A stretch of 63,097 nt of DNA, filler included, from Octopus bimaculoides (lineage: Eukaryota): the NCBI RefSeq assembly GCF_001194135.2. It is 4 parts of 4 records of this genome, joined end to end, with 100 filler letters (N's around TTAATTAATTAA, not from the genome) between each part and the next. Parts side by side here need not be neighbours in the genome. Positions count along the whole stretch, not along the records: positions 1 to 28,923 come from NC_068990.1; 3 more parts are not named here. One strand, 5' to 3'. Within the stretch, counting starts at the first letter, position 1, and each line of letters opens with the position of its first letter. Positions 1 to 63,097 of this stretch are shown here, piece by piece. The notes under the pieces are model-generated. The model was not told the DNA's origin. It did not search any database and saw nothing but the letters and a program-made list of their open reading frames with translations. Made by a program: the position numbers and the translations under genes.

Positions 1-13
1 ATATATATATATA

Positions 14-175
14 TACGACGGGCTTCTTTCAGTTTCCGTCTACCAAATCCACTCACAAGTCTTTGGTCGGCCCGAGGCTATAGAAGACACTTGCCCAAGG
101 TGTCACGCAGTGGGACTGAACTCAGAACCATGTGGTTGGTGAGCAAGCTACTTACAACACAGCCACTCCTGCGTG
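14..175 (-). mobile_element. tRNA-derived SINE family A, head portion
   Basis: Reverse complement of the head GGAGTGGCTGTGTGGTAAG...GGTTCAGTCCC...ACCTTGGGCAAGTGTC; many copies in the window. Confidence 0.85.
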
Positions 176-1014
176 TTCATTTAAATTACATATATTGGGC
201 ATGGAAGTTTCTTCAGTACTTATGGCCTCGATCGAACCTACGATCGTATGATTGTGAGAATAATTATTGTAACCACAATGGAATGAGTCTTATACTTTTT
301 CTTAATTGTGCGTGTTAGTTTGAATTAAACTATGAAATCCAATTTGACATCATTTAAAAATCTATAGTGTGCTAATTATAACTGCTGCTTTTTTGCTTTT
401 GTTTTTTGTTTGGTATTTTTTTAGGCGTAACTTGATTGAAAATGGAATTTAATTAATTCAATGAACGATGCGAAGTTAATTGAAATCTGATTGTAATTAA
501 TAAAAAAAAAAATTAGTTATAATCATGTTTCGCGGATTAATACTTCTTATGGACGATATTAACTTGATTGACAACAAAACTAAATTAATTAAAAATACTA
601 AATTGATTAGAAATACTAGATTAATTGGAATTCGAGCGAAATTAATTTGAAAGGGAAATTGTGATGTAGACATGTCACAGCTTGCTCAACAATTCAGATG
701 GACCGAAAGCCATGTTATTAAAAGAGGAATCAATCGTCGTTCTAAAAAAAATCTAGGAGATTAACTGTATCACCGGAATCTTCAAGATTATCTGATGTTG
801 TTAAACACCACTGATCACAATGTGCTTCCAGATCTTTCGTGACTGCGCCCTTCTTTTCCATCTTGGTGCAAATCGTTTTACGCGGGTGAAACTGGCGGCG
901 CAAGTCGAAATTGTCTGATAATCTCTTCTTAACTCGGATTTCGTTCGGTTTATCCAATATCCGGATTAATCGAAAACGATATAACGAGGGTTTGATAAAT
1001 CAAAATGCAATTTT

Positions 1015-1225
1015 TATCTCCGTCTTCGCTAAGGCGGAGGTATTGTTTTCAGTCGTGTTTGTTTGTCCGTGAACAAGATATCTCAAGAACCGCTCGATGG
1101 ATTCGGATGCAACTTTCAGAAATGGCTGGCCTCGTGCTCATTCTAATAATCATCGCTGACTAATCGTTGAGAGAACGTTGGTGTTGCCTTGGCAGAGGTT
1201 TGCGCTCTCTGAGTGCTCTTGTAGA
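1015..1225 (+). mobile_element. Non-autonomous Helentron/HINE-like element
   Basis: 5' hairpin TCCGTCTTCGCTAAGGCGGAGG, GTTTGTTTGTCC tract, 3' CCTTGGCAGAGGTTTGCGCTCTCTGAGTGCTC. Related copies at 17745-17912 and 54775-54930. Confidence 0.6.
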
Positions 1226-1750
1226 GCAGGTTTCGTGACAGACGAACTGCAGACAGAAACTTCGCTGCGGGCTAGCTAGGAAGTTGGTCAGCAGCAAAAC
1301 AAAAGGTGGTGGTGGTGTGTTTCCTAACATTTTTAATGTTGTAAATCAGGAGTCGTAATGCATCTAAGCACAGTATACGATAAACTCATTATCATTTTCG
1401 TTTTTTTAATTAAATACACTGGTTTGTGTTATTATAATTCACTTTTATTGCACTGGCAAGTTGGGTGAGGGGGGGGGGGGGGCTTTTACCATTTTTAATT
1501 TTCTATACCAAAATCGTTGAGTTTAAAAATTATTTCCGATGCTTATATGGTAAGTATACACTTTTACATGTTTCAGTCATTCAAAGTAAAACTCGTACTA
1601 AGGATCCATTGCTTCGTTTCACGCAACCTCTGCCACGGAGCTGCTATAAACGACTCTCACTTCGCTGCAAATATACGAAGCAAATTTCCGACCAGAGGAT
1701 AACATCGTGTAACCTTCGCTTAATTTCAGGGTCAACGTAAAGATCGAGAC

Positions 1751-1836
1751 ATCATCATCATCATCGTCGTCGTCGTCATCGTCATCGTCATCGTCATCAT
1801 CATTATCATCATTATTATTATTATTATTATTATTAT

Positions 1837-1886
<50 letters not shown>

Positions 1887-1912
1887 TCATCATCATCATC
1901 ATCATCATCATC
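1751..1912. repeat. Compound trinucleotide microsatellite (CAT/CGT/TAT/TAG)
   Basis: Direct reading. Confidence 0.95.
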
Positions 1913-1920
1913 GTTATTAA

Positions 1921-2129
1921 GGCGACGAGCTGGCAGAATCGTTAGCATGCTGGACGAAATGCTCAGTGGTGTTTCAACCGTCGCTACGTTCTGAGTTCAA
2001 ATTCCGCGGAGGTCGACTTTGCCTTTCATCCGTTCGGGGTCTATGAATTAAGTACGAGTTGCGTACTGGGGTCGAGGTAATCGACTTAACCCCTCCCGAA
2101 CAATTTCAGGCCTTGTACCTATAGTAGAA

Positions 2130-2170
<41 letters not shown>
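1921..2170 (+). mobile_element. SINE family B (Nin-domain-like) with (TTA)n tail
   Basis: Head GGCGACGAGCTGGCAGAATCG...GAGTTCAAATTCC; Nin-like core GAGGTCGACTTTGCCTTTCATCC..TCGGGGTC; (TTA)n at 2131-2170. Confidence 0.8.
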
Positions 2171-2172
<2 letters not shown>

Positions 2173-2665
2173 GAAAACTCAGCTCATTTTGCTGGTTATG
2201 ATGGAAAGTGTCAGCTATCCACAACCAGTTGGCTAAGGTGACACTTGTTTANNNNNNNNNNNNNNNNNNNNNNNNNNNNNNNNNNNNNNNNNNNNNNNNN
2301 NNNNNNNNNNNNNNNNNNNNNNNNNNNNNNNNNNNNNNNNNNNNNNNNNNNNNNNNNNNNNNNNNNNNNNNNNNNNNNNNNNNNNNNNNNNNNNNNNNNN
2401 NNNNNNNNNNNNNNNNNNNNNNNNNNNNNNNNNNNNNNNNNNNNNNNNNNNNNNNNNNNNNNNNNNNNNNNNNNNNNNNNNNNNNNNNNNNNNNNNNNNN
2501 NNNNNNNNNNNNNNNNNNNNNNNNNNNNNNNNNNNNNNNNNNNNNNNNNNNNNNNNNNNNNNNNNNNNNNNNNNNNNNNNNNNNNNNNNNNNNNNNNNNN
2601 NNNNNNNNNNNNNNNNNNNNNNNNNNNNNNNNNNNNNNNNNNNNNNNNNNNNNNNNNNNNNNNNN

Positions 2666-2984
2666 NTATTTGCTTTTTTTCATTTTAAATTTGCTTTAAC
2701 CCTAACCCTAACCCTAACCCTAAGGTTAGGGTTAGGGTTAGGGTTAATTGTTTCAGAATCGTTTGTTTATGTAGTCGGCACTTAATGTATATCGGCTGAA
2801 TGGACGTCAGTGATTGGTTGAAATTACAGAAATACGACAACTTTAATATGGAATAACTGATGGATTTCTTTTTTTTTAAGAAGACTAAGAGAAAAAGATG
2901 TTTTATATGACACATTCTACCAGTGTTCCAAGTTTCAAAGTGTTTGGTTAATGAAAAATGTGGCCCCCGTTTTAAAAAAGATCC
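2666..2984 (-). mobile_element. Partial copy of the telomeric-repeat MITE; other end lost in the gap
   Basis: Near-identical reverse complement of 4191-4512, with (CCCTAA)n(TTAGGG)n at about 2697-2746 and terminus ...AAAAAAGATCC. Confidence 0.85.
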
Positions 2985-3445
2985 GTTTATTTTTACTTCT
3001 TCTTTCACGTTGATCCTGTTCTTCACATATTTTTGCGTTTGGTGTGTAGATGTATGTATGATTGCGTTTGCCTTCGCTACTCACACTCACTCCCAACCGC
3101 TTCACAACCGGTGCTGCTCCGCGGTTTTGCATTAGTTGTGGGGTCGATGTATTCAACTAAAACCTTTCAAGGCAATGCCCCAGCATGGCCGTAATCCAAT
3201 GACTAAAACAAGAAAAAGATGAAAAAATAAAAGAAATCAAAACCCTGCCTCGAGCTGTCACCACCAATGGCTGAAGATAAGAAATACAGCAGTTGTCTCC
3301 CCTCCTTCATTATATATTTTTGTCAGTTAATCATTCAGGTAACGATTTATCTTCTTTCATTAAGGATATGATGCTAATTAATTAAAATTTCCTAGCTGCC
3401 TAACGTAACCACGCTAATTATATGAATCTAACCTTGCTAATTGTG

Positions 3446-3735
3446 GAGATACATTGCCTATTGGTTAGAGCAGCGGGATCGTGGGTTCGAATCTCAGACC
3501 AGGTAATGTGTGTGTTTACGAGCGAAACACCTAAGCTCCACGCGGCTCTGGCAGAAGGCAATGGCGAATTTCTGCTGATCTTTTCGCCACAACTTTCTCT
3601 CATTCTTTCTTCCTGCATCTAGCAGCTCACCTGTGACGAACTGGTGTCCTGCCCAGGTGAGGAACCTATACGCCAGTGAAACCGGGGAACCGGCCCTTAT
3701 GAACCAGGCATGGCTCGAGAAGGAACAAACAACAA
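3446..3735 (+). mobile_element. tRNA-derived SINE family E (family C-like 5' body, different 3' part, (CAA)n tail)
   Basis: B box GGTTCGAATCTC; GAGCGAAACACCTAAGCTCCAC shared with family C; 3' ACCTGTGACGAACTGGTGTCCTGCCCAGG resembles a V-domain. Confidence 0.65.
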
Positions 3736-4190
3736 CAACCTTGCTAATTATGTTTTTATACTGTTTTCAGATTTCAACACAAAGCCAGCATTCTTTTTTT
3801 TTTTTCTTCTTCTTTAAAGGGAAAGGTGTCAGTCGATTACATCGATCCCTGTGCGCAATTTTCGAGACCATTGATCCCCAAAATGATGAAAGGTGAAGTC
3901 AACCTCGGCGGAATTTGAACTCAAAACATAAAGACAAACGAAATGCTGCTAAGCAATTTGTTCGGTGTGCTAACAATTCTGCCAGCTCGCCACCTGTAAT
4001 TAACGGTTTCGACTTTGGGTACAAGGCCAGCAGCTTTTGAGGGAAGGGCTTGACGATTAAATCAAGTACTTGGCAGCTCGCCGCCTTTAATAATGATAAT
4101 AATAAAGGGGTCCGCAAGTCAAAAAGTTTGAAAACCCCTGGTCTAGCGAACGATCCATGAACGATCTTCGCACTTGCTAACGGGCATGTC

Positions 4191-4774
4191 GGATCTTTTT
4201 AAAACGGGGGCCACATTTTTCATTAACGAAACACTTTGAAACTTGGAACACTGGTAGAATGTGTCATATAAAACATCTTTTTCTCTTAGTCTTCTTAAAA
4301 AAAAAAGAAATCCATAAATTATTCCATGTTAAAGTTGTCGTATTTCTGTAATTTCAACCAATCACTGACGTCCATTCAGCCGATATACATTAAGTGCCGA
4401 CTACATAAACAAACGATTCTGAAACAATTAACCCTAACCCTAACCCTAACCCTAGGGTTAGGGTTAGGGTTAGGGTTAGGGTTAAAGCAAATTTAAAATG
4501 AAAAAAGCAAATAAAACGAAGGTATGGAGATTAAATACGCTTTACATCGCTTAATCAGCCAAGGAGTAAATGTAAACAATTGAATACTTGTCAGTGATTG
4601 GTTGAAATTATCGAAATAAGACAATTTTTTACATGAAATAAATTCGAATACAAAAATATTTTTCTGTTCTATTACACAAAATAGATAAGTATACGAAGTT
4701 TGAAAGTCTTTCGGTACCAAAAACACTACGTAAAACATTAATGAAAACTGTGGCCCCCGTTTTAAAAAAGATCC
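4191..4774. mobile_element. Complete MITE (Merlin-like) with an internal head-to-head telomeric repeat
   Basis: TIRs GGATCTTTTT(T)AAAACGGGGGCCACA; 8-bp TSD GGCATGTC/CGCATGTC (4183-4190, 4775-4782); internal (CCCTAA)n-(TTAGGG)n at about 4428-4484. Confidence 0.85.
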
Positions 4775-4929
4775 CGCATGTCTACCTAGCTATCGATCTA
4801 CTAATGATCTTCGCATTTGCTAATGTGCATATCTGTCTAGCTATCGAGTGAGACACTGGGTGCTGGGCAGATGTTATGGCGCTCACTGTGGTGTTCGCTA
4901 CGCCGACTAGCGGTGGGGCATCTGAAGCT

Positions 4930-5040
4930 GGCTCGTAACCCGAATTTTAGCTCGCAACTCAAAACAAAAAATCGGCCGAGAGGCGGCTCGTATCTCGAAA
5001 AACTCGTTAATTAGGACACTCGTAAGTTAAGGTACCACTG
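4930..5040. mobile_element. pogo/Tigger-like terminal fragment
   Basis: Ends CTCGTAAGTTAAGGTACCACTG|TA, the reverse complement of a TA-CAGTGGTACC..ACTTACGAG type TIR. Confidence 0.55.
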
Positions 5041-7047
5041 TATATCTTAAAGCAACACAAACAAAACAGGCGGACCGCAAAAAAAAAAAAAAAAAAAAAG
5101 TAGAATAATATACGTCTGCGTAGTTTCAGATGCAAAATATGCCGGCCGCTGTATTGTACGTCACTGGAGACTAACTTCTCTCTTTTATGACGATAGTTGT
5201 GTTCAACACACTTGGCTTATTAGTGCACAGCTCTCAGTGCTTTAATAACTCACAACAGAATGGGTGTATGATGTGACGTCAATTAACCAACAATGATTCA
5301 TTACGACATCTAGTTTGTAAATTAACACATAGGTGATAAACTTCTATGTGGTTGCTCCACATGCTAGAAATAAGAGCCAACTCTCCCTGAATTCATACCC
5401 TACCATTTGTAAAAGGAGATATTAGATACGGTAGCCCTAAATAAAATATCAGCAAAACAAGATGGGACTACAGTCGGGATTAATCAGCGTTAGGAATCTC
5501 GTTTTCTCACTGACAGGGATCTGAGATCAATCCCAGTAAAAATCTGTATTAAAATAACGGGTTATGAAAGGAGCCTAAAATATAAATAAAAAATTTTTTT
5601 TTGACGTCATAAGAATTTATAAACATTCGATAGGAGGCGGAGTAATTCTTTTTGAGAATTGGATCTCGAAGTACATATAATGCTATAATAGCAACTAAAT
5701 ATTGCGTTGAAAAACTCTTTTGGACAAAATTGTTGAAGGCCGCCCTTCGGGCGCGAACCCACATCACCTGTAGGCAACTCGTTTAGTTGAAGTTGTAAGA
5801 CTGACTTAGTTCCACAGATTTCGGGGAACTGATTTGACTTATTAGCCGAATCGTTCTTTACGTTCTAAGTTGAAATCACACCAAAGTCAGCTTCGCCTTT
5901 CATCTTTTCGGGGTCGATAAAATAAAGTTCCAGTTGAGCACTGGGATCGATGTAATCGACTATCCCGCTCCCCTTAAATTGTTGACCTTCAACCAACATT
6001 TGAAACAGTTTGTTAACAAAGTTTGTGCAACATTTCAAGATATGTCAAGAAGACCAGAAGCACGTGTGTGAGCAGTGACGCTTTTGTTTACAAACAACGA
6101 ACACACATGAAGACGAAGGGAAATACGGACCCTATCATTCAAACACATGTATATATATATANNNNNNNNNNNNNNNNNNNNNNNNNNNNNNNNNNNNNNN
6201 NNNNNNNNNNNNNNNNNNNNNNNNNNNNNNNNNNNNNNNNNNNNNNNNNNNNNNNNNNNNNNNNNNNNNNNNNNNNNNNNNNNNNNNNNNNNNNNNNNNN
6301 NNNNNNNNNNNNNNNNNNNNNNNNNNNNNNNNNNNNNNNNNNNNNNNNNNNNNNNNNNNNNNNNNNNNNNNNNNNNNNNNNNNNNNNNNNNNNNNNNNNN
6401 NNNNNNNNNNNNNNNNNNNNNNNNNNNNNNNNNNNNNNNNNNNNNNNNNNNNNNNNNNNNNNNNNNNNNNNNNNNNNNNNNNNNNNNNNNNNNNNNNNNN
6501 NNNNNNNNNNNNNNNNNNNNNNNNNNNNNNNNNNNNNNNNNNNNNNNNNNNNNNNNNNNNNNNNNNNNNNNNNNNNNNNNNNNNNNNNNNNNNNNNNNNN
6601 NNNNNNNNNNNNNNNNNNNNNNNNNNNNNNNNNNNNNNNNNNNNNNNNNNNNNNNNNNNNNNNNNNNNNNNNNNNNNNNNNNNNNNNNNNNNNNNNNNNN
6701 NNNNNNNNNNNNNNNNNNNNNNNNNNNNNNNNNNNNNNNNNNNNNNNNNNNNNNNNNNNNNNNNNNNNNNNNNNNNNNNNNNNNNNNNNNNNNNNNNNNN
6801 NNNNNNNNNNNNNNNNNNNNNNNNNNNNNNNNNNNNNNNNNNNNNNNNNNNNNNNNNNNNNNNNNNNNNNNNNNNNNNNNNNNNNNNNNNNNNNNNNNNN
6901 NNNNNNNNNNNNNNNNNNNNNNNNNNNNNNNNNNNNNNNNNNNNNNNNNNNNNNNNNNNNNNNNNNNNNNNNNNNNNNNNNNNNNNNNNNNNNNNNNNNN
7001 NNNNNNNNNNNNNNNNNNNNNNNNNNNNNNNNNNNNNNNNNNNNNAA

Positions 7048-7375
7048 ATAAGTATCAGACCGAGCGTTGTGAGTGTTTATTGAGCGAAAACACCTAAAGC
7101 TCCACAAGGCTCCGGCAGGGGATGGTGGCGAACCCTGCTGTACTCTTTCACCACAACTTTCTCTCACTCTTACTTCCTGTTTCTGTTGTGCCTGTAATTC
7201 AAAGGGTCAGCCTTGTCACACTGTGTCACGCTGAATATCCCTGAGAACTACGTTAAGGGTACACGTGTCTGTGGAGTGCTCAGCCACTTGCACGTTAATT
7301 TCACGAGCAGGCTGTTCTGTTGATCGGATCAACTGGAACTCTCGACGTCGTAAGCGACGGAGTACCAACAACAGT
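7048..7375 (+). mobile_element. SINE family C; head lost in the gap
   Basis: Matches 11682-12063 along its length. Confidence 0.85.
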
Positions 7376-8071
7376 AATGATATACTAAAATTCTATTAAT
7401 TTAGGATAGCAATAGCTGTCTTTCGTTTAAAAAAAGAAACAAGTCTCAAAACTTCTAGTATGCATCCTAGATATCATAAATAACGTTTCTGCTTCATGGA
7501 TAACGCCATGTCCTAATCATATTTTAATCCCGACAAACTATTTTTGAAAATGCGTTTAAACTACAAACATTGTACCTCTTTACCGTTTTGTGTAGGCGCT
7601 TTTTTTAGTGGAATACGATTAACTCCTGTTGGATTTTTCTGAATACGACATACATTTCTTTCAGCCAGTCAAATTATCACAATACATACACACATACACA
7701 TACACACACACATACATACATACATACATACATACATACATACATACATACATACATACATACATACTTACATACATACATACATACATACCACAGTCAT
7801 TGCCAATCATAATAAAAAGGAATACATACATATGTACATAGGTACATTAAAATAAGCTTATTCTGTCACATGAGGTCAGTTTGTGATGAGAGTAGGAGAC
7901 AAAGCAATAGGATACAGAGCAGGAAGACAAGAATAATTAATAAAAATAGGTGGGGTTGTGTAAATGAGTAAGAGCGCCTGACTTTGAACTGAAACTGCAG
8001 GCTGATATAAACATTGTTTATACACTGCACGTATAACGTTTTTGAAATACTTCTTTAGTGAATCAACAACA

Positions 8072-8124
<53 letters not shown>

Positions 8125-8499
8125 TTGCAACCTAATTATAAATTTTTTTATGCACATGTAATTTAAGTACAACTAATAATGTTGTCTGTTGTCTGCTGTG
8201 AATTAATGTACCTTGGCCCTGAAGAGATGCAAGGTCCTAATTTCTTATCTCAGACAAGAGTGAGTCGGGATCTTGCATTGAAATGTGCATAGGATAATAA
8301 ACAAGTTTTATTATTATAGGATTGCGCCATGGCTCGTATTTCAATTGATATGCACCCAAAATTGTATCACCTATACAGAAGTCATTATATCTAAACAAAG
8401 TATAAACAACTTTTCAAGTGAGAATTTTGCTACTTTGATGACAGTTACAATATTTTACCAATATATTTGGTAGATATTTTAATGCACACACACACACAT

Positions 8500-8740
8500 A
8501 TATATAAATATAATACAAATAATATGTAAGTATATGCATATATACGTACATGTATGTACATACCTACATCTACATGAATATATAGATGCATATCTGGGTA
8601 CAGGACGTCGCAAAAAAACGTGGACAAAATGAAAAACAAGAACATAAACAAAGCACGTAAAACAAACTTTTTTTCGAACAACGGTAGGAACACACAGGAA
8701 AACAGACAGGCCACATAGAGAACATTTCCTTCATCAGCTG
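8500..8740 (-). mobile_element. Penelope-associated repeat family 2 fragment
   Basis: GGTACAGGACGTC body plus CTTCATCAGCTG; related to 34790-35120 and 57405-57751. Confidence 0.45.
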
Positions 8741-9139
8741 CCCCTATATATATATATATGTATATATATATGCTGAATAGTGGTACAATATGGGCAGATT
8801 TATGAAATCCAATGAACCGTCATACAAATATACCTTTTTAAAGGGATGTGATAAACCTATTATAATGGATAATACTAAGTGTACTTTTTCTTTTGTGGTG
8901 TAATCTTTGGACTAAAAATTGTTGGCAGCTGAAGAGAGCTTTAAACCATCTTTTATATCAATAATAAACCTATGGTGATGTAATAACAGATTGTTTATAA
9001 AGCTTGAAACACGTGTACTGCGATATCTTTTGTGTTCTGTTTTCAATTTATGTTTGATATATATATATATATATATATTACATGGAGCACTCCCCAAAAT
9101 TGCAGGCCTTGTTCCAAAATTTGAAATTGATATTTCAAG

Positions 9140-9500
9140 GGCACACAGTGATGAGCTGGCAGGTTCATTAACACGCCAGACAAAATGCTTAGCTGCACTT
9201 TTTCTAGTTCTTTACATTCTGAGTTCAAATTCCACCAAGGTGAACTCTGCCTAACATCCTCTCAAGGTCAATGAAATAAACACCAGCTGCACACTGGAGG
9301 GGGTGGCGGTCAATGTAAAATCAACTTACCCTCACTCCCTCGAAATTTCAGGCCTTTGTGTCTGATATATAAAGGATATTTCAAAGGAACAAGGTGATCA
9401 GCTGGCAGGATCATTAGCATGCTGGGAAAAATACTTAGCAGCATTTCATCCATCTTTCTATTCCAAGTTCAAATTCTACCCAGGTCAACTCTGCCTTTCA
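9140..9500 (+). mobile_element. Two adjacent degenerate family B SINEs
   Basis: GAGCTGGCAGG...GAGTTCAAATTCC...GCCTTTCATC motifs occur twice. Confidence 0.7.
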
Positions 9501-10003
9501 TCTTTTCCATGCTGGCATGGGTTGGATGGCTTGATAAGAACTGGGAGGCCAAGGGCACGCCAGGTTCCATGGTCTTTTTTGGCTTGGGTTCTACGGCTGA
9601 ATGTACTATCTCTCTCTCCCTCCCTCCTTTCCCCCTCCCATCCCCCTCTTCTCACTCTCTTTCTCTATCTGTATGCATATATGTCTGCGTGTGTATTGCC
9701 TCCAGTGCCAAAAAAGTACCTTTGCCAGAGTAAACTGAATGTCCAGTCAGCTGTTTCATCCAGTCAAGTGTTGGGTCCAATATAATTGACTCGCTCCTTC
9801 CACAAAATTTCAGGACTTGCCCCTATAGCAGAAATAATATTTCAAAGACACATTGTTATACAACAAAATTTCGAAAATGTGACCTTCCTCCAGCTCATTT
9901 TAGAATAATCTTAGAAAAAAATGCTAAAATGGACACTAATGATATTGATAAATTATTTTGCACTTTAATTCCTAATTCTAAAACACTGCCTCCACTTCGT
10001 GAC

Positions 10004-10175
10004 AGAACGGTTGGTCGGTCGGTCGGTCGGTCGGTCAGTCGGTCGGTCGGTCGGTCGATCGATCAGTCGGTCGGTGGATCGATCGATCCGTCTGCCCGTC
10101 CGTCAGTCCGTCCGTCCGTCCGTCAGTCCGTCCGTCCGTCGGTCCGTCCGACGGTCAGTCCGTCGGTCGGTCAGT
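10004..10175. repeat. GC-rich (CGGT)/(CCGT) tetranucleotide repeat
   Basis: Direct reading; abuts the 3' end of an RTE fragment. Confidence 0.9.
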
Positions 10176-10550
10176 TCTCTCTGTACCATGGGGCACCAAA
10201 ATCCATAATACGATCTTTCCAATCAGTTTTGTTTTCTCTAACTGTTCTGGTCTCATTTCAGCTTCTCCACCCTTCTCAACTCCTGTTTTTTGTCAATAGT
10301 CCTTCACCATGTTGTTTTAGAGCACCCTACAGCTCTTTTCCCTTCAGTGCCACCATACAATCGCTTTCTCAATTTCATTTGAGGATGTGTCTGATCCTGT
10401 TCCAGCGTTTGCGTCCTTATTTCATCACTGACCACCGTTGTCTCATTTGCGTCATTTCAGACACTTGGCTGCCACTTGATGCTGAGTGTATTCTCCTTAA
10501 GCATCAACAATGTGGAGCTGATAAACAAAATGCGTCATATATGGATGATG
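10176..10550 (-). mobile_element. RTE-clade LINE 3' fragment
   Basis: Degenerate minus-strand translation CLRRI...RKRWNRIRHIL...DCMVAL, typical of the RTE C-terminus; ends GTGCCCCATGGTACAGAGAG before the tandem tail. Confidence 0.6.
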
Positions 10551-10617
10551 GCAGACGTATAAAAAAAAAAACTATTTAAAGCAATATTCTTTCTTTCTTT
10601 TTATTCTTTTATTCTTT

Positions 10618-11019
10618 TATTTGTTTCAGTCATTTGACTGCGGCCATGCTGGAGCACCGCCTTTAGTCGAGTAAATCGACCCCGGGACTTATTCTTTGGA
10701 AGCCTAGTACTTATTCTATCGGTCTCTTTTGCCGAACCGCTAAGTTACGGGGACATAAACACACCAGCATCGGTTGTCAAGCAATGCTAGGAGGACAAAC
10801 ACGGACACACAAACACACAAACACATACACATATACATACATATATATATATACATATATACGACAGGCTTCTTTCAGTTTCTGTCTACCAAATCCATTC
10901 ACAAGCTTTGGTTGGCCCGAGGCTATAGTAGAAGACACTAGCCCAAGGTGCCACGCAGTGGGACTGAACCCGGAACCATGTGGTTGGTAAGCAAGCTACT
11001 TACCACACAGCCACTCCTG
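10618..11019 (-). mobile_element. SINE family A, full-length
   Basis: Head, central (CA)/(TA) tract and tail CAGTCAAATGACTGAAAC all present. Confidence 0.9.
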
Positions 11020-11681
11020 ATATCAATGATGAGGGTTATTCTCTCTACAGAGGGCAGCAAAGGATAGGCCAAGTTTATGAAAGAGTATTGGAATGTTTGA
11101 TACAGGAATCACGAGGAAGTGTTAATTGAAGTGCATCATGTAAGTATACAAAAAAAAAAAAACCAATCCAAACCAATATAAGGAGGAAATAGTTGTAAAT
11201 ATGTTGGGCATTCCAGAATAGCAAACAAAAGGATAAAGTTTAACACAGAAGTGTGACAAACAGAGATGTCCTTTTGTATAACAAACAGTTGTACTTTTAA
11301 ATACAACTGCCTGGTTGTTATAGCTGCATACAGCTTGGTTCATGCTTAAAGCACTTGGCTCCTACTTAAAGCACTAGGCTTGTCCTTAATGTTATGTTTT
11401 AGATACAACTGTGGGGTGAATATGAAGCTATAGGGTCAAGTGGTTAGGGTGTTGCTCTCATGGTTGTGATGGTTTCAATTCTGCAAATGCTGATATCTCA
11501 TTCAGGGAAAATGTTGCAATCTTGGCCACTTATATGCCATGGAAACTCAGTAGCTGGCCCTATGTGGTCCTAGGACCTGAAATAGTAATGCCAGGGGTTG
11601 CTGCTGCTGCTGTTGCCACTACTGCTGATGATAATGATGATAACAATGTGGTTATATGTCCTTCCATTATATTTATAAAGT

Positions 11682-12063
11682 GGAGGCGCAATGGCCCAGT
11701 GGTTAGGGTAGCGGACTCGCAGTCATAGGATCGCGGTTTCGATTCCCAGACCGGGCGTTGTGAGTGTTTATTGAATGAAAACACCTAAAGCTCCACGAAG
11801 CTCCGGCAGGGGGTGGTGGCGAACCCTGCTGTACTCTTTCACCACAATTTTCTCTCACTCTTACTTCCTCTTTCTGTTGTGCCTGTAATTCAAAGGGTCA
11901 GCCTTATCGCACTGTGTCACGCTGAATATCCCTGAGAACTACGTTAAGGGTACACGTGTCTGTGGAGTGCTCAGCCACTTGCACATTAATTTCACGAGCA
12001 GGCTGTTCCGTTGATCGGATCAACTAGAACCCTCGACGTCGTAAGCGATGGAGTGCCAACTAC
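11682..12063 (+). mobile_element. SINE family C, full-length with 13-bp TSD
   Basis: tRNA head with A box TGGCCCAGTGG and B box GGTTTCGATTCC; TSD TATATTTATAAAG at 11668-11680 and 12064-12076. Confidence 0.92.
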
Positions 12064-12351
12064 TATATTTATAAAGGATATATTGATCAAGTATATAAGG
12101 AGCTAAGAAAGTGCCAACATCAAAATTGGCCAGACTGAACAATGGAATACAATATAATATTGTTTATGACAAACCAGTTTGATATTTAGATGTCAGATAT
12201 GTGAATATTCTGCAAATAATTTGGAGACTATTAGAAAACAAAATACTTCATAATACAGTTCTATGTTTAAGAGAGGGGGAATTATGTAAATTATTTACAT
12301 TTACATTATTTATATTATTTACAATATTTATATTTGACTATGCCGTATGCC

Positions 12352-12590
12352 CGTGGGCATATCACAAAGTGGTTAAGAGTGCAGACTACTAACCCCAAGA
12401 TTCCGAGTTCGATTCCAAGCAGTAACCTGAATAATAATAATAATAATGCCCGGATGCAGTACCAGGCAGTGGTTCTCATGGCTTCAGATCTTAATTGATT
12501 GGAAGTGTTATCATATACATTGTTTAGTCTTGGTATAAAAGATGGGCTACAGCAAATATTCTGCTTAATACCACAGATTTGCTTGTCAGA
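12352..12590 (+). mobile_element. tRNA-derived SINE family D
   Basis: GTGGTTAAGAGTGCAGACTACTAACCCCAAGATTCCGAGTTCGATTCC head; repeats at 13800-13880; tail inverted at about 61430-61475. Confidence 0.65.
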
Positions 12591-14179
12591 TGTTTCCACG
12601 CAGTGGACGTGAACCCAGAACCAATTGGTTGGGAAGCAAGCTTCTTACCACACAGCCACACCTGCGCCATATATATAGTTCTGATCTACTTATCACCCAC
12701 ACTGCATTACTTCAGTATTATAACTCTGACTCCCTCATGTTCAACAATCTAGCTCCTGTGTTTCAGATTTTCTGTTTTGATTTTTTCGCCATCATATATT
12801 TACCTTGAATTGGAAAATCCGGCAGAATTTACTCCCATCATTTCATTTAATTGACAACCAAAATGTGTATTCTTTGACATAGAACTCTTTTAGTCTAGTT
12901 GAACTTTAGCCTTATTAACTTTTGAAATCATTGATTGCTTTCTTGCAGCTCTTTTTTTTATATATATTGAAGGTCTTTCAGTACTGTGAAAGATTTTATC
13001 ACAACTATACAAATGTCACTATGGAGACATTCATATAATTTAGAATCATTCTGACATTCTGACAGTTGCACATAAATGCTTAACTCTTTAGCATTCAGAT
13101 TATTCTGTCCAGTGCAATGCTTATTTATTGACATTGTTTTGAATTAATCATGGATTAACTCATAGCCTTCAGATTTTGATATAGTGTTTCTGTGTGTGTC
13201 TTTGTGTCAGTGTTTGTCTCCTACCATTGCTTGACAACCATGTTGGTGTGTTTTTGGAGCCATAACTTAGAAGTTCAGTGTCAGAGGCTACGACTGGTTG
13301 ACCTGAACGTAAAAGAGGTTGAATATTTGGGCTGGATATGGTCTGTCTAAATGTTATTGGGTTAATAACTTCTTTCTCAACCCCTTCGATACTGCCCCAC
13401 CTCAGACTGATTCTGGTACTATGAAACAAATTAAATGTTTTAAATCTGATTTAAATAAAAACTTTCCATCAAAATTTCATTTTTCATATTATATCCCAAA
13501 CACCAGCTTAAATAAAGATTTCAAACTTTGGCACAAGGCCAGCAATTTTATGGAAGAGGGTAAGTCAATTACAGCAGCTCCTTTGTTCACTGGTATCTTT
13601 TTTATCAATCCTGAAAGAACGAAAGGCAAAGTTGACCTCAGCAGAATTGAAAGGTAAAAACCTAGAAGAAATGCCACTGAACATTTTGTGTATATGTATA
13701 TATATATATATATATATATAAGTCAGTAAATAGTGGGGTTGTGTTAACCGCACGTGGAGAAATAATAGGAAAATGAAAAAAAGCCAGAATGCTGAACTGG
13801 AATGCAGACTACTAACCCCAAGATTCCGAGTTCGATTCCAAGCAGTGACCTGAATAATAATAATAATAATGCCCAGATGTAGTACCCTTTTTTTAAACCT
13901 AACAAAACTCTCAACTCTCATGCATCCTTATTTTTCCTACCAGTTTATACATGAACTACTATTGAACTACAAAAGCTCAAAGACAATATAATGTATGGGT
14001 ATATTTATTTTTTTATATATTATTGTCTTATATATTATTNNNNNNNNNNTTTTTCGCAATGAAAACCGGTTAGAAAAAATCTTTATTAAAATATGCTTCC
14101 AGTTCAGCATTCTGGCTTTTTTTCATTTTCCTATATATATATATATAGAGAGAGAGAGATAGATAGATATATATATATA

Positions 14180-14530
14180 GGTGCAGGAGTGGTTGTGTGG
14201 TAAGTAGCTTACTTACCAACTACATGGTTCCGGGTTCAGTCCCACTGAGTAGCACCTTGGGCAAGTGTCTTCTACTAAAGTCTCAGGCCAACCATAGCCA
14301 TATGTGTGTGTGTGTGTGTATGTGTGTTTGTATGTCTGTGTTTGTTCCCCCACCATTGCTTGACAACTGATGTTGGTGTGTTTATGTCCCTGTAACTTAG
14401 CAGTTCAGCAAAGGAGACCGATGGAATTGGGGCTGGGCTTGCAAAGAGTGAGTCCTGGGGTCGATTTGTTCGATTGAAGGCAGTGCTCCAGCGTGTTCAC
14501 ACTCAGATGACTGAAATAAAAGAAAAAAAT
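14180..14530 (+). mobile_element. SINE family A, full-length
   Basis: GGTGCAGGAGTGGTTGTGTGGTAAG head through to the A-rich tail. Confidence 0.88.
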
Positions 14531-16118
14531 AAGAAAAGAAATACATACATACATATATATTACAAACATATAAGAGGGATGACCACTAAGTGGACATCCA
14601 TTATGCTAGAAGTAGACCCCCTATGGTCTTACCACTAAGGAAAGATTCTCAAAAAAATTCAGCAAAGGCCAGGACGTAAGCGAGCAAGACAAATGAAAAG
14701 ATACAAAATATAAAGATTAATCACAAACCTGGTTTCATTGTTACCACTTACGTAATTCTTACGTAAATGTCTGCAATTCATCAGTGTGATCGTCAGAGTA
14801 AAATATAATTTGCAGAACTATACACGAGACATCCGCATGAGATTGAACAGGCATCTAGTTCTACCAATTACATTTGGGGTTATATTTCAAAAGTCTTCGT
14901 TTTGGCACGCCAAAATACCAGAAATAATTCCGCAGAAAATAATTCTCCGCAGTGAATTTTGCCGGTTTTAGAACATGGTTATTTAAATTTAAAATAATAA
15001 GGGTGAAAAATTGAATATTAATTTGATTAATATCAATTTAAAACCAGTGGCCTAGCATATTGAAAAATCTGAAGATTCAGGAAAATTATATTACATACAT
15101 ATAAGAGGGATGACCACTAAGTGGACATCTATTNNNNNNNNNNNNNNNNNNNNNNNNNNNNNNNNNNNNNNNNNNNNNNNNNNNNNNNNNNNNNNNNNNN
15201 NNNNNNNNNNNNNNNNNNNNNNNNNNNNNNNNNNNNNNNNNNNNNNNNNNNNNNNNNNNNNNNNNNNNNNNNNNNNNNNNNNNNNNNNNNNNNNNNNNNN
15301 NNNNNNNNNNNNNNNNNNNNNNNNNNNNNNNNNNNNNNNNNNNNNNNNNNNNNNNNNNNNNNNNNNNNNNNNNNNNNNNNNNNNNNNNNNNNNNNNNNNN
15401 NNNNNNNNNNNNNNNNNNNNNNNNNNNNNNNNNNNNNNNNNNNNNNNNNNNNNNNNNNNNNNNNNNNNNNNNNNNNNNNNNNNNNNNNNNNNNNNNNNNN
15501 NNNNNNNNNNNNNNNNNNNNNNNNNNNNNNNNNNNNNNNNNNNNNNNNNNNNNNNNNNNNNNNNNNNNNNNNNNNNNNNNNNNNNNNNNNNNNNNNNNNN
15601 NNNNNNNNNNNNNNNNNNNNNNNNNNNNNNNNNNNNNNNNNNNNNNNNNNNNNNNNNNNNNNNNNNNNNNNNNNNNNNNNNNNNNNNNNNNNNNNNNNNN
15701 NNNNNNNNNNNNNNNNNNNNNNNNNNNNNNNNNNNNNNNNNNNNNNNNNNNNNNNNNNNNNNNNNNNNNNNNNNNNNNNNNNNNNNNNNNNNNNNNNNNN
15801 NNNNNNNNNNNNNNNNNNNNNNNNNNNNNNNNNNNNNNNNNNNNNNNNNNNNNNNNNNNNNNNNNNNNNNNNNNNNNNNNNNNNNNNNNNNNNNNNNNNN
15901 NNNNNNNNNNNNNNNNNNNNNNNNNNNNNNNNNNNNNNNNNNNNNNNNNNNNNNNNNNNNNNNNNNNNNNNNNNNNNNNNNNNNNNNNNNNNNNNNNNNN
16001 NNNNNNNNNNNNNNNNNNNNNNNNNNNNNNNNNNNNNNNNNNNNNNNNNNNNNNNNNNNNNNNNNNNNNNNNNNNNNNNNNNNNNNNNNNNNNNNNNNNN
16101 NNNNNNNNNNNNNNNNNN

Positions 16119-16398
16119 CCTAAAGCTCCACGAGGCTCCGGCAGGGGATGGTGGCAAACCCTGCTGTACTCTTCCACCACAACTTTCTCTCTCTTTCTTC
16201 CTGTTTCTGTTGTACCTGTATTTCAAAGGGCCAGCCTTGTCACACTCTGTGTCATGCTGAATATCCCCGAAAACTATGTTAAGGGTACACGTGTCTGTGG
16301 AGTGCTCAGCCACTTGCACGTTAATTTCACGAGCAGGCTGTTCCGTTGATCGGATCAATTGGAACCCTCAACGTCGTAAGCGACGGAGTGCCAACAAC
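16119..16398 (+). mobile_element. SINE family C; head in gap
   Basis: Matches 11682-12063. Confidence 0.85.
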
Positions 16399-16782
16399 TG
16401 GACTGCAGCCATGCTGGGGCACAATTTTAAAGAGTTTTAATCAAATGGATCAACATTGGTACTTAGTTTTTTAAAAGTCTGGATTTCTTCTATGGTACTC
16501 CTTCACTGAACTGCTAAGTTAGGGAGATGTAAACAAACCAACATCAGTTGGTAAGCGGTGTGGAGGCAAACACTAACATTCATACACCCAAACATATAGA
16601 GGCTTAACTAGAGAAGTGTGTCCTCCACTTCACTTTGTTTCCTCATAAATTTCTGGGAAATGAAAATTGTTTTTAATGAAATTGTTTGCAGCTATGTCCC
16701 AGATGGTGTAATTATGCTACAGATACACATATATACACATACATAAATACATGTATATATACATTCGCATATACATATATAT

Positions 16783-16816
<34 letters not shown>

Positions 16817-17024
16817 NNNNNNNNNNNNNNNNNNNNNNNNNNNNNNNNNNNNNNNNNNNNNNNNNNNNNNNNNNNNNNNNNNNNNNNNNNNNNNNNNNNN
16901 NNNNNNNNNNNNNNNNCAAAATGAAAAACAGAACATAAACAGAGCACAGAAAACAAACAGGCCACTAAGATCCTCAAAGTCTAATACGAAATCCATCTCC
17001 GACTATTAATTAATACTGTTCTCT

Positions 17025-17230
17025 ACTCTAGGTACAAGGCCCAAAATTTTGGGGGAGGGGGCCAGTCGATTAAATGAACCCTCAGTATGCAACTGGTACT
17101 TAATTTATCGACCCTCAAAGGATGAAAGGCAAAGTCGACCTCGGTGGAATTTGAACTCAGAATGTAAAGACAGACAAAATACCGCGAAGCATTTCGCCCG
17201 GCGTGCTAACATTTCTGCCAGCTCACCACC
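17025..17230 (-). mobile_element. SINE family B (Nin-like)
   Basis: Reverse complement of the 1921-2130 motifs. Confidence 0.8.
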
Positions 17231-17744
17231 TTACTATTAATTAATACTATTTCCCTAACTATCACTGGGGAGTTCCTGAAGTAGATCCAACGGAAGTGTA
17301 CCACAACTACGGATGACAACAGGTAGCCTAGACTGTGCCGGTGCTCTACGCAACATTTAAACACACTAATCGAATTATACGTATTTGTACAAATTATTTA
17401 TTACCTCCATGGCGGAAGTAAAGAATACAGACACCACCCGTTTTCGGCGTAACAAAAACCCTAACCTTAACCCTAAACACGTACGAGTGTACGTACTCTT
17501 TACATTCGCCAAAAACTGGTATGCATATGTATTTATATATGTACGTGTATATGAAAGATAATAGGTGTACGTGTGTGTGTGTGTGTGCGCGAGTAAACTG
17601 ACTACAAATAGAGCTGAACGCGGTTCGCGCGCACATCTCGACTGCTCTCACAAATGAGAATACTAAAAATGAACTCGTTCGATCTCAAAAATTAAGTAAA
17701 AAACGAAGAAAAGAAAAAAAAAAAAAACGAAAAGTAATCCAGAA

Positions 17745-17912
17745 TCCTTGTCCGGCGCCGGATCGATCCCAAAATCTAATCAGTTCTGCCAGTCACGAGG
17801 CTTAAACATCCCTGAAAGTTTCATCCGAATCCATTTGCGGTTTGAGATATCTTGTCCACGGACAAACAAACGTGACCGAAAACAATACCTCTGACTTCAA
17901 AGGCGGACGTAA
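17745..17912 (-). mobile_element. Helentron/HINE-like fragment
   Basis: Reverse complement of the 1020-1130 and 54775-54930 family. Confidence 0.6.
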
Positions 17913-18745
17913 TAAAAAGTTTTTAAGAAAACTAATGAACAACCATATGATAGAGTTTGACATTTCTGCGTGTCAAATAGGAAGAATGTCGGAGAGACAT
18001 CTGGAAATTATAAGGTAACAAATTTGGGGAACACACACAGGTGTAGATACACCTTAGTTAAATAGCGATATATATATCAAAGTAATTGCAAACTATCAAC
18101 TCACCTCGAAAAGAAAACAAAAATATTCGAATAGCGATGCATGTATGTCAATTTCGACTAGAATTTATTTTAGAAATGTAAACAAATAAAAATGCAATGA
18201 CTAAATAATGACATGAACTTGCAATGGTACATTTAGAAATGGAATAACAAATAATTCGTTAAATAAAGCCTCAATTCTTCCATATCAACATTTATCACAC
18301 ACGATAGTAACTCGCTCACATGCGCTTTAATAATTAAGTTTGTAGGTGAACAAACGACAATCAGACACATACTGGAAAAAAAAAAGTTGTAAAAATACTT
18401 TGGCATAATAAACAATAACGTCTGAAATTAATTTCTGAAAAAATTATAAAATACAATATTGATTTAAAATGAATGTATTTCTTTCTTAAATTAAAAGATT
18501 AAATCATGTTGAACAAAACAGGAAAGAAAATAGTTGGGCTTTCTTTGGCGATATAGCGGTATGTCAGAGCTATTTACATCTGTATTTAAACTTATATTGG
18601 AAATGATTTTTTTTAGATTCCTAAATGTCTATGATTTGAGGTATCTATGACATATGTGGAATTGAAATGAAAGTCATTCATTTAAAGACATCCGTAAATA
18701 ACATGAACACATTTGTTTTAAATAACGCGGAAATGGAAGTTTATA

Positions 18746-19871
18746 TTACGTGTGTGTTTCTGTATTACAGTTGTTGTTTTTGATTTCCTCGTAAATAAGA
18801 CCTAACCATTCCATTTGGTTCAATTCAATATCGGAATATCTGTCACAAAAATTTGGTGCATGCTTATAGTCAGTCTGTTGGAAATGGTCCTCAAAGAAAC
18901 GATGTTTCATTGCCTCATCCACAGAGATTCGGTTATCTACATCTAAATTAAATATTTGGTCCAAAAGACTAAGTGTGTCTTCATCTGTGGTATTAAAAAA
19001 GGTTGAGAAATCTTGTTTTACAAAAGTTCCGAATTGTTTAATCCTATCTATAGCATCTTCACTGGTAAATTTCTTTAGCATTTCATAATCCGGTGTTCCG
19101 ACTAGACATAATATCTGCTTTACCTGATCGTTGAAATTTTGCCCTCGTATCACAGCTCGTTTTGTTAACATTTCACCCAGGATACAACCCACAGACCACA
19201 CATCTGCTGTTTGATTGTATTTTTCCCAGTTCAGGATTATTTCTGGTGCTCGGTACCNNNNNNNNNNNNNNNNNNNNNNNNNNNNNNNNNNNNNNNNNNN
19301 NNNNNNNNNNNNNNNNNNNNNNNNNNNNNNNNNNNNNNNNNNNNNNNNNNNNNNNNNNNNNGCCAAAATCCATAATTTTGATGCAATTATCAGCAGTAAC
19401 ACCGATGTTGCTGGGTTTTAAGTCACGGTGGATGACCCCAGCTGAATGAATATAATAAAGTCCGCAGAATATTTGGTAGACCAGGGACTTGATAAGGGCT
19501 AACCCCATCTCCTCGCTTTTCAACATCGTTTTCAGATCTTTCGGATAGAATGTGGAAACAAGGTAGAGATTATCCAAATCATTTTTACATATTGCTGTTG
19601 TAAATATATCGACCAGATCGATCACATTTTTGTGTTTCATGTGCTTTAGCAAACATACTTCGCGGTATGTACGTTTTGTTGCAGTTAACGAAGAGAAAGG
19701 CCGATACAGTTGCTTAATGGCCACCTTCGAGTCAGTAAGTTTGTTATGAGCAACTGACACGTTACTGTAACTGCCTCCTCCTATATATTCCAAACAACTG
19801 TAATAGTCTGGGTGAATCCATTTAATACCGAATTCTTCAGTGAGTTGGAAGCACGATGGGATAATGGCCAT
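18746..19871 (-). CDS. MAPK14-like (p38): Divergent p38-family MAP kinase, apparently intronless; activation loop hidden in N gap 19258-19361
   Basis: Motifs GGGSYSNV, VAIK, RPF..KRTYRE, HRDLKPSN, DFG | WYRAPE, LNW, DVWSVGC. ATG at 19871 puts F8, W18 and G170 at human p38-alpha numbering. TAA stop at 18746-18748. The two halves are in different frames only across the gap. Confidence 0.92.
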
Positions 19872-20457
19872 CGTATATGTTTCTCTCTTTCGCGCACCTT
19901 TATAATTAGTTGTTGACACTAATAAAGTACTGGGCGAAGTGCTTAAATTAGTCCAACTGTCAGAGTAGTTACTACAAGCAGTGACGTAACGATAAATCAT
20001 TCTGGCCGAGAAGATAACATGAGAAATGGTATTTCCCCAAACTATGAGAAAACCCTGAGCATTAAAGAAATTACGTAATTTAAGAAGAAACTTGTAGGTC
20101 ACCATTAAATACACAAAGGAAAATTGTCGACCTGCTTATATGACGCATAATTCCAGATTTGATTTAAAATACAACAGACGTAACGCATGACTACATAGTA
20201 AGCAGTATATCACAACAAACATTCGCTTGTTTTAGGTGCGTATGTAGTAGGCGTTAGACGCCCTCTCGGTCCTCACATCTTCACATATGCAGGAATGGGA
20301 CCCTCTATTGTGTTCATCCACTCAACAACCAAATTACTAGGCAACGTACTTTCTCACGAATTCTATTAAAATATAAATATTTCACGACAAAGGAAACCTA
20401 TTATAAACACTCACTCAGGTTAATTTTTACTGTTACACCTGTCATCAAACTCTGATC

Positions 20458-21118
20458 GGCATACCTACGCAATTGTGCCCCACTCTGCTTCAACTTTGTT
20501 TCTTCATAAATTCCTGAAAAATGGATATTTACTAACGAAATTTCCTACAAATACCCTTCAGATGATGCTAATTCTGATTATATTGGAATTTGTGTTGGTG
20601 GAGCTTCAGAAGATGAGTCGACTTCGTTTTGTCAACTTTCAAAGAAGCCGGTAATTTTTGATGAAAATTTTTACGAATACCTTTCAGAATGTGTAGTTTA
20701 CGATTATATCGGAATTAAATATATATATATAAAAAAAAAAAAAGTGGCAGGCTTGTACACATATATAACGACACATATTAAATATGTCTACAAAATGAAA
20801 CTTAAAATTTCGAAAAAAAATATTGTGATGCATCAATATGTATGTGTACGAGTGCACCAGTTTCTTTTTCACATTAAATTCTTATATAGTTGTAACTGAC
20901 ACACTCTGAAAAGTATATGTAGAAAATGTCATTAAAAAATTACCCATTTTTCTGAAACATATGAGGCAACAAAACAATTTTCACACTAAATACCGATATA
21001 ATCGCAGTCTTCCCCCATCTGAAACGTATTTGTAGAAAATTTCATTAAAAAAAAATATTCATTTTCCTAGAAGTAGTGAGGAAACAAAAGTGGCGGGGCG
21101 CAATTGTATAGGTATGCC
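20458..21118. mobile_element. Foldback MITE with long imperfect TIRs (Merlin-like)
   Basis: Termini GGCATACC...GGTATGCC; 8-bp TSD CTCTGATC/CTCTGGTC (20450-20457, 21119-21126); motif GAAATTTTCTACAAATAC.TTTCAGA twice direct on the left and twice inverted on the right. Confidence 0.8.
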
Positions 21119-22949
21119 CTCTGGTCGACGGACTTTGGGAACTGCTATCCCTACTTTAAGGAGAAGAAAAAAAGGGTAAGAAATTAGGTGGTTGTTCCCC
21201 TCTCTGAAAGAATTTTTTTTTTTTTTTACATTTAGGTCTCACCCACCCCGAATTCCGTGCTCTTTTTCGGTTAGTTCTTACGATTTCTACTACATCCATC
21301 TCATATGACAAGTGTAATAGAAAACAAAAATACCATCATTTATTTATTTTGACACTAGCTCTGAATTCATACCACGAACTTTTGTTATTTTTCTTTTCTA
21401 AATTCTGTTGGCATAATGCGCAGAAGCATGGCTGTGTGGTAAGAAATCTGTTTTACAACCACATGGCTCCGGGTTCGGTCCCACCAGTAGGTACCTTTGC
21501 AAATCTTCTTCTATAGCCCCGGACCGACCAAACCAAACATGCGCTTATGCAGCTTTTGGGCTTTCACTCCTATTTCCAGTAATATAGGTGCGATTCAGCC
21601 CCCTCAGGCACAATTAGTGACTATTAAATTTTTCCTTTATGAATTTATATTGCGCTTAGCTGCTTATATTAATTTTTAATATTCACATGCATTTCGCTAA
21701 ATCAGCCATAAATTTTAAATGGTAAATATAAAGACTGACAGTGGTTTTAGAACACATACAACCTTTTTGCAATTGTCTGTCCTGTTATGTCCATTTTCTA
21801 TGTATAATCGTATGATTGTAATAAAGATTCACATCCGAGCAATGGAATAAACACTGCTGAGGAGCCTGCGATTAACAAACGAAACTAATCCAGTTTCCAT
21901 CTTTGCACATGGGGCAGTTATCTCCCCCTGTTAGTGTATATAAATGTGCGTTTATGTAGTTGGAAGGGTTTTGACTCTTATTTCTAGCAATAAAGACGTG
22001 ATTCAGCACTCTCAGTCAGAATTAGTAATGGTTAAATTTCTCCTACACGCACACACACATATAAACAGGGAGACATATATTTACGTTTTTTTCCCAAAAA
22101 CCGCTTGAAAACCAGTGCCACCCGTAATTTAGTGGTTTGGCAAAGAGCTTCCGATAGAATAAGCGCCAAACTTCAGAGAAAAGAAAAACAAACAATTACC
22201 GAAGTCGATTTGTTCGGTGAAACCCTTCGACGCGGTGCTCCAGTATGACCGCAATCCAATGAGTGATACTAGTAAATTTTGATAAAAAAATAAAGCAACA
22301 TTGAAATTGGGATTCACACCTACTGCGTAGCAACTTCAGCAAGTGTCTTTTTCTACGGTCCCGGGCCGAACAAATCTTTGTAAATCGGTTTGGATGAATA
22401 ACTAAAAGGAACACATCTTACACACACACTTATATTCTTTTATTCATTTATACGTTTCAGCCCTAAGGTTATGGCCATGCTGGAGCTCCACCAGTGTGTG
22501 TGTGTGTGTGTATATTTGCGTGTTTGTTTGTCCGCCACCACCGCTTGACAACCAGTGCTGGTCTGTTTACGTTACCTGTAACTTAGCGGTTCGACAAAGA
22601 GCTCCGATAGAATAAGCACCAAACTTAAGAGAAAAGAAAATACGAAAAAAAAAAAACATTTATCGGAGTTGCTTCTTTCGGTTAAAACCCTTCAAGGTGG
22701 CGCTTCAGCATGGCCGCAATCCAATGAAACTGAAATATGGTGCCTGTATCCATAGTAACAAGCAAAGTTGTAGTCTGTTTAAACTAATGTACAGGGTTTG
22801 TGGGGTGGTAAATTTTCGTAAATAAAGTACGTTGAGGATTTTAAAAAAATTATTTATGCACCTTTCCGGCCATTTCACAAGATTTTATTCATAAAAATAT
22901 CAAAACTTATTACAACTTTCGAGGTCGTAATGTTTCGCTTTCATAAGGG

Positions 22950-23160
22950 GGTTAGCTGCCAGAAAAGTTAGTACGCCGGGCGAAGTGCTTAGCAGTATTT
23001 CGTCTGTCTTTACGTTCTGAGTTCAAATTCCACCGAGGTCGACTTTGCCTTTCATCTTTTCGGGGGTCGATAAATTAAGTACCAGTTACTTACTGGGTTC
23101 GATCTAATCGACTGGCCCCCGTCCCCACAAAATTTCGAGCCTTGTGCCTTGAGCAGAAAA
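22950..23160 (+). mobile_element. SINE family B (Nin-like)
   Basis: Complete motif set; absent from the paralogous unit at about 27575. Confidence 0.85.
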
Positions 23161-23714
23161 GAATGTTTCGTTTTAAATTTCGTTAATTCTTCGTCGTCGT
23201 AATATTTTTGCTTTATATTAGTGAAACAGCTATCACGCAGAAAATGCTAGCTTCTAAATCTTGTTTCGTGAGTGGGTAAAATTGATCAAACTTTAAAACC
23301 TCTGTAACATTTTCGCCTTCACAACTTTGCCTCTGCCTTCTTTTCTTGTAACTTCCAGAACTTTTTTTTCTTTCTATTCTTGAGCTCTAAAACTCATAAG
23401 GCTTGTTTTCCTTCCTTTTAAAATTAAAATCTGTGACAGAAAAGACCCGTACGTACTTCCGTTCAGCAACGTGCTACTGATGTTGTCAGTTCTCCGATGT
23501 GACAAGCAAGAGTGGGCATGTCAAACTTTTGTGCATTTTGTTAGTATTTCCACCATTCGTTATCTATTTATATATTTTGCTGGAAATTCCAGTTTTTACC
23601 ATATTTCGTCATGTTTCTCCATTTCATCATTTTCTTTTGAGGAGCGCTATAAGCAGTATCGACAATTTAAAAAAAAATGTTTTTCCTTTTATTTTATATA
23701 TAGACTGGCTTGAC

Positions 23715-24469
23715 CAGGGCTGGTCAACCTGAGGCCCGTGGGCCCGCAATCTTTTATCTTGCGTCCCGACTGATACTTTCTTGAAATGGGTTTATTTTAC
23801 TCTTTTACGTGTTTCAGTCATTTGACTGTGGCCATGCTGGAGCACCGCCTTTTGTCGAGCACATCGACCCCAGGACTTATTCTCTGTAAGCCTAGTACTT
23901 ATTCTATCAGTCTCTTTTGCTGAACCGCTAAGTTACGGGGACATAAACACACCAGCATCGGTTGTCAAGCAATGTTAGGGGGACAAACACAGGCACACAA
24001 ACATACACACACACACACACAAACATACACACACACACACACACACATATATGTATATATACATACATATATACGACGAGCTTCTTTCAGTTTCCGTCTA
24101 CCAAATCCACTCACAAGGCATTGGTCGGCTCGAGGCTATAGTAGAATACTCTTACCCAAGGTGCCACGCAGTGGGACTGAACTCGGAACCATGTGGTTGT
24201 TAAGCAAGCTACTTACCACACAGCCACTCCTAAGCAAACATTTTAAAAATTTCATTACAAATTAAAGGTGGTAATAAAAAATAAAAAAAGAAAGATACTA
24301 CTGTTTTTGCAACGATAATATTTCATGTTAAATCAACGATCATTCATTCATTATTGTAGTAATAGCATGAGAAAGCAAAAGCTTTCGATTCTGTCAGTAT
24401 ACAAGTGGCCCTCAAAAAACTATAAGTGATAAAAGTGGCCAGCAATGTAATTCGAGTTGGCCAGGTCTG
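23715..24469. mobile_element. hAT-type MITE with perfect 8-bp TSD and a nested family A SINE (about 23800-24232)
   Basis: TIRs CAGGGCTGGTCAAC / GTTGGCCAGGTCTG; TSD GGCTTGAC at 23707-23714 and 24470-24477. Confidence 0.88.
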
Positions 24470-25319
24470 GGCTTGACTCAATAGAAAAGGTGTAAAACCA
24501 AGCTTGCTTTAATTAAATAAGCTCCTCTTTTTAATGAATAACTAATCATATATTGTCATCTAATACATTTCTCACTTCGCCTTCACAACTGTGCCTCTGC
24601 TTCTAGAATTTTTCTTTTTTTTTCTCTATTTACTTTTTTACTCCCTTGTTTTAGCGATTGACTGCGGCCATGCCGGAGCATCTGCCGTAAAGAGCTTTAA
24701 ATTAGTGAAACAGTTATCATGCAGAAAATACTAGCTTCTAAATCCCGTTTTGTGAGTGGATAAAAACGAGCAAACTTTAAACCTCTGTAACATTGTTCTA
24801 AAATATTTTTCCGTCATTCATTGTTCGTTTACGTATTTCACTGGAAATTCCAGTTTTCACCATGTTAAATCATGTTTCTTCGTTTCAGCTTTTTTTTTCT
24901 TAGTGGAGCACTATAAGTAGTATCGCACAATTAATTTTTTTTTTGTTTTTGTTTGTTTCACACTGTCTTGACTCATTCAAAAAGATGTAAAACCAGGCTT
25001 GCTTTAATTAAACACGCACCTCTTTTTTAATGAATAACATAATCTTATATTATCATCTAATACTTAGTATTGCTGTCTCTGTTCGCCTTCACAACTTTGC
25101 CTCTGCCTTCTTTTCTTGTAACTTCCAGAACTTTTTTTTTCTATTCTTAAGCTCTAAAACTCATAAGGCTTATTTCCTAGTTTCAATGACGCAAAAGTGA
25201 CCGAAATCACAACACGAAAATGGTTGCCAGTCCGTTGAAGGCCAGTAATTTTGAGGGAAGGGGGACAAGTCGATTTCATCGACACCAGTGCTAACTACTA
25301 CTTTAGGGTGTGTTCTGTT

Positions 25320-26354
25320 ACTCTTTTACATGTTTCAGTCATTTGACTGTGGCCATGCTGGAGCACCGTCTTTAGTCGAGAAAATCGACCCCAGGACTTA
25401 TTCTTTGCAAGCCTAATACTTATTCTATCGGGTCTCTTTTTGTCGAACCGCTAAGTTACGGGGACGTAAACACATCAGCATCGGTTGTCAAGCGATGGTG
25501 CGGGAACACACAGACACACACACACATAGATATATATATATATATATATATANNNNNNNNNNNNNNNNNNNNNNNNNNNNNNNNNNNNNNNNNNNNNNNN
25601 NNNNNNNNNNNNNNNNNNNNNNNNNNNNNNNNNNNNNNNNNNNNNNNNNNNNNNNNNNNNNNNNNNNNNNNNNNNNNNNNNNNNNNNNNNNNNNNNNNNN
25701 NNNNNNNNNNNNNNNNNNNNNNNNNNNNNNNNNNNNNNNNNNNNNNNNNNNNNNNNNNNNNNNNNNNNNNNNNNNNNNNNNNNNNNNNNNNNNNNNNNNN
25801 NNNNNNNNNNNNNNNNNNNNNNNNNNNNNNNNNNNNNNNNNNNNNNNNNNNNNNNNNNNNNNNNNNNNNNNNNNNNNNNNNNNNNNNNNNNNNNNNNNNN
25901 NNNNNNNNNNNNNNNNNNNNNNNNNNNNNNNNNNNNNNNNNNNNNNNNNNNNNNNNNNNNNNNNNNNNNNNNNNNNNNNNNNNNNNNNNNNNNNNNNNNN
26001 NNNNNNNNNNNNNNNNNNNNNNNNNNNNNNNNNNNNNNNNNNNNNNNNNNNNNNNNNNNNNNNNNNNNNNNNNNNNNNNNNNNNNNNNNNNNNNNNNNNN
26101 NNNNNNNNNNNNNNNNNNNNNNNNNNNNNNNNNNNNNNNNNNNNNNNNNNNNNNNNNNNNNNNNNNNNNNNNNNNNNNNNNNNNNNNNNNNNNNNNNNNN
26201 NNNNNNNNNNNNNNNNNNNNNNNNNNNNNNNNNNNNNNNNNNNNNNNNNNNNNNNNNNNNNNNNNNNNNNNNNNNNNNNNNNNNNNNNNNNNNNNNNNNN
26301 NNNNNNNNNNNNNNNNNNNNNNNNNNNNNNNNNNNNNNNNNNNNNNNNNNNNNN

Positions 26355-26388
<34 letters not shown>

Positions 26389-26555
26389 GACGGGCTTCTT
26401 TCAGTTTCCGTCTACCAAATCCACGCACAAGGCTTTCGTCGGCCTGAGGCTGTAGTACAAGACACTTGCCCAAGGTGCCACGCAGTGGGACTGAACCCGG
26501 AACCATGTGGTTGGTTGGTAAGCAAGCTACTTACCACTTAGCCACTCCTGCGCCT
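25320..26555 (-). mobile_element. SINE family A; central microsatellite spans a gap
   Basis: Tail half at 25320-25550 and head half at 26385-26555 flank the N run. Confidence 0.8.
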
Positions 26556-27090
26556 GTTGTTCTCAAAGTTTTCTATTTTTTATTAATTTCGTTTCCATTG
26601 TTTTACAAATTTGGTGTACTAATTTAGTTTTGTATGCTTATTATGAAAATGAAATTCATTTTTGCTATAAATTAATAAGTAAAAAGTTAATAGCTTTTAA
26701 AGGTTGCAAATTTTGGGTAATTTTAGTTTATCAAAAGTCACAGACACATTGGTGCCTGCATCCATAGTAACAAGCGAAGTTGTAGTCTGTTTAAACCACC
26801 GTCATGTGTATTTTCTCTACAGGTGCATTTTCTCTACAGGTGCATTTTCTTTTTAAATCGTTTGCATGCTTGTTCGACCGTTTCACATGACTTTATTCTT
26901 TAAAATTTATTAAGACTTACAAGTGAACTTGTAGTCTGCTGTCTGACCCACCATCACCACAACGCGTGTGATTTTTAGTCTGTGTAAGTTTTTTGACGAT
27001 GAGTCAATCCATTAACCTTACCCCTAAACCCAAAACCATAGCCTTAACCCAAACCTTAATCCTAACCTTTACCCTGAACACGAATATAAA

Positions 27091-27490
27091 AGGTGTGGCT
27101 GTGTGGTAAATAGCTTGCTTACCAACCACATGGTTATGGGTTCAGTCCCACTTCGTGGAACTTTGGGCAAGTGTCTTCTACTATAGCCTCGGGCCGACCA
27201 AAGCCTTGTGAGTGGATTTGGTAGACGGAAACTGAAAGAAGCCCGTCGTATATATGTATATATATAAATATATATATGTATGTGTGTTTGTGTGTCTGTG
27301 TTTGTCCCCCCACCATCACTTGACAACCGATGCTGGTGTGTTTACGCCCCCGTAACTTAGCGGTTCGGAGAAAGACCGATAGAATAAGTACTAGGCTTCC
27401 AAAGAATAAGTCCTGGGGTCGATTTGTTCGACGAAAGGCGGTGCTCCAGCATGGCCGCTGTCAAATGACTGAAACAAGTAAAAGAGTATA
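27091..27490 (+). mobile_element. SINE family A, full-length
   Basis: As other copies. Confidence 0.88.
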
Positions 27491-28923
27491 CCTTTCCAGC
27501 CATTTCACAAGAATTTATTCATTAGAATATCAAAACTTATTACAACTTTCGTGGTCGTAATATTTCGCTTTCATTTGGTTAATTAATTCTTCGTCGTCAT
27601 AATATTCTTGCTTTAAATTTGTGAAACAGCTCTCATGCAGAAAATGCTAGTATCTAAATCCTGTTTTGTGAGTGGGTAAAAATGATCAAACTTTAAACCG
27701 CTGAAGCATTTTTCTGAATATAAATGAATAACAAAATTGGATTCAGCATGAAAAGATACACCAAGATACCAAATTTGAAAAATTTCCCTTTATTTTAAAA
27801 TTAAAATCTGACAGTAGCAGAAAAAGACCTGTGAAAGACAAGGCCAACCTCAGCGAGATTTGAACTCACGACTTAAAGAGTCGAAAGAAATGCCGCTAAG
27901 CATTTTGTCTGACGTGCTACTGATGTTGCCAGTTCGCTAGTTTTCCTATGTGATCTTCTAGTAGGAGCAAACATTTGTGCATTTTGTTAATATTTCCAAC
28001 ATTCTCTATTTGTTTATATATTTCGCTGGAAATTCCAGTTTTCACCATGTTCTATATCATTCGTCTTCGTTTCATCATTGTCTTTTGTGGGCGCTAATAG
28101 CAGTATTGCACAATTTTTTTTTTTTTTTTTTGGTAGATTCAGACTGTCTTGACTCATTCCAAAAGACGAAAAATCAGGCTTGCTTTAATTAAACAAGCTC
28201 CGCTTTTTAATGAATAACTAATCATATATTGTCATCTAATACATAGTATTGCTTTCTCTGTTCGCCTTCACAACTGTGCCTCTACTTCGGCCTTCTTTTC
28301 TTGTAACCTCCAGAACTATTTTCTTTCTATTTACTCTTTTACTTGTTTCAGTCGTTTGACTGCGGCAATGCCGAAGCACCCGCCTTAAAGAGTTTTAGTC
28401 GAACAAATCGACCCCAGGACTTTTTTTTTAAAGCCTAGTACTTGTTCTGTCGGTCTCTTTTGCACAAAGACACACATAACGTAGCGGTTCGGCAAAACAG
28501 AACCGATAGAATAAGTACTGGGCTTTAAAAAAAATAACTCCTTGTGTCCATTTGTTCGACTAAAGACCCTTCAAGGCGGTGCCCCAGCATGGCCGCAGTC
28601 AAATGGCTGAAACAAGTTAAAGATATATACACACACAACGGGCTTCTTCCAGTTTCCGTCTAGCACATCCATCCACAAGGCTTTGGTCAGCCTGGGGCTA
28701 TATTAAAAGACACTTGCCCAAGGTACTGCGCAGTGGGACTGAACCCGGAATTGTGGAGTTAGGAAGCAAGCTTCTTAACACGCAGCCACGCCTATATCAA
28801 CAATGGAATATTGAGGAAATGTGTCAACCATATTATTTATTTACAAATTATATATAAGATTTTTAAAATTGTCAATTTTTATTATATTCATTATATATAT
28901 TGTTTCCAGTATAAAATAATATT

Positions 28924-29023
28924 NNNNNNNNNNNNNNNNNNNNNNNNNNNNNNNNNNNNNNNNNNNNTTAATTAATTAANNNNNNNNNNNNNNNNNNNNN
29001 NNNNNNNNNNNNNNNNNNNNNNN
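28924..29023. other. Artificial scaffold-joining spacer
   Basis: 44 N + TTAATTAATTAA (28968-28979; stops in all six frames) + 44 N = 100 bp. Confidence 0.97.
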
Positions 29024-31429
29024 TTACTAGCGTGCTAATTCTGTCTCTGAAAAACCTGTCTCGTCGGGAAAGACGCCTTCAGTTTCCAGTAACATTGGCC
29101 CTGCCTATGTGCCTTATCTAAGTCTAGCGTACACGTCACGAGTTTGTGATCTGTGTATCTGACTATGTGGAATTGTGGACATCCTAAGCTATCCCTATCT
29201 ACTGTCCTACACAGTATTTTATCTAGATACGATCTCGACGACCCAATGCGGTTGCTCCATGTCCACGTTGGCGCATTTGGGTGGTCGAATCGGTACCTGT
29301 CAGACAGTTGAAAGCGTCTGAGCAGGTCTCTGAGGCATTTGCATCCCCGTCTATTCCTATCTCTGCCCATGTAATCTAGATGCGTGTCCAAGGTAGCATT
29401 CCAATCTCTCGCTAAAAGTAAAGGACTAGACGTTCCTAGGAATACTTCTAGACGTCGAAAGAAATCCGGCCGACCTGTTAGAGGTGGTGCATAGACTGAC
29501 AGGAATCGAAAAGCACACCCATCGCTGCCATCGACATCCAAGACAATCAGTCTGTCCTCCGGGTCTACGAATATTGTCTTGACTTCGAGATCCAGACTCT
29601 TGCGAAAAAGTATCACATTGCCACTGCCGCCCATTCTTAGCAGACAGAGAGAAAGATAAATGTTAAACTGTCCGCCAAACATGGACTTACGGCCCGTGGC
29701 TCATGGAGTCTGGTCTCACTTATGGCTATAATTCCTAACTCGTGTGACTTTATGTCACTTAAGAGATACCCTTGTTTCCAAGGGGACCCCAAACCACGCG
29801 CATTCACACAACCAAACTTGATCATGATCCTAATGAGTTGTGTTTTAAAACACAAACGAAAGGAACAGAGAGTTACTTACCGTTCGAAATTTTTGTTCCC
29901 TCCTTTGATTTTTCATCAAGGAGGTTGCTGTACAGTATTTTTGACATCCCTTACCGCATTGGGGTAGAGGGATTTTAGTGCGTGGTACAGTGTCGATGTT
30001 ACGTGCAAAATTTTGATGTGTTTTGATGGTGTTGTGTGTGGGTGGTTGCTTGTTTTTATGTCATCTGTTAGGTTTGTTTTTAGTGTTTATAGCTATGAGC
30101 ATCGTTTTCGTGGTGTTGGTGTTGTTTGTGTTAGAGTTCGAAATGTCTTCGGGAGTTGTGTATCTCCCTGCTTTGTTACTGTTTGCTTTTGTTCTTTTTT
30201 TTGCTTCTCTTCCTCCTTCCTTTTCTGGCTATTTGCCATTCCTTAGTGCATTCGTCTTCCAACGAAATTTCTGAGGAGTCGGAAGGAGGTAAGGGCGTTT
30301 TGTAAGCTTCTATGTGTGTTTGTGTAAGTGGTTGTGTTGTTGTTTTTGTTGGTGTTGGTTGTTGATTGTTTGTGTGAGATGTATGTGATATAGGGGAGGA
30401 GGAATTAGTTTTAGTATCTTCTGTTGGTTTTCCGGTGCCTTTAGTTCTTGCTGTTATTGGTGGTGGTATTTTTTCAGCTGTTGTTTTATTTTCGATTGTT
30501 GATGGGTTTGGTTGGTATGCTTCTTCTGTCGTCTTCTGTGTTGATGGTGGTGTGGGTAGTAACGCTTTTTCTCAGTGTATTGGTTGTGGTGGTGGTTGTT
30601 GTTGTTTCTCTTGTTGTGCGGCAGTTGGACATTTCTTTTTTAAATGTGTTTCGCTGCACAGAGCGTGGCCACCTACCCTCTACCACTACATAAGTCTGTA
30701 TTCTTCTGTCAATTCTATAGAGGTGGGTATCTTGTCTATTGATAATTGATCGATTTGCATAAGTATTTGAAGTGTCTTTCCGACCCAGTTTTGCTGTTCT
30801 AAAACAGCAATTTCTAGAATGTTAGTCTCTGCCATTTCAAAGCAGATAGCAGATAGCAGATACTAGCCATTGTGCTTCTACTTCTGGTGGGACATTTTTT
30901 ATTGTGACTTTCGTCACTCTCTGGCCTAAGTATGTTGGTATCATCACCAACTCATCCGTGTGGAGAGTCAGTATTGAAAACTGTTTGGCCAGATTTTCGT
31001 CCTGAAACCGGACTTGGACAGTGCCGTATTTGTGCCACTAGTTTATATATGCCTTATGTAGCCAAACAGGGCGAAGGCATTTTTCTATTTTTTTCTTGTG
31101 GTACATTTTCCGGTCGTCTTGTTTTCGTATTGATAATTTTATATGATTGTCCTTTTTTGTGTTTTCTATGATGTTTTGGAATGTGGAAATGTAAATTACC
31201 TCTTTCTTTGTTAAGAAGCGTCTTTGTGTTGTTTATTTCTTCTGCAGTGAATTTCACGAGTGTTCTTTTTTGTTTTATAGCTTCGGTGAAATTTGTTTTG
31301 TCCTTGGTGGTGGTGGTGGTGGTGGTAGTGTTGGTAGTGTCGGTAGCAGAGGTGTTAGTTGTAGTAGTGGTGTTGATGTTGGTGGAGGTCATGGTGGACG
31401 GCTTTGTGATGATTTCGTTGTTGTTGTTG

Positions 31430-31461
<32 letters not shown>

Positions 31462-31790
31462 GACAGGGCTGTTAACGATGGTGGTTGCAGTATCAATGAC
31501 GTTGACAGCGTTCACTTTCACGTCTCTCAGATTTGCCTTTGAGTTATTTGTATTTTGCATATCTGAAGTGGTATTTGAGTGTGTGTGCGTGCAGGAGTTA
31601 TTCTTTTTTTTCTCCTAGTGTTTCAAGGCTAGGGAAATGCTGGTCCATGAACGAATTTGACTAGCGTTCCACTATGAAATTTCTCGACATCTTTCGAAGT
31701 CGAGAAGAAAAGTTGAAATTTAAATAGGGTTGAAACTGCTCCTAGGGGCCAATTCCTCCCTTGAGAACACACTCAAACGAAAGTTGGGTG
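29024..31790 (-). mobile_element. Tx1/L1-clade LINE, 5' half (decayed ORF1 plus APE endonuclease), cut by the scaffold end
   Basis: ORF1 from ATG 31560: T/N-rich, then GQRVTKVTIKNVPPEVEAQWLV and a degenerate knuckle C..ETHLKKKC. ORF2 from ATG 29825: MIKFGCVNARGL..ISETR, then SVYAP, DWNA, TWTW, SYLDKIL, YTDHKLV, YWKL. Frameshifts present. Confidence 0.9.
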
Positions 31791-31891
31791 CTTCACACAC
31801 CTTGTGTGCAAAAATTGAAATAAATGTGTGCAATAAAAGGTCGAAAAAAAAAAGCGATTACCTGCGGAACCGATGCGACAACACGTCAGTC

Positions 31892-31924
<33 letters not shown>

Positions 31925-31926
31925 GC

Positions 31927-32002
<76 letters not shown>

Positions 32003-32419
32003 GGATAGATAGATAGATAAGCAACATTTCTTTTTGCAATTTCCATATTTTCAATAGCTTTATCATATATCGTCGAAAACGAAAAGTCTTCCAGCGTTTT
32101 CTCTATGAGAATGGCTTCATTCTCTTTCAATGTTATTCTCTATTCATTCCCTTCTTTCTCTCTAAATCTCCATGTATCTTCTCCTGCCCTCCCCTCTCTT
32201 TACTCTATGTCTTCTTGCCTGTAACCGTCTTCCTGCGTTTACTTTCTTTCAGTCACCACTCACCGTGTCTCTAATTCTCTGTCTTTTTCTCTCACTTCCT
32301 CTCTGTCTCTCCCCTCTCTCCCGCTTTGTCACTCACTTCAACTATACCTCTCCTGCTTAACACGTTTTATTTCTCTTTTTCTTTGTACCCGTCCCTCAAC
32401 CATTTACCTCTTCCTTTAA

Positions 32420-33771
32420 AGTAACACATACCACATGTACGTACAAACACCAAACAAAAAAACTTAGCGTATTAATATTATTATTATTATTATTTTCATC
32501 ACTAAGACCACCAGACTGATTATTTTGTTTATAACATTTTTTGCTAACATTGTCTATAGGGCTTTCCTATAAGGTGTTATCCACCCCTGATTGGAACTCT
32601 CCCGTATGACATGTACGCATGCTCAGTGACTTGCTTTAACAGTTGCAATCAGCTGAATGCACATTGCCAGTGACATTTGACATAATTACCCACACTCTGT
32701 GGTCAGGATTCTTTTTTTGGTTTGATGTCGGTATCGAAGGGATTACCAGACACCGGACAATACAGTGAAAGCAGCTTTCACTCACATCGTGGTATTCGAT
32801 GCTGTGTACGTGTCTGTCGTGGTAAAATATGCCACTCCTTAACTGTTGCTTTGCTTTCATCCGTAGCACGAGGTAATTATGTCATTATCTGTGAAATTCG
32901 GCAACTTACAAAGATCTTTAGATCNNNNNNNNNNNNNNNNNNNNNNNNNNNNNNNNNNNNNNNNNNNNNNNNNNNNNNNNNNNNNNNNNNNNNNNNNNNN
33001 NNNNNNNNNNNNNNNNNNNNNNNNNNNNNNNNNNNNNNNNNNNNNNNNNNNNNNNNNNNNNNNNNNNNNNNNNNNNNNNNNNNNNNNNNNNNNNNNNNNN
33101 NNNNNNNNNNNNNNNNNNNNNNNNNNNNNNNNNNNNNNNNNNNNNNNNNNNNNNNNNNNNNNNNNNNNNNNNNNNNNNNNNNNNNNNNNNNNNNNNNNNN
33201 NNNNNNNNNNNNNNNNNNNNNNNNNNNNNNNNNNNNNNNNNNNNNNNNNNNNNNNNNNNNNNNNNNNNNNNNNNNNNNNNNNNNNNNNNNNNNNNNNNNN
33301 NNNNNNNNNNNNNNNNNNNNNNNNNNNNNNNNNNNNNNNNNNNNNNNNNNNNNNNNNNNNNNNNNNNNNNNNNNNNNNNNNNNNNNNNNNNNNNNNNNNN
33401 NNNNNNNNNNNNNNNNNNNNNNNNNNNNNNNNNNNNNNNNNNNNNNNNNNNNNNNNNNNNNNNNNNNNNNNNNNNNNNNNNNNNNNNNNNNNNNNNNNNN
33501 NNNNNNNNNNNNNNNNNNNNNNNNNNNNNNNNNNNNNNNNNNNNNNNNNNNNNNNNNNNNNNAGTTTTCATTCACAAAATATACATTTTTTTTAAAAGAC
33601 AGTAAAAAAATCTGAAAATCGACTATAATAATGTAGCCTTACAGTCTCATTGCTTTGAAGGTATGATGCTGTAGAGAAAAAAGTTACAGAGGGTTAAAAA
33701 TCGAAAAACTCTGCATATTTTTAGTCAATAACGAGACAGAAATTTTCCGTGTTTAGCGAGCGGTGTCAACT
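32420..33771 (-). mobile_element. Possible Kolobok-like DNA transposon relic with SWIM zinc-finger remnant
   Basis: TTAA flanks (32416-32419, 33772-33775); short imperfect ends AGTAACAC / GTGTCAACT; minus-strand ...PSIPTSNQKKNPDHRVWVIMSNVTGNVHSADCNC, then after a frameshift KASH*ACVHV (CxC..CxH). Confidence 0.45.
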
Positions 33772-34534
33772 TTAAGATTGTACCCTGTGAAATTTAGAAT
33801 TTACCGTCTGACCTGTTCATTGTAGGTTTCTAAATAAACAGAAATACCTAATAAAATCAACATGTATCATCTTACTGTTTCTTTTGTTTCTTCATTGATT
33901 GTATAGTTTTATTATTTTTTTAAATTTGTAATATTAATATATTTGTCTGCATGTGTTTACTTTATGCGTATTTCAGTTATGATTACCTATCATGTATTTG
34001 TGTATATCATAGATAGGGGGAGTCTGTCTCAAAAACTTCAAAGTTGAGTAAAGTTTTCATGCTTGGATTTGTAAACTACGATAAGAATGATATTGGTTAA
34101 CAAAGAATTTGTCCGAAGAAAAAGAATACTTGTATCTTGTATGTTTTTGCGAAATGTTCTTAATTAGCAACGCACCTTTTATTATTAATGCTGAATTATT
34201 GATTATATTTACACTAATTAATGTTGGGAGAAATCAACTTAATTTGCAATAAAAAGACTTTTAAAAAATGAAGGTAATAAGAAATGTTTTAAGAACCCAA
34301 ATGTTAAAACAGTCGATATTATGTTGGAAGAAATACACACATCCACACACACACACACACACACACACGCACATACACACACATTTGCTTCCAAACTTAA
34401 TTCTCGGTGGGTGGGAAAAATCGTTTTGAATCGAAGAAGGAAAAAGTGGAGAGGAGAGGTCACTCTTGGGTTTATTTGATTTTGACACACGCACGATAAA
34501 GAAAATAATATTTCAACAACTTATAAATATTTTC

Positions 34535-34599
<65 letters not shown>

Positions 34600-34789
34600 T
34601 TAGGGACAAAATCCAAAATTACAGGTAAAAACTCAATTAAAATCATCGATGAAAATCAGTGGATTTCCATCGATGAGTTCTTGAAACTTGGTTCTTTTCC
34701 CTATATNNNNNNNNNNNNNNNNNNNNNNNNNNNNNNNNNNNNNNNNNNNNNNNNNNNNNNNNNNNNNNNNNNNNNNNNNNNNNNNNNNN

Positions 34790-35120
34790 GAGTATATGAA
34801 ATACAAAAACATAGAAACGAATTTTTTTTTTGCGAACCACGAAAGAAACAAATAGAAAGGTGAGACAGGCAACATCAATCGCTACATCAGTTGTCCACTG
34901 TTATATCTACTCGCATTTCGAACGTTAGGACAAAAGGCGAAGTATTTAAGACAGTGGACAACTGATGAAGGGATTGTTCTTTATGTTGCCGGTCTCGCTT
35001 TTTTTATTTGTTTCTTTCGTGGTTCGCAAAAGAGTTCGTTTTCCATGTTTTTGTATTTCATGTTCTCGTGTTTCATGTTGTTCACATTTTTTGACGTCCT
35101 GTACCCATATATGCATATGT
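34790..35120. mobile_element. Penelope-associated family 2 foldback
   Basis: Inverted arms at about 34790-34901 and 34951-35060, containing CAACTGATGAAGGG. Confidence 0.55.
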
Positions 35121-35229
35121 ATATACATATACATGTATGTAGACGTATGTATGTATATATGCTTATATATATATATATTATTTATATTATCATATGATTG
35201 AACGCCACGCATCCATTTCCAAGTAAGTT

Positions 35230-35327
<98 letters not shown>

Positions 35328-35530
35328 TTATGGTCAGACGATAGACACATCGGCTCCGTGTAAGTTTGCCTTAAAAAGTTGTTTTTGGATTATATTTTTT
35401 ATGTAAAAGTTATGCAACAACTGATACATTCGGTTGTACAATTTGTTTGCCCGGGAAATCTGCCCTGTGTGGCGAATTTCCCGATTTTGTAAAATAGTTT
35501 TCGGCTTTCTTAGCCATATTTGTTTTGAGG

Positions 35531-35688
35531 ATGGCGTCTTCAAGTCATGCAGACGATCTCATAACGAACGCCGGTCTGTTTGGCAACTCTTTCGACGTTG
35601 ATTTCCCTACACTGCCTTCACCAGAGGTTCATGAAGGAGGGAAGAAGCGGAGAAGTATCACTACAACAGACGCCTCTGCCACCACCAC
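35531..35688 (+). other. Candidate coding start running into a gap (LINE ORF1 or host first exon)
   Basis: GAGGATGG strong Kozak context; MASSSHADDLITNAGLFGNSFDVDFPTLPSPEVHEGGKKRRSITTT. Confidence 0.3.
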
Positions 35689-35997
35689 NNNNNNNNNNNN
35701 NNNNNNNNNNNNNNNNNNNNNNNNNNNNNNNNNNNNNNNNNNNNNNNNNNNNNNNNNNNNNNNNNNNNNNNNNNNNNNNNNNNNNNNNNNNNNNNNNNNN
35801 NNNNNNNNNNNNNNNNNNNNNNNNNNNNNNNNNNNNNNNNNNNNNNNNNNNNNNNNNNNNNNNNNNNNNNNNNNNNNNNNNNNNNNNNNNNNNNNNNNNN
35901 NNNNNNNNNNNNNNNNNNNNNNNNNNNNNNNNNNNNNNNNNNNNNNNNNNNNNNNNNNNNNNNNNNNNNNNNNNNNNCTGATATGGGCTTTCAAAAA

Positions 35998-36449
35998 GGA
36001 TCTTTTCCTTTTGGCCGGCACATAGAAAAATAATTTTTTGTAACTAAACACTTTCAAATTTTGTATACTGGTAGAATGTATCATTTAAAACATCATTTAC
36101 TCTCGGCGTTTTTAAGAAAATTCATTATTTTCAAAGTTATTTCGTGTTAAAGTTGTCGTATTTCGGTAATTTCAACCAATCAATGACGTCTATTGAGGTG
36201 AAAACAATTACTGCTGTGGTTTGTCAACAAGACGTTTTGGCGGTGTAATGGGGTCTTTTCCCTTCAATAAAATTACTACCGTTGTTTATCAACAACAACT
36301 ATCGGCGGTATATATATTTCGTTTGTCACTGTTATTTATGACATCGTGCGTTTGTACTGGTTTTAGCTTTAGGGTTTTAGGGTTAGGGTTCGGGTTTTAG
36401 AGTTAGGGTAAGGGTTTTAAGGTCAGGGTTAGGGTTTTAGGGTTAGGGA
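35998..36449 (+). mobile_element. Relative of the telomeric-repeat MITE, left half
   Basis: GGATCTTTTCC start; body similar to 4191-4430; degenerate TTAGGG/TTTTAGGG tract at about 36360-36449. Confidence 0.7.
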
Positions 36450-39400
36450 ACTGCAAAACTAAGGAGTGAAACAAAGAGCGGCGGAGAGGGGTCGAACAAG
36501 GTACGTGTGCGACCCTTCAAAGGGCAGTGTTTTCGACGTCAGGATTCGCACATGGTGAGAGACTGCAAGGAACCCAGAACTGGAGTAAATTGCTATCGAT
36601 GCAGACAAATAGGTCACATCGCTCGTGAATGCGTGCAGGGAAACGGTTCAAGGGAGACTACTGCGCCGGTAGTCGTCCCGTCGAAAGAATAGAGGCACGT
36701 ATGCAGTCGTTGCCAGTACTAGAAGTCGTGGTGAATGGAAAGGTGTCACGAACCCTCGTGGACACGGGCTACTCAACAACCTTAATGACTCCGGAGGTGG
36801 TAAAAGAATGGAGTGGAGTGAGTAGTGTAAAGGCTGTTGACGGTACGGAAGTTAAATGCAGAGGAAGTAGCGATGTAGAGATGGTGGTACGAGGAACAAG
36901 ATTGAAGTTTCGTGCGATTGTGATTGACCACGTAGTGAACGGAATCGATGTGGTGATGGGGATGGACGCTATTGTCCGTTTGGGAGGTGTCACGGTCAAT
37001 GAAGCCGGTGTAGCGTTCAGTGATGCGGGGACGCTATGCGCTGTGAGTCCGCGACAGTAAAGTGGTGAGAGCTGCGAAGAAAAATATGCTGCACACACCA
37101 TCACAGACAAAGATTTTCGAGCTGTGTTCGATGGCCGGCAGTGGACAGTGGAATGGCACTGGAAGGGAGATCCTCCGACATTGAAAAACGCAGTAGGCTG
37201 CTATCAGCATACCCTGAAAGGGGATGCTAGAAGGGAGGGGTTGACCGGTGAATCAAGGAAGGTATTCTGATTCCTTGGAAGGAGGAAGTGGAGAGTGGAC
37301 TGCTACTACTGATGGCAGTGGTGCAGCCGACGAAGCATAAGGTCAGGCCAGTATTGGATTTCCGAGAGCTGAACGACCACGTATTATGCCATACGGGCGG
37401 CGAAGCTACAGACATTTGTAGCGAAACCTTGAAATTGTAGATTTGAAGTCGGCATACCTGCAGCTGCATGTGGCTGAGAGACTGTGGAGATATCAGCTGG
37501 TAAGGAATAAGGGACGGACATACTGCCTGACCAGGTTGGAATTCGGGTTGAATTTAGCACCGAAGATTATGGTGACGATTCTCAAAACCATCGACAAAGT
37601 GAAAAGAGCCACTAATTCCTATATTGATGACATGCTGGTAGACGAGAGCATAGTGTCGACAAATGAGGTCATAAACTATCTGAAGAGTTTTAGGTTAACT
37701 GCCAAACCGCCGGAGGCGATGGAAGGAGGAGCTGCACTGGGACTCAAGCTACGGAGAGACAAGGCCGGCGCGTTGGTGTTTCAGAGAGGGAATGAGATTC
37801 CAGAACTGGGGTCCAAGACGAGTAGGCGGGAACTGTTTTCTGTGTGTGGGAAGCTGCTTGGATACTATCCGATTGCAGGATGGCTCCGGACGGCATGCAG
37901 CTTCATCAAGAGGCGAGCTGAAGGAGTGAGATAGAGTGATAACGGAGGTGAGAAGACAACAGCCATGATACAAGAAGTCTTGGAGAGAGGGACTGTGGAG
38001 GACCCAGTAAGAGGAAACTGGTATGTGCCCAAATTGAAGAACGGGATCGTGTAGTGTAATGCGAGCAGCATAGCCACGGGACTTGTCCTGGAAATTGGAG
38101 GATGCAGCCTGGCTTAGGAAGAAGGACGACTGCAACCACATCAACGTGGCGGAGCTGGATGCCGTGTTGAAGGGGATGAACCTGGCTCTGAGATGGGAGC
38201 TGCGTACCATCGAGATCCGGACCGATTCGGCCACTGTACTTAGATGGGTGGGGTCAGTGATCACCGGTGAGCGGAAGGTGCGAACCAAAGGGGGCGCAGA
38301 GATGCTGATAAAACGCCGTTTGGGAATGCTGGGCGAGCTAGCTGCCGAGTTTGACCTAAGGTTTTGTGCCTTCTGAGAGGAATAGAGCGGACGTCCTGAC
38401 CAGAGTAAAGAAAGCATGGTTGCAGGTGCCAGAGGATCTGGAGCAAGGAGTGGCTGTAGTGTGTCGACTGAGTGACTCGGAGCTGAGGAGATTGCATACT
38501 ATGCATCACATGGGGGTGGACGGGACCCTGTTCCTAGCCAGGAAAGTTGACTCTGACGTGACCAAGCAGAGTTTGCAAAGAGTAGTTGGGAGCTGCAACA
38601 AGTGCCAGTCTATTGACCCCGCTCCGAGTGTGCATGAGGCAGGAAGCATTCCAGTGGAACACAACTGGAAACAACTGGCAGTGGACTTGACTCACTACGA
38701 GCAGAGGACATACCTCTCGATGGTCGACTGCGGACCGGGACGGTTGGCCGTATGGAGGAAGATGAAGACGGGGACCACAGAGGAAATCACAAGACTACTG
38801 AATGAGATATTCCTAGAACGAGGCCCCGTGGATGAGCAGCTTTGGCGCTGCGTTTCGCTCGGTGGTGCTGGGGGAAATGCTCGACAAGTGACATGTCAGC
38901 CGTTTCTTCAGAGCGACATACCGGCCAAGTGGCAATGGGGTTGTGGAGAGACATCATCGTACCATCAAGACCATAGCAGACAGGGCAACATCTCACCGGT
39001 CGAGGCCATTTTTTGCTATAATATGTCGCTCAGGACGGGACAGGCTGAGGAGTCAGTGCCACACTGGGTAATATTCAAGTACGAGTGGAGACATCCATGT
39101 ACCGCATCGCCGCATCCCGCAGAAGAGAAAGAGCATGCCTTTGTGCAGGTCGGGGAAGAACGCACGGTGCATATCACAGTGAGGAAAGGGGACAATAACC
39201 TCTGTGAATTCGAGGAACAATGTATCCGTAGATGGCATGCCACGTCATGTGTTGGATGTGTGCAGGATCATCATTGCGACGGAGGATGGAGCCAACAGTA
39301 ATGGACAAGAGGACGGAGCCGGCAACAACAAGCCAGGAACTGAGGTCAGTCCTGAAGTCCCACGGCGGTCACAGAGGGAGCGGTGCCCTCCTCACTGGCT

Positions 39401-39496
39401 GGCTGATTGCGAGACAAGTTAAGGTTTGTGGTCAGAGATGAGGAGAGGGTTTGTGGTCAGAGATGAGGCAGGTTGGTTGAATGATCTTCAGATCAG
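36450..39496 (+). mobile_element. Decayed Ty3/gypsy LTR retrotransposon (gag end, PR, RT, RNase H, IN); 5'-truncated
   Basis: Two CCHC knuckles; LVDTG protease; DLKSAYLQL and YIDD RT; INVAELDAV and IRTDSA RNase H; H..HH..C..C and WKQLAVDL integrase. Order PR-RT-RH-IN. Purine tract GAGGAGAGGG near 39440, followed by TGTGG. Many stops and frameshifts. Confidence 0.93.
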
Positions 39497-39974
39497 NNNN
39501 NNNNNNNNNNNNNNNNNNNNNNNNNNNNNNNNNNNNNNNNNNNNNNNNNNNNNNNNNNNNNNNNNNNNNNNNNNNNNNNNNNNNNNNNNNNNNNNNNNNN
39601 NNNNNNNNNNNNNNNNNNNNNNNNNNNNNNNNNNNNNNNNNNNNNNNNNNNNNNNNNNNNNNNNNNNNNNNNNNNNNNNNNNNNNNNNNNNNNNNNNNNN
39701 NNNNNNNNNNNNNNNNNNNNNNNNNNNNNNNNNNNNNNNNNNNNNNNNNNNNNNNNNNNNNNNNNNNNNNNNNNNNNNNNNNNNNNNNNNNNNNNNNNNN
39801 NNNNNNNNNNNNNNNNNNNNNNCTTTTCGCTTCCGTCTTTTTCTTCAACAGTTAAATAATTTAAAAGAAACGTGGAAGAATTGCGATGGAGTGCTTGTTC
39901 TTCCTCATTTAAGAAATGCATGATTGCCACACAATTCAGCCATGTCTTCATACAGACACACACACACACCTAAC

Positions 39975-40460
39975 TGTATTCGATATACCCGGCGTGGATA
40001 ACTAGCCAAATCGAGAGCAACCTTGGTATTTAATATATGTAACAATACAGTTATAAGTGCTACCAGGGTACCACAAAACTTACCAAATGTAGAAATATAT
40101 TAATGTACTCCAAACTTATATAAAACAACGCACATGCACACACCTACCTATACTTCGTGTAAGTTTATGCTCGATATAACAGGCGTGGATAACCAGTCAA
40201 GTCGTGGGCTACCCTGATAATTAAAATATATAACAATACAATTATAGGCGGTTTTACATTTGTCACAATGATATGTACCACCAGGGTGCCACCAAGCTTA
40301 TTGAATATAAGAAGGCTGTTTTTCCTGAGATGTATATTAAACAACATTCAGACATTTGTGCTCGATATAAACAGGCGTAGATAGCCAACCAAGTCGGGGG
40401 CCAACTTAGTATTTAAAATACTAAAAAGCACAGAAAAATATGTAATACACTAACACACAG
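39975..40460. repeat. Diverged tandem repeat, about 190 bp x 3
   Basis: Units begin near 39977, 40168 and 40358 with TCGATATA..C(A)GGCGT(G/A)GATA. Confidence 0.7.
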
Positions 40461-40729
40461 AAAAATTAAAACAAAACACGTGGGTGAAAAGAATCTTGTG
40501 CTGTGAAGAATTAAGTGTGAAAAATCAACATAGACAACAGCGGCACAGACAGCAGTGAACCACGACGCAGCGGCAAAATACAAGTAGTAGCAACGATAGT
40601 GACAATGACAACAGCAACAGTAATGACAATGTGTACAACAGCAGCAGCAACAGTAACAACAGATACGGTAGAAACAATAATAACAGTAACAGCATCAGCA
40701 AGAATGTGAACAACAATAGCGAAAACGAG

Positions 40730-40945
40730 GGATCTTTTCCTTTTCATGGGCAACTCGATTAATTAATTTTCTTTAACTAAACACTTTGAAACTTCGTATA
40801 CTGGTAGAATGTGTCATATAGAACATCTACTCTTAGCATTGTTGAGAAAAGTTTCTATTTTCAAAGTTATTTCGTGTTGAAGTTGTCGTATTTCGGTAAT
40901 TTCAACCAATCAATGACGTATTCAGCTGAATAAAATTACTGCCTT
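40730..40945 (+). mobile_element. Relative of the telomeric-repeat MITE, left fragment
   Basis: GGATCTTTTCC terminus; body similar to 35998-36200. Confidence 0.7.
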
Positions 40946-42315
40946 GGGTATGTGCTGTGGTTTGTTTTTGGTGTTGTTATTTTCTGTATGTTAAATTTTT
41001 TCGTAAGTCCTATCGTTTTGATTATGTATTTGTCTGAGTATTTTTTAATCATACCTAATGCACTTATTATAGGGATTGTTTCTGTTTTTAGGCTTTGCTA
41101 TCGAGTTATCTCTATTTCCAGATCTTTGTATTTTGAGTTCCTCTGTTTCTTTTAAAGGTACAGCGTCATTTGTTAGGATTGATACATCGATTAGCAGGCA
41201 CTTTTTCTTGATGACCTCTGACAACTGTGTCCGGTCTATTAGCTTCGATCTCTATCTGTGTGTATTGGGCATATCCCAGAATATGGTTGCTTTGTCATTT
41301 TCTGGGATATGCCTATACCATCTATTTTCTGTTGTCATTCCATAGTGTTGGCATAGCTTCCAGTGTATATGTATCCCTTCTTAGCCTTCTTAGCCAGAAC
41401 TGGGCAACCAGAGAAAATATGATTTATTGTTTCTTCCCTATCATAACATATTCTGCAATTACTTATTGTGTTTTTCTTCATTATGTGTTTCTGGTGGGGA
41501 AGTTTTGATCTTGTACTGCAATTAAAAATGTTTCACTCTCTGCTTCGAGTCCTGAGTTTCTCAACCATTGCTGGGATTTTACTTTGTCTATTTCTTTTCT
41601 GATTAGCTCATCCCAGTATTTGCAATGTAAGGGCTTTTCTAGCCATCGTTTTATCACGGTAATTTGTTGTTCCAGTTTCAGTTGCTTCAGAGCTTTTGTT
41701 GTTTCATCTTTTTCTTCATTGTCGTTAGGCACTACGACATCTTTTTTTTTTCAGCTCTTTTAAAACAGAAAACAGTTTTTTGCTTTGCTCATGTTTTGTG
41801 GCTATTTGTACCAGTTTTCCTTGGTTCTGAGTTAGATATTTCTGCAATCCTGTATTGGTTATTTTATAGTAGTTTTGTAGTTGTATAAGGCCTCTACCAC
41901 CTTCAATTTATTGTATATATAACATTTCAATGTCAGATTTTGGGTGGTGTATTCTAAATTCTGTCATCTTGTTTACATGTCGAGTTTGGTTAGTTCATTT
42001 AGTGTCCAATTAAGAATATTCTAACTGCAACTGGGACAGCTAGAATATTGATACTTATCTTGTTTTTCGCATTGAGCTGTTTTAAGTATTAATCTAACTC
42101 TTCTATAGTATTCCTTCCTTATCTTCTTTTTCATTTGTGTGTATTGTAACGTATTTAGTTCATTTATTCCTAAAGTATTTGGATGTCTGGGTTTAGTCTA
42201 ATTCTCTGATTTCATTTTCTTTATCTAGTGTGATATTGTTACTCTTAATTAGTTTTCCTCTTTACAAGTTTGCTTTGACACATTTGTCTAAGCTGAATTT
42301 CATATTTATTTCATT
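40946..42315 (-). mobile_element. R4/Dong-type (RLE) LINE, 5'-truncated and decayed
   Basis: KFSLDKC, HHPKSDIE..GGRGLIQL, SQQWL..ESETFLIAVQDQ, CRICYDREETINHIFSGC, NRPDTVV...IDVSI (PD..D nuclease), KYKDL. Confidence 0.85.
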
Positions 42316-42650
42316 GCTTTATTGTAGGTTCTATGTGGTCTGCTAACATTTGCATACCCATGCTTCGGTTCCCAGAGAAGAAAGTCGCTGATGATCTCAT
42401 CATTTGCTCTCCAGCAATGTCCAGCGAATCGTTACCCTTCTTTGATGACATGTAATATTGGTGGTAAATACCATATAGAAGTTCTTTCGTAGAGTGTTGT
42501 GTTCAGAGCAGCACGAAGTATTCTTGTATAAGTTTCATCAATTTTCTTCTCAAGATGCTTTGTTAAAGTCCAGTAACGAAGTCAACCTCAAAACCTAACC
42601 TTTTGAAACGTAGAGTAGATAACTTGATATTCCACAGTTCTGTAATGTAC
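42316..42650 (-). mobile_element. RTE/RTEX-like LINE C-terminal fragment
   Basis: WTLTKHLEKKIDETYTRILRAAL...RFAGHCWRANDEIISDFLLWEPKHG. Confidence 0.7.
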
Positions 42651-43869
42651 TAATTATTCTTTCACTGTAATAACTCGATGGTTGAGGTAGGTAAACTTTA
42701 TAAGAAATGTCTCGGAAATGCTATTTTAATTGTAAATGAAAAAAATAGTTCAATCAAAAATTTATTATAATCGGTAATTTTCCTTAAATTACCAAAATGG
42801 AAAAGTTCACTTTTGAAGCCTTTGGTGTTTAGCAACCGAACTTGAAGTGTTTGGTAAAAACTGATGTTTCTATGTTTAGAATGAACAACGCCTCAAAAGT
42901 TGTCCCGACAACCGCACACTAAACAAAATTGTAAATAAATTCTTTCGATTCTTTTATACTTTTACAACTTTTATACTTTTGCTCCATCTTTAATGGTTTT
43001 AGTCGATCATATTGACCTCCGTACATATTTTAGTGATCTCTATTCATCGAATAGCTAGGTTAGTGTTTTAGTCAAAATGATGTTACATGCACACACACAC
43101 ACACACATACGTATGCATACAAACACACTCACACACGTGCACACACACGTATATTATGAAGGTTTCTGCGCAGTTTCTGTTTACTAACTCTTACTCGCAA
43201 AGTATTAGTCAATCTGAAGCTATAGTATAAGACACTTGCCCAAGATACTACGCAATGGAATCGAACCTAGACCCACGTGATTGCGAAGTGAACTTTTTAA
43301 CCATACTGCTATTTCTGCACCTAGTGTGAATATAGGGTACTTTTAATTAGCAAATTATTATGTTTATATTTATTTTTTTATCTTTCAGAATTTGATTCCA
43401 TGCCACTTGCTAAAAAGTTTTGAAGAATAACAATTTCAAGAGGACCTGTGTCACATAAATGTATTATTAGAGAGAAAAAAGAAACCAGCTAACAATATTT
43501 TTTTTCGTTCCGGAAATTTAGTGGTCACAGAGTGAATTACATTGGGAAGTTTGGCGGCAAAATACGACTAAGTGAAATAGTCTTGTGTATTTAGGAAGTG
43601 ATGTATACGTACATACATTACAGCTTTTAGCATCATTAATTAAGAAGTTTTAATGGGTCAATTAGGGGAGGAAATGGAAGCACCCATTACCCTTTGTAGG
43701 TTCTCCATAACTCGTGAGAGGAATAAGGATTAGATGGCAGACCTAACCTGAAATATTTGCAATACAGAGGATTACACTATATGCATTGAAGGGTTAGGTG
43801 TTGGTGTTAAACTGAGTGTGAGGATAAGCCGAGCTATAAGCCATTAAATTTGACCGAGAGAGAAATACT

Positions 43870-44200
43870 AAGATTCACAAAATATAATTTCTTGGGACAG
43901 AAAAATTGTAATGAAACGAACAACATTTTCAAATTGTTTAAACATGCAAATCACTGACAGCGAAAAATCCCACTAAAAGTAGGATACTTTTAGAAACTGA
44001 GAATAAAATATAGCCCACATATGGAAGTGAGGGAGCAAAGAGGGGAAACCGGGGCCGTAGAAATCATAAAAACGAACCTTAAAGTTTTCTACAAATTAGC
44101 AAAAAGAAAAAGAAAAATCAGCTTCAGGGCATCAGGAAATAAGGAATCACATACTGTCAGTAGATTCTGACCCATAAACAATTGAAAAGTGTTTTCATTA
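43870..44200 (+). mobile_element. Old CR1/L2-like LINE relic
   Basis: Weak translation ..IIKTNLKVFYKLAKRKRK.., resembling the EN-RT linker. Confidence 0.3.
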
Positions 44201-44719
44201 CCTTCTGTAAATAAATAAAGCAGATTAATTATTTTTTTTTATCTCTAATTGTCTTAAGAATATGCAAATATGTCTCTAAAAAAGGTATCTGTGTCTCGCA
44301 CAATATGTCCGCCATTTTGTTTGCTGAGATCCGCTGCAGAGTGCTTTTCGGTTGCACTCTACTCCCTTACTCGAGAGTAGCGGCAAATTTGCTTCTTTCC
44401 TTTTCTTTTCGAAAAAGACCCTAGGAACGCAATCTTTTTTATGATATGAAAATCAATAGGAAAATTGATTTCGCATTACGGAATTTTGCGTTACGGTCAG
44501 ATTTTAAGGAACGCATTACTTCCGTAAAGCGATAGATTCCTTTATAAACACGCACACGCATGTCTGTATTAAGACAGTAGAGGGAGAGACTGAGAGAGAG
44601 AGGGTGGAGAAAGAGTCACAATTTGAATATGTGTGTGTGTGTGTGTGTGCGTTAAATAAAATGAGACAACAAAGCCAAAGCTGTGTAGAATTTTCAGTAC
44701 ATTTATAAAGAGGAAGTTA

Positions 44720-44767
44720 GTCTTACAGCTGTTTCTGGGATATTAGGGATATCCCTTCATCAGAGAC
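44720..44767 (-). ncRNA. Minimal type-I hammerhead ribozyme motif
   Basis: GUCU-CUGAUGA-A-GGGAUA(UCCCUAA)UAUCCC-A-GAAA-CAGCUG-UA-AGAC: 4-bp stem I, 6-bp stem II, palindromic stem III ACAGCUGU, GUA cleavage triplet. Confidence 0.75.
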
Positions 44768-45129
44768 GATGTGAGATGGTTAAATAGAGGGAAATATTAG
44801 TGTTCAATATAGGATCGAAGGTTGTATGTATTGGTGTTATTTTCGGTCCGGTTGTTACGGTTGTCGTGGAAGAAGGCTTTCCACCGCATTCTTCGGATGA
44901 GGTCCTTAGTTTTGGTTGGCATTTCTCTTAAGGACATACCCATTCCTTAACAAACAAACTTTCCTCTTACTCCTACTCACCAAATCTAAGGAGCTCATTC
45001 GAAGAATGCGGTGGAAAGCCTTCTTCCACGACAACCGTAACAACCGGACCAATAATAACACCAATACATACAATCTTCGATCCTATATTGAACTCTAATA
45101 TTTTCCCTCTATTTAACCAGCTCACATCA

Positions 45130-45175
45130 TCTCTGATGAAGGGATATCCATAATATCCCAGAAACAGCTGTAAGA
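45130..45175 (+). ncRNA. Minimal type-I hammerhead ribozyme motif (second arm)
   Basis: UCU-CUGAUGA-A-GGGAUA(UCCAUAA)UAUCCC-A-GAAA-CAGCUG-UA-AGA; predicted cleavage after A45172. Confidence 0.72.
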
Positions 45176-45242
45176 CTAGCTTTCTCTTTATAAATGTCCA
45201 GAAAATTCCACATAGCCTTGGTATTGTTGTCTTATTTTATTT

Positions 45243-45378
45243 AACCACATGGTTCCGGGTTCTGTCCCACTGCATGGCACCTTGGGCAAGTGTCTTCTAC
45301 TATAGCTTTGGGTCGACCAAAGCCTTGTGAGTGGATTTGGTAGACGGAAACTGAAAAGAAGCCTGTCATATATGTATG

Positions 45379-45415
<37 letters not shown>

Positions 45416-45620
45416 TTGTGTGTCTGTGTTTTTCCCCCAACATCGCTTGACAACCGATTGTGGTGTGTTTACGTTCCCGTAAATTAGCGGTTCGGCAAAA
45501 GAGACCGATAGAATAAGTACTAGGCTTACAAAGAATAATCCTGGGGTCCATTTGTTCGACTAAAGGCGATGCTCCAGCATGGCCGCAGTCAAATGACTGA
45601 AGCAAGTAAAAAAGTAAAGA
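45243..45620 (+). mobile_element. SINE family A, 5'-truncated
   Basis: Begins within the head (AACCACATGGTTCCGGG) and runs to the tail. Confidence 0.85.
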
Positions 45621-45760
45621 GAGTATGCTCATACAAGACCCGCGTTAGACTCCTCACTCGTATCATTATCGGACCGAGAGTTTAACTACGGTCCTTCCAT
45701 AGCACTTACATAGCGTTACCTGCTACCTTGGGTCTTCCGGATACCAATACCTCTCATACC

Positions 45761-45810
<50 letters not shown>

Positions 45811-45996
45811 TGTATGTCTGTATGTCTGTCTGTATGTATGTATACGTGTAAGTCTTTGTGTTTGCTTTCCAACACCGACTGGAAACCAGTGTTAGCAAGA
45901 GACCAATAGAAGTACCAGGCTAAAAAAACAAATCACAGCGGTCAATTTGTTCGATTGAATCCTTTAAGGCTTTTGAGGTTGGTCATGCACTAAATA

Positions 45997-47218
45997 CGAG
46001 GGACAGCTTAAAAGTTTATTGGCCGACCAAAATACTCTCATGGAATGTAACCAAATGAAGTTTATTTTTCAACATAGTCCCTACTTACGTTCCACACACA
46101 TATTCCATCGGTGTTGCAGTACCTGAATCCCATTGGTGCAGATACTTTCACCCTGTTGGTGAAAAAAGTCATTAACTGCAGATATGACATCATCATCACT
46201 GCGATACTGGTTCTCAGCCAAGTGTTTTTCATGTTGGCGAAGTGATGATAGTCAGATGGGGCCAAATCAGGAGATTATGGAGGGTGATCAACAAATTCAA
46301 AGCTACAGTCACGCACAGCAGCTGTTGAAACCAAGGACAAGTGTGTTGGAGCATTGTCCTTGCGAAAGAAGACCCCTTTCGTCAGTTTTTCTAGACGTTT
46401 GTTAATTGCCTCAGTAAGTTGGCATAGTACTCCCCATTGATGATGTGGCCCTTTTGAATATAGTTAATAAACACATAGCGTTTTGATACCAAATAACTGT
46501 AGTCACCACTGCAGATGAAACGACCTTGGTTTTCTTTCGAGCAGCTGAGGAGGGATGTTTCCACTGCATGGGTTGTCATCACGGGTTAGAAAACGTTCAA
46601 GGAGACTAGTTGGCACTGCCTCATTGTCAGATTTTCCCCGTCATGTGATCAGCCTGGTGCACTTTTGATCAGGTGTCCGAAGACGTGGCACCCATCGAGC
46701 TATAAACCTTCGTCGTGCGAAGTTGTGCAGATTATTCTCAACAATCTTACGGGATATGCTAATAACATTGGCTATTTGATTTATAGTCAATCGCCTGTTA
46801 TCCATCAACATGTGGTGAATACGATCAACATTTTCCTCGGTGGTGGCAGTTATAGGACATCCAGACATTAGGTCATCTTCAAGACTTTCTTTCCTCTCCT
46901 AAATTCAGCTACCCACTTTTGCATCGTTGATAAAGCTGGAACGTCACCCTGTAATGTAGCAACTATATCTGCATGAACGTCCTAGTGGGCTAAAAGCCTT
47001 TTTCTGAAGGTACATGAAAATACTACGATGCCATATTTTATCTATTTTCATGAGAAGTTACTACTAGTTGTTTTTGAAGTCTTCTTTGAACAGTCAGATG
47101 TCAATTTACTTGAAAGGAAATAATGCAGTTATTAATATGTAGAGTTGAAATAAATGAATGTAAGATTTCTAGCATCACTCCTTCATAGTCAGTCTATGAA
47201 CTTTTCAGACCACCCTCA
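45997..47218 (-). mobile_element. Full-length decayed mariner
   Basis: TA flanks; TIRs CGAGGG..AAAAGTT / AACTTTTC..CCCTCA; WVPR, ..APSDYH and DYVEK motifs. Confidence 0.9.
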
Positions 47219-47399
47219 TACTTATTGGTTGAGTTAATTCCTTTTTTTAAATTGTTTTATTAAGAGAACCAAATAAGTTTCGTGACATGGTCATGGGAGT
47301 TGCTGTTTTAATGTATTTAAAAACATTTTTGAAATGTACAAAAATTATTATTTACACAACTCATTTATAATTCAGTTCTTCGATCTTTTAGGGTAAGCG

Positions 47400-48470
47400 T
47401 ATTTATTACACCCGCTTAAAAAATTTCTGTTTTTATCAGTTGTTTGAGTAAATCTTTTTCAATTGACATAAGAACCAACCCTGAATATCTTTTCTCTCCT
47501 GTTGTATTTCTTTGGTAAACTTTAATTCTCTTCAATGCAGAAATGAACCACTCTACAAAAGCAGCTGTAGACGGAATTGTCAAAAATAAGGTTGCTAAGA
47601 TTGAAGAGTTCTGGTTTAACTTCAATCAGATCAATGATATGAATGTAATGCATTAAATCACTCACACTTTACTTTTTAAAATCTTGCATATAGTACACAG
47701 CATTTAATTCACTCTGAAATCGTATTGTGTCAAAAAAAACTACCATAAGTTTTTAAAGAATTTAAAGCATCCACTGGAAATTTTTTGCGATATTCTTCAG
47801 TTTTGCTGAAGTTGAAAAGACGGATAAGTATCATGTTTTTAATTGGTCAACCATTGTGCCAATAATTTTGTTATAGAACATTCTATAATGTTGTTGGGGA
47901 TCAATAGATTTATTCCTGGATCTCTTAATTTCGATTGTTGCATCGATTCCATATTTTCCCCCTAACACATCATAAAATATAGAAAAATCATCGAGTTTAT
48001 TTCTGAGCACTGTTCCAATTTTTAGCTATTTGCTCTTTGGAATACACCATGTCATTGACTTTCCGTCTGAAGGATGTTAAGTAAGAAATCAGTGAAAGAA
48101 AATATGTCATTAAATACTACTAATTAAAATAATCGGGAGCTTTTAAATTATGTAAGAATCTAATTGCAGAATTTATTGTGGTCTCATCCCATGCTTTAGG
48201 ATTTTCAATGATTTCTTCAAAAAGGATGATTATGAAATTACAAGACTTGAGGAGTAGTTCTATCTAATTCCTGTAGCTTTGGGAAATCTTTTTTTAACTG
48301 TTATCTAACGCATAACCCTTTTGGGTGAATTCGTAATAAATGTACCCAGTTCATTTATTATAGAAAAAATATTTTGCAGTAATTTATAGAAGAGCATGCG
48401 AAGAAATTTATTCGAAGAAATTTATTAATGATTTTACCAAGGGTTCAGCGCGGAAATAAAAACATTACAA
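47400..48470 (-). mobile_element. hAT transposase remnant (ZMYM1-like)
   Basis: LFLTIPSTAAFVEWFISALKRIKVYQRNTTGEKRYSGLVLMSIEK matches the hAT dimerisation domain. Confidence 0.7.
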
Positions 48471-48485
48471 ATATTTTAATAATTA

Positions 48486-49105
48486 TCTATACATATAAAT
48501 TTGAAACGGGCGAATCTTTCTTGTTTTAGGATTCACGATCAAACGGCTGGGTGGAATTGCACGAAAAATTACACATGTGTGTAGAATGATCCGGTGGTGA
48601 AGCTGGGCTTTGTATTTTTTCATAACTCCCATGGTTACCGAGATAACCTACTATAATAATACTCTTGTGTTTATGAATGAGAAAGGAAGGGGTGACAGAT
48701 GAATAAGGAAGGAAGAGGTGATGTTATACTTGGTAGTGGGATGATGAAAATTGTACGCTGAAAAAATAAATCAAGCAGCGTTTCAATTCTGTGTGAATAT
48801 ATGTGTGTGTATGTGAATGTGTGCGTGTACGTGTGTTTGTATGTTTGTGTGTGTGAGCGCGTGCGCGCGCGCAATGGAAGTGGGATGGTTCATCTTTGTT
48901 CGCTTAGTATTTGGGTTTATTTTTTGATTTGACTGAATCTGTTTTTTTTTGTTTTTTGTTGGTCAGTTATTTTTAACGTTTTGACAGAAAAAAGTCATTC
49001 TAAAATTGTTTTTTAACGTAAGCGTGCCCAAACAAGTCGAACACGGAGCAGGTCTTACAGCCGCATAATCCAAACTGACCGGGTGAAACCGGGCTTAGCT
49101 GCTAG
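48486..49105 (+). mobile_element. Non-autonomous Helitron
   Basis: 5' A|TCTATACATATAAA; 3' hairpin CCGGGTGAAACCGGG, then CTAG (49102-49105). Confidence 0.6.
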
Positions 49106-49120
49106 AATACATATATATAT

Positions 49121-50344
49121 GGCAAGAAAGATTTTTTTTAACGATTTTTGTCAATGTTATGATCTTTTCCTTTTGACATTTAATAGCCGTTACTTTTAGC
49201 TTACTTTAGAAGTAAATAGCGCGTAATTTTGTTTACGGCTGTTAGTTCAGTGTCAATTTTAACATGGAGAGCAAAAACAAACCTGTTCGCCATATTTTAC
49301 TTTTTTATTTCTCTAAAAGCAAGAAAGCTGCTGAGGCTCACAAAGAGATATGTGAAGTTTATAGTGTTGATTGCTTAACAGAACGCACATATTAGAAATA
49401 GTTTTAAAAAATCCGTTCTGGAGGTTTTTCACTCAAAGATGACCAGCGTCCTGGTGTCGACTTACTGAAGTTGATGATGACCGAATCAAAGCTATAATTG
49501 AATCTGATTTTCATATAACTGTGCGAGAGATTGCAGAGCAGTTAAATGTATTACACACAACAATTCAAAATCACTTAAGAAGTTCGATATTTGGGTTCCA
49601 CATAAATCGAAAGAGATTCATTTAACACAACGAATCAATATTTGCGATATGCATCTCAAAGGCAATGAATTCAACCTTTTTTTGAAACGAGTCATCACTG
49701 GTGATGAAAACTAGATTGTGTCTACAATAACACCAATCGAAAACGATCATGGTCCAAGCGTAATGAACTAGCACAAACAATATCAAAAGCTAAATTGCAT
49801 CAAAAAAATGTCATGTTGTCAATTTGTTGGGATTATAAAGGTGTTGTATAATTTGAGCTGCTTCTAAGGAACCATACGATCAATTCAAATGTTTACTGTC
49901 AACTAATGAAACTGGCGGAAGCAATCAAAGAAAAACGGCCAGAATTTGCAAATCGTAAAGGAATCGTGTTCTACCATGACAACGCTAAGACCACACACGT
50001 CTTTACTAACTTGTGAAAAACTATTGGAGCTTGGTCGGGTAGTGATGTCATCCATCATATAGCCCTGACTTTGCACCATCAGATTACCATTTATTTCGAA
50101 GTTTGCAAAATTCTTTGAACGGTAAAACTTTCAATAATGATGATGACCTGAAATTGCGCTTGTTTCAGATGATAAACGAAATCTATTGTTCTGTGACCGC
50201 GGAATCATAAAGTTGCCAGTAAGATGGCAAAAGGTCATTGAACAAAATGGAAAATATATAATTGATTAAAGTTCATTCTTTGTATGAAAAAAAAACTGAC
50301 TTTTATTTCACACTAAAAAACTGAAATTACTTTCTTGCCAACCC
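49121..50344 (+). mobile_element. Decayed mariner of a second subfamily (mellifera-like)
   Basis: ATG 49264 MESK..; WVPH, ITGDE, HDNA and YSPD.APSDYHLF motifs; right TIR AATTACTTTCTTGCCAACCC; left TIR eroded (GGCAAGAAAG). Confidence 0.88.
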
Positions 50345-50634
50345 NNNNNNNNNNNNNNNNNNNNNNNNNNNNNNNNNNNNNNNNNNNNNNNNNNNNNNNN
50401 NNNNNNNNNNNNNNNNNNNNNNNNNNNNNNNNNNNNNNNNNNNNNNNNNNNNNNNNNNNNNNNNNNNNNNNNNNNNNNNNNNNNNNNNNNNNNNNNNNNN
50501 NNNNNNNNNNNNNNNNNNNNNNNNNNNNNNNNNNNNNNNNNNNNNNNNNNNNNNNNNNNNNNNNNNNNNNNNNNNNNNNNNNNNNNNNNNNNNNNNNNNN
50601 NNNNNNNNNNNNNNNNNNNNNNNNNNNNNNNNNN

Positions 50635-50689
<55 letters not shown>

Positions 50690-51028
50690 CATAGAGAGAG
50701 AGAGAGAGTAAAATCTATTTGCCAACGTAAAGTGGCATTCCTGATTAGGACGAGGTTACTGCATTTTCCGGCCCCAGGAAAACATCTGTGGCTGGCCACC
50801 AATGCAAACTGTGACCTTATACCTTGAACAAGAGAGCTAATTTCCCCACTCAGCCTTAAATGGTACCTGCAGACCATGGTTTTTAGGTTATTTCTCAGGA
50901 TAACCGTTGGCTAGAGATGGCAGCACTAAGCCTTGTTCTAGGTATATACTTTCAAAGTGACACACAGTCAATGATCTTGCAAAGAGGAAAACAATTAGTT
51001 GTAAATCTCTGAGCGAGAAGTAGTAACA

Positions 51029-51099
<71 letters not shown>

Positions 51100-51104
<5 letters not shown>

Positions 51105-53363
51105 TGGCTTCATGCAGGCATGGCGTGGATTCGATCTTCGATAGCCAAATTTCACTTAACAGTTCAACAGCACCTTTCTCACAGTAAAACAATAGTTTTT
51201 CTGTGAGTGACAGCAGTTACATTTACCAAATGCCTTCGCTAAGCCGGAATAATGTCTTCACCACTTGACCCTTCTAACCTCTTCTCGGCTAACAAAAGCT
51301 AGATTAGAGATAACAGACCTCCAACGAAATCTATTGTTCTCAACAATATGTCTATCCAACGAAGCAATTGTTTCATCTCACCACTCTCACTTTCACTAAC
51401 TCACTTTCTTTTCTCTGTAACATTACCATATCTCTCTATATACTACTATAAGATCGTGTACACACATACCGGCCGAAATTAAATCTTTTTACATTGCATG
51501 CTTTGCAAACTGTGTTATACTATTACACTAACTTACCGGACGTTCCACCATAACAGGCATCGGTTACAATTGGATCCTCGAGTTAAAGAATTACAGCCTT
51601 CGCCTTCGTCATCACCTTCACCATCGCATGAACAGTTCTCACATCCATCGATTACACTGGTGAATCCGTCTAAAAATAATTGCTACTTTCTAATGCTGCA
51701 TGCCGCCGCACTTTGCTGACTTCGAAATAAAGAACTACAGTCTTCATATCAACAGTCGCTAAACCAGAGGAAAAGAATGACAACCTTTGTCACCATCAAG
51801 ATGCACCTGCGTTCCACTTGTTACAGTACGCACAACAGAAATCACTATACTGCGATGCAATCTACGATGCACTTCACAACAATGCAACACTGCCGATGCA
51901 CTATGGAAGCCAATAAATGCATCATTTCGACAGCTATATGCTCAGAAACTAATTGGAAGCCCGCACATGCAACGCTTTTGGCACACACACGCTTTTCGTC
52001 AGATCCCAACGTACAGACCCTGCATTGTCTACGAACTTTTGCACGAATTTAAGACTCATATAAACTCTCAACAACTCTTTTTCTTTGCACATCTTTTTTT
52101 TCCCTTTCAGCAGTAGATTTTTAACAAAAAACACTATTTTCAGCTAAGTTTGCCATTTTCATTTTCTCATTCCTGTACCGGTCATTTCTTTTACTGCCTC
52201 AGCCTTGCGAGCACTTTTGCACACACGCACACAAAACTCTATTATGCTTCTACTGCCTCGTTTTTCAACACGTCTGTAACAGCTCAACTCTTTTCCTAAC
52301 TCGATGCACGTCGGATGTTCACATACTCTGTGCTCATGTTAGACATAATTTCCCTCTGTTAGACCCCTGTTTGGACACGTAATGAATGGAGAAAATTACC
52401 TGTCTCGTGCATCACCCCAGCATGCTAACCTCAGCAATTACCCATGACAGCAACACCAGGCATATTTCACTTCTGAAAAACCTTCAAGGCATTTCACACA
52501 CTTCAATCCTGCAGGAAGTTATTCCATATCATGGATTGAGAATATACACACTCGCTCAACTGAGCTCATTTTACAGTGAATTTCGATACGTGCACCTGCA
52601 CTTGTGTACATGCCCTCACGCGCACACACACGCTAACTCATTTTCCGTACTGCCCAGTCACTGGCACGCAAAGCAACACTGCTATTCAGACTCACTTCAA
52701 TAAATATCTGGCATGTATACACTTCAATCGTCCTCTCTCCTGATTGCAATAGTTTTTTTTCTCAGCAGTGCATTTCTTTCTCTTCCTCGATCGTTCGTTT
52801 CTTGGAACCTCTCTGGAGGGGGAGTGATGTAGTGGCTTCATGCAGGCATGACGTGGATTCGATCCTCGATAGCCAAATTTCACTTAACAGTTCAACAGCA
52901 CATTTCTCACGGTAAAACAATAGTTTTTCTGTGAGTGACAGCAGTTATATTTACCAGATGCCTTCGCTAAGCTGGAATAATGTCTTCACCACTTGGCCCT
53001 TCTAACCTCTTCTCGGCTAACAAAAGCTAGATTAGAGATAACAGACCTCCAACGAAATCTATTGTTCTCAACAACATGTCTATCCCTCTAGTTGGTTTTG
53101 GATAGTTATAAAGACAAGAACTCCGTAAGCAAAAGTCAGTGAGAACCTCGTCTGGCTGACCGGCTGAACAAAACGCCGTCTCTAAAGGAAAAGGCACAAA
53201 GGGACAACTATGGTAACTCACCAACGAAGAAGTTGTTTCGTCCCACCACTATCACTAACTCACTTTCTTTTCTCTGTAACATTACCATATCTCTCTATAT
53301 ATACTAGTATGATATCGTGTACACACATACCAGCCGAAATTAACTCCTTTTCCCTTGCATGCT
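51100..53363 (+). mobile_element. Probable non-autonomous LTR element
   Basis: Direct repeats start TGTAGTGGC at 51100 and 52828. First copy ends GGTTACA (51568), followed by ATTGGATCCTCGAG (PBS-like position). Purine tract GGAGGGGGAGTGA precedes the second copy. No recognisable gag/pol inside. Confidence 0.6.
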
Positions 53364-54774
53364 GTTCCATTTACTAGTTATACATACCAACCCGTCGTGG
53401 TTTTGGATATATACAAAGTAACGGTAAATAAATATCTCTTTACAACTTCAATCACTGTTCTTCTTTCATNNNNNNNNNNNNNNNNNNNNNNNNNNNNNNN
53501 NNNNNNNNNNNNNNNNNNNNNNNNNNNNNNNNNNNNNNNNNNNNNNNNNNNNNNNNNNNNNNNNNNNNNNNNNNNNNNNNNNNNNNNNNNNNNNNNNNNN
53601 NNNNNNNNNNNNNNNNNNNNNNNNNNNNNNNNNNNNNNNNNNNNNNNNNNNNNNNNNNNNNNNNNNNNNNNNNNNNNNNNNNNNNNNNNNNNNNNNNNNN
53701 NNNNNNNNNNNNNNNNNNNNNNNNNNNNNNNNNNNNNNNNNNNNNNNNNNNNNNNNNNNNNNNNNNNNNNNNNNNNNNNNNNNNNNNNNNNNNNNNNNNN
53801 NNNNNNNNNNNNNNNNNNNNNNNNNNNNNNNNNNNNNNNNNNNNNNNNNNNNNNNNNNNNNNNNNNNNNNNNNNNNNNNNNNNNNNNNNNNNNNNNNNNN
53901 NNNNNNNNNNNNNNNNNNNNNNNNNNNNNNNNNNNNNNNNNNNNNNNNNNNNNNNNNNNNNNNNNNNNNNNNNNNNNNNNNNNNNNNNNNNNNNNNNNNN
54001 NNNNNNNNNNNNNNNNNNNNNNNNNNNNNNNNNNNNNNNNNNNNNNNNNNNNNNNNNNNNNNNNNNNNNNNNNNNNNNNNNNNNNNNNNNNNNNNNNNNN
54101 NNNNNNNNNNNNNNNNNNNNNNNNNNNNNNNNNNNNNNNNNNNNNNNNNNNNNNNNNNNNNNNNNNNNNNNNNNNNNNNNNNNNNNNNNNNNNNNNNNNN
54201 NNNNNNNNNNNNNNNNNNNNNNNNNNNNNNNNNNNNNNNNNNNNNNNNNNNNNNNNNNNNNNNNNNNNNNNNNNNNNNNNNNNNNNNNNNNNNNNNNNNN
54301 NNNNNNNNNNNNNNNNNNNNNNNNNNNNNNNNNNNNNNNNNNNNNNNNNNNNNTATATATATATATATATATATATTTTATATATGTATGTATGTATGCA
54401 TGCATGTATGTAAATGTTGAACAATGAGTTTCTAAACATAGGAAAATAGTAGTAATGTGATAAAGAAAGTTAATTATATTCTACAAGTAGCGCAGGTCAT
54501 TTAAAAATACAGTGGTAAGGGTCATTGAGAAAATTATGTCTCAGTCTAAATTTACAAAGAAGCGTTTTACAATATCTTCTAATTGAGATCTCACCACTTT
54601 AGGTGTTATTAATGTTGAAGAGTTTCCTGTGTTCTCATCATAGTGCCAACAGCAACGCTGACACATTAACTTGTTGCCGTTAATAATTTCAGTGAAATAC
54701 TAAAGTGGATTTAACTGTTGTTTCGACACAGTGCCGTCTTTGTAACGTAACTTTGTTCATGTATTATATTATTA

Positions 54775-54930
54775 CCTCTGCCTTAGCGAAGCCAGAGGTA
54801 TTGTTTTCAGCCGTGTTTGTTTGTTTGTCCGTGGACAAGATATCTCAAGAACCGCTGGATGGATTCGGATGAAACTTTCAGGGATGTTTGACCTTATGAC
54901 TCGCACGAACTGATGAGATTTTGGGATCTG
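54775..54930 (+). mobile_element. Helentron/HINE-like 5' half, interrupted by a LINE 3' end
   Basis: TACCTCTGCCTTAGCGAAGCCAGAGG hairpin and family body. Confidence 0.6.
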
Positions 54931-55348
54931 TTTTTATTTATTACCCATGCGGGCCAACATAGAGGGGACAATACAATATACTCGGGGTCACATACAAACG
55001 GATGATATAATAATTTTTTACATGTACAATGAAATCGAATGAATTACAACACAATAAATTACAAACAATAAATTACAAACAATAAATCACAAACAATAAA
55101 TCACACGATGAGGTGTTCAAAACAGGTATGCTCCGACCCCACGAGCCCTGTCTTTAACACCGACTTACTGGTAGTCACACAAACGTGCTCACGCAGGGCC
55201 TTTTACTCCCAACATGCGTGCTACACGCGTCCATCGTTTTTAAACTCACTCTCTGACAAACACCTCTTTTCCAGGCCCACCTTTTTCAAGTGAAAAGTGA
55301 ACATTTTCACGAGGGTGAGGGTCAGGGACGCAGGTGTTTGTCACGATA
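54931..55348 (-). mobile_element. Tx1/L1-like LINE 3' end
   Basis: Minus-strand ..KMFTFHLKKVGLEKRCLSESEFKN.., then a repeat-rich UTR and AATAAATAAAAAA tail. Confidence 0.55.
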
Positions 55349-55448
55349 NNNNNNNNNNNNNNNNNNNNNNNNNNNNNNNNNNNNNNNNNNNNTTAATTAA
55401 TTAANNNNNNNNNNNNNNNNNNNNNNNNNNNNNNNNNNNNNNNNNNNN
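55349..55448. other. Artificial scaffold-joining spacer
   Basis: Same 44N-TTAATTAATTAA-44N structure (core 55393-55404). Confidence 0.97.
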
Positions 55449-57404
55449 GAAATTTTTCAAAAAATTTTTTTTTCAGAATCGGAATCTCCATAGCCTAAAA
55501 CGTGGGATTCCGTAAAAAAAATTAATAAATAAGGGGGGGGAGGTTCGGATTACATATAATCCATCTCTACCCATGCGTTTACATGTGAATATTCCATCCG
55601 TGTTCTCAAACCTTAGCTCTACCGTATACTTTAAGTGCACAAACAAAAAGGAAGAACATTAAGAATTATAATTGAAATACAGTACATAAATTATTCAGCT
55701 CAGACATGAAGCATACTTAAAAGCTTGTGAGTTGAGAGAAATGTAATTGATATTTCTGGATGGCAGGACGAACGGTTTCACGTGATTTGCGAGAACTTTG
55801 GTTATTATCTTTAGGGAACCAAACGACTGGATGGATGCGATTCGTAAAAACTTTGGTTTGTTATTTCTAAGAACCCAAACAACCCACAAGAGCTCCATGG
55901 CATAAGTAACAACACTTTTACCTAAAACTTTAAATACTAAGCAATATCATTGTATCAGGATATATAAGTGGAACTTTTTAGAATTATTAACAATCGTCGT
56001 CTAAACAAGCAACAACCTTGATAAACAGATTTCAGTCCGTAATGAATCATGTGCGTGCATGTTAATTAAACACGAATATAAATAAATATTTAAGTGTGTG
56101 TGTGTGGTGTAAGTATATGGTATGTATATACAATTTCAGTATTTTTCATTTTCAGCTGAGAGATGTACGATTTCACATGAAACCGTCCGGTAACTTTGGT
56201 TCTTTATATTATATTACCATTACACCCAGTCTTTTACTTTACCTTGGGAATCCTTCGGTATCAGACAAGGACATTCACCCACTTTTTCAGCCTGGTCCCT
56301 TTATCTATGTAATGAGGGAACGTTGACTGCAGTTTTTCTTTCTTTTCCTGACTTACTATCTATCCTATAGATATAATCTTGAATAAATTTATATAAATTG
56401 TTTATATACCAAGAACAAGTATGAAGTCAAAAATATACGTAAACAAATGAGTGATATGCTAAAACAGAAGCTGCATTAAAGATAATCTGCCTCGCCGGCA
56501 AGGAGTTTCCTCATAGGTTCACGGCGTGCTAGATATAGCAGCAAAATCTAACTCAAATCATACATTACCAGCTTAAAACAGAGAACACATATGATACTGT
56601 AATCTTAGATATAGATAAGGTGAGAAATTCACAAATGCAATATCTTTGACCATCGTTCTACTCAGATAAATTTGACCTGGGGCCAAATAACAAAGACAAC
56701 CACCCAGTTGTTTATTTTGATTTAACGCACACACATATTATACACATATATACAAATGCACAAAAATCTGTCTAGTCATAAATTAACTGTTTAAGAATTA
56801 CATAAAAATATATATAAGAAAAAACAGGATCGCAAGTGTTTATATTTATATATATAAGATAAACACGCTCTATAAATATATAGACATGTAATCAATACTG
56901 TGTGTATAAAATAATGTGCTTACTGTCTATACATAGTTTTTAGTAGAAATCTATAAATATATTCTTGTAGAACAATACATATACAGTTCAACATATGCGC
57001 ATATACCAACTACTTGATATTTTTTTAAAATCATAATATATGTTTTGTTTTCTTTTTTATCGAATACATGAGAGAATATCACTTAAATCTCTTATAATTT
57101 CAAACCTATATAAAACAATAGGATACAGAGATATACGAAGAAGATTCCATAATTTTGCTTACCAGATATAGAGACAAGAAACGGTAGGACACGAGTTGCC
57201 ATGATATTAATTCATTTAGTAATAAACACATGAACAACTAGCGTGTGCTTTTATATTCGACCTCAAAATCGGGCGACTTCAGTCAGGTGACGGTGACGTT
57301 TTAAGAGGGAGTTCCACCCTCCGAATCATTCAGCTGACCTAGCTCGTGATGTTAATCATATACATGCGCGCGCACACGAAAGCGATTACATATATATATA
57401 TATA

Positions 57405-57751
57405 TATATACAAAGAATATATATATACATGTATACACACATATATGTACATACTTACATCTACATGTGTATATATATGCATATCAGGGTACAGGACGTT
57501 AGAACAATGAACTACATATATTTATTTATTTATTTATTTAAGTGTGTGTGTCTGGTCTTCGAAACGTCTGGATAGAATAGAGACAGCTGATGAAGGGATA
57601 TTCCAAGGGGCTTTCCGTTTTCCTATGTGTTCGTTCCGTTGTCTGTAGTTTATTGTTCTAACGTCCTGTACCCTGATATGCATGTATATACACATGTAGA
57701 TGTAAGTATGTACATATATGTGTGTATACATGTATATATATTCTTTGTATT
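57405..57751. mobile_element. Penelope-associated family 2 foldback
   Basis: About 110-bp arms at 57405-57515 and 57643-57751; spacer carries TTCGAAACGTC and CAGCTGATGAAGGGATA. Confidence 0.6.
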
Positions 57752-58312
57752 NNNNNNNNNNNNNNNNNNNNNNNNNNNNNNNNNNNNNNNNNNNNNNNNN
57801 NNNNNNNNNNNNNNNNNNNNNNNNNNNNNNNNNNNNNNNNNNNNNNNNNNNNNNNNNNNNNNNNNNNNNNNNNNNNNNNNNNNNNNNNNNNNNNNNNNNN
57901 NNNNNNNNNNNNNNNNNNNNNNNNNNNNNNNNNNNNNNNNNNNNNNNNNNNNNNNNNNNNNNNNNNNNNNNNNNNNNNNNNNNNNNNNNNNNNNNNNNNN
58001 NNNNNNNNNNNNNNNNNNNNNNNNNNNNNNNNNNNNNNNNNNNNNNNNNNNNNNNNNNNNNNNNNNNNNNNNNNNNNNNNNNNNNNNNNNNNNNNNNNNN
58101 NNNNNNNNNNNNNNNNNNNNNNNNNNNNNNNNNNNNNNNNNNNNNNNNNNNNNNNNNNNNNNNNNNNNNNNNNNNNNNNNNNNNNNNNNNNNNNNNNNNN
58201 NNNNNNNNNNNNNNNNNNNNNNNNNNNNNNNNNNNNNNNNNNNNNNNNNNNNNNNNNNNNNNNNNNNNNNNNNNNNNNNNNNNNNNNNNNNNNNNNNNNN
58301 NNNNNNNNNNNN

Positions 58313-58355
<43 letters not shown>

Positions 58356-58401
58356 TATACACACACACAATATATATATGTGTGTGTGTATATATCTATA
58401 G

Positions 58402-58435
<34 letters not shown>

Positions 58436-58437
<2 letters not shown>

Positions 58438-58588
58438 TCATCATCATCATCATTATCATCGTTTAACATCCGCTTTCCATGCTAACATGGGTTGGACGAT
58501 TTGACTGAGGACTGGTGAACCAGACGGCTACACTAGGCTCCAGTCTGATTTGGCAGAGTTTCTACAGTTGGATGCCTTTCCTAACGCC
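58436..58588 (-). mobile_element. SINE 3' half (Meta-domain-like) with (GAT)n tail
   Basis: Minus strand GGCGTTAGGAAAGGCATCCAACTGTAGAAAC...GCATGGAAAGCGGATGTTAAACGATGAT. Confidence 0.6.
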
Positions 58589-59839
58589 ATATATACATAA
58601 TAAATATTTTACTTATTTCAGTCATTAGGCTGCGGCCGTACTGGGGCACCACCTTGAAGAATTTTTAGTTGAATGAATCCATCCCCAGTACTTATCTTTT
58701 TTTAAGCCTAGTATTTATTCTATCGCTCTTTTTTAGTGAGCCGCTAAGTTATGGAGACAAACATGGACGCAAAGACACGCAAACACATATATCTATTATA
58801 TATGTGTGTGTATACACATATAAACATATGTATATATATACATATATATACATATATAANNNNNNNNNNNNNNNNNNNNNNNNNNNNNNNNNNNNNNNNN
58901 NNNNNNNNNNNNNNNNNNNNNNNNNNNNNNNNNNNNNNNNNNNNNNNNNNNNNNNNNNNNNNNNNNNNNNNNNNNNNNNNNNNNNNNNNNNNNNNNNNNN
59001 NNNNNNNNNNNNNNNNNNNNNNNNNNNNNNNNNNNNNNNNNNNNNNNNNNNNNNNNNNNNNNNNNNNNNNNNNNNNNNNNNNNNNNNNNNNNNNNNNNNN
59101 NNNNNNNNNNNNNNNNNNNNNNNNNNNNNNNNNNNNNNNNNNNNNNNNNNNNNNNNNNNNNNNNNNNNNNNNNNNNNNNNNNNNNNNNNNNNNNNNNNNN
59201 NNNNNNNNNNNNNNNNNNNNNNNNNNNNNNNNNNNNNNNNNNNNNNNNNNNNNNNNNNNNNNNNNNNNNNNNNNNNNNNNNNNNNNNNNNNNNNNNNNNN
59301 NNNNNNNNNNNNNNNNNNNNNNNNNNNNNNNNNNNNNNNNNNNNNNNNNNNNNNNNNNNNNNNNNNNNNNNNNNNNNNNNNNNNNNNNNNNNNNNNNNNN
59401 NNNNNNNNNNNNNNNNNNNNNNNNNNNNNNNNNNNNNNNNNNNNNNNNNNNNNNNNNNNNNNNNNNNNNNNNNNNNNNNNNNNNNNNNNNNNNNNNNNNN
59501 NNNNNNNNNNNNNNNNNNNNNNNNNNNNNNNNNNNNNNNNNNNNNNNNNNNNNNNNNNNNNNNNNNNNNNNNNNNNNNNNNNNNNNNNNNNNNNNNNNNN
59601 NNNNNNNNNNNNNNNNNNNNNNNNNNNNNNNNNNNNNNNNNNNNNNNNNNNNNNNNNNNNNNNNNNNNNNNNNNNNNNNNNNNNNNNNNNNNNNNNNNNN
59701 NNNNNNNNNNNNNNNNNNNNNNNNNNNNNNNNNNNNNNNNNNNNNNNNNNNNNNNNNATAAACTGTGAACACTTATTTTTATTGTAGTAAAAAAACAAAA
59801 AACCACTTTTTGCTCTAAACCGCCTAAAAACACCTTTAA

Positions 59840-60400
59840 AAAGTGTCAAAACAAGTTTTCATAAGACAGGGATTATCTCTTGGCCCTCAAGATGTCCTTG
59901 CCCATAGAGAACAAACATCCCACTGCATCACTGGAGGGGATGGCTGTGTGGAACTTGATGAACAAGTCCACCAACACTTGCTCACCCAAGAAGGCAGCAT
60001 CTGTCAGCAAGTCTTTGGAGATGGTCTCCAACCAGGTCTTGACCAAATTCTGGGCCTTGTCTTTGAGTATCCTGTGGCTCCTGCTTCTCTGTTTCGGCTG
60101 GGTGACACCACTGAAGAAGTCATCCTCGTCCTCTTCATTGTTGCTGCCTCCACTGTTGCTGCTCACTTCATCAGACTGCTGCCCTCCATGCTTTTCCTTA
60201 TCTTGGTGACCTTGATGTTGTCATACTTATCCAACCAGATAAGGCCAAACCTGGGGTGAATGGCAGCAGCCAGCAGGCATTCCTCATCCTCCAGGAGATT
60301 CCTAAACCTTTTGTCGATGCCTGCCATAAGTGCATTGGCCAAGGGGCTGCAGTAGATGAGGCCCTTGGACTTCAAGTCCTTGAGCCTAAAGATTGTTGCA
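59840..60400 (-). mobile_element. hAT transposase C-terminal fragment
   Basis: AAAIHPRF; FHTAIPSSDAVGCLFSMGKDILRAKR (dimerisation domain); stop between the two ORF pieces. Confidence 0.75.
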
Positions 60401-60574
60401 GCAACTTGAGTTAACGGAAATTAATTCAAGTGGATTTGAGTTAATGGAAGTTAATTAATCTGATAATGATATCCAAAGTTAACTTAGTTTAAATCATTAA
60501 CGAAAATGTTAACTTCATTAATTAACAATTAAGCAATTAACAGATTGGTGCCCAGGTTTGATATATATACATAT

Positions 60575-60735
60575 CAGGAGTGGCTGTGTGGTAAGAGGCT
60601 CGCTTTCCAACCACATGGTTCCAGGTTCAGTTCCACTGCGTGACATCTTGGGCAAGTATCTTTTACAGTAGCCTTGGGCCAACCAAAGCCTTGTGAGTGG
60701 ATTTAGTAGACAGAAACTGAAAGAAGCCCGTCATA
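60575..60735 (+). mobile_element. SINE family A head
   Basis: GGAGTGGCTGTGTGGTAAG head; cut by the spacer. Confidence 0.8.
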
Positions 60736-60746
60736 TATATATGTAT

Positions 60747-60777
<31 letters not shown>

Positions 60778-60877
60778 NNNNNNNNNNNNNNNNNNNNNNN
60801 NNNNNNNNNNNNNNNNNNNNNTTAATTAATTAANNNNNNNNNNNNNNNNNNNNNNNNNNNNNNNNNNNNNNNNNNNN
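60778..60877. other. Artificial scaffold-joining spacer
   Basis: Same 44N-TTAATTAATTAA-44N structure (core 60822-60833). Confidence 0.97.
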
Positions 60878-61902
60878 TATATACCTATATTTATATATGT
60901 ATGGATACGCATATGTATATGTATACACACCCATATACAAGAGGCACACAGTTATTAACAATCGTATAAACACACACACACAGGATGTAGAACAGACCAC
61001 CTGTTGCCCTAACCAAGCTCACTATCCACTTCTATTGTCCAGTTTGACAGGGCGTTATACAGATGACTCTTAAGAAGGAAGTGAAACTCAATATGTTTGA
61101 GCCCACGGTATAGATATAATTTAGTACTCAATGGGTTGGCTCTGTCGTAGCTACCTTTACTTGTTTTATAACTAACACTCTACCACGTTTGTTGTCTTTA
61201 TCATTTCCTATTTGCAATTATCATTTCCTATTTGCTTACCCCTAGAAAGTAAGAACAATGGCTAATATTTCCTTCAAACTTTACTTCTGTCACGATATAC
61301 ATTCAATCCCCAAAGAATCCTTCTCAACACATGACTATGATGCCCCTCCCCTTACCAATCCTTCTCATGATCAGAGACGCGCATATTGCCAACCACTAAA
61401 GGATATGCTTAAGTGGTTAAGATCCAGCAACTGACAAGCAAATCTAAGGTATTGAGCAGAATATTTGCTATAACGATATTTCTGCTTCAGCAGCTCAGCG
61501 CTGAATGTGTCTGAAGTGTAATGGAAAATTGGTCAGTTTCAAAACATTGATGTCCAGGTCACAAAAGCAAAGCTTGAAGGGAATAGTAGTTATTTCCTTT
61601 GAAATAGAAACAAGTAGGAAATAACACTTTAAAAATTTTTTCTTTTACTTGTTTCAGTCATTTGACTGCGGTCATACAATATGAACCATCTCTTCCCGGA
61701 AGTAAAAACGCGTTTGCAAAGGGCCAACCCCATTACCTAGAAAAAAAAATAAAATAAAAGCAAAGTTAGGGAAGCATCGACAACAATTCAAGATCAACAA
61801 GACCTAGGAGAGGGTTTTCTGTGAGGCACTCGCGCTGCCCAATACTGAATAAGGGGCGCTGCTTAGAGACGAGAACAGTGGAGAAAAATCGACGTTGTGT
61901 CT

Positions 61903-62240
61903 AGGGAGAGTCATTATGCCAATATTATTAACACACGCACTGGTTCCTTTATTATTAGTCAATTGGTTGGTGGTGACCTGTCTGGATCATTAACACGCCG
62001 GGCAAAATTCTGAGCGGCATTTCGCCTGTAAAACACTGGGGCCGATGTAATCGACTAATCCTCTCCCACAAAATTTCAGGCCCTGTGCTTATTGTAAAAA
62101 GGATTATTAGTCAATTGGTTAAATATCCAAATAACTAATCGATTATTTGTATAATTTGGATATTTAACCAATTGACTAATAACAAAGAAGCGAATTGCAC
62201 CAGTGTGTGTGTGTTAATAATATGGGCATAATCACTCTCC
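61903..62240. mobile_element. Palindromic element interrupted by an internally deleted family B SINE with 18-bp TSD
   Basis: TSD ATTATTAGTCAATTGGTT at 61951-61968 and 62103-62120; GGGAGAGT..ATTATGCC is inverted to GGCATAATCACTCTCCC. Confidence 0.7.
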
Positions 62241-63097
62241 CCAGACTCAACAAAATTAGTTTCAACACACGAATTCACGTAAAGAATCTTGCAAATCAGA
62301 TACAAAACGAAAACGAATTTATATTAGTCTTATAGATTACATACGAGGAGAATAAGCTATAAAAAAATTAGCAAATACTGTAATTTTGTTTTCTTTTACG
62401 ACTTTGTATTTGTAAACGAAATGACCCCGTTTTGGGGTAATCCTATGTAGTGTAACAGTGAGGCTTGCGGCTAAAGTAACAGCGGAATGTGTTGCATAAT
62501 TAAAAGTAACAGCGCAATGTGTTTGTATAATTAAAATACCTTCTCTTTCATCTCGTTGATATCAAGTAATTTATTTAATGAGAACTCCAGAAACATACTT
62601 GTTACTTCAAGTTATACGTCACATTAAAATAGACCAAATTTTTCTGTGCAGAATGAGAAAGAAAATAACAAAACACACCCACAAACACACACCTGCGCGC
62701 GCACATACTCGCATACATACGCAATAATTGAGATATCGTGTATATAATTCTAATTTACGAGGTGTTTTGTGATGTCTTGTCAACAAAAAAACTATAGATT
62801 TAAAACTGCAGATTACAACTAAATGAACAAAATAAGTTTCACTAATGAAGTTTAATAAAATCGAAACACGCCCGTAGCTTTTACCAGTTGATTTAAAAAG
62901 ACCAGGTACACTTTAGTTTGCAATTTTGGGGTAGTCCTATGTATTGTAACGGTGAGGCTTGCGACTAAAGTTCCACTACTCTATTATATAACAGCAGCGC
63001 GGCACTAAGTGTTTTATAACATCGGATCGACCAATGCCTCGTGAGTGAATTTGGTAGACTGTGTGGAAGCCAGCCGTGAGTATATATATATATATAT

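What the first reader, a model, noticed from the sequence alone, without database searches (positions are those of the whole stretch)
18746..19871. Intronless, strongly diverged p38 MAPK: a probable retrogene paralogue
Seen: 170 codons to DFG and 169 codons from YRAPE to the stop, with no introns, stops or indels relative to p38-alpha. All catalytic residues (K, alphaC E, HRD, DFG, APE) are intact, but many other positions are substituted. Established: metazoan p38 genes are normally multi-exon. Inference: an old retrocopy kept open by selection in TE-saturated DNA, possibly a lineage-specific p38 with a specialised role.
Basis: partly seen in the sequence, partly recalled or inferred. Interest (0 to 1): 0.7.

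Follow-up and report, generated by a model that had tools for sequence, protein, structure and literature searches.

The report
Intronless divergent p38 kinase gene, octopus
This is an intact, selectively maintained, single-exon p38-type stress kinase gene of Octopus bimaculoides, one of a small tandem cluster of fast-evolved intronless p38-like genes found only in cephalopods, not a lone retrocopy beside an ordinary parent gene.

Summary
On the minus strand, 19871-19362 encodes M1-G170 (ending in DFG) and 19257-18746 encodes Y188 to the stop. Both halves align to p38-alpha without indels, and the catalytic residues are intact.

The 104-N gap would break the frame at its nominal length. Orthologous loci in O. 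vulgaris and O. sinensis, and an unplaced O. bimaculoides contig identical to both gap flanks, show the true distance is 49 nt. It is in frame and encodes LARQVSLKMTGYVQTRW, so the TGY motif is present.

dN/dS against O. vulgaris is 0.16.

The gene is not a stand-alone retrocopy. It belongs to a monophyletic clade (100% bootstrap) of single-exon p38-like genes. Named members are all octopods (Octopus and Argonauta). Unnamed members are probably other cephalopods. Three of these genes (A1 = this gene, A2, B) lie within about 50 kb. Its immediate origin is therefore probably local duplication of an already intronless gene. Any retroposition lies at the base of the clade.

The clade is only 41-49% identical to canonical p38, whereas canonical p38s are 68-77% identical across phyla. 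The hinge and docking surfaces are remodelled.

No canonical octopod p38 surfaced in two targeted searches. Replacement of the parent gene is possible but unproven.

The parts
19362..19871 (-). N-terminal coding half, M1-G170: glycine loop GGGSYSNV, K53, E71, hinge S106-T-F-Y-P-K111, HRD, DFG
   Evidence: Aligns to p38-alpha 17-170 without indels. Pfam Pkinase positions 2-143. 95% identical to O. vulgaris A1.
19258..19361 (.). Assembly gap, 104 N nominal. The true content is 49 nt encoding L171-W187 (LARQVSLKMTGYVQTRW), the activation loop with the TGY dual-phosphorylation motif.
   Evidence: Orthologous loci L001 and L002 have 49 nt here. Unplaced O. bimaculoides contig L013 has 100% identical flanks and bridges the gap. 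The paralogue A2 is broken at the same spot in this assembly.
18746..19257 (-). C-terminal coding half: the last 2 nt of the W187 codon, Y188-T356, and the TAA stop at 18748-18746. Contains APE, the MAPK insert, a degenerate CD site (Q313, T315, D316, Y317) and the L16 helix.
   Evidence: Aligns to p38-alpha 188-345 without indels. Pfam Pkinase positions 163-263. 92% identical to O. vulgaris A1.
19872..20722 (-). Unique 5' flank, conserved with O. vulgaris (82-94% per 100 nt). Presumed 5'UTR and promoter. The open frame upstream of M1 is not conserved (5-nt indel).
   Evidence: Colinear blastn block and mafft profile. No repeat copies in 20001-21000.
17706..18745 (-). 3' flank, colinear with O. 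vulgaris (74-94% per 100 nt). Presumed 3'UTR. Holds an A8 run at 18607-18614, about 130 nt past the stop. No AATAAA between the stop and that run.

Best explanation
Window 18746-19871 (minus strand) is the O. bimaculoides copy of gene 'A1', a 356-residue p38-family MAP kinase encoded by a single exon.

Shown:
- The reading frame is intact once the assembly gap is given its true length of 49 nt.
- The activation loop carries TGY and has p38 length.
- All catalytic residues are present.
- The orthologue, 94% identical, models as a p38 fold.
- The gene has evolved under purifying selection since before the Octopus-Argonauta split.
- It sits in a conserved cluster with two other single-exon p38-like genes (A2, B).
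- All relatives found form one isolated clade, whose named members are all octopods.

Inferred:
- One p38 mRNA was retroposed in an early cephalopod, which would explain the loss of all ten or more introns at once.
- The intronless gene then duplicated locally into B and A, and later into A1 and A2, possibly with gene conversion between A1 and A2.
- The copies diverged quickly, chiefly on the hinge, the D-motif docking groove and the ED and CD sites, while keeping catalysis.

Mechanistically it should be switched on by a MAP2K that phosphorylates T180 and Y182, and it should phosphorylate Ser/Thr-Pro substrates. Its set of activators, substrates and phosphatases, and its sensitivity to inhibitors, are expected to differ from those of canonical p38.
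For: - Identity and frame.
- Gap closed at 49 nt with TGY.
- Species and locus: O. bimaculoides CM046610.1 at about 23.566 Mb. Synteny with O. vulgaris and O. sinensis runs for kilobases on both sides.
- Selection: dN 0.028, dS 0.170, ratio 0.16 over 339 codons; 0.21 against A2; 0.12-0.13 against Argonauta. 17 synonymous against 6 nonsynonymous changes on the O. bimaculoides branch. All 8 genes examined have no internal stop.
- Single-exon relatives: Ovul A1 and Osin A1 1071 nt; Obim B 1095 nt, 50 kb away on the same strand; Ovul A2 1077 nt, 27 kb away on the opposite strand; Argonauta A1 and A2; and A-like and B-like genes in one ENA assembly.
- Canonical mollusc p38 is multi-exon: Aplysia, 48 kb, at least 10 exons.
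- Clade: NJ bootstrap 100% with a long stem. The A and B subclades each have 76% support, and window + Ovul A1 has 100%. In the 50%-identity library the whole clade collapses to one representative at 663 bits, and the next hit scores 499 bits or less.
- Fold: pLDDT 86.5, pTM 0.88. Best PDB match is phosphorylated p38-alpha, TM 0.92, rmsd 1.7 A. The top 50 matches are all p38.
- Remodelled surfaces: L108F, M109Y, G110P, A111K, G36S, Q120E, H126L, F129S, N159T, E160A, C162N, D313Q, D315T, E317Y. Several are shared by the whole clade.
Against: - No retroposition hallmark survives. There is no poly(A) tract at the end of the unit, and only one chance-level 12-nt AT-rich direct repeat. Retroposition is therefore inferred from intron absence alone.
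- No expression data could be consulted. No Logan (read-assembly) member was seen for the octopod A1 and A2 protein clusters, although B and the unnamed A-like proteins have many.
- The bridging contig L013 is an A1/A2 mosaic, so it might belong to A2 or to another haplotype and not to this exact gap.
- The tree is neighbour-joining without JNK, ERK or Hog1 outgroups. The clade groups with other long branches, so its place among p38s is unresolved.
- The organisms behind P0005-P0008 are unnamed. 'Cephalopod-wide' is an inference.
Confidence: 0.75

Rival explanations
1. Stand-alone retrogene. This particular gene was made by retroposition of the mRNA of an intron-containing octopus p38, which still exists elsewhere in the genome.
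For: The coding sequence is intronless. Homology between the A1 and A2 loci is confined to -40..+29 around the coding sequence, although dS is only 0.27-0.35. The Argonauta A1 and A2 copies lie on different contigs and share only a 1.4-kb, transcript-sized unit. RNA-mediated copying within the family is therefore not excluded.
Against: Its nearest relatives are themselves intronless and lie within 27-50 kb. No poly(A) tract or target-site duplication was found. No intron-bearing octopod p38 was found. The gene clusters with A2 and B, not with any canonical p38.
Confidence: 0.1
2. Decaying retropseudogene whose frame is open only by chance or by recent origin.
For: It lies in repeat-rich DNA. 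The frame cannot be read through in the window because of the gap. GenBank splits it into two partial models.
Against: dN/dS is 0.12-0.21 in every comparison. Orthologues are intact in O. vulgaris, O. sinensis and Argonauta. All catalytic residues are kept. The O. bimaculoides branch has 17 synonymous against 6 nonsynonymous changes.
Confidence: 0.03
3. Assembly artefact. The two halves belong to different paralogues, or the gap hides extra sequence such as an intron or a repeat, so no continuous gene exists at this site.
For: A2 has a gap at the same place, and the bridging contig is an A1/A2 mosaic. A1 and A2 are identical over codons 181-210 in O. vulgaris.
Against: Both halves are closer to O. 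vulgaris A1 than to A2. The flanks are colinear with the gap-free O. vulgaris and O. sinensis A1 loci.
Confidence: 0.05
4. Foreign origin: a contaminant, or horizontal transfer of a fungal Hog1-type gene, as NCBI's 'HOG1-like' names might suggest.
For: It has no introns. NCBI names some orthologues 'HOG1' or 'HOG1-like'.
Against: It sits on a 94.6-Mb chromosome with kilobases of synteny in two other Octopus genomes. Every hit outside the clade in the best 120 that carries a name, or whose closest named relative could be found, is a metazoan p38. The motifs TRWYRAPE, LNW and YNQT-D-WS are of the metazoan p38 type (the comparison with Hog1 rests on my own knowledge).
Confidence: 0.01

Closest known systems
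Canonical metazoan p38 MAPK (MAPK14/p38-alpha; Aplysia californica p38, P0066)
   Same: Same length and colinear alignment without indels. TGY activation loop of p38 length. All catalytic residues present. Predicted fold superposes on phosphorylated p38-alpha at TM 0.92.
   Different: Only 39-42% identical, whereas canonical p38s are 68-77% identical from mollusc to vertebrate. 38% of pan-metazoan invariant positions are changed, concentrated in the hinge (LMGA to FYPK), the glycine loop (G36S), the docking groove (Q120E, H126L, F129S), the ED site (E160A) and the CD site (D313Q, D315T, E317Y). Single exon, against at least 10 exons over 48 kb.
Octopod paralogues A2 (O. vulgaris CAI9729300.1, O. 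sinensis XP_029640821.1) and B (O. bimaculoides XP_014785742.1 / LOC106880370)
   Same: Same clade, same single-exon structure, same chromosome cluster, and the same clade-wide substitutions (G36S, M109Y, A184Q, V204A, A214G, F223I).
   Different: A2 is 85% identical and B 50% identical to this protein. B keeps more canonical residues (71% of invariant positions; D313 and E160 retained) and has Logan members, which A1 and A2 lack.
Gastropod second, divergent p38 (Aplysia LOC101857669 = P0013; Arion P0036 and P0080)
   Same: A lineage-specific extra p38 paralogue in a mollusc class, listed as a p38-family member lacking the MAPK conserved site in PMC9334734.
   Different: About 60% identical to canonical p38 and only 42-46% identical to the cephalopod clade. 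The two grouped together only among the long branches of the NJ tree, so a shared origin is neither shown nor excluded. Its intron status was not examined.
Functional kinase retrogenes and retrogene replacement (human CSNK2A3, the intronless CK2-alpha gene, PMC8817493; amphioxus SYCP1 retrogene replacement, PMC5803294)
   Same: An intronless copy of a normally multi-exon housekeeping or signalling gene, kept functional. The possible loss of the multi-exon parent would parallel SYCP1.
   Different: Here the intronless gene has expanded into a tandem family and diverged far from the parent type. Neither retroposition nor loss of the parent is demonstrated.

Membership tests
Eukaryotic protein kinase superfamily (Pfam PF00069) | Pkinase domain above the gathering score, with the VAIK Lys, alphaC Glu, HRD, DFG and APE | tested here: met
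   N-half 111 bits and C-half 58 bits (cut-off 31.7); the orthologue scores 197 bits. Residues read directly from the sequence.
p38 subfamily of MAP kinases | Thr-Gly-Tyr dual-phosphorylation motif in the activation loop | tested here: met
   Hidden by the N gap in the window itself. The same-species bridging contig with identical flanks, and all 10 clade members, read MTGYVQ(T/S)RW.
p38 subfamily of MAP kinases | Short, p38-length activation loop (17 residues between DFG and YRAPE) and best sequence and fold matches to p38 | tested here: met
   p38-alpha residues 171-187 are left unmatched. The gap is 49 nt plus 2 nt, which is 17 codons. The best 60 PDB sequence hits and the top 50 fold hits are all p38 alpha, beta, gamma or delta. 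No direct score against JNK or ERK was obtained.
p38 subfamily of MAP kinases | Acidic common-docking (CD) patch D313/D315/D316 and ED site E160/D161, which bind the D-motifs of MKK3/6, MK2 and phosphatases (feature list from my own knowledge of p38-alpha) | tested here: not met
   The window has Q313, T315, D316 and Y317, and A160 with D161. The docking-groove positions Q120E, H126L and F129S are also changed.
p38 subfamily of MAP kinases | Thr106 gatekeeper and the Met109-Gly110 hinge, which determine sensitivity to pyridinyl-imidazole inhibitors (from my own knowledge) | tested here: not met
   The window has S106, then T107-F108-Y109-P110-K111. Y109 is invariant in the clade.
Canonical (orthologous) metazoan p38 | Groups with the slowly evolving p38 orthologues of other molluscs and lophotrochozoans | tested here: not met
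   It forms a separate long-branched clade and is 39-42% identical. It collapses to its own representative in the 50% library.
Processed retrogene | Lacks all the introns of the parental gene type | tested here: met
   Single ORF, against at least 10 coding exons in Aplysia p38.
Processed retrogene | 3' poly(A) remnant and flanking target-site duplications | tested here: not met
   Only an A8 run about 130 nt past the stop, with no AATAAA before it. There is one 12-nt AT-rich direct repeat (18459-18470 and 20159-20170), where I estimate about 0.4 would be expected by chance. Loss of these marks is expected after a long time, so their absence says little either way.
Processed retrogene | An identifiable intron-containing parent at an unlinked locus | tested here: inconclusive
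   No named cephalopod canonical p38 appeared in the best 120 hits with Aplysia p38 or with a 16-sequence lophotrochozoan p38 profile. Eleven of the unnamed clusters were opened and none was cephalopod. The lists are capped at 120, and no octopus genome could be searched directly.

The most novel reading that the evidence does not exclude
Octopods, and perhaps all coleoid cephalopods, have lost the ancestral multi-exon, slowly evolving p38 gene. On this reading their only p38-type kinases are this retrogene-derived, tandemly expanded, fast-evolved intronless family with rewired docking surfaces. That would be retrogene replacement of a core stress and immune kinase, followed by sub- or neofunctionalisation.
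Probability: 0.35. Interest if true: 0.65.

Novelty: new variant of a known kind. Interest (0 to 1): 0.42.

Why it matters
p38 is among the most conserved signalling kinases in animals. The canonical proteins compared here are 68-77% identical from mollusc to vertebrate.

A cephalopod-restricted family that keeps the catalytic machinery and the TGY switch, but has lost all introns and rewritten the hinge and docking surfaces, points to a rewired stress and immune MAPK module in this lineage.

If no canonical p38 remains in these animals, that has two consequences. Pharmacological and antibody tools built on vertebrate p38, such as SB203580-type inhibitors and docking-based reporters, may not behave as assumed in octopus. 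Transcriptome studies that label a cephalopod gene 'MAPK14' would also need re-examination.

It also shows a practical point: near-identical tandem paralogues produced matching assembly gaps in both copies.

Tried and rejected
- Literature: six full-text searches on p38, MAPK14, intronless genes or retrogenes combined with octopus or cephalopod found no description of this family. A reference in PMC13230822 was irrelevant.
- The qPCR primers for 'MAPK14' of Amphioctopus fangsiao (PMC11228953) match none of the fetched loci with up to 4 mismatches. I could not tell which gene that study measured.
- Search for a canonical octopod p38: Aplysia p38 as query, a lophotrochozoan p38 profile, assignment of unnamed hits to their nearest named taxa, and opening of unnamed clusters. 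None was cephalopod. One unnamed cluster turned out to be oysters, which shows that a representative can hide the names of its members.
- The intronless canonical-like p38 proteins P0191 and P0192 (ENA assembly ERZ25072999) were tested as a possible cephalopod parent. They share no repeats with any cephalopod locus and come from a different assembly than the clade members of ERZ21867824, so the organism stays unknown.
- Retroposition marks were sought at the window gene and at the Argonauta A1/A2 pair. There is no poly(A); the unit borders are microsatellites.
- tRNA and Rfam scans of the window were empty.
- A maximum-likelihood dN/dS run timed out, so Nei-Gojobori values are reported.
- dS is saturated for the A-versus-B comparisons.

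Full report
**1. What is in the sequence**

The feature lies on the minus strand. An ATG at 19871 opens 170 codons that end in ...IKIMDFG at 19362. A run of 104 N follows (19361-19258). Then come two bases (GG), 169 codons beginning YRAPEIILNW..., and a TAA at 18748-18746.

HMMER against all PDB chains aligns residues 17-170 to p38-alpha 17-170, and the second half to p38-alpha 188-345. Neither alignment has an insertion or deletion (E = 3e-41 and 7e-33). The 60 best chains in each search are p38 alpha, beta or gamma. Window numbering therefore equals p38-alpha numbering. K53, E71, HRD 148-150, N155, DFG 168-170 and APE 190-192 are all in place.

Pfam Pkinase covers profile positions 2-143 and 163-263.

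**2. The gap, tested first**

At its nominal length of 104 the two halves are out of frame. Four independent results show that the real distance is 49 nt, which restores the frame (510 + 49 + 512 = 1071 nt).

- Exactly 17 p38 residues, or 19 Pfam positions, are unaccounted for.
- The orthologous loci of O. vulgaris (L001) and O. sinensis (L002) align colinearly with the window for more than 850 nt upstream and more than 1000 nt downstream. Both have 49 nt where the window has N.
- An unplaced 718-bp contig of the same O. bimaculoides assembly (LGKD02124281.1, L013) is 100% identical to the window for 114 nt on one side of the gap and 187 nt on the other. It bridges the gap with those same 49 nt, which encode LARQVSLKMTGYVQTRW.
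- In the intron-rich Aplysia p38 gene, residues 168-207 lie in one exon. No ancestral intron is therefore expected here.

One caveat applies. The outer parts of L013 match the paralogue A2 and not A1, so it is a mosaic. It could be a collapsed-repeat contig, an allele carrying a conversion tract, or a chimera.

The A2 gene of this assembly is broken at the same place (P0228 ends ...DFGLA, P0227 starts TRWYRAPE). In O. vulgaris, A1 and A2 have 0 differences in 87 nt around the loop. Near-identity of the paralogues is the likely cause of both gaps.

**3. Where it comes from, and its orthologues**

The window is Octopus bimaculoides chromosome CM046610.1 at about 23.566 Mb. The best protein hits are listed below. 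Identities exclude the gap; one search's own figure for P0001, 89%, counts the 17 X residues as mismatches.

| Protein | Organism | Identity to the window protein |
|---|---|---|
| P0001 (A1) | O. vulgaris; also encoded in O. sinensis | 94% |
| P0002 (A2) | O. vulgaris | 85% |
| P0003, P0004 | Argonauta hians | 72% |
| P0005-P0008 | unnamed (Logan and ENA assemblies) | 54-58% |
| P0009 (B, LOC106880370) | O. bimaculoides | 50% |
| P0010 (B) | Argonauta hians | 50% |
| Best canonical p38 (P0013, Aplysia) | gastropod | 42% |

**4. Gene structure of the relatives**

Every relative whose locus could be fetched is a single uninterrupted ORF:

- Ovul A1 and Osin A1, 1071 nt;
- Obim B, 1095 nt;
- Ovul A2, 1077 nt;
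- Argonauta A1, 1071 nt, and A2, 1080 nt;
- the A-like P0007 and the B-like P0226, both from ENA assembly ERZ21867824.

By contrast, the Aplysia canonical p38 spans 48 kb with at least 10 coding exons.

In O. bimaculoides, B lies about 50 kb from the window gene on the same strand. In O. vulgaris, A2 lies about 27 kb from A1 on the opposite strand. The protein accession numbers of B and A2 differ by three. This is a tandem cluster.

**5. Selection**

Nei-Gojobori estimates over 339 codons:

| Comparison | dN | dS | dN/dS |
|---|---|---|---|
| Window vs O. vulgaris A1 | 0.028 | 0.170 | 0.16 |
| Window vs A2 | 0.076 | 0.355 | 0.21 |
| Window vs Argonauta A1, A2 | 0.178-0.180 | 1.33-1.51 (near saturation) | 0.12-0.13 |

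When changes are polarised with A2, the O. bimaculoides branch itself carries 17 synonymous and 6 nonsynonymous codon changes. None of the eight genes has an internal stop. Flank identity (about 74-94% per 100 nt) is in line with dS. The pseudogene reading is rejected.

**6. Phylogeny and isolation of the family**

I built a neighbour-joining tree of 42 p38 proteins (354 columns, 200 bootstraps).

- The cephalopod sequences form one clade (100%) on a long stem.
- They split into A (octopod A plus P0005-7, 76%) and B (Obim B, Argonauta B and P0008, 76%).
- Window + Ovul A1 has 100% support, with Ovul A2 as sister (100%).
- The two Argonauta A copies are a separate duplication (100%).

The clade groups with other long branches (a fish MAPK13 and the divergent Aplysia paralogue). 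That grouping is probably an artefact, so its position among p38s is unresolved.

A profile of the ten clade members was searched against 1.84 billion 50%-identity representatives. The whole clade is represented by a single protein (663 bits) and the next hit scores 499 bits or less. No intermediate relatives exist in that library.

**7. How the protein differs**

Canonical p38s are 68-77% identical between mollusc, brachiopod and vertebrate. The clade is 39-49% identical to them. Of 126 positions invariant in 24 canonical p38s (cnidarian to vertebrate), the window protein keeps 71 of the 114 that can be scored (62%). B-type proteins keep 71-73%.

The changes cluster in these places:

- the glycine loop (A34S, G36S);
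- the gatekeeper and hinge (T106S by the alignment, then L108F, M109Y, G110P, A111K);
- the D-motif docking groove (Q120E, H126L, F129S);
- the ED region (N159T, E160A, C162N, E163C);
- the P+1 region (A184Q);
- the CD site (D313Q, D315T, E317Y, P318K; only D316 remains).

Several changes are shared by all clade members: G36S, M109Y, A184Q, V204A, A214G and F223I. The C-lobe is more diverged from canonical p38 than the N-lobe (36% against 50%).

An AlphaFold2 model of the O. vulgaris orthologue has pLDDT 86.5 and pTM 0.88. It superposes on dual-phosphorylated p38-alpha with TM 0.92 and rmsd 1.7 A, and the top 50 PDB matches are all p38.

I infer that catalysis and TGY-dependent activation are retained, while partner recognition and inhibitor binding have probably changed. 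The functional meaning of the CD, ED, hinge and gatekeeper residues comes from established knowledge of p38-alpha and was not tested here.

**8. Origin**

Loss of ten or more introns at once is the classic signature of retroposition. Because A1, A2, B and the unnamed relatives are all intronless and monophyletic, that event belongs at the base of the clade, not to this gene. This gene's own origin is best explained by local duplication.

No poly(A) tract or credible target-site duplication remains.

Two observations keep some RNA-mediated copying within the family possible.

- A1/A2 homology is confined to -40..+29 around the coding sequence, even though dS is only about 0.3.
- The Argonauta A1 and A2 copies sit on different contigs and share only a 1.4-kb unit bordered by microsatellites.

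Gene conversion limited to the coding region is an alternative explanation for the first observation.

**9. Is there an ordinary p38 in octopus?**

Two searches were designed to surface one: Aplysia p38 as query and a 16-sequence lophotrochozoan p38 profile. Among their best 120 hits they returned canonical p38s of gastropods, bivalves, annelids, a brachiopod, crustaceans, arachnids, insects and, many vertebrates. They returned none from O. bimaculoides, O. sinensis, O. vulgaris or Argonauta, whose proteomes are in the database.

Most unnamed hits are closest to named non-cephalopod taxa. About a dozen have no named relative above roughly 80% identity and stay unassigned. None of the eleven unnamed clusters that were opened contains a cephalopod protein.

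This suggests that octopods lack a slowly evolving p38. I put the probability of true parent loss at about 0.35.

**10. Comparison with what is known, and verdict**

The protein works like a p38 and meets the structural definition: kinase domain, TGY, short activation loop, p38 fold. It fails the canonical docking-site and hinge features, and it is not an orthologue of canonical p38.

Orthologues carry automatic NCBI names (MAPK14, HOG1-like, p38b-like). Six literature searches found no description of an intronless cephalopod p38 family.

I rate it a new variant of a known kind, of moderate interest. The interest would rise if the canonical gene proves to be absent.

Noticed in passing
window 19258-19361; L013 (LGKD02124281.1) 1-718; O. 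bimaculoides A2 partial proteins P0227 and P0228: Both tandem paralogues (A1 and A2) are broken by a gap at the same codons in the chromosome-scale assembly. An unplaced 718-bp contig carries the missing piece as an A2-A1-A2 mosaic. In O. vulgaris, A1 and A2 differ at 0 of 87 nt over codons 181-210. This suggests gene conversion, or a collapsed repeat, as the cause of the gaps.
   Followed up: partly
window 14405-20105 minus strand (L004 10001-15701): The GenBank annotation splits the gene into two models. One is a 248-aa model that starts 78 codons upstream of the conserved Met. That extension is not conserved in O. vulgaris, which has a 5-nt indel there. The other is a 175-aa multi-exon model running from inside the C-lobe to about 4 kb downstream. 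Both are probably artefacts of the gap.
   Followed up: partly
window 1-28923: There are seven N gaps: 2252-2666, 6162-7045, 14040-14049, 15134-16118, 16817-16916, 19258-19361 and 25553-26354. Several are bordered by microsatellites that translate as YIYIYI, seen as such only in ORF translations. At least 37-44% of the non-N bases belong to interspersed repeats of about 150-440 bp, with up to 11 copies. There are no tRNA or Rfam matches. The kilobase upstream of the gene is repeat-free.
   Followed up: partly
L006 4799-6211 and L007 4759-6205 (Argonauta hians): The two Argonauta A-type copies lie on different contigs. They share only a 1.4-kb unit (about -200 to +140 around the coding sequence; 87% identity, dS 0.2) bordered by (GA)n, (CA)n and (CT)n microsatellites, with no poly(A). 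How they were copied is unclear.
   Followed up: partly
L010 1001-2140; L011 10001-11140 (ENA assembly ERZ25072999): An unidentified eukaryotic assembly carries two 99%-identical single-exon genes for a canonical-type p38 (379 aa; 77-79% identical to brachiopod and scorpion p38). Intronless p38 genes therefore also exist outside the cephalopod clade. A third 99%-identical protein, P0196, was not traced to an assembly.
   Followed up: partly
P0013 (Aplysia LOC101857669), P0036 and P0080 (Arion), P0044, P0091, P0118: Gastropods have their own second, divergent p38 lineage, about 60% identical to canonical p38. In Aplysia it lies on the same 586-kb contig as the canonical gene. Whether it is related to the cephalopod clade is unresolved.
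   Followed up: no
window 1619-1948 minus strand; 9929-10579 plus strand: There are low-complexity ORFs: one with poly-Asp, poly-Thr and poly-Asn runs, and one with an SVGRSV/RPSV repeat. They reflect simple repeats and are unlikely to be genes.
   Followed up: no
protein clusters of P0001, P0002, P0009, P0005, P0006, P0008: No Logan (read-assembly) members were seen for the octopod A1 and A2 proteins. B has a few, and the unnamed A-like and B-like proteins occur on up to 125-134 short, transcript-sized contigs. This hints that octopod A1 and A2 are expressed weakly or in restricted tissues.
   Followed up: no
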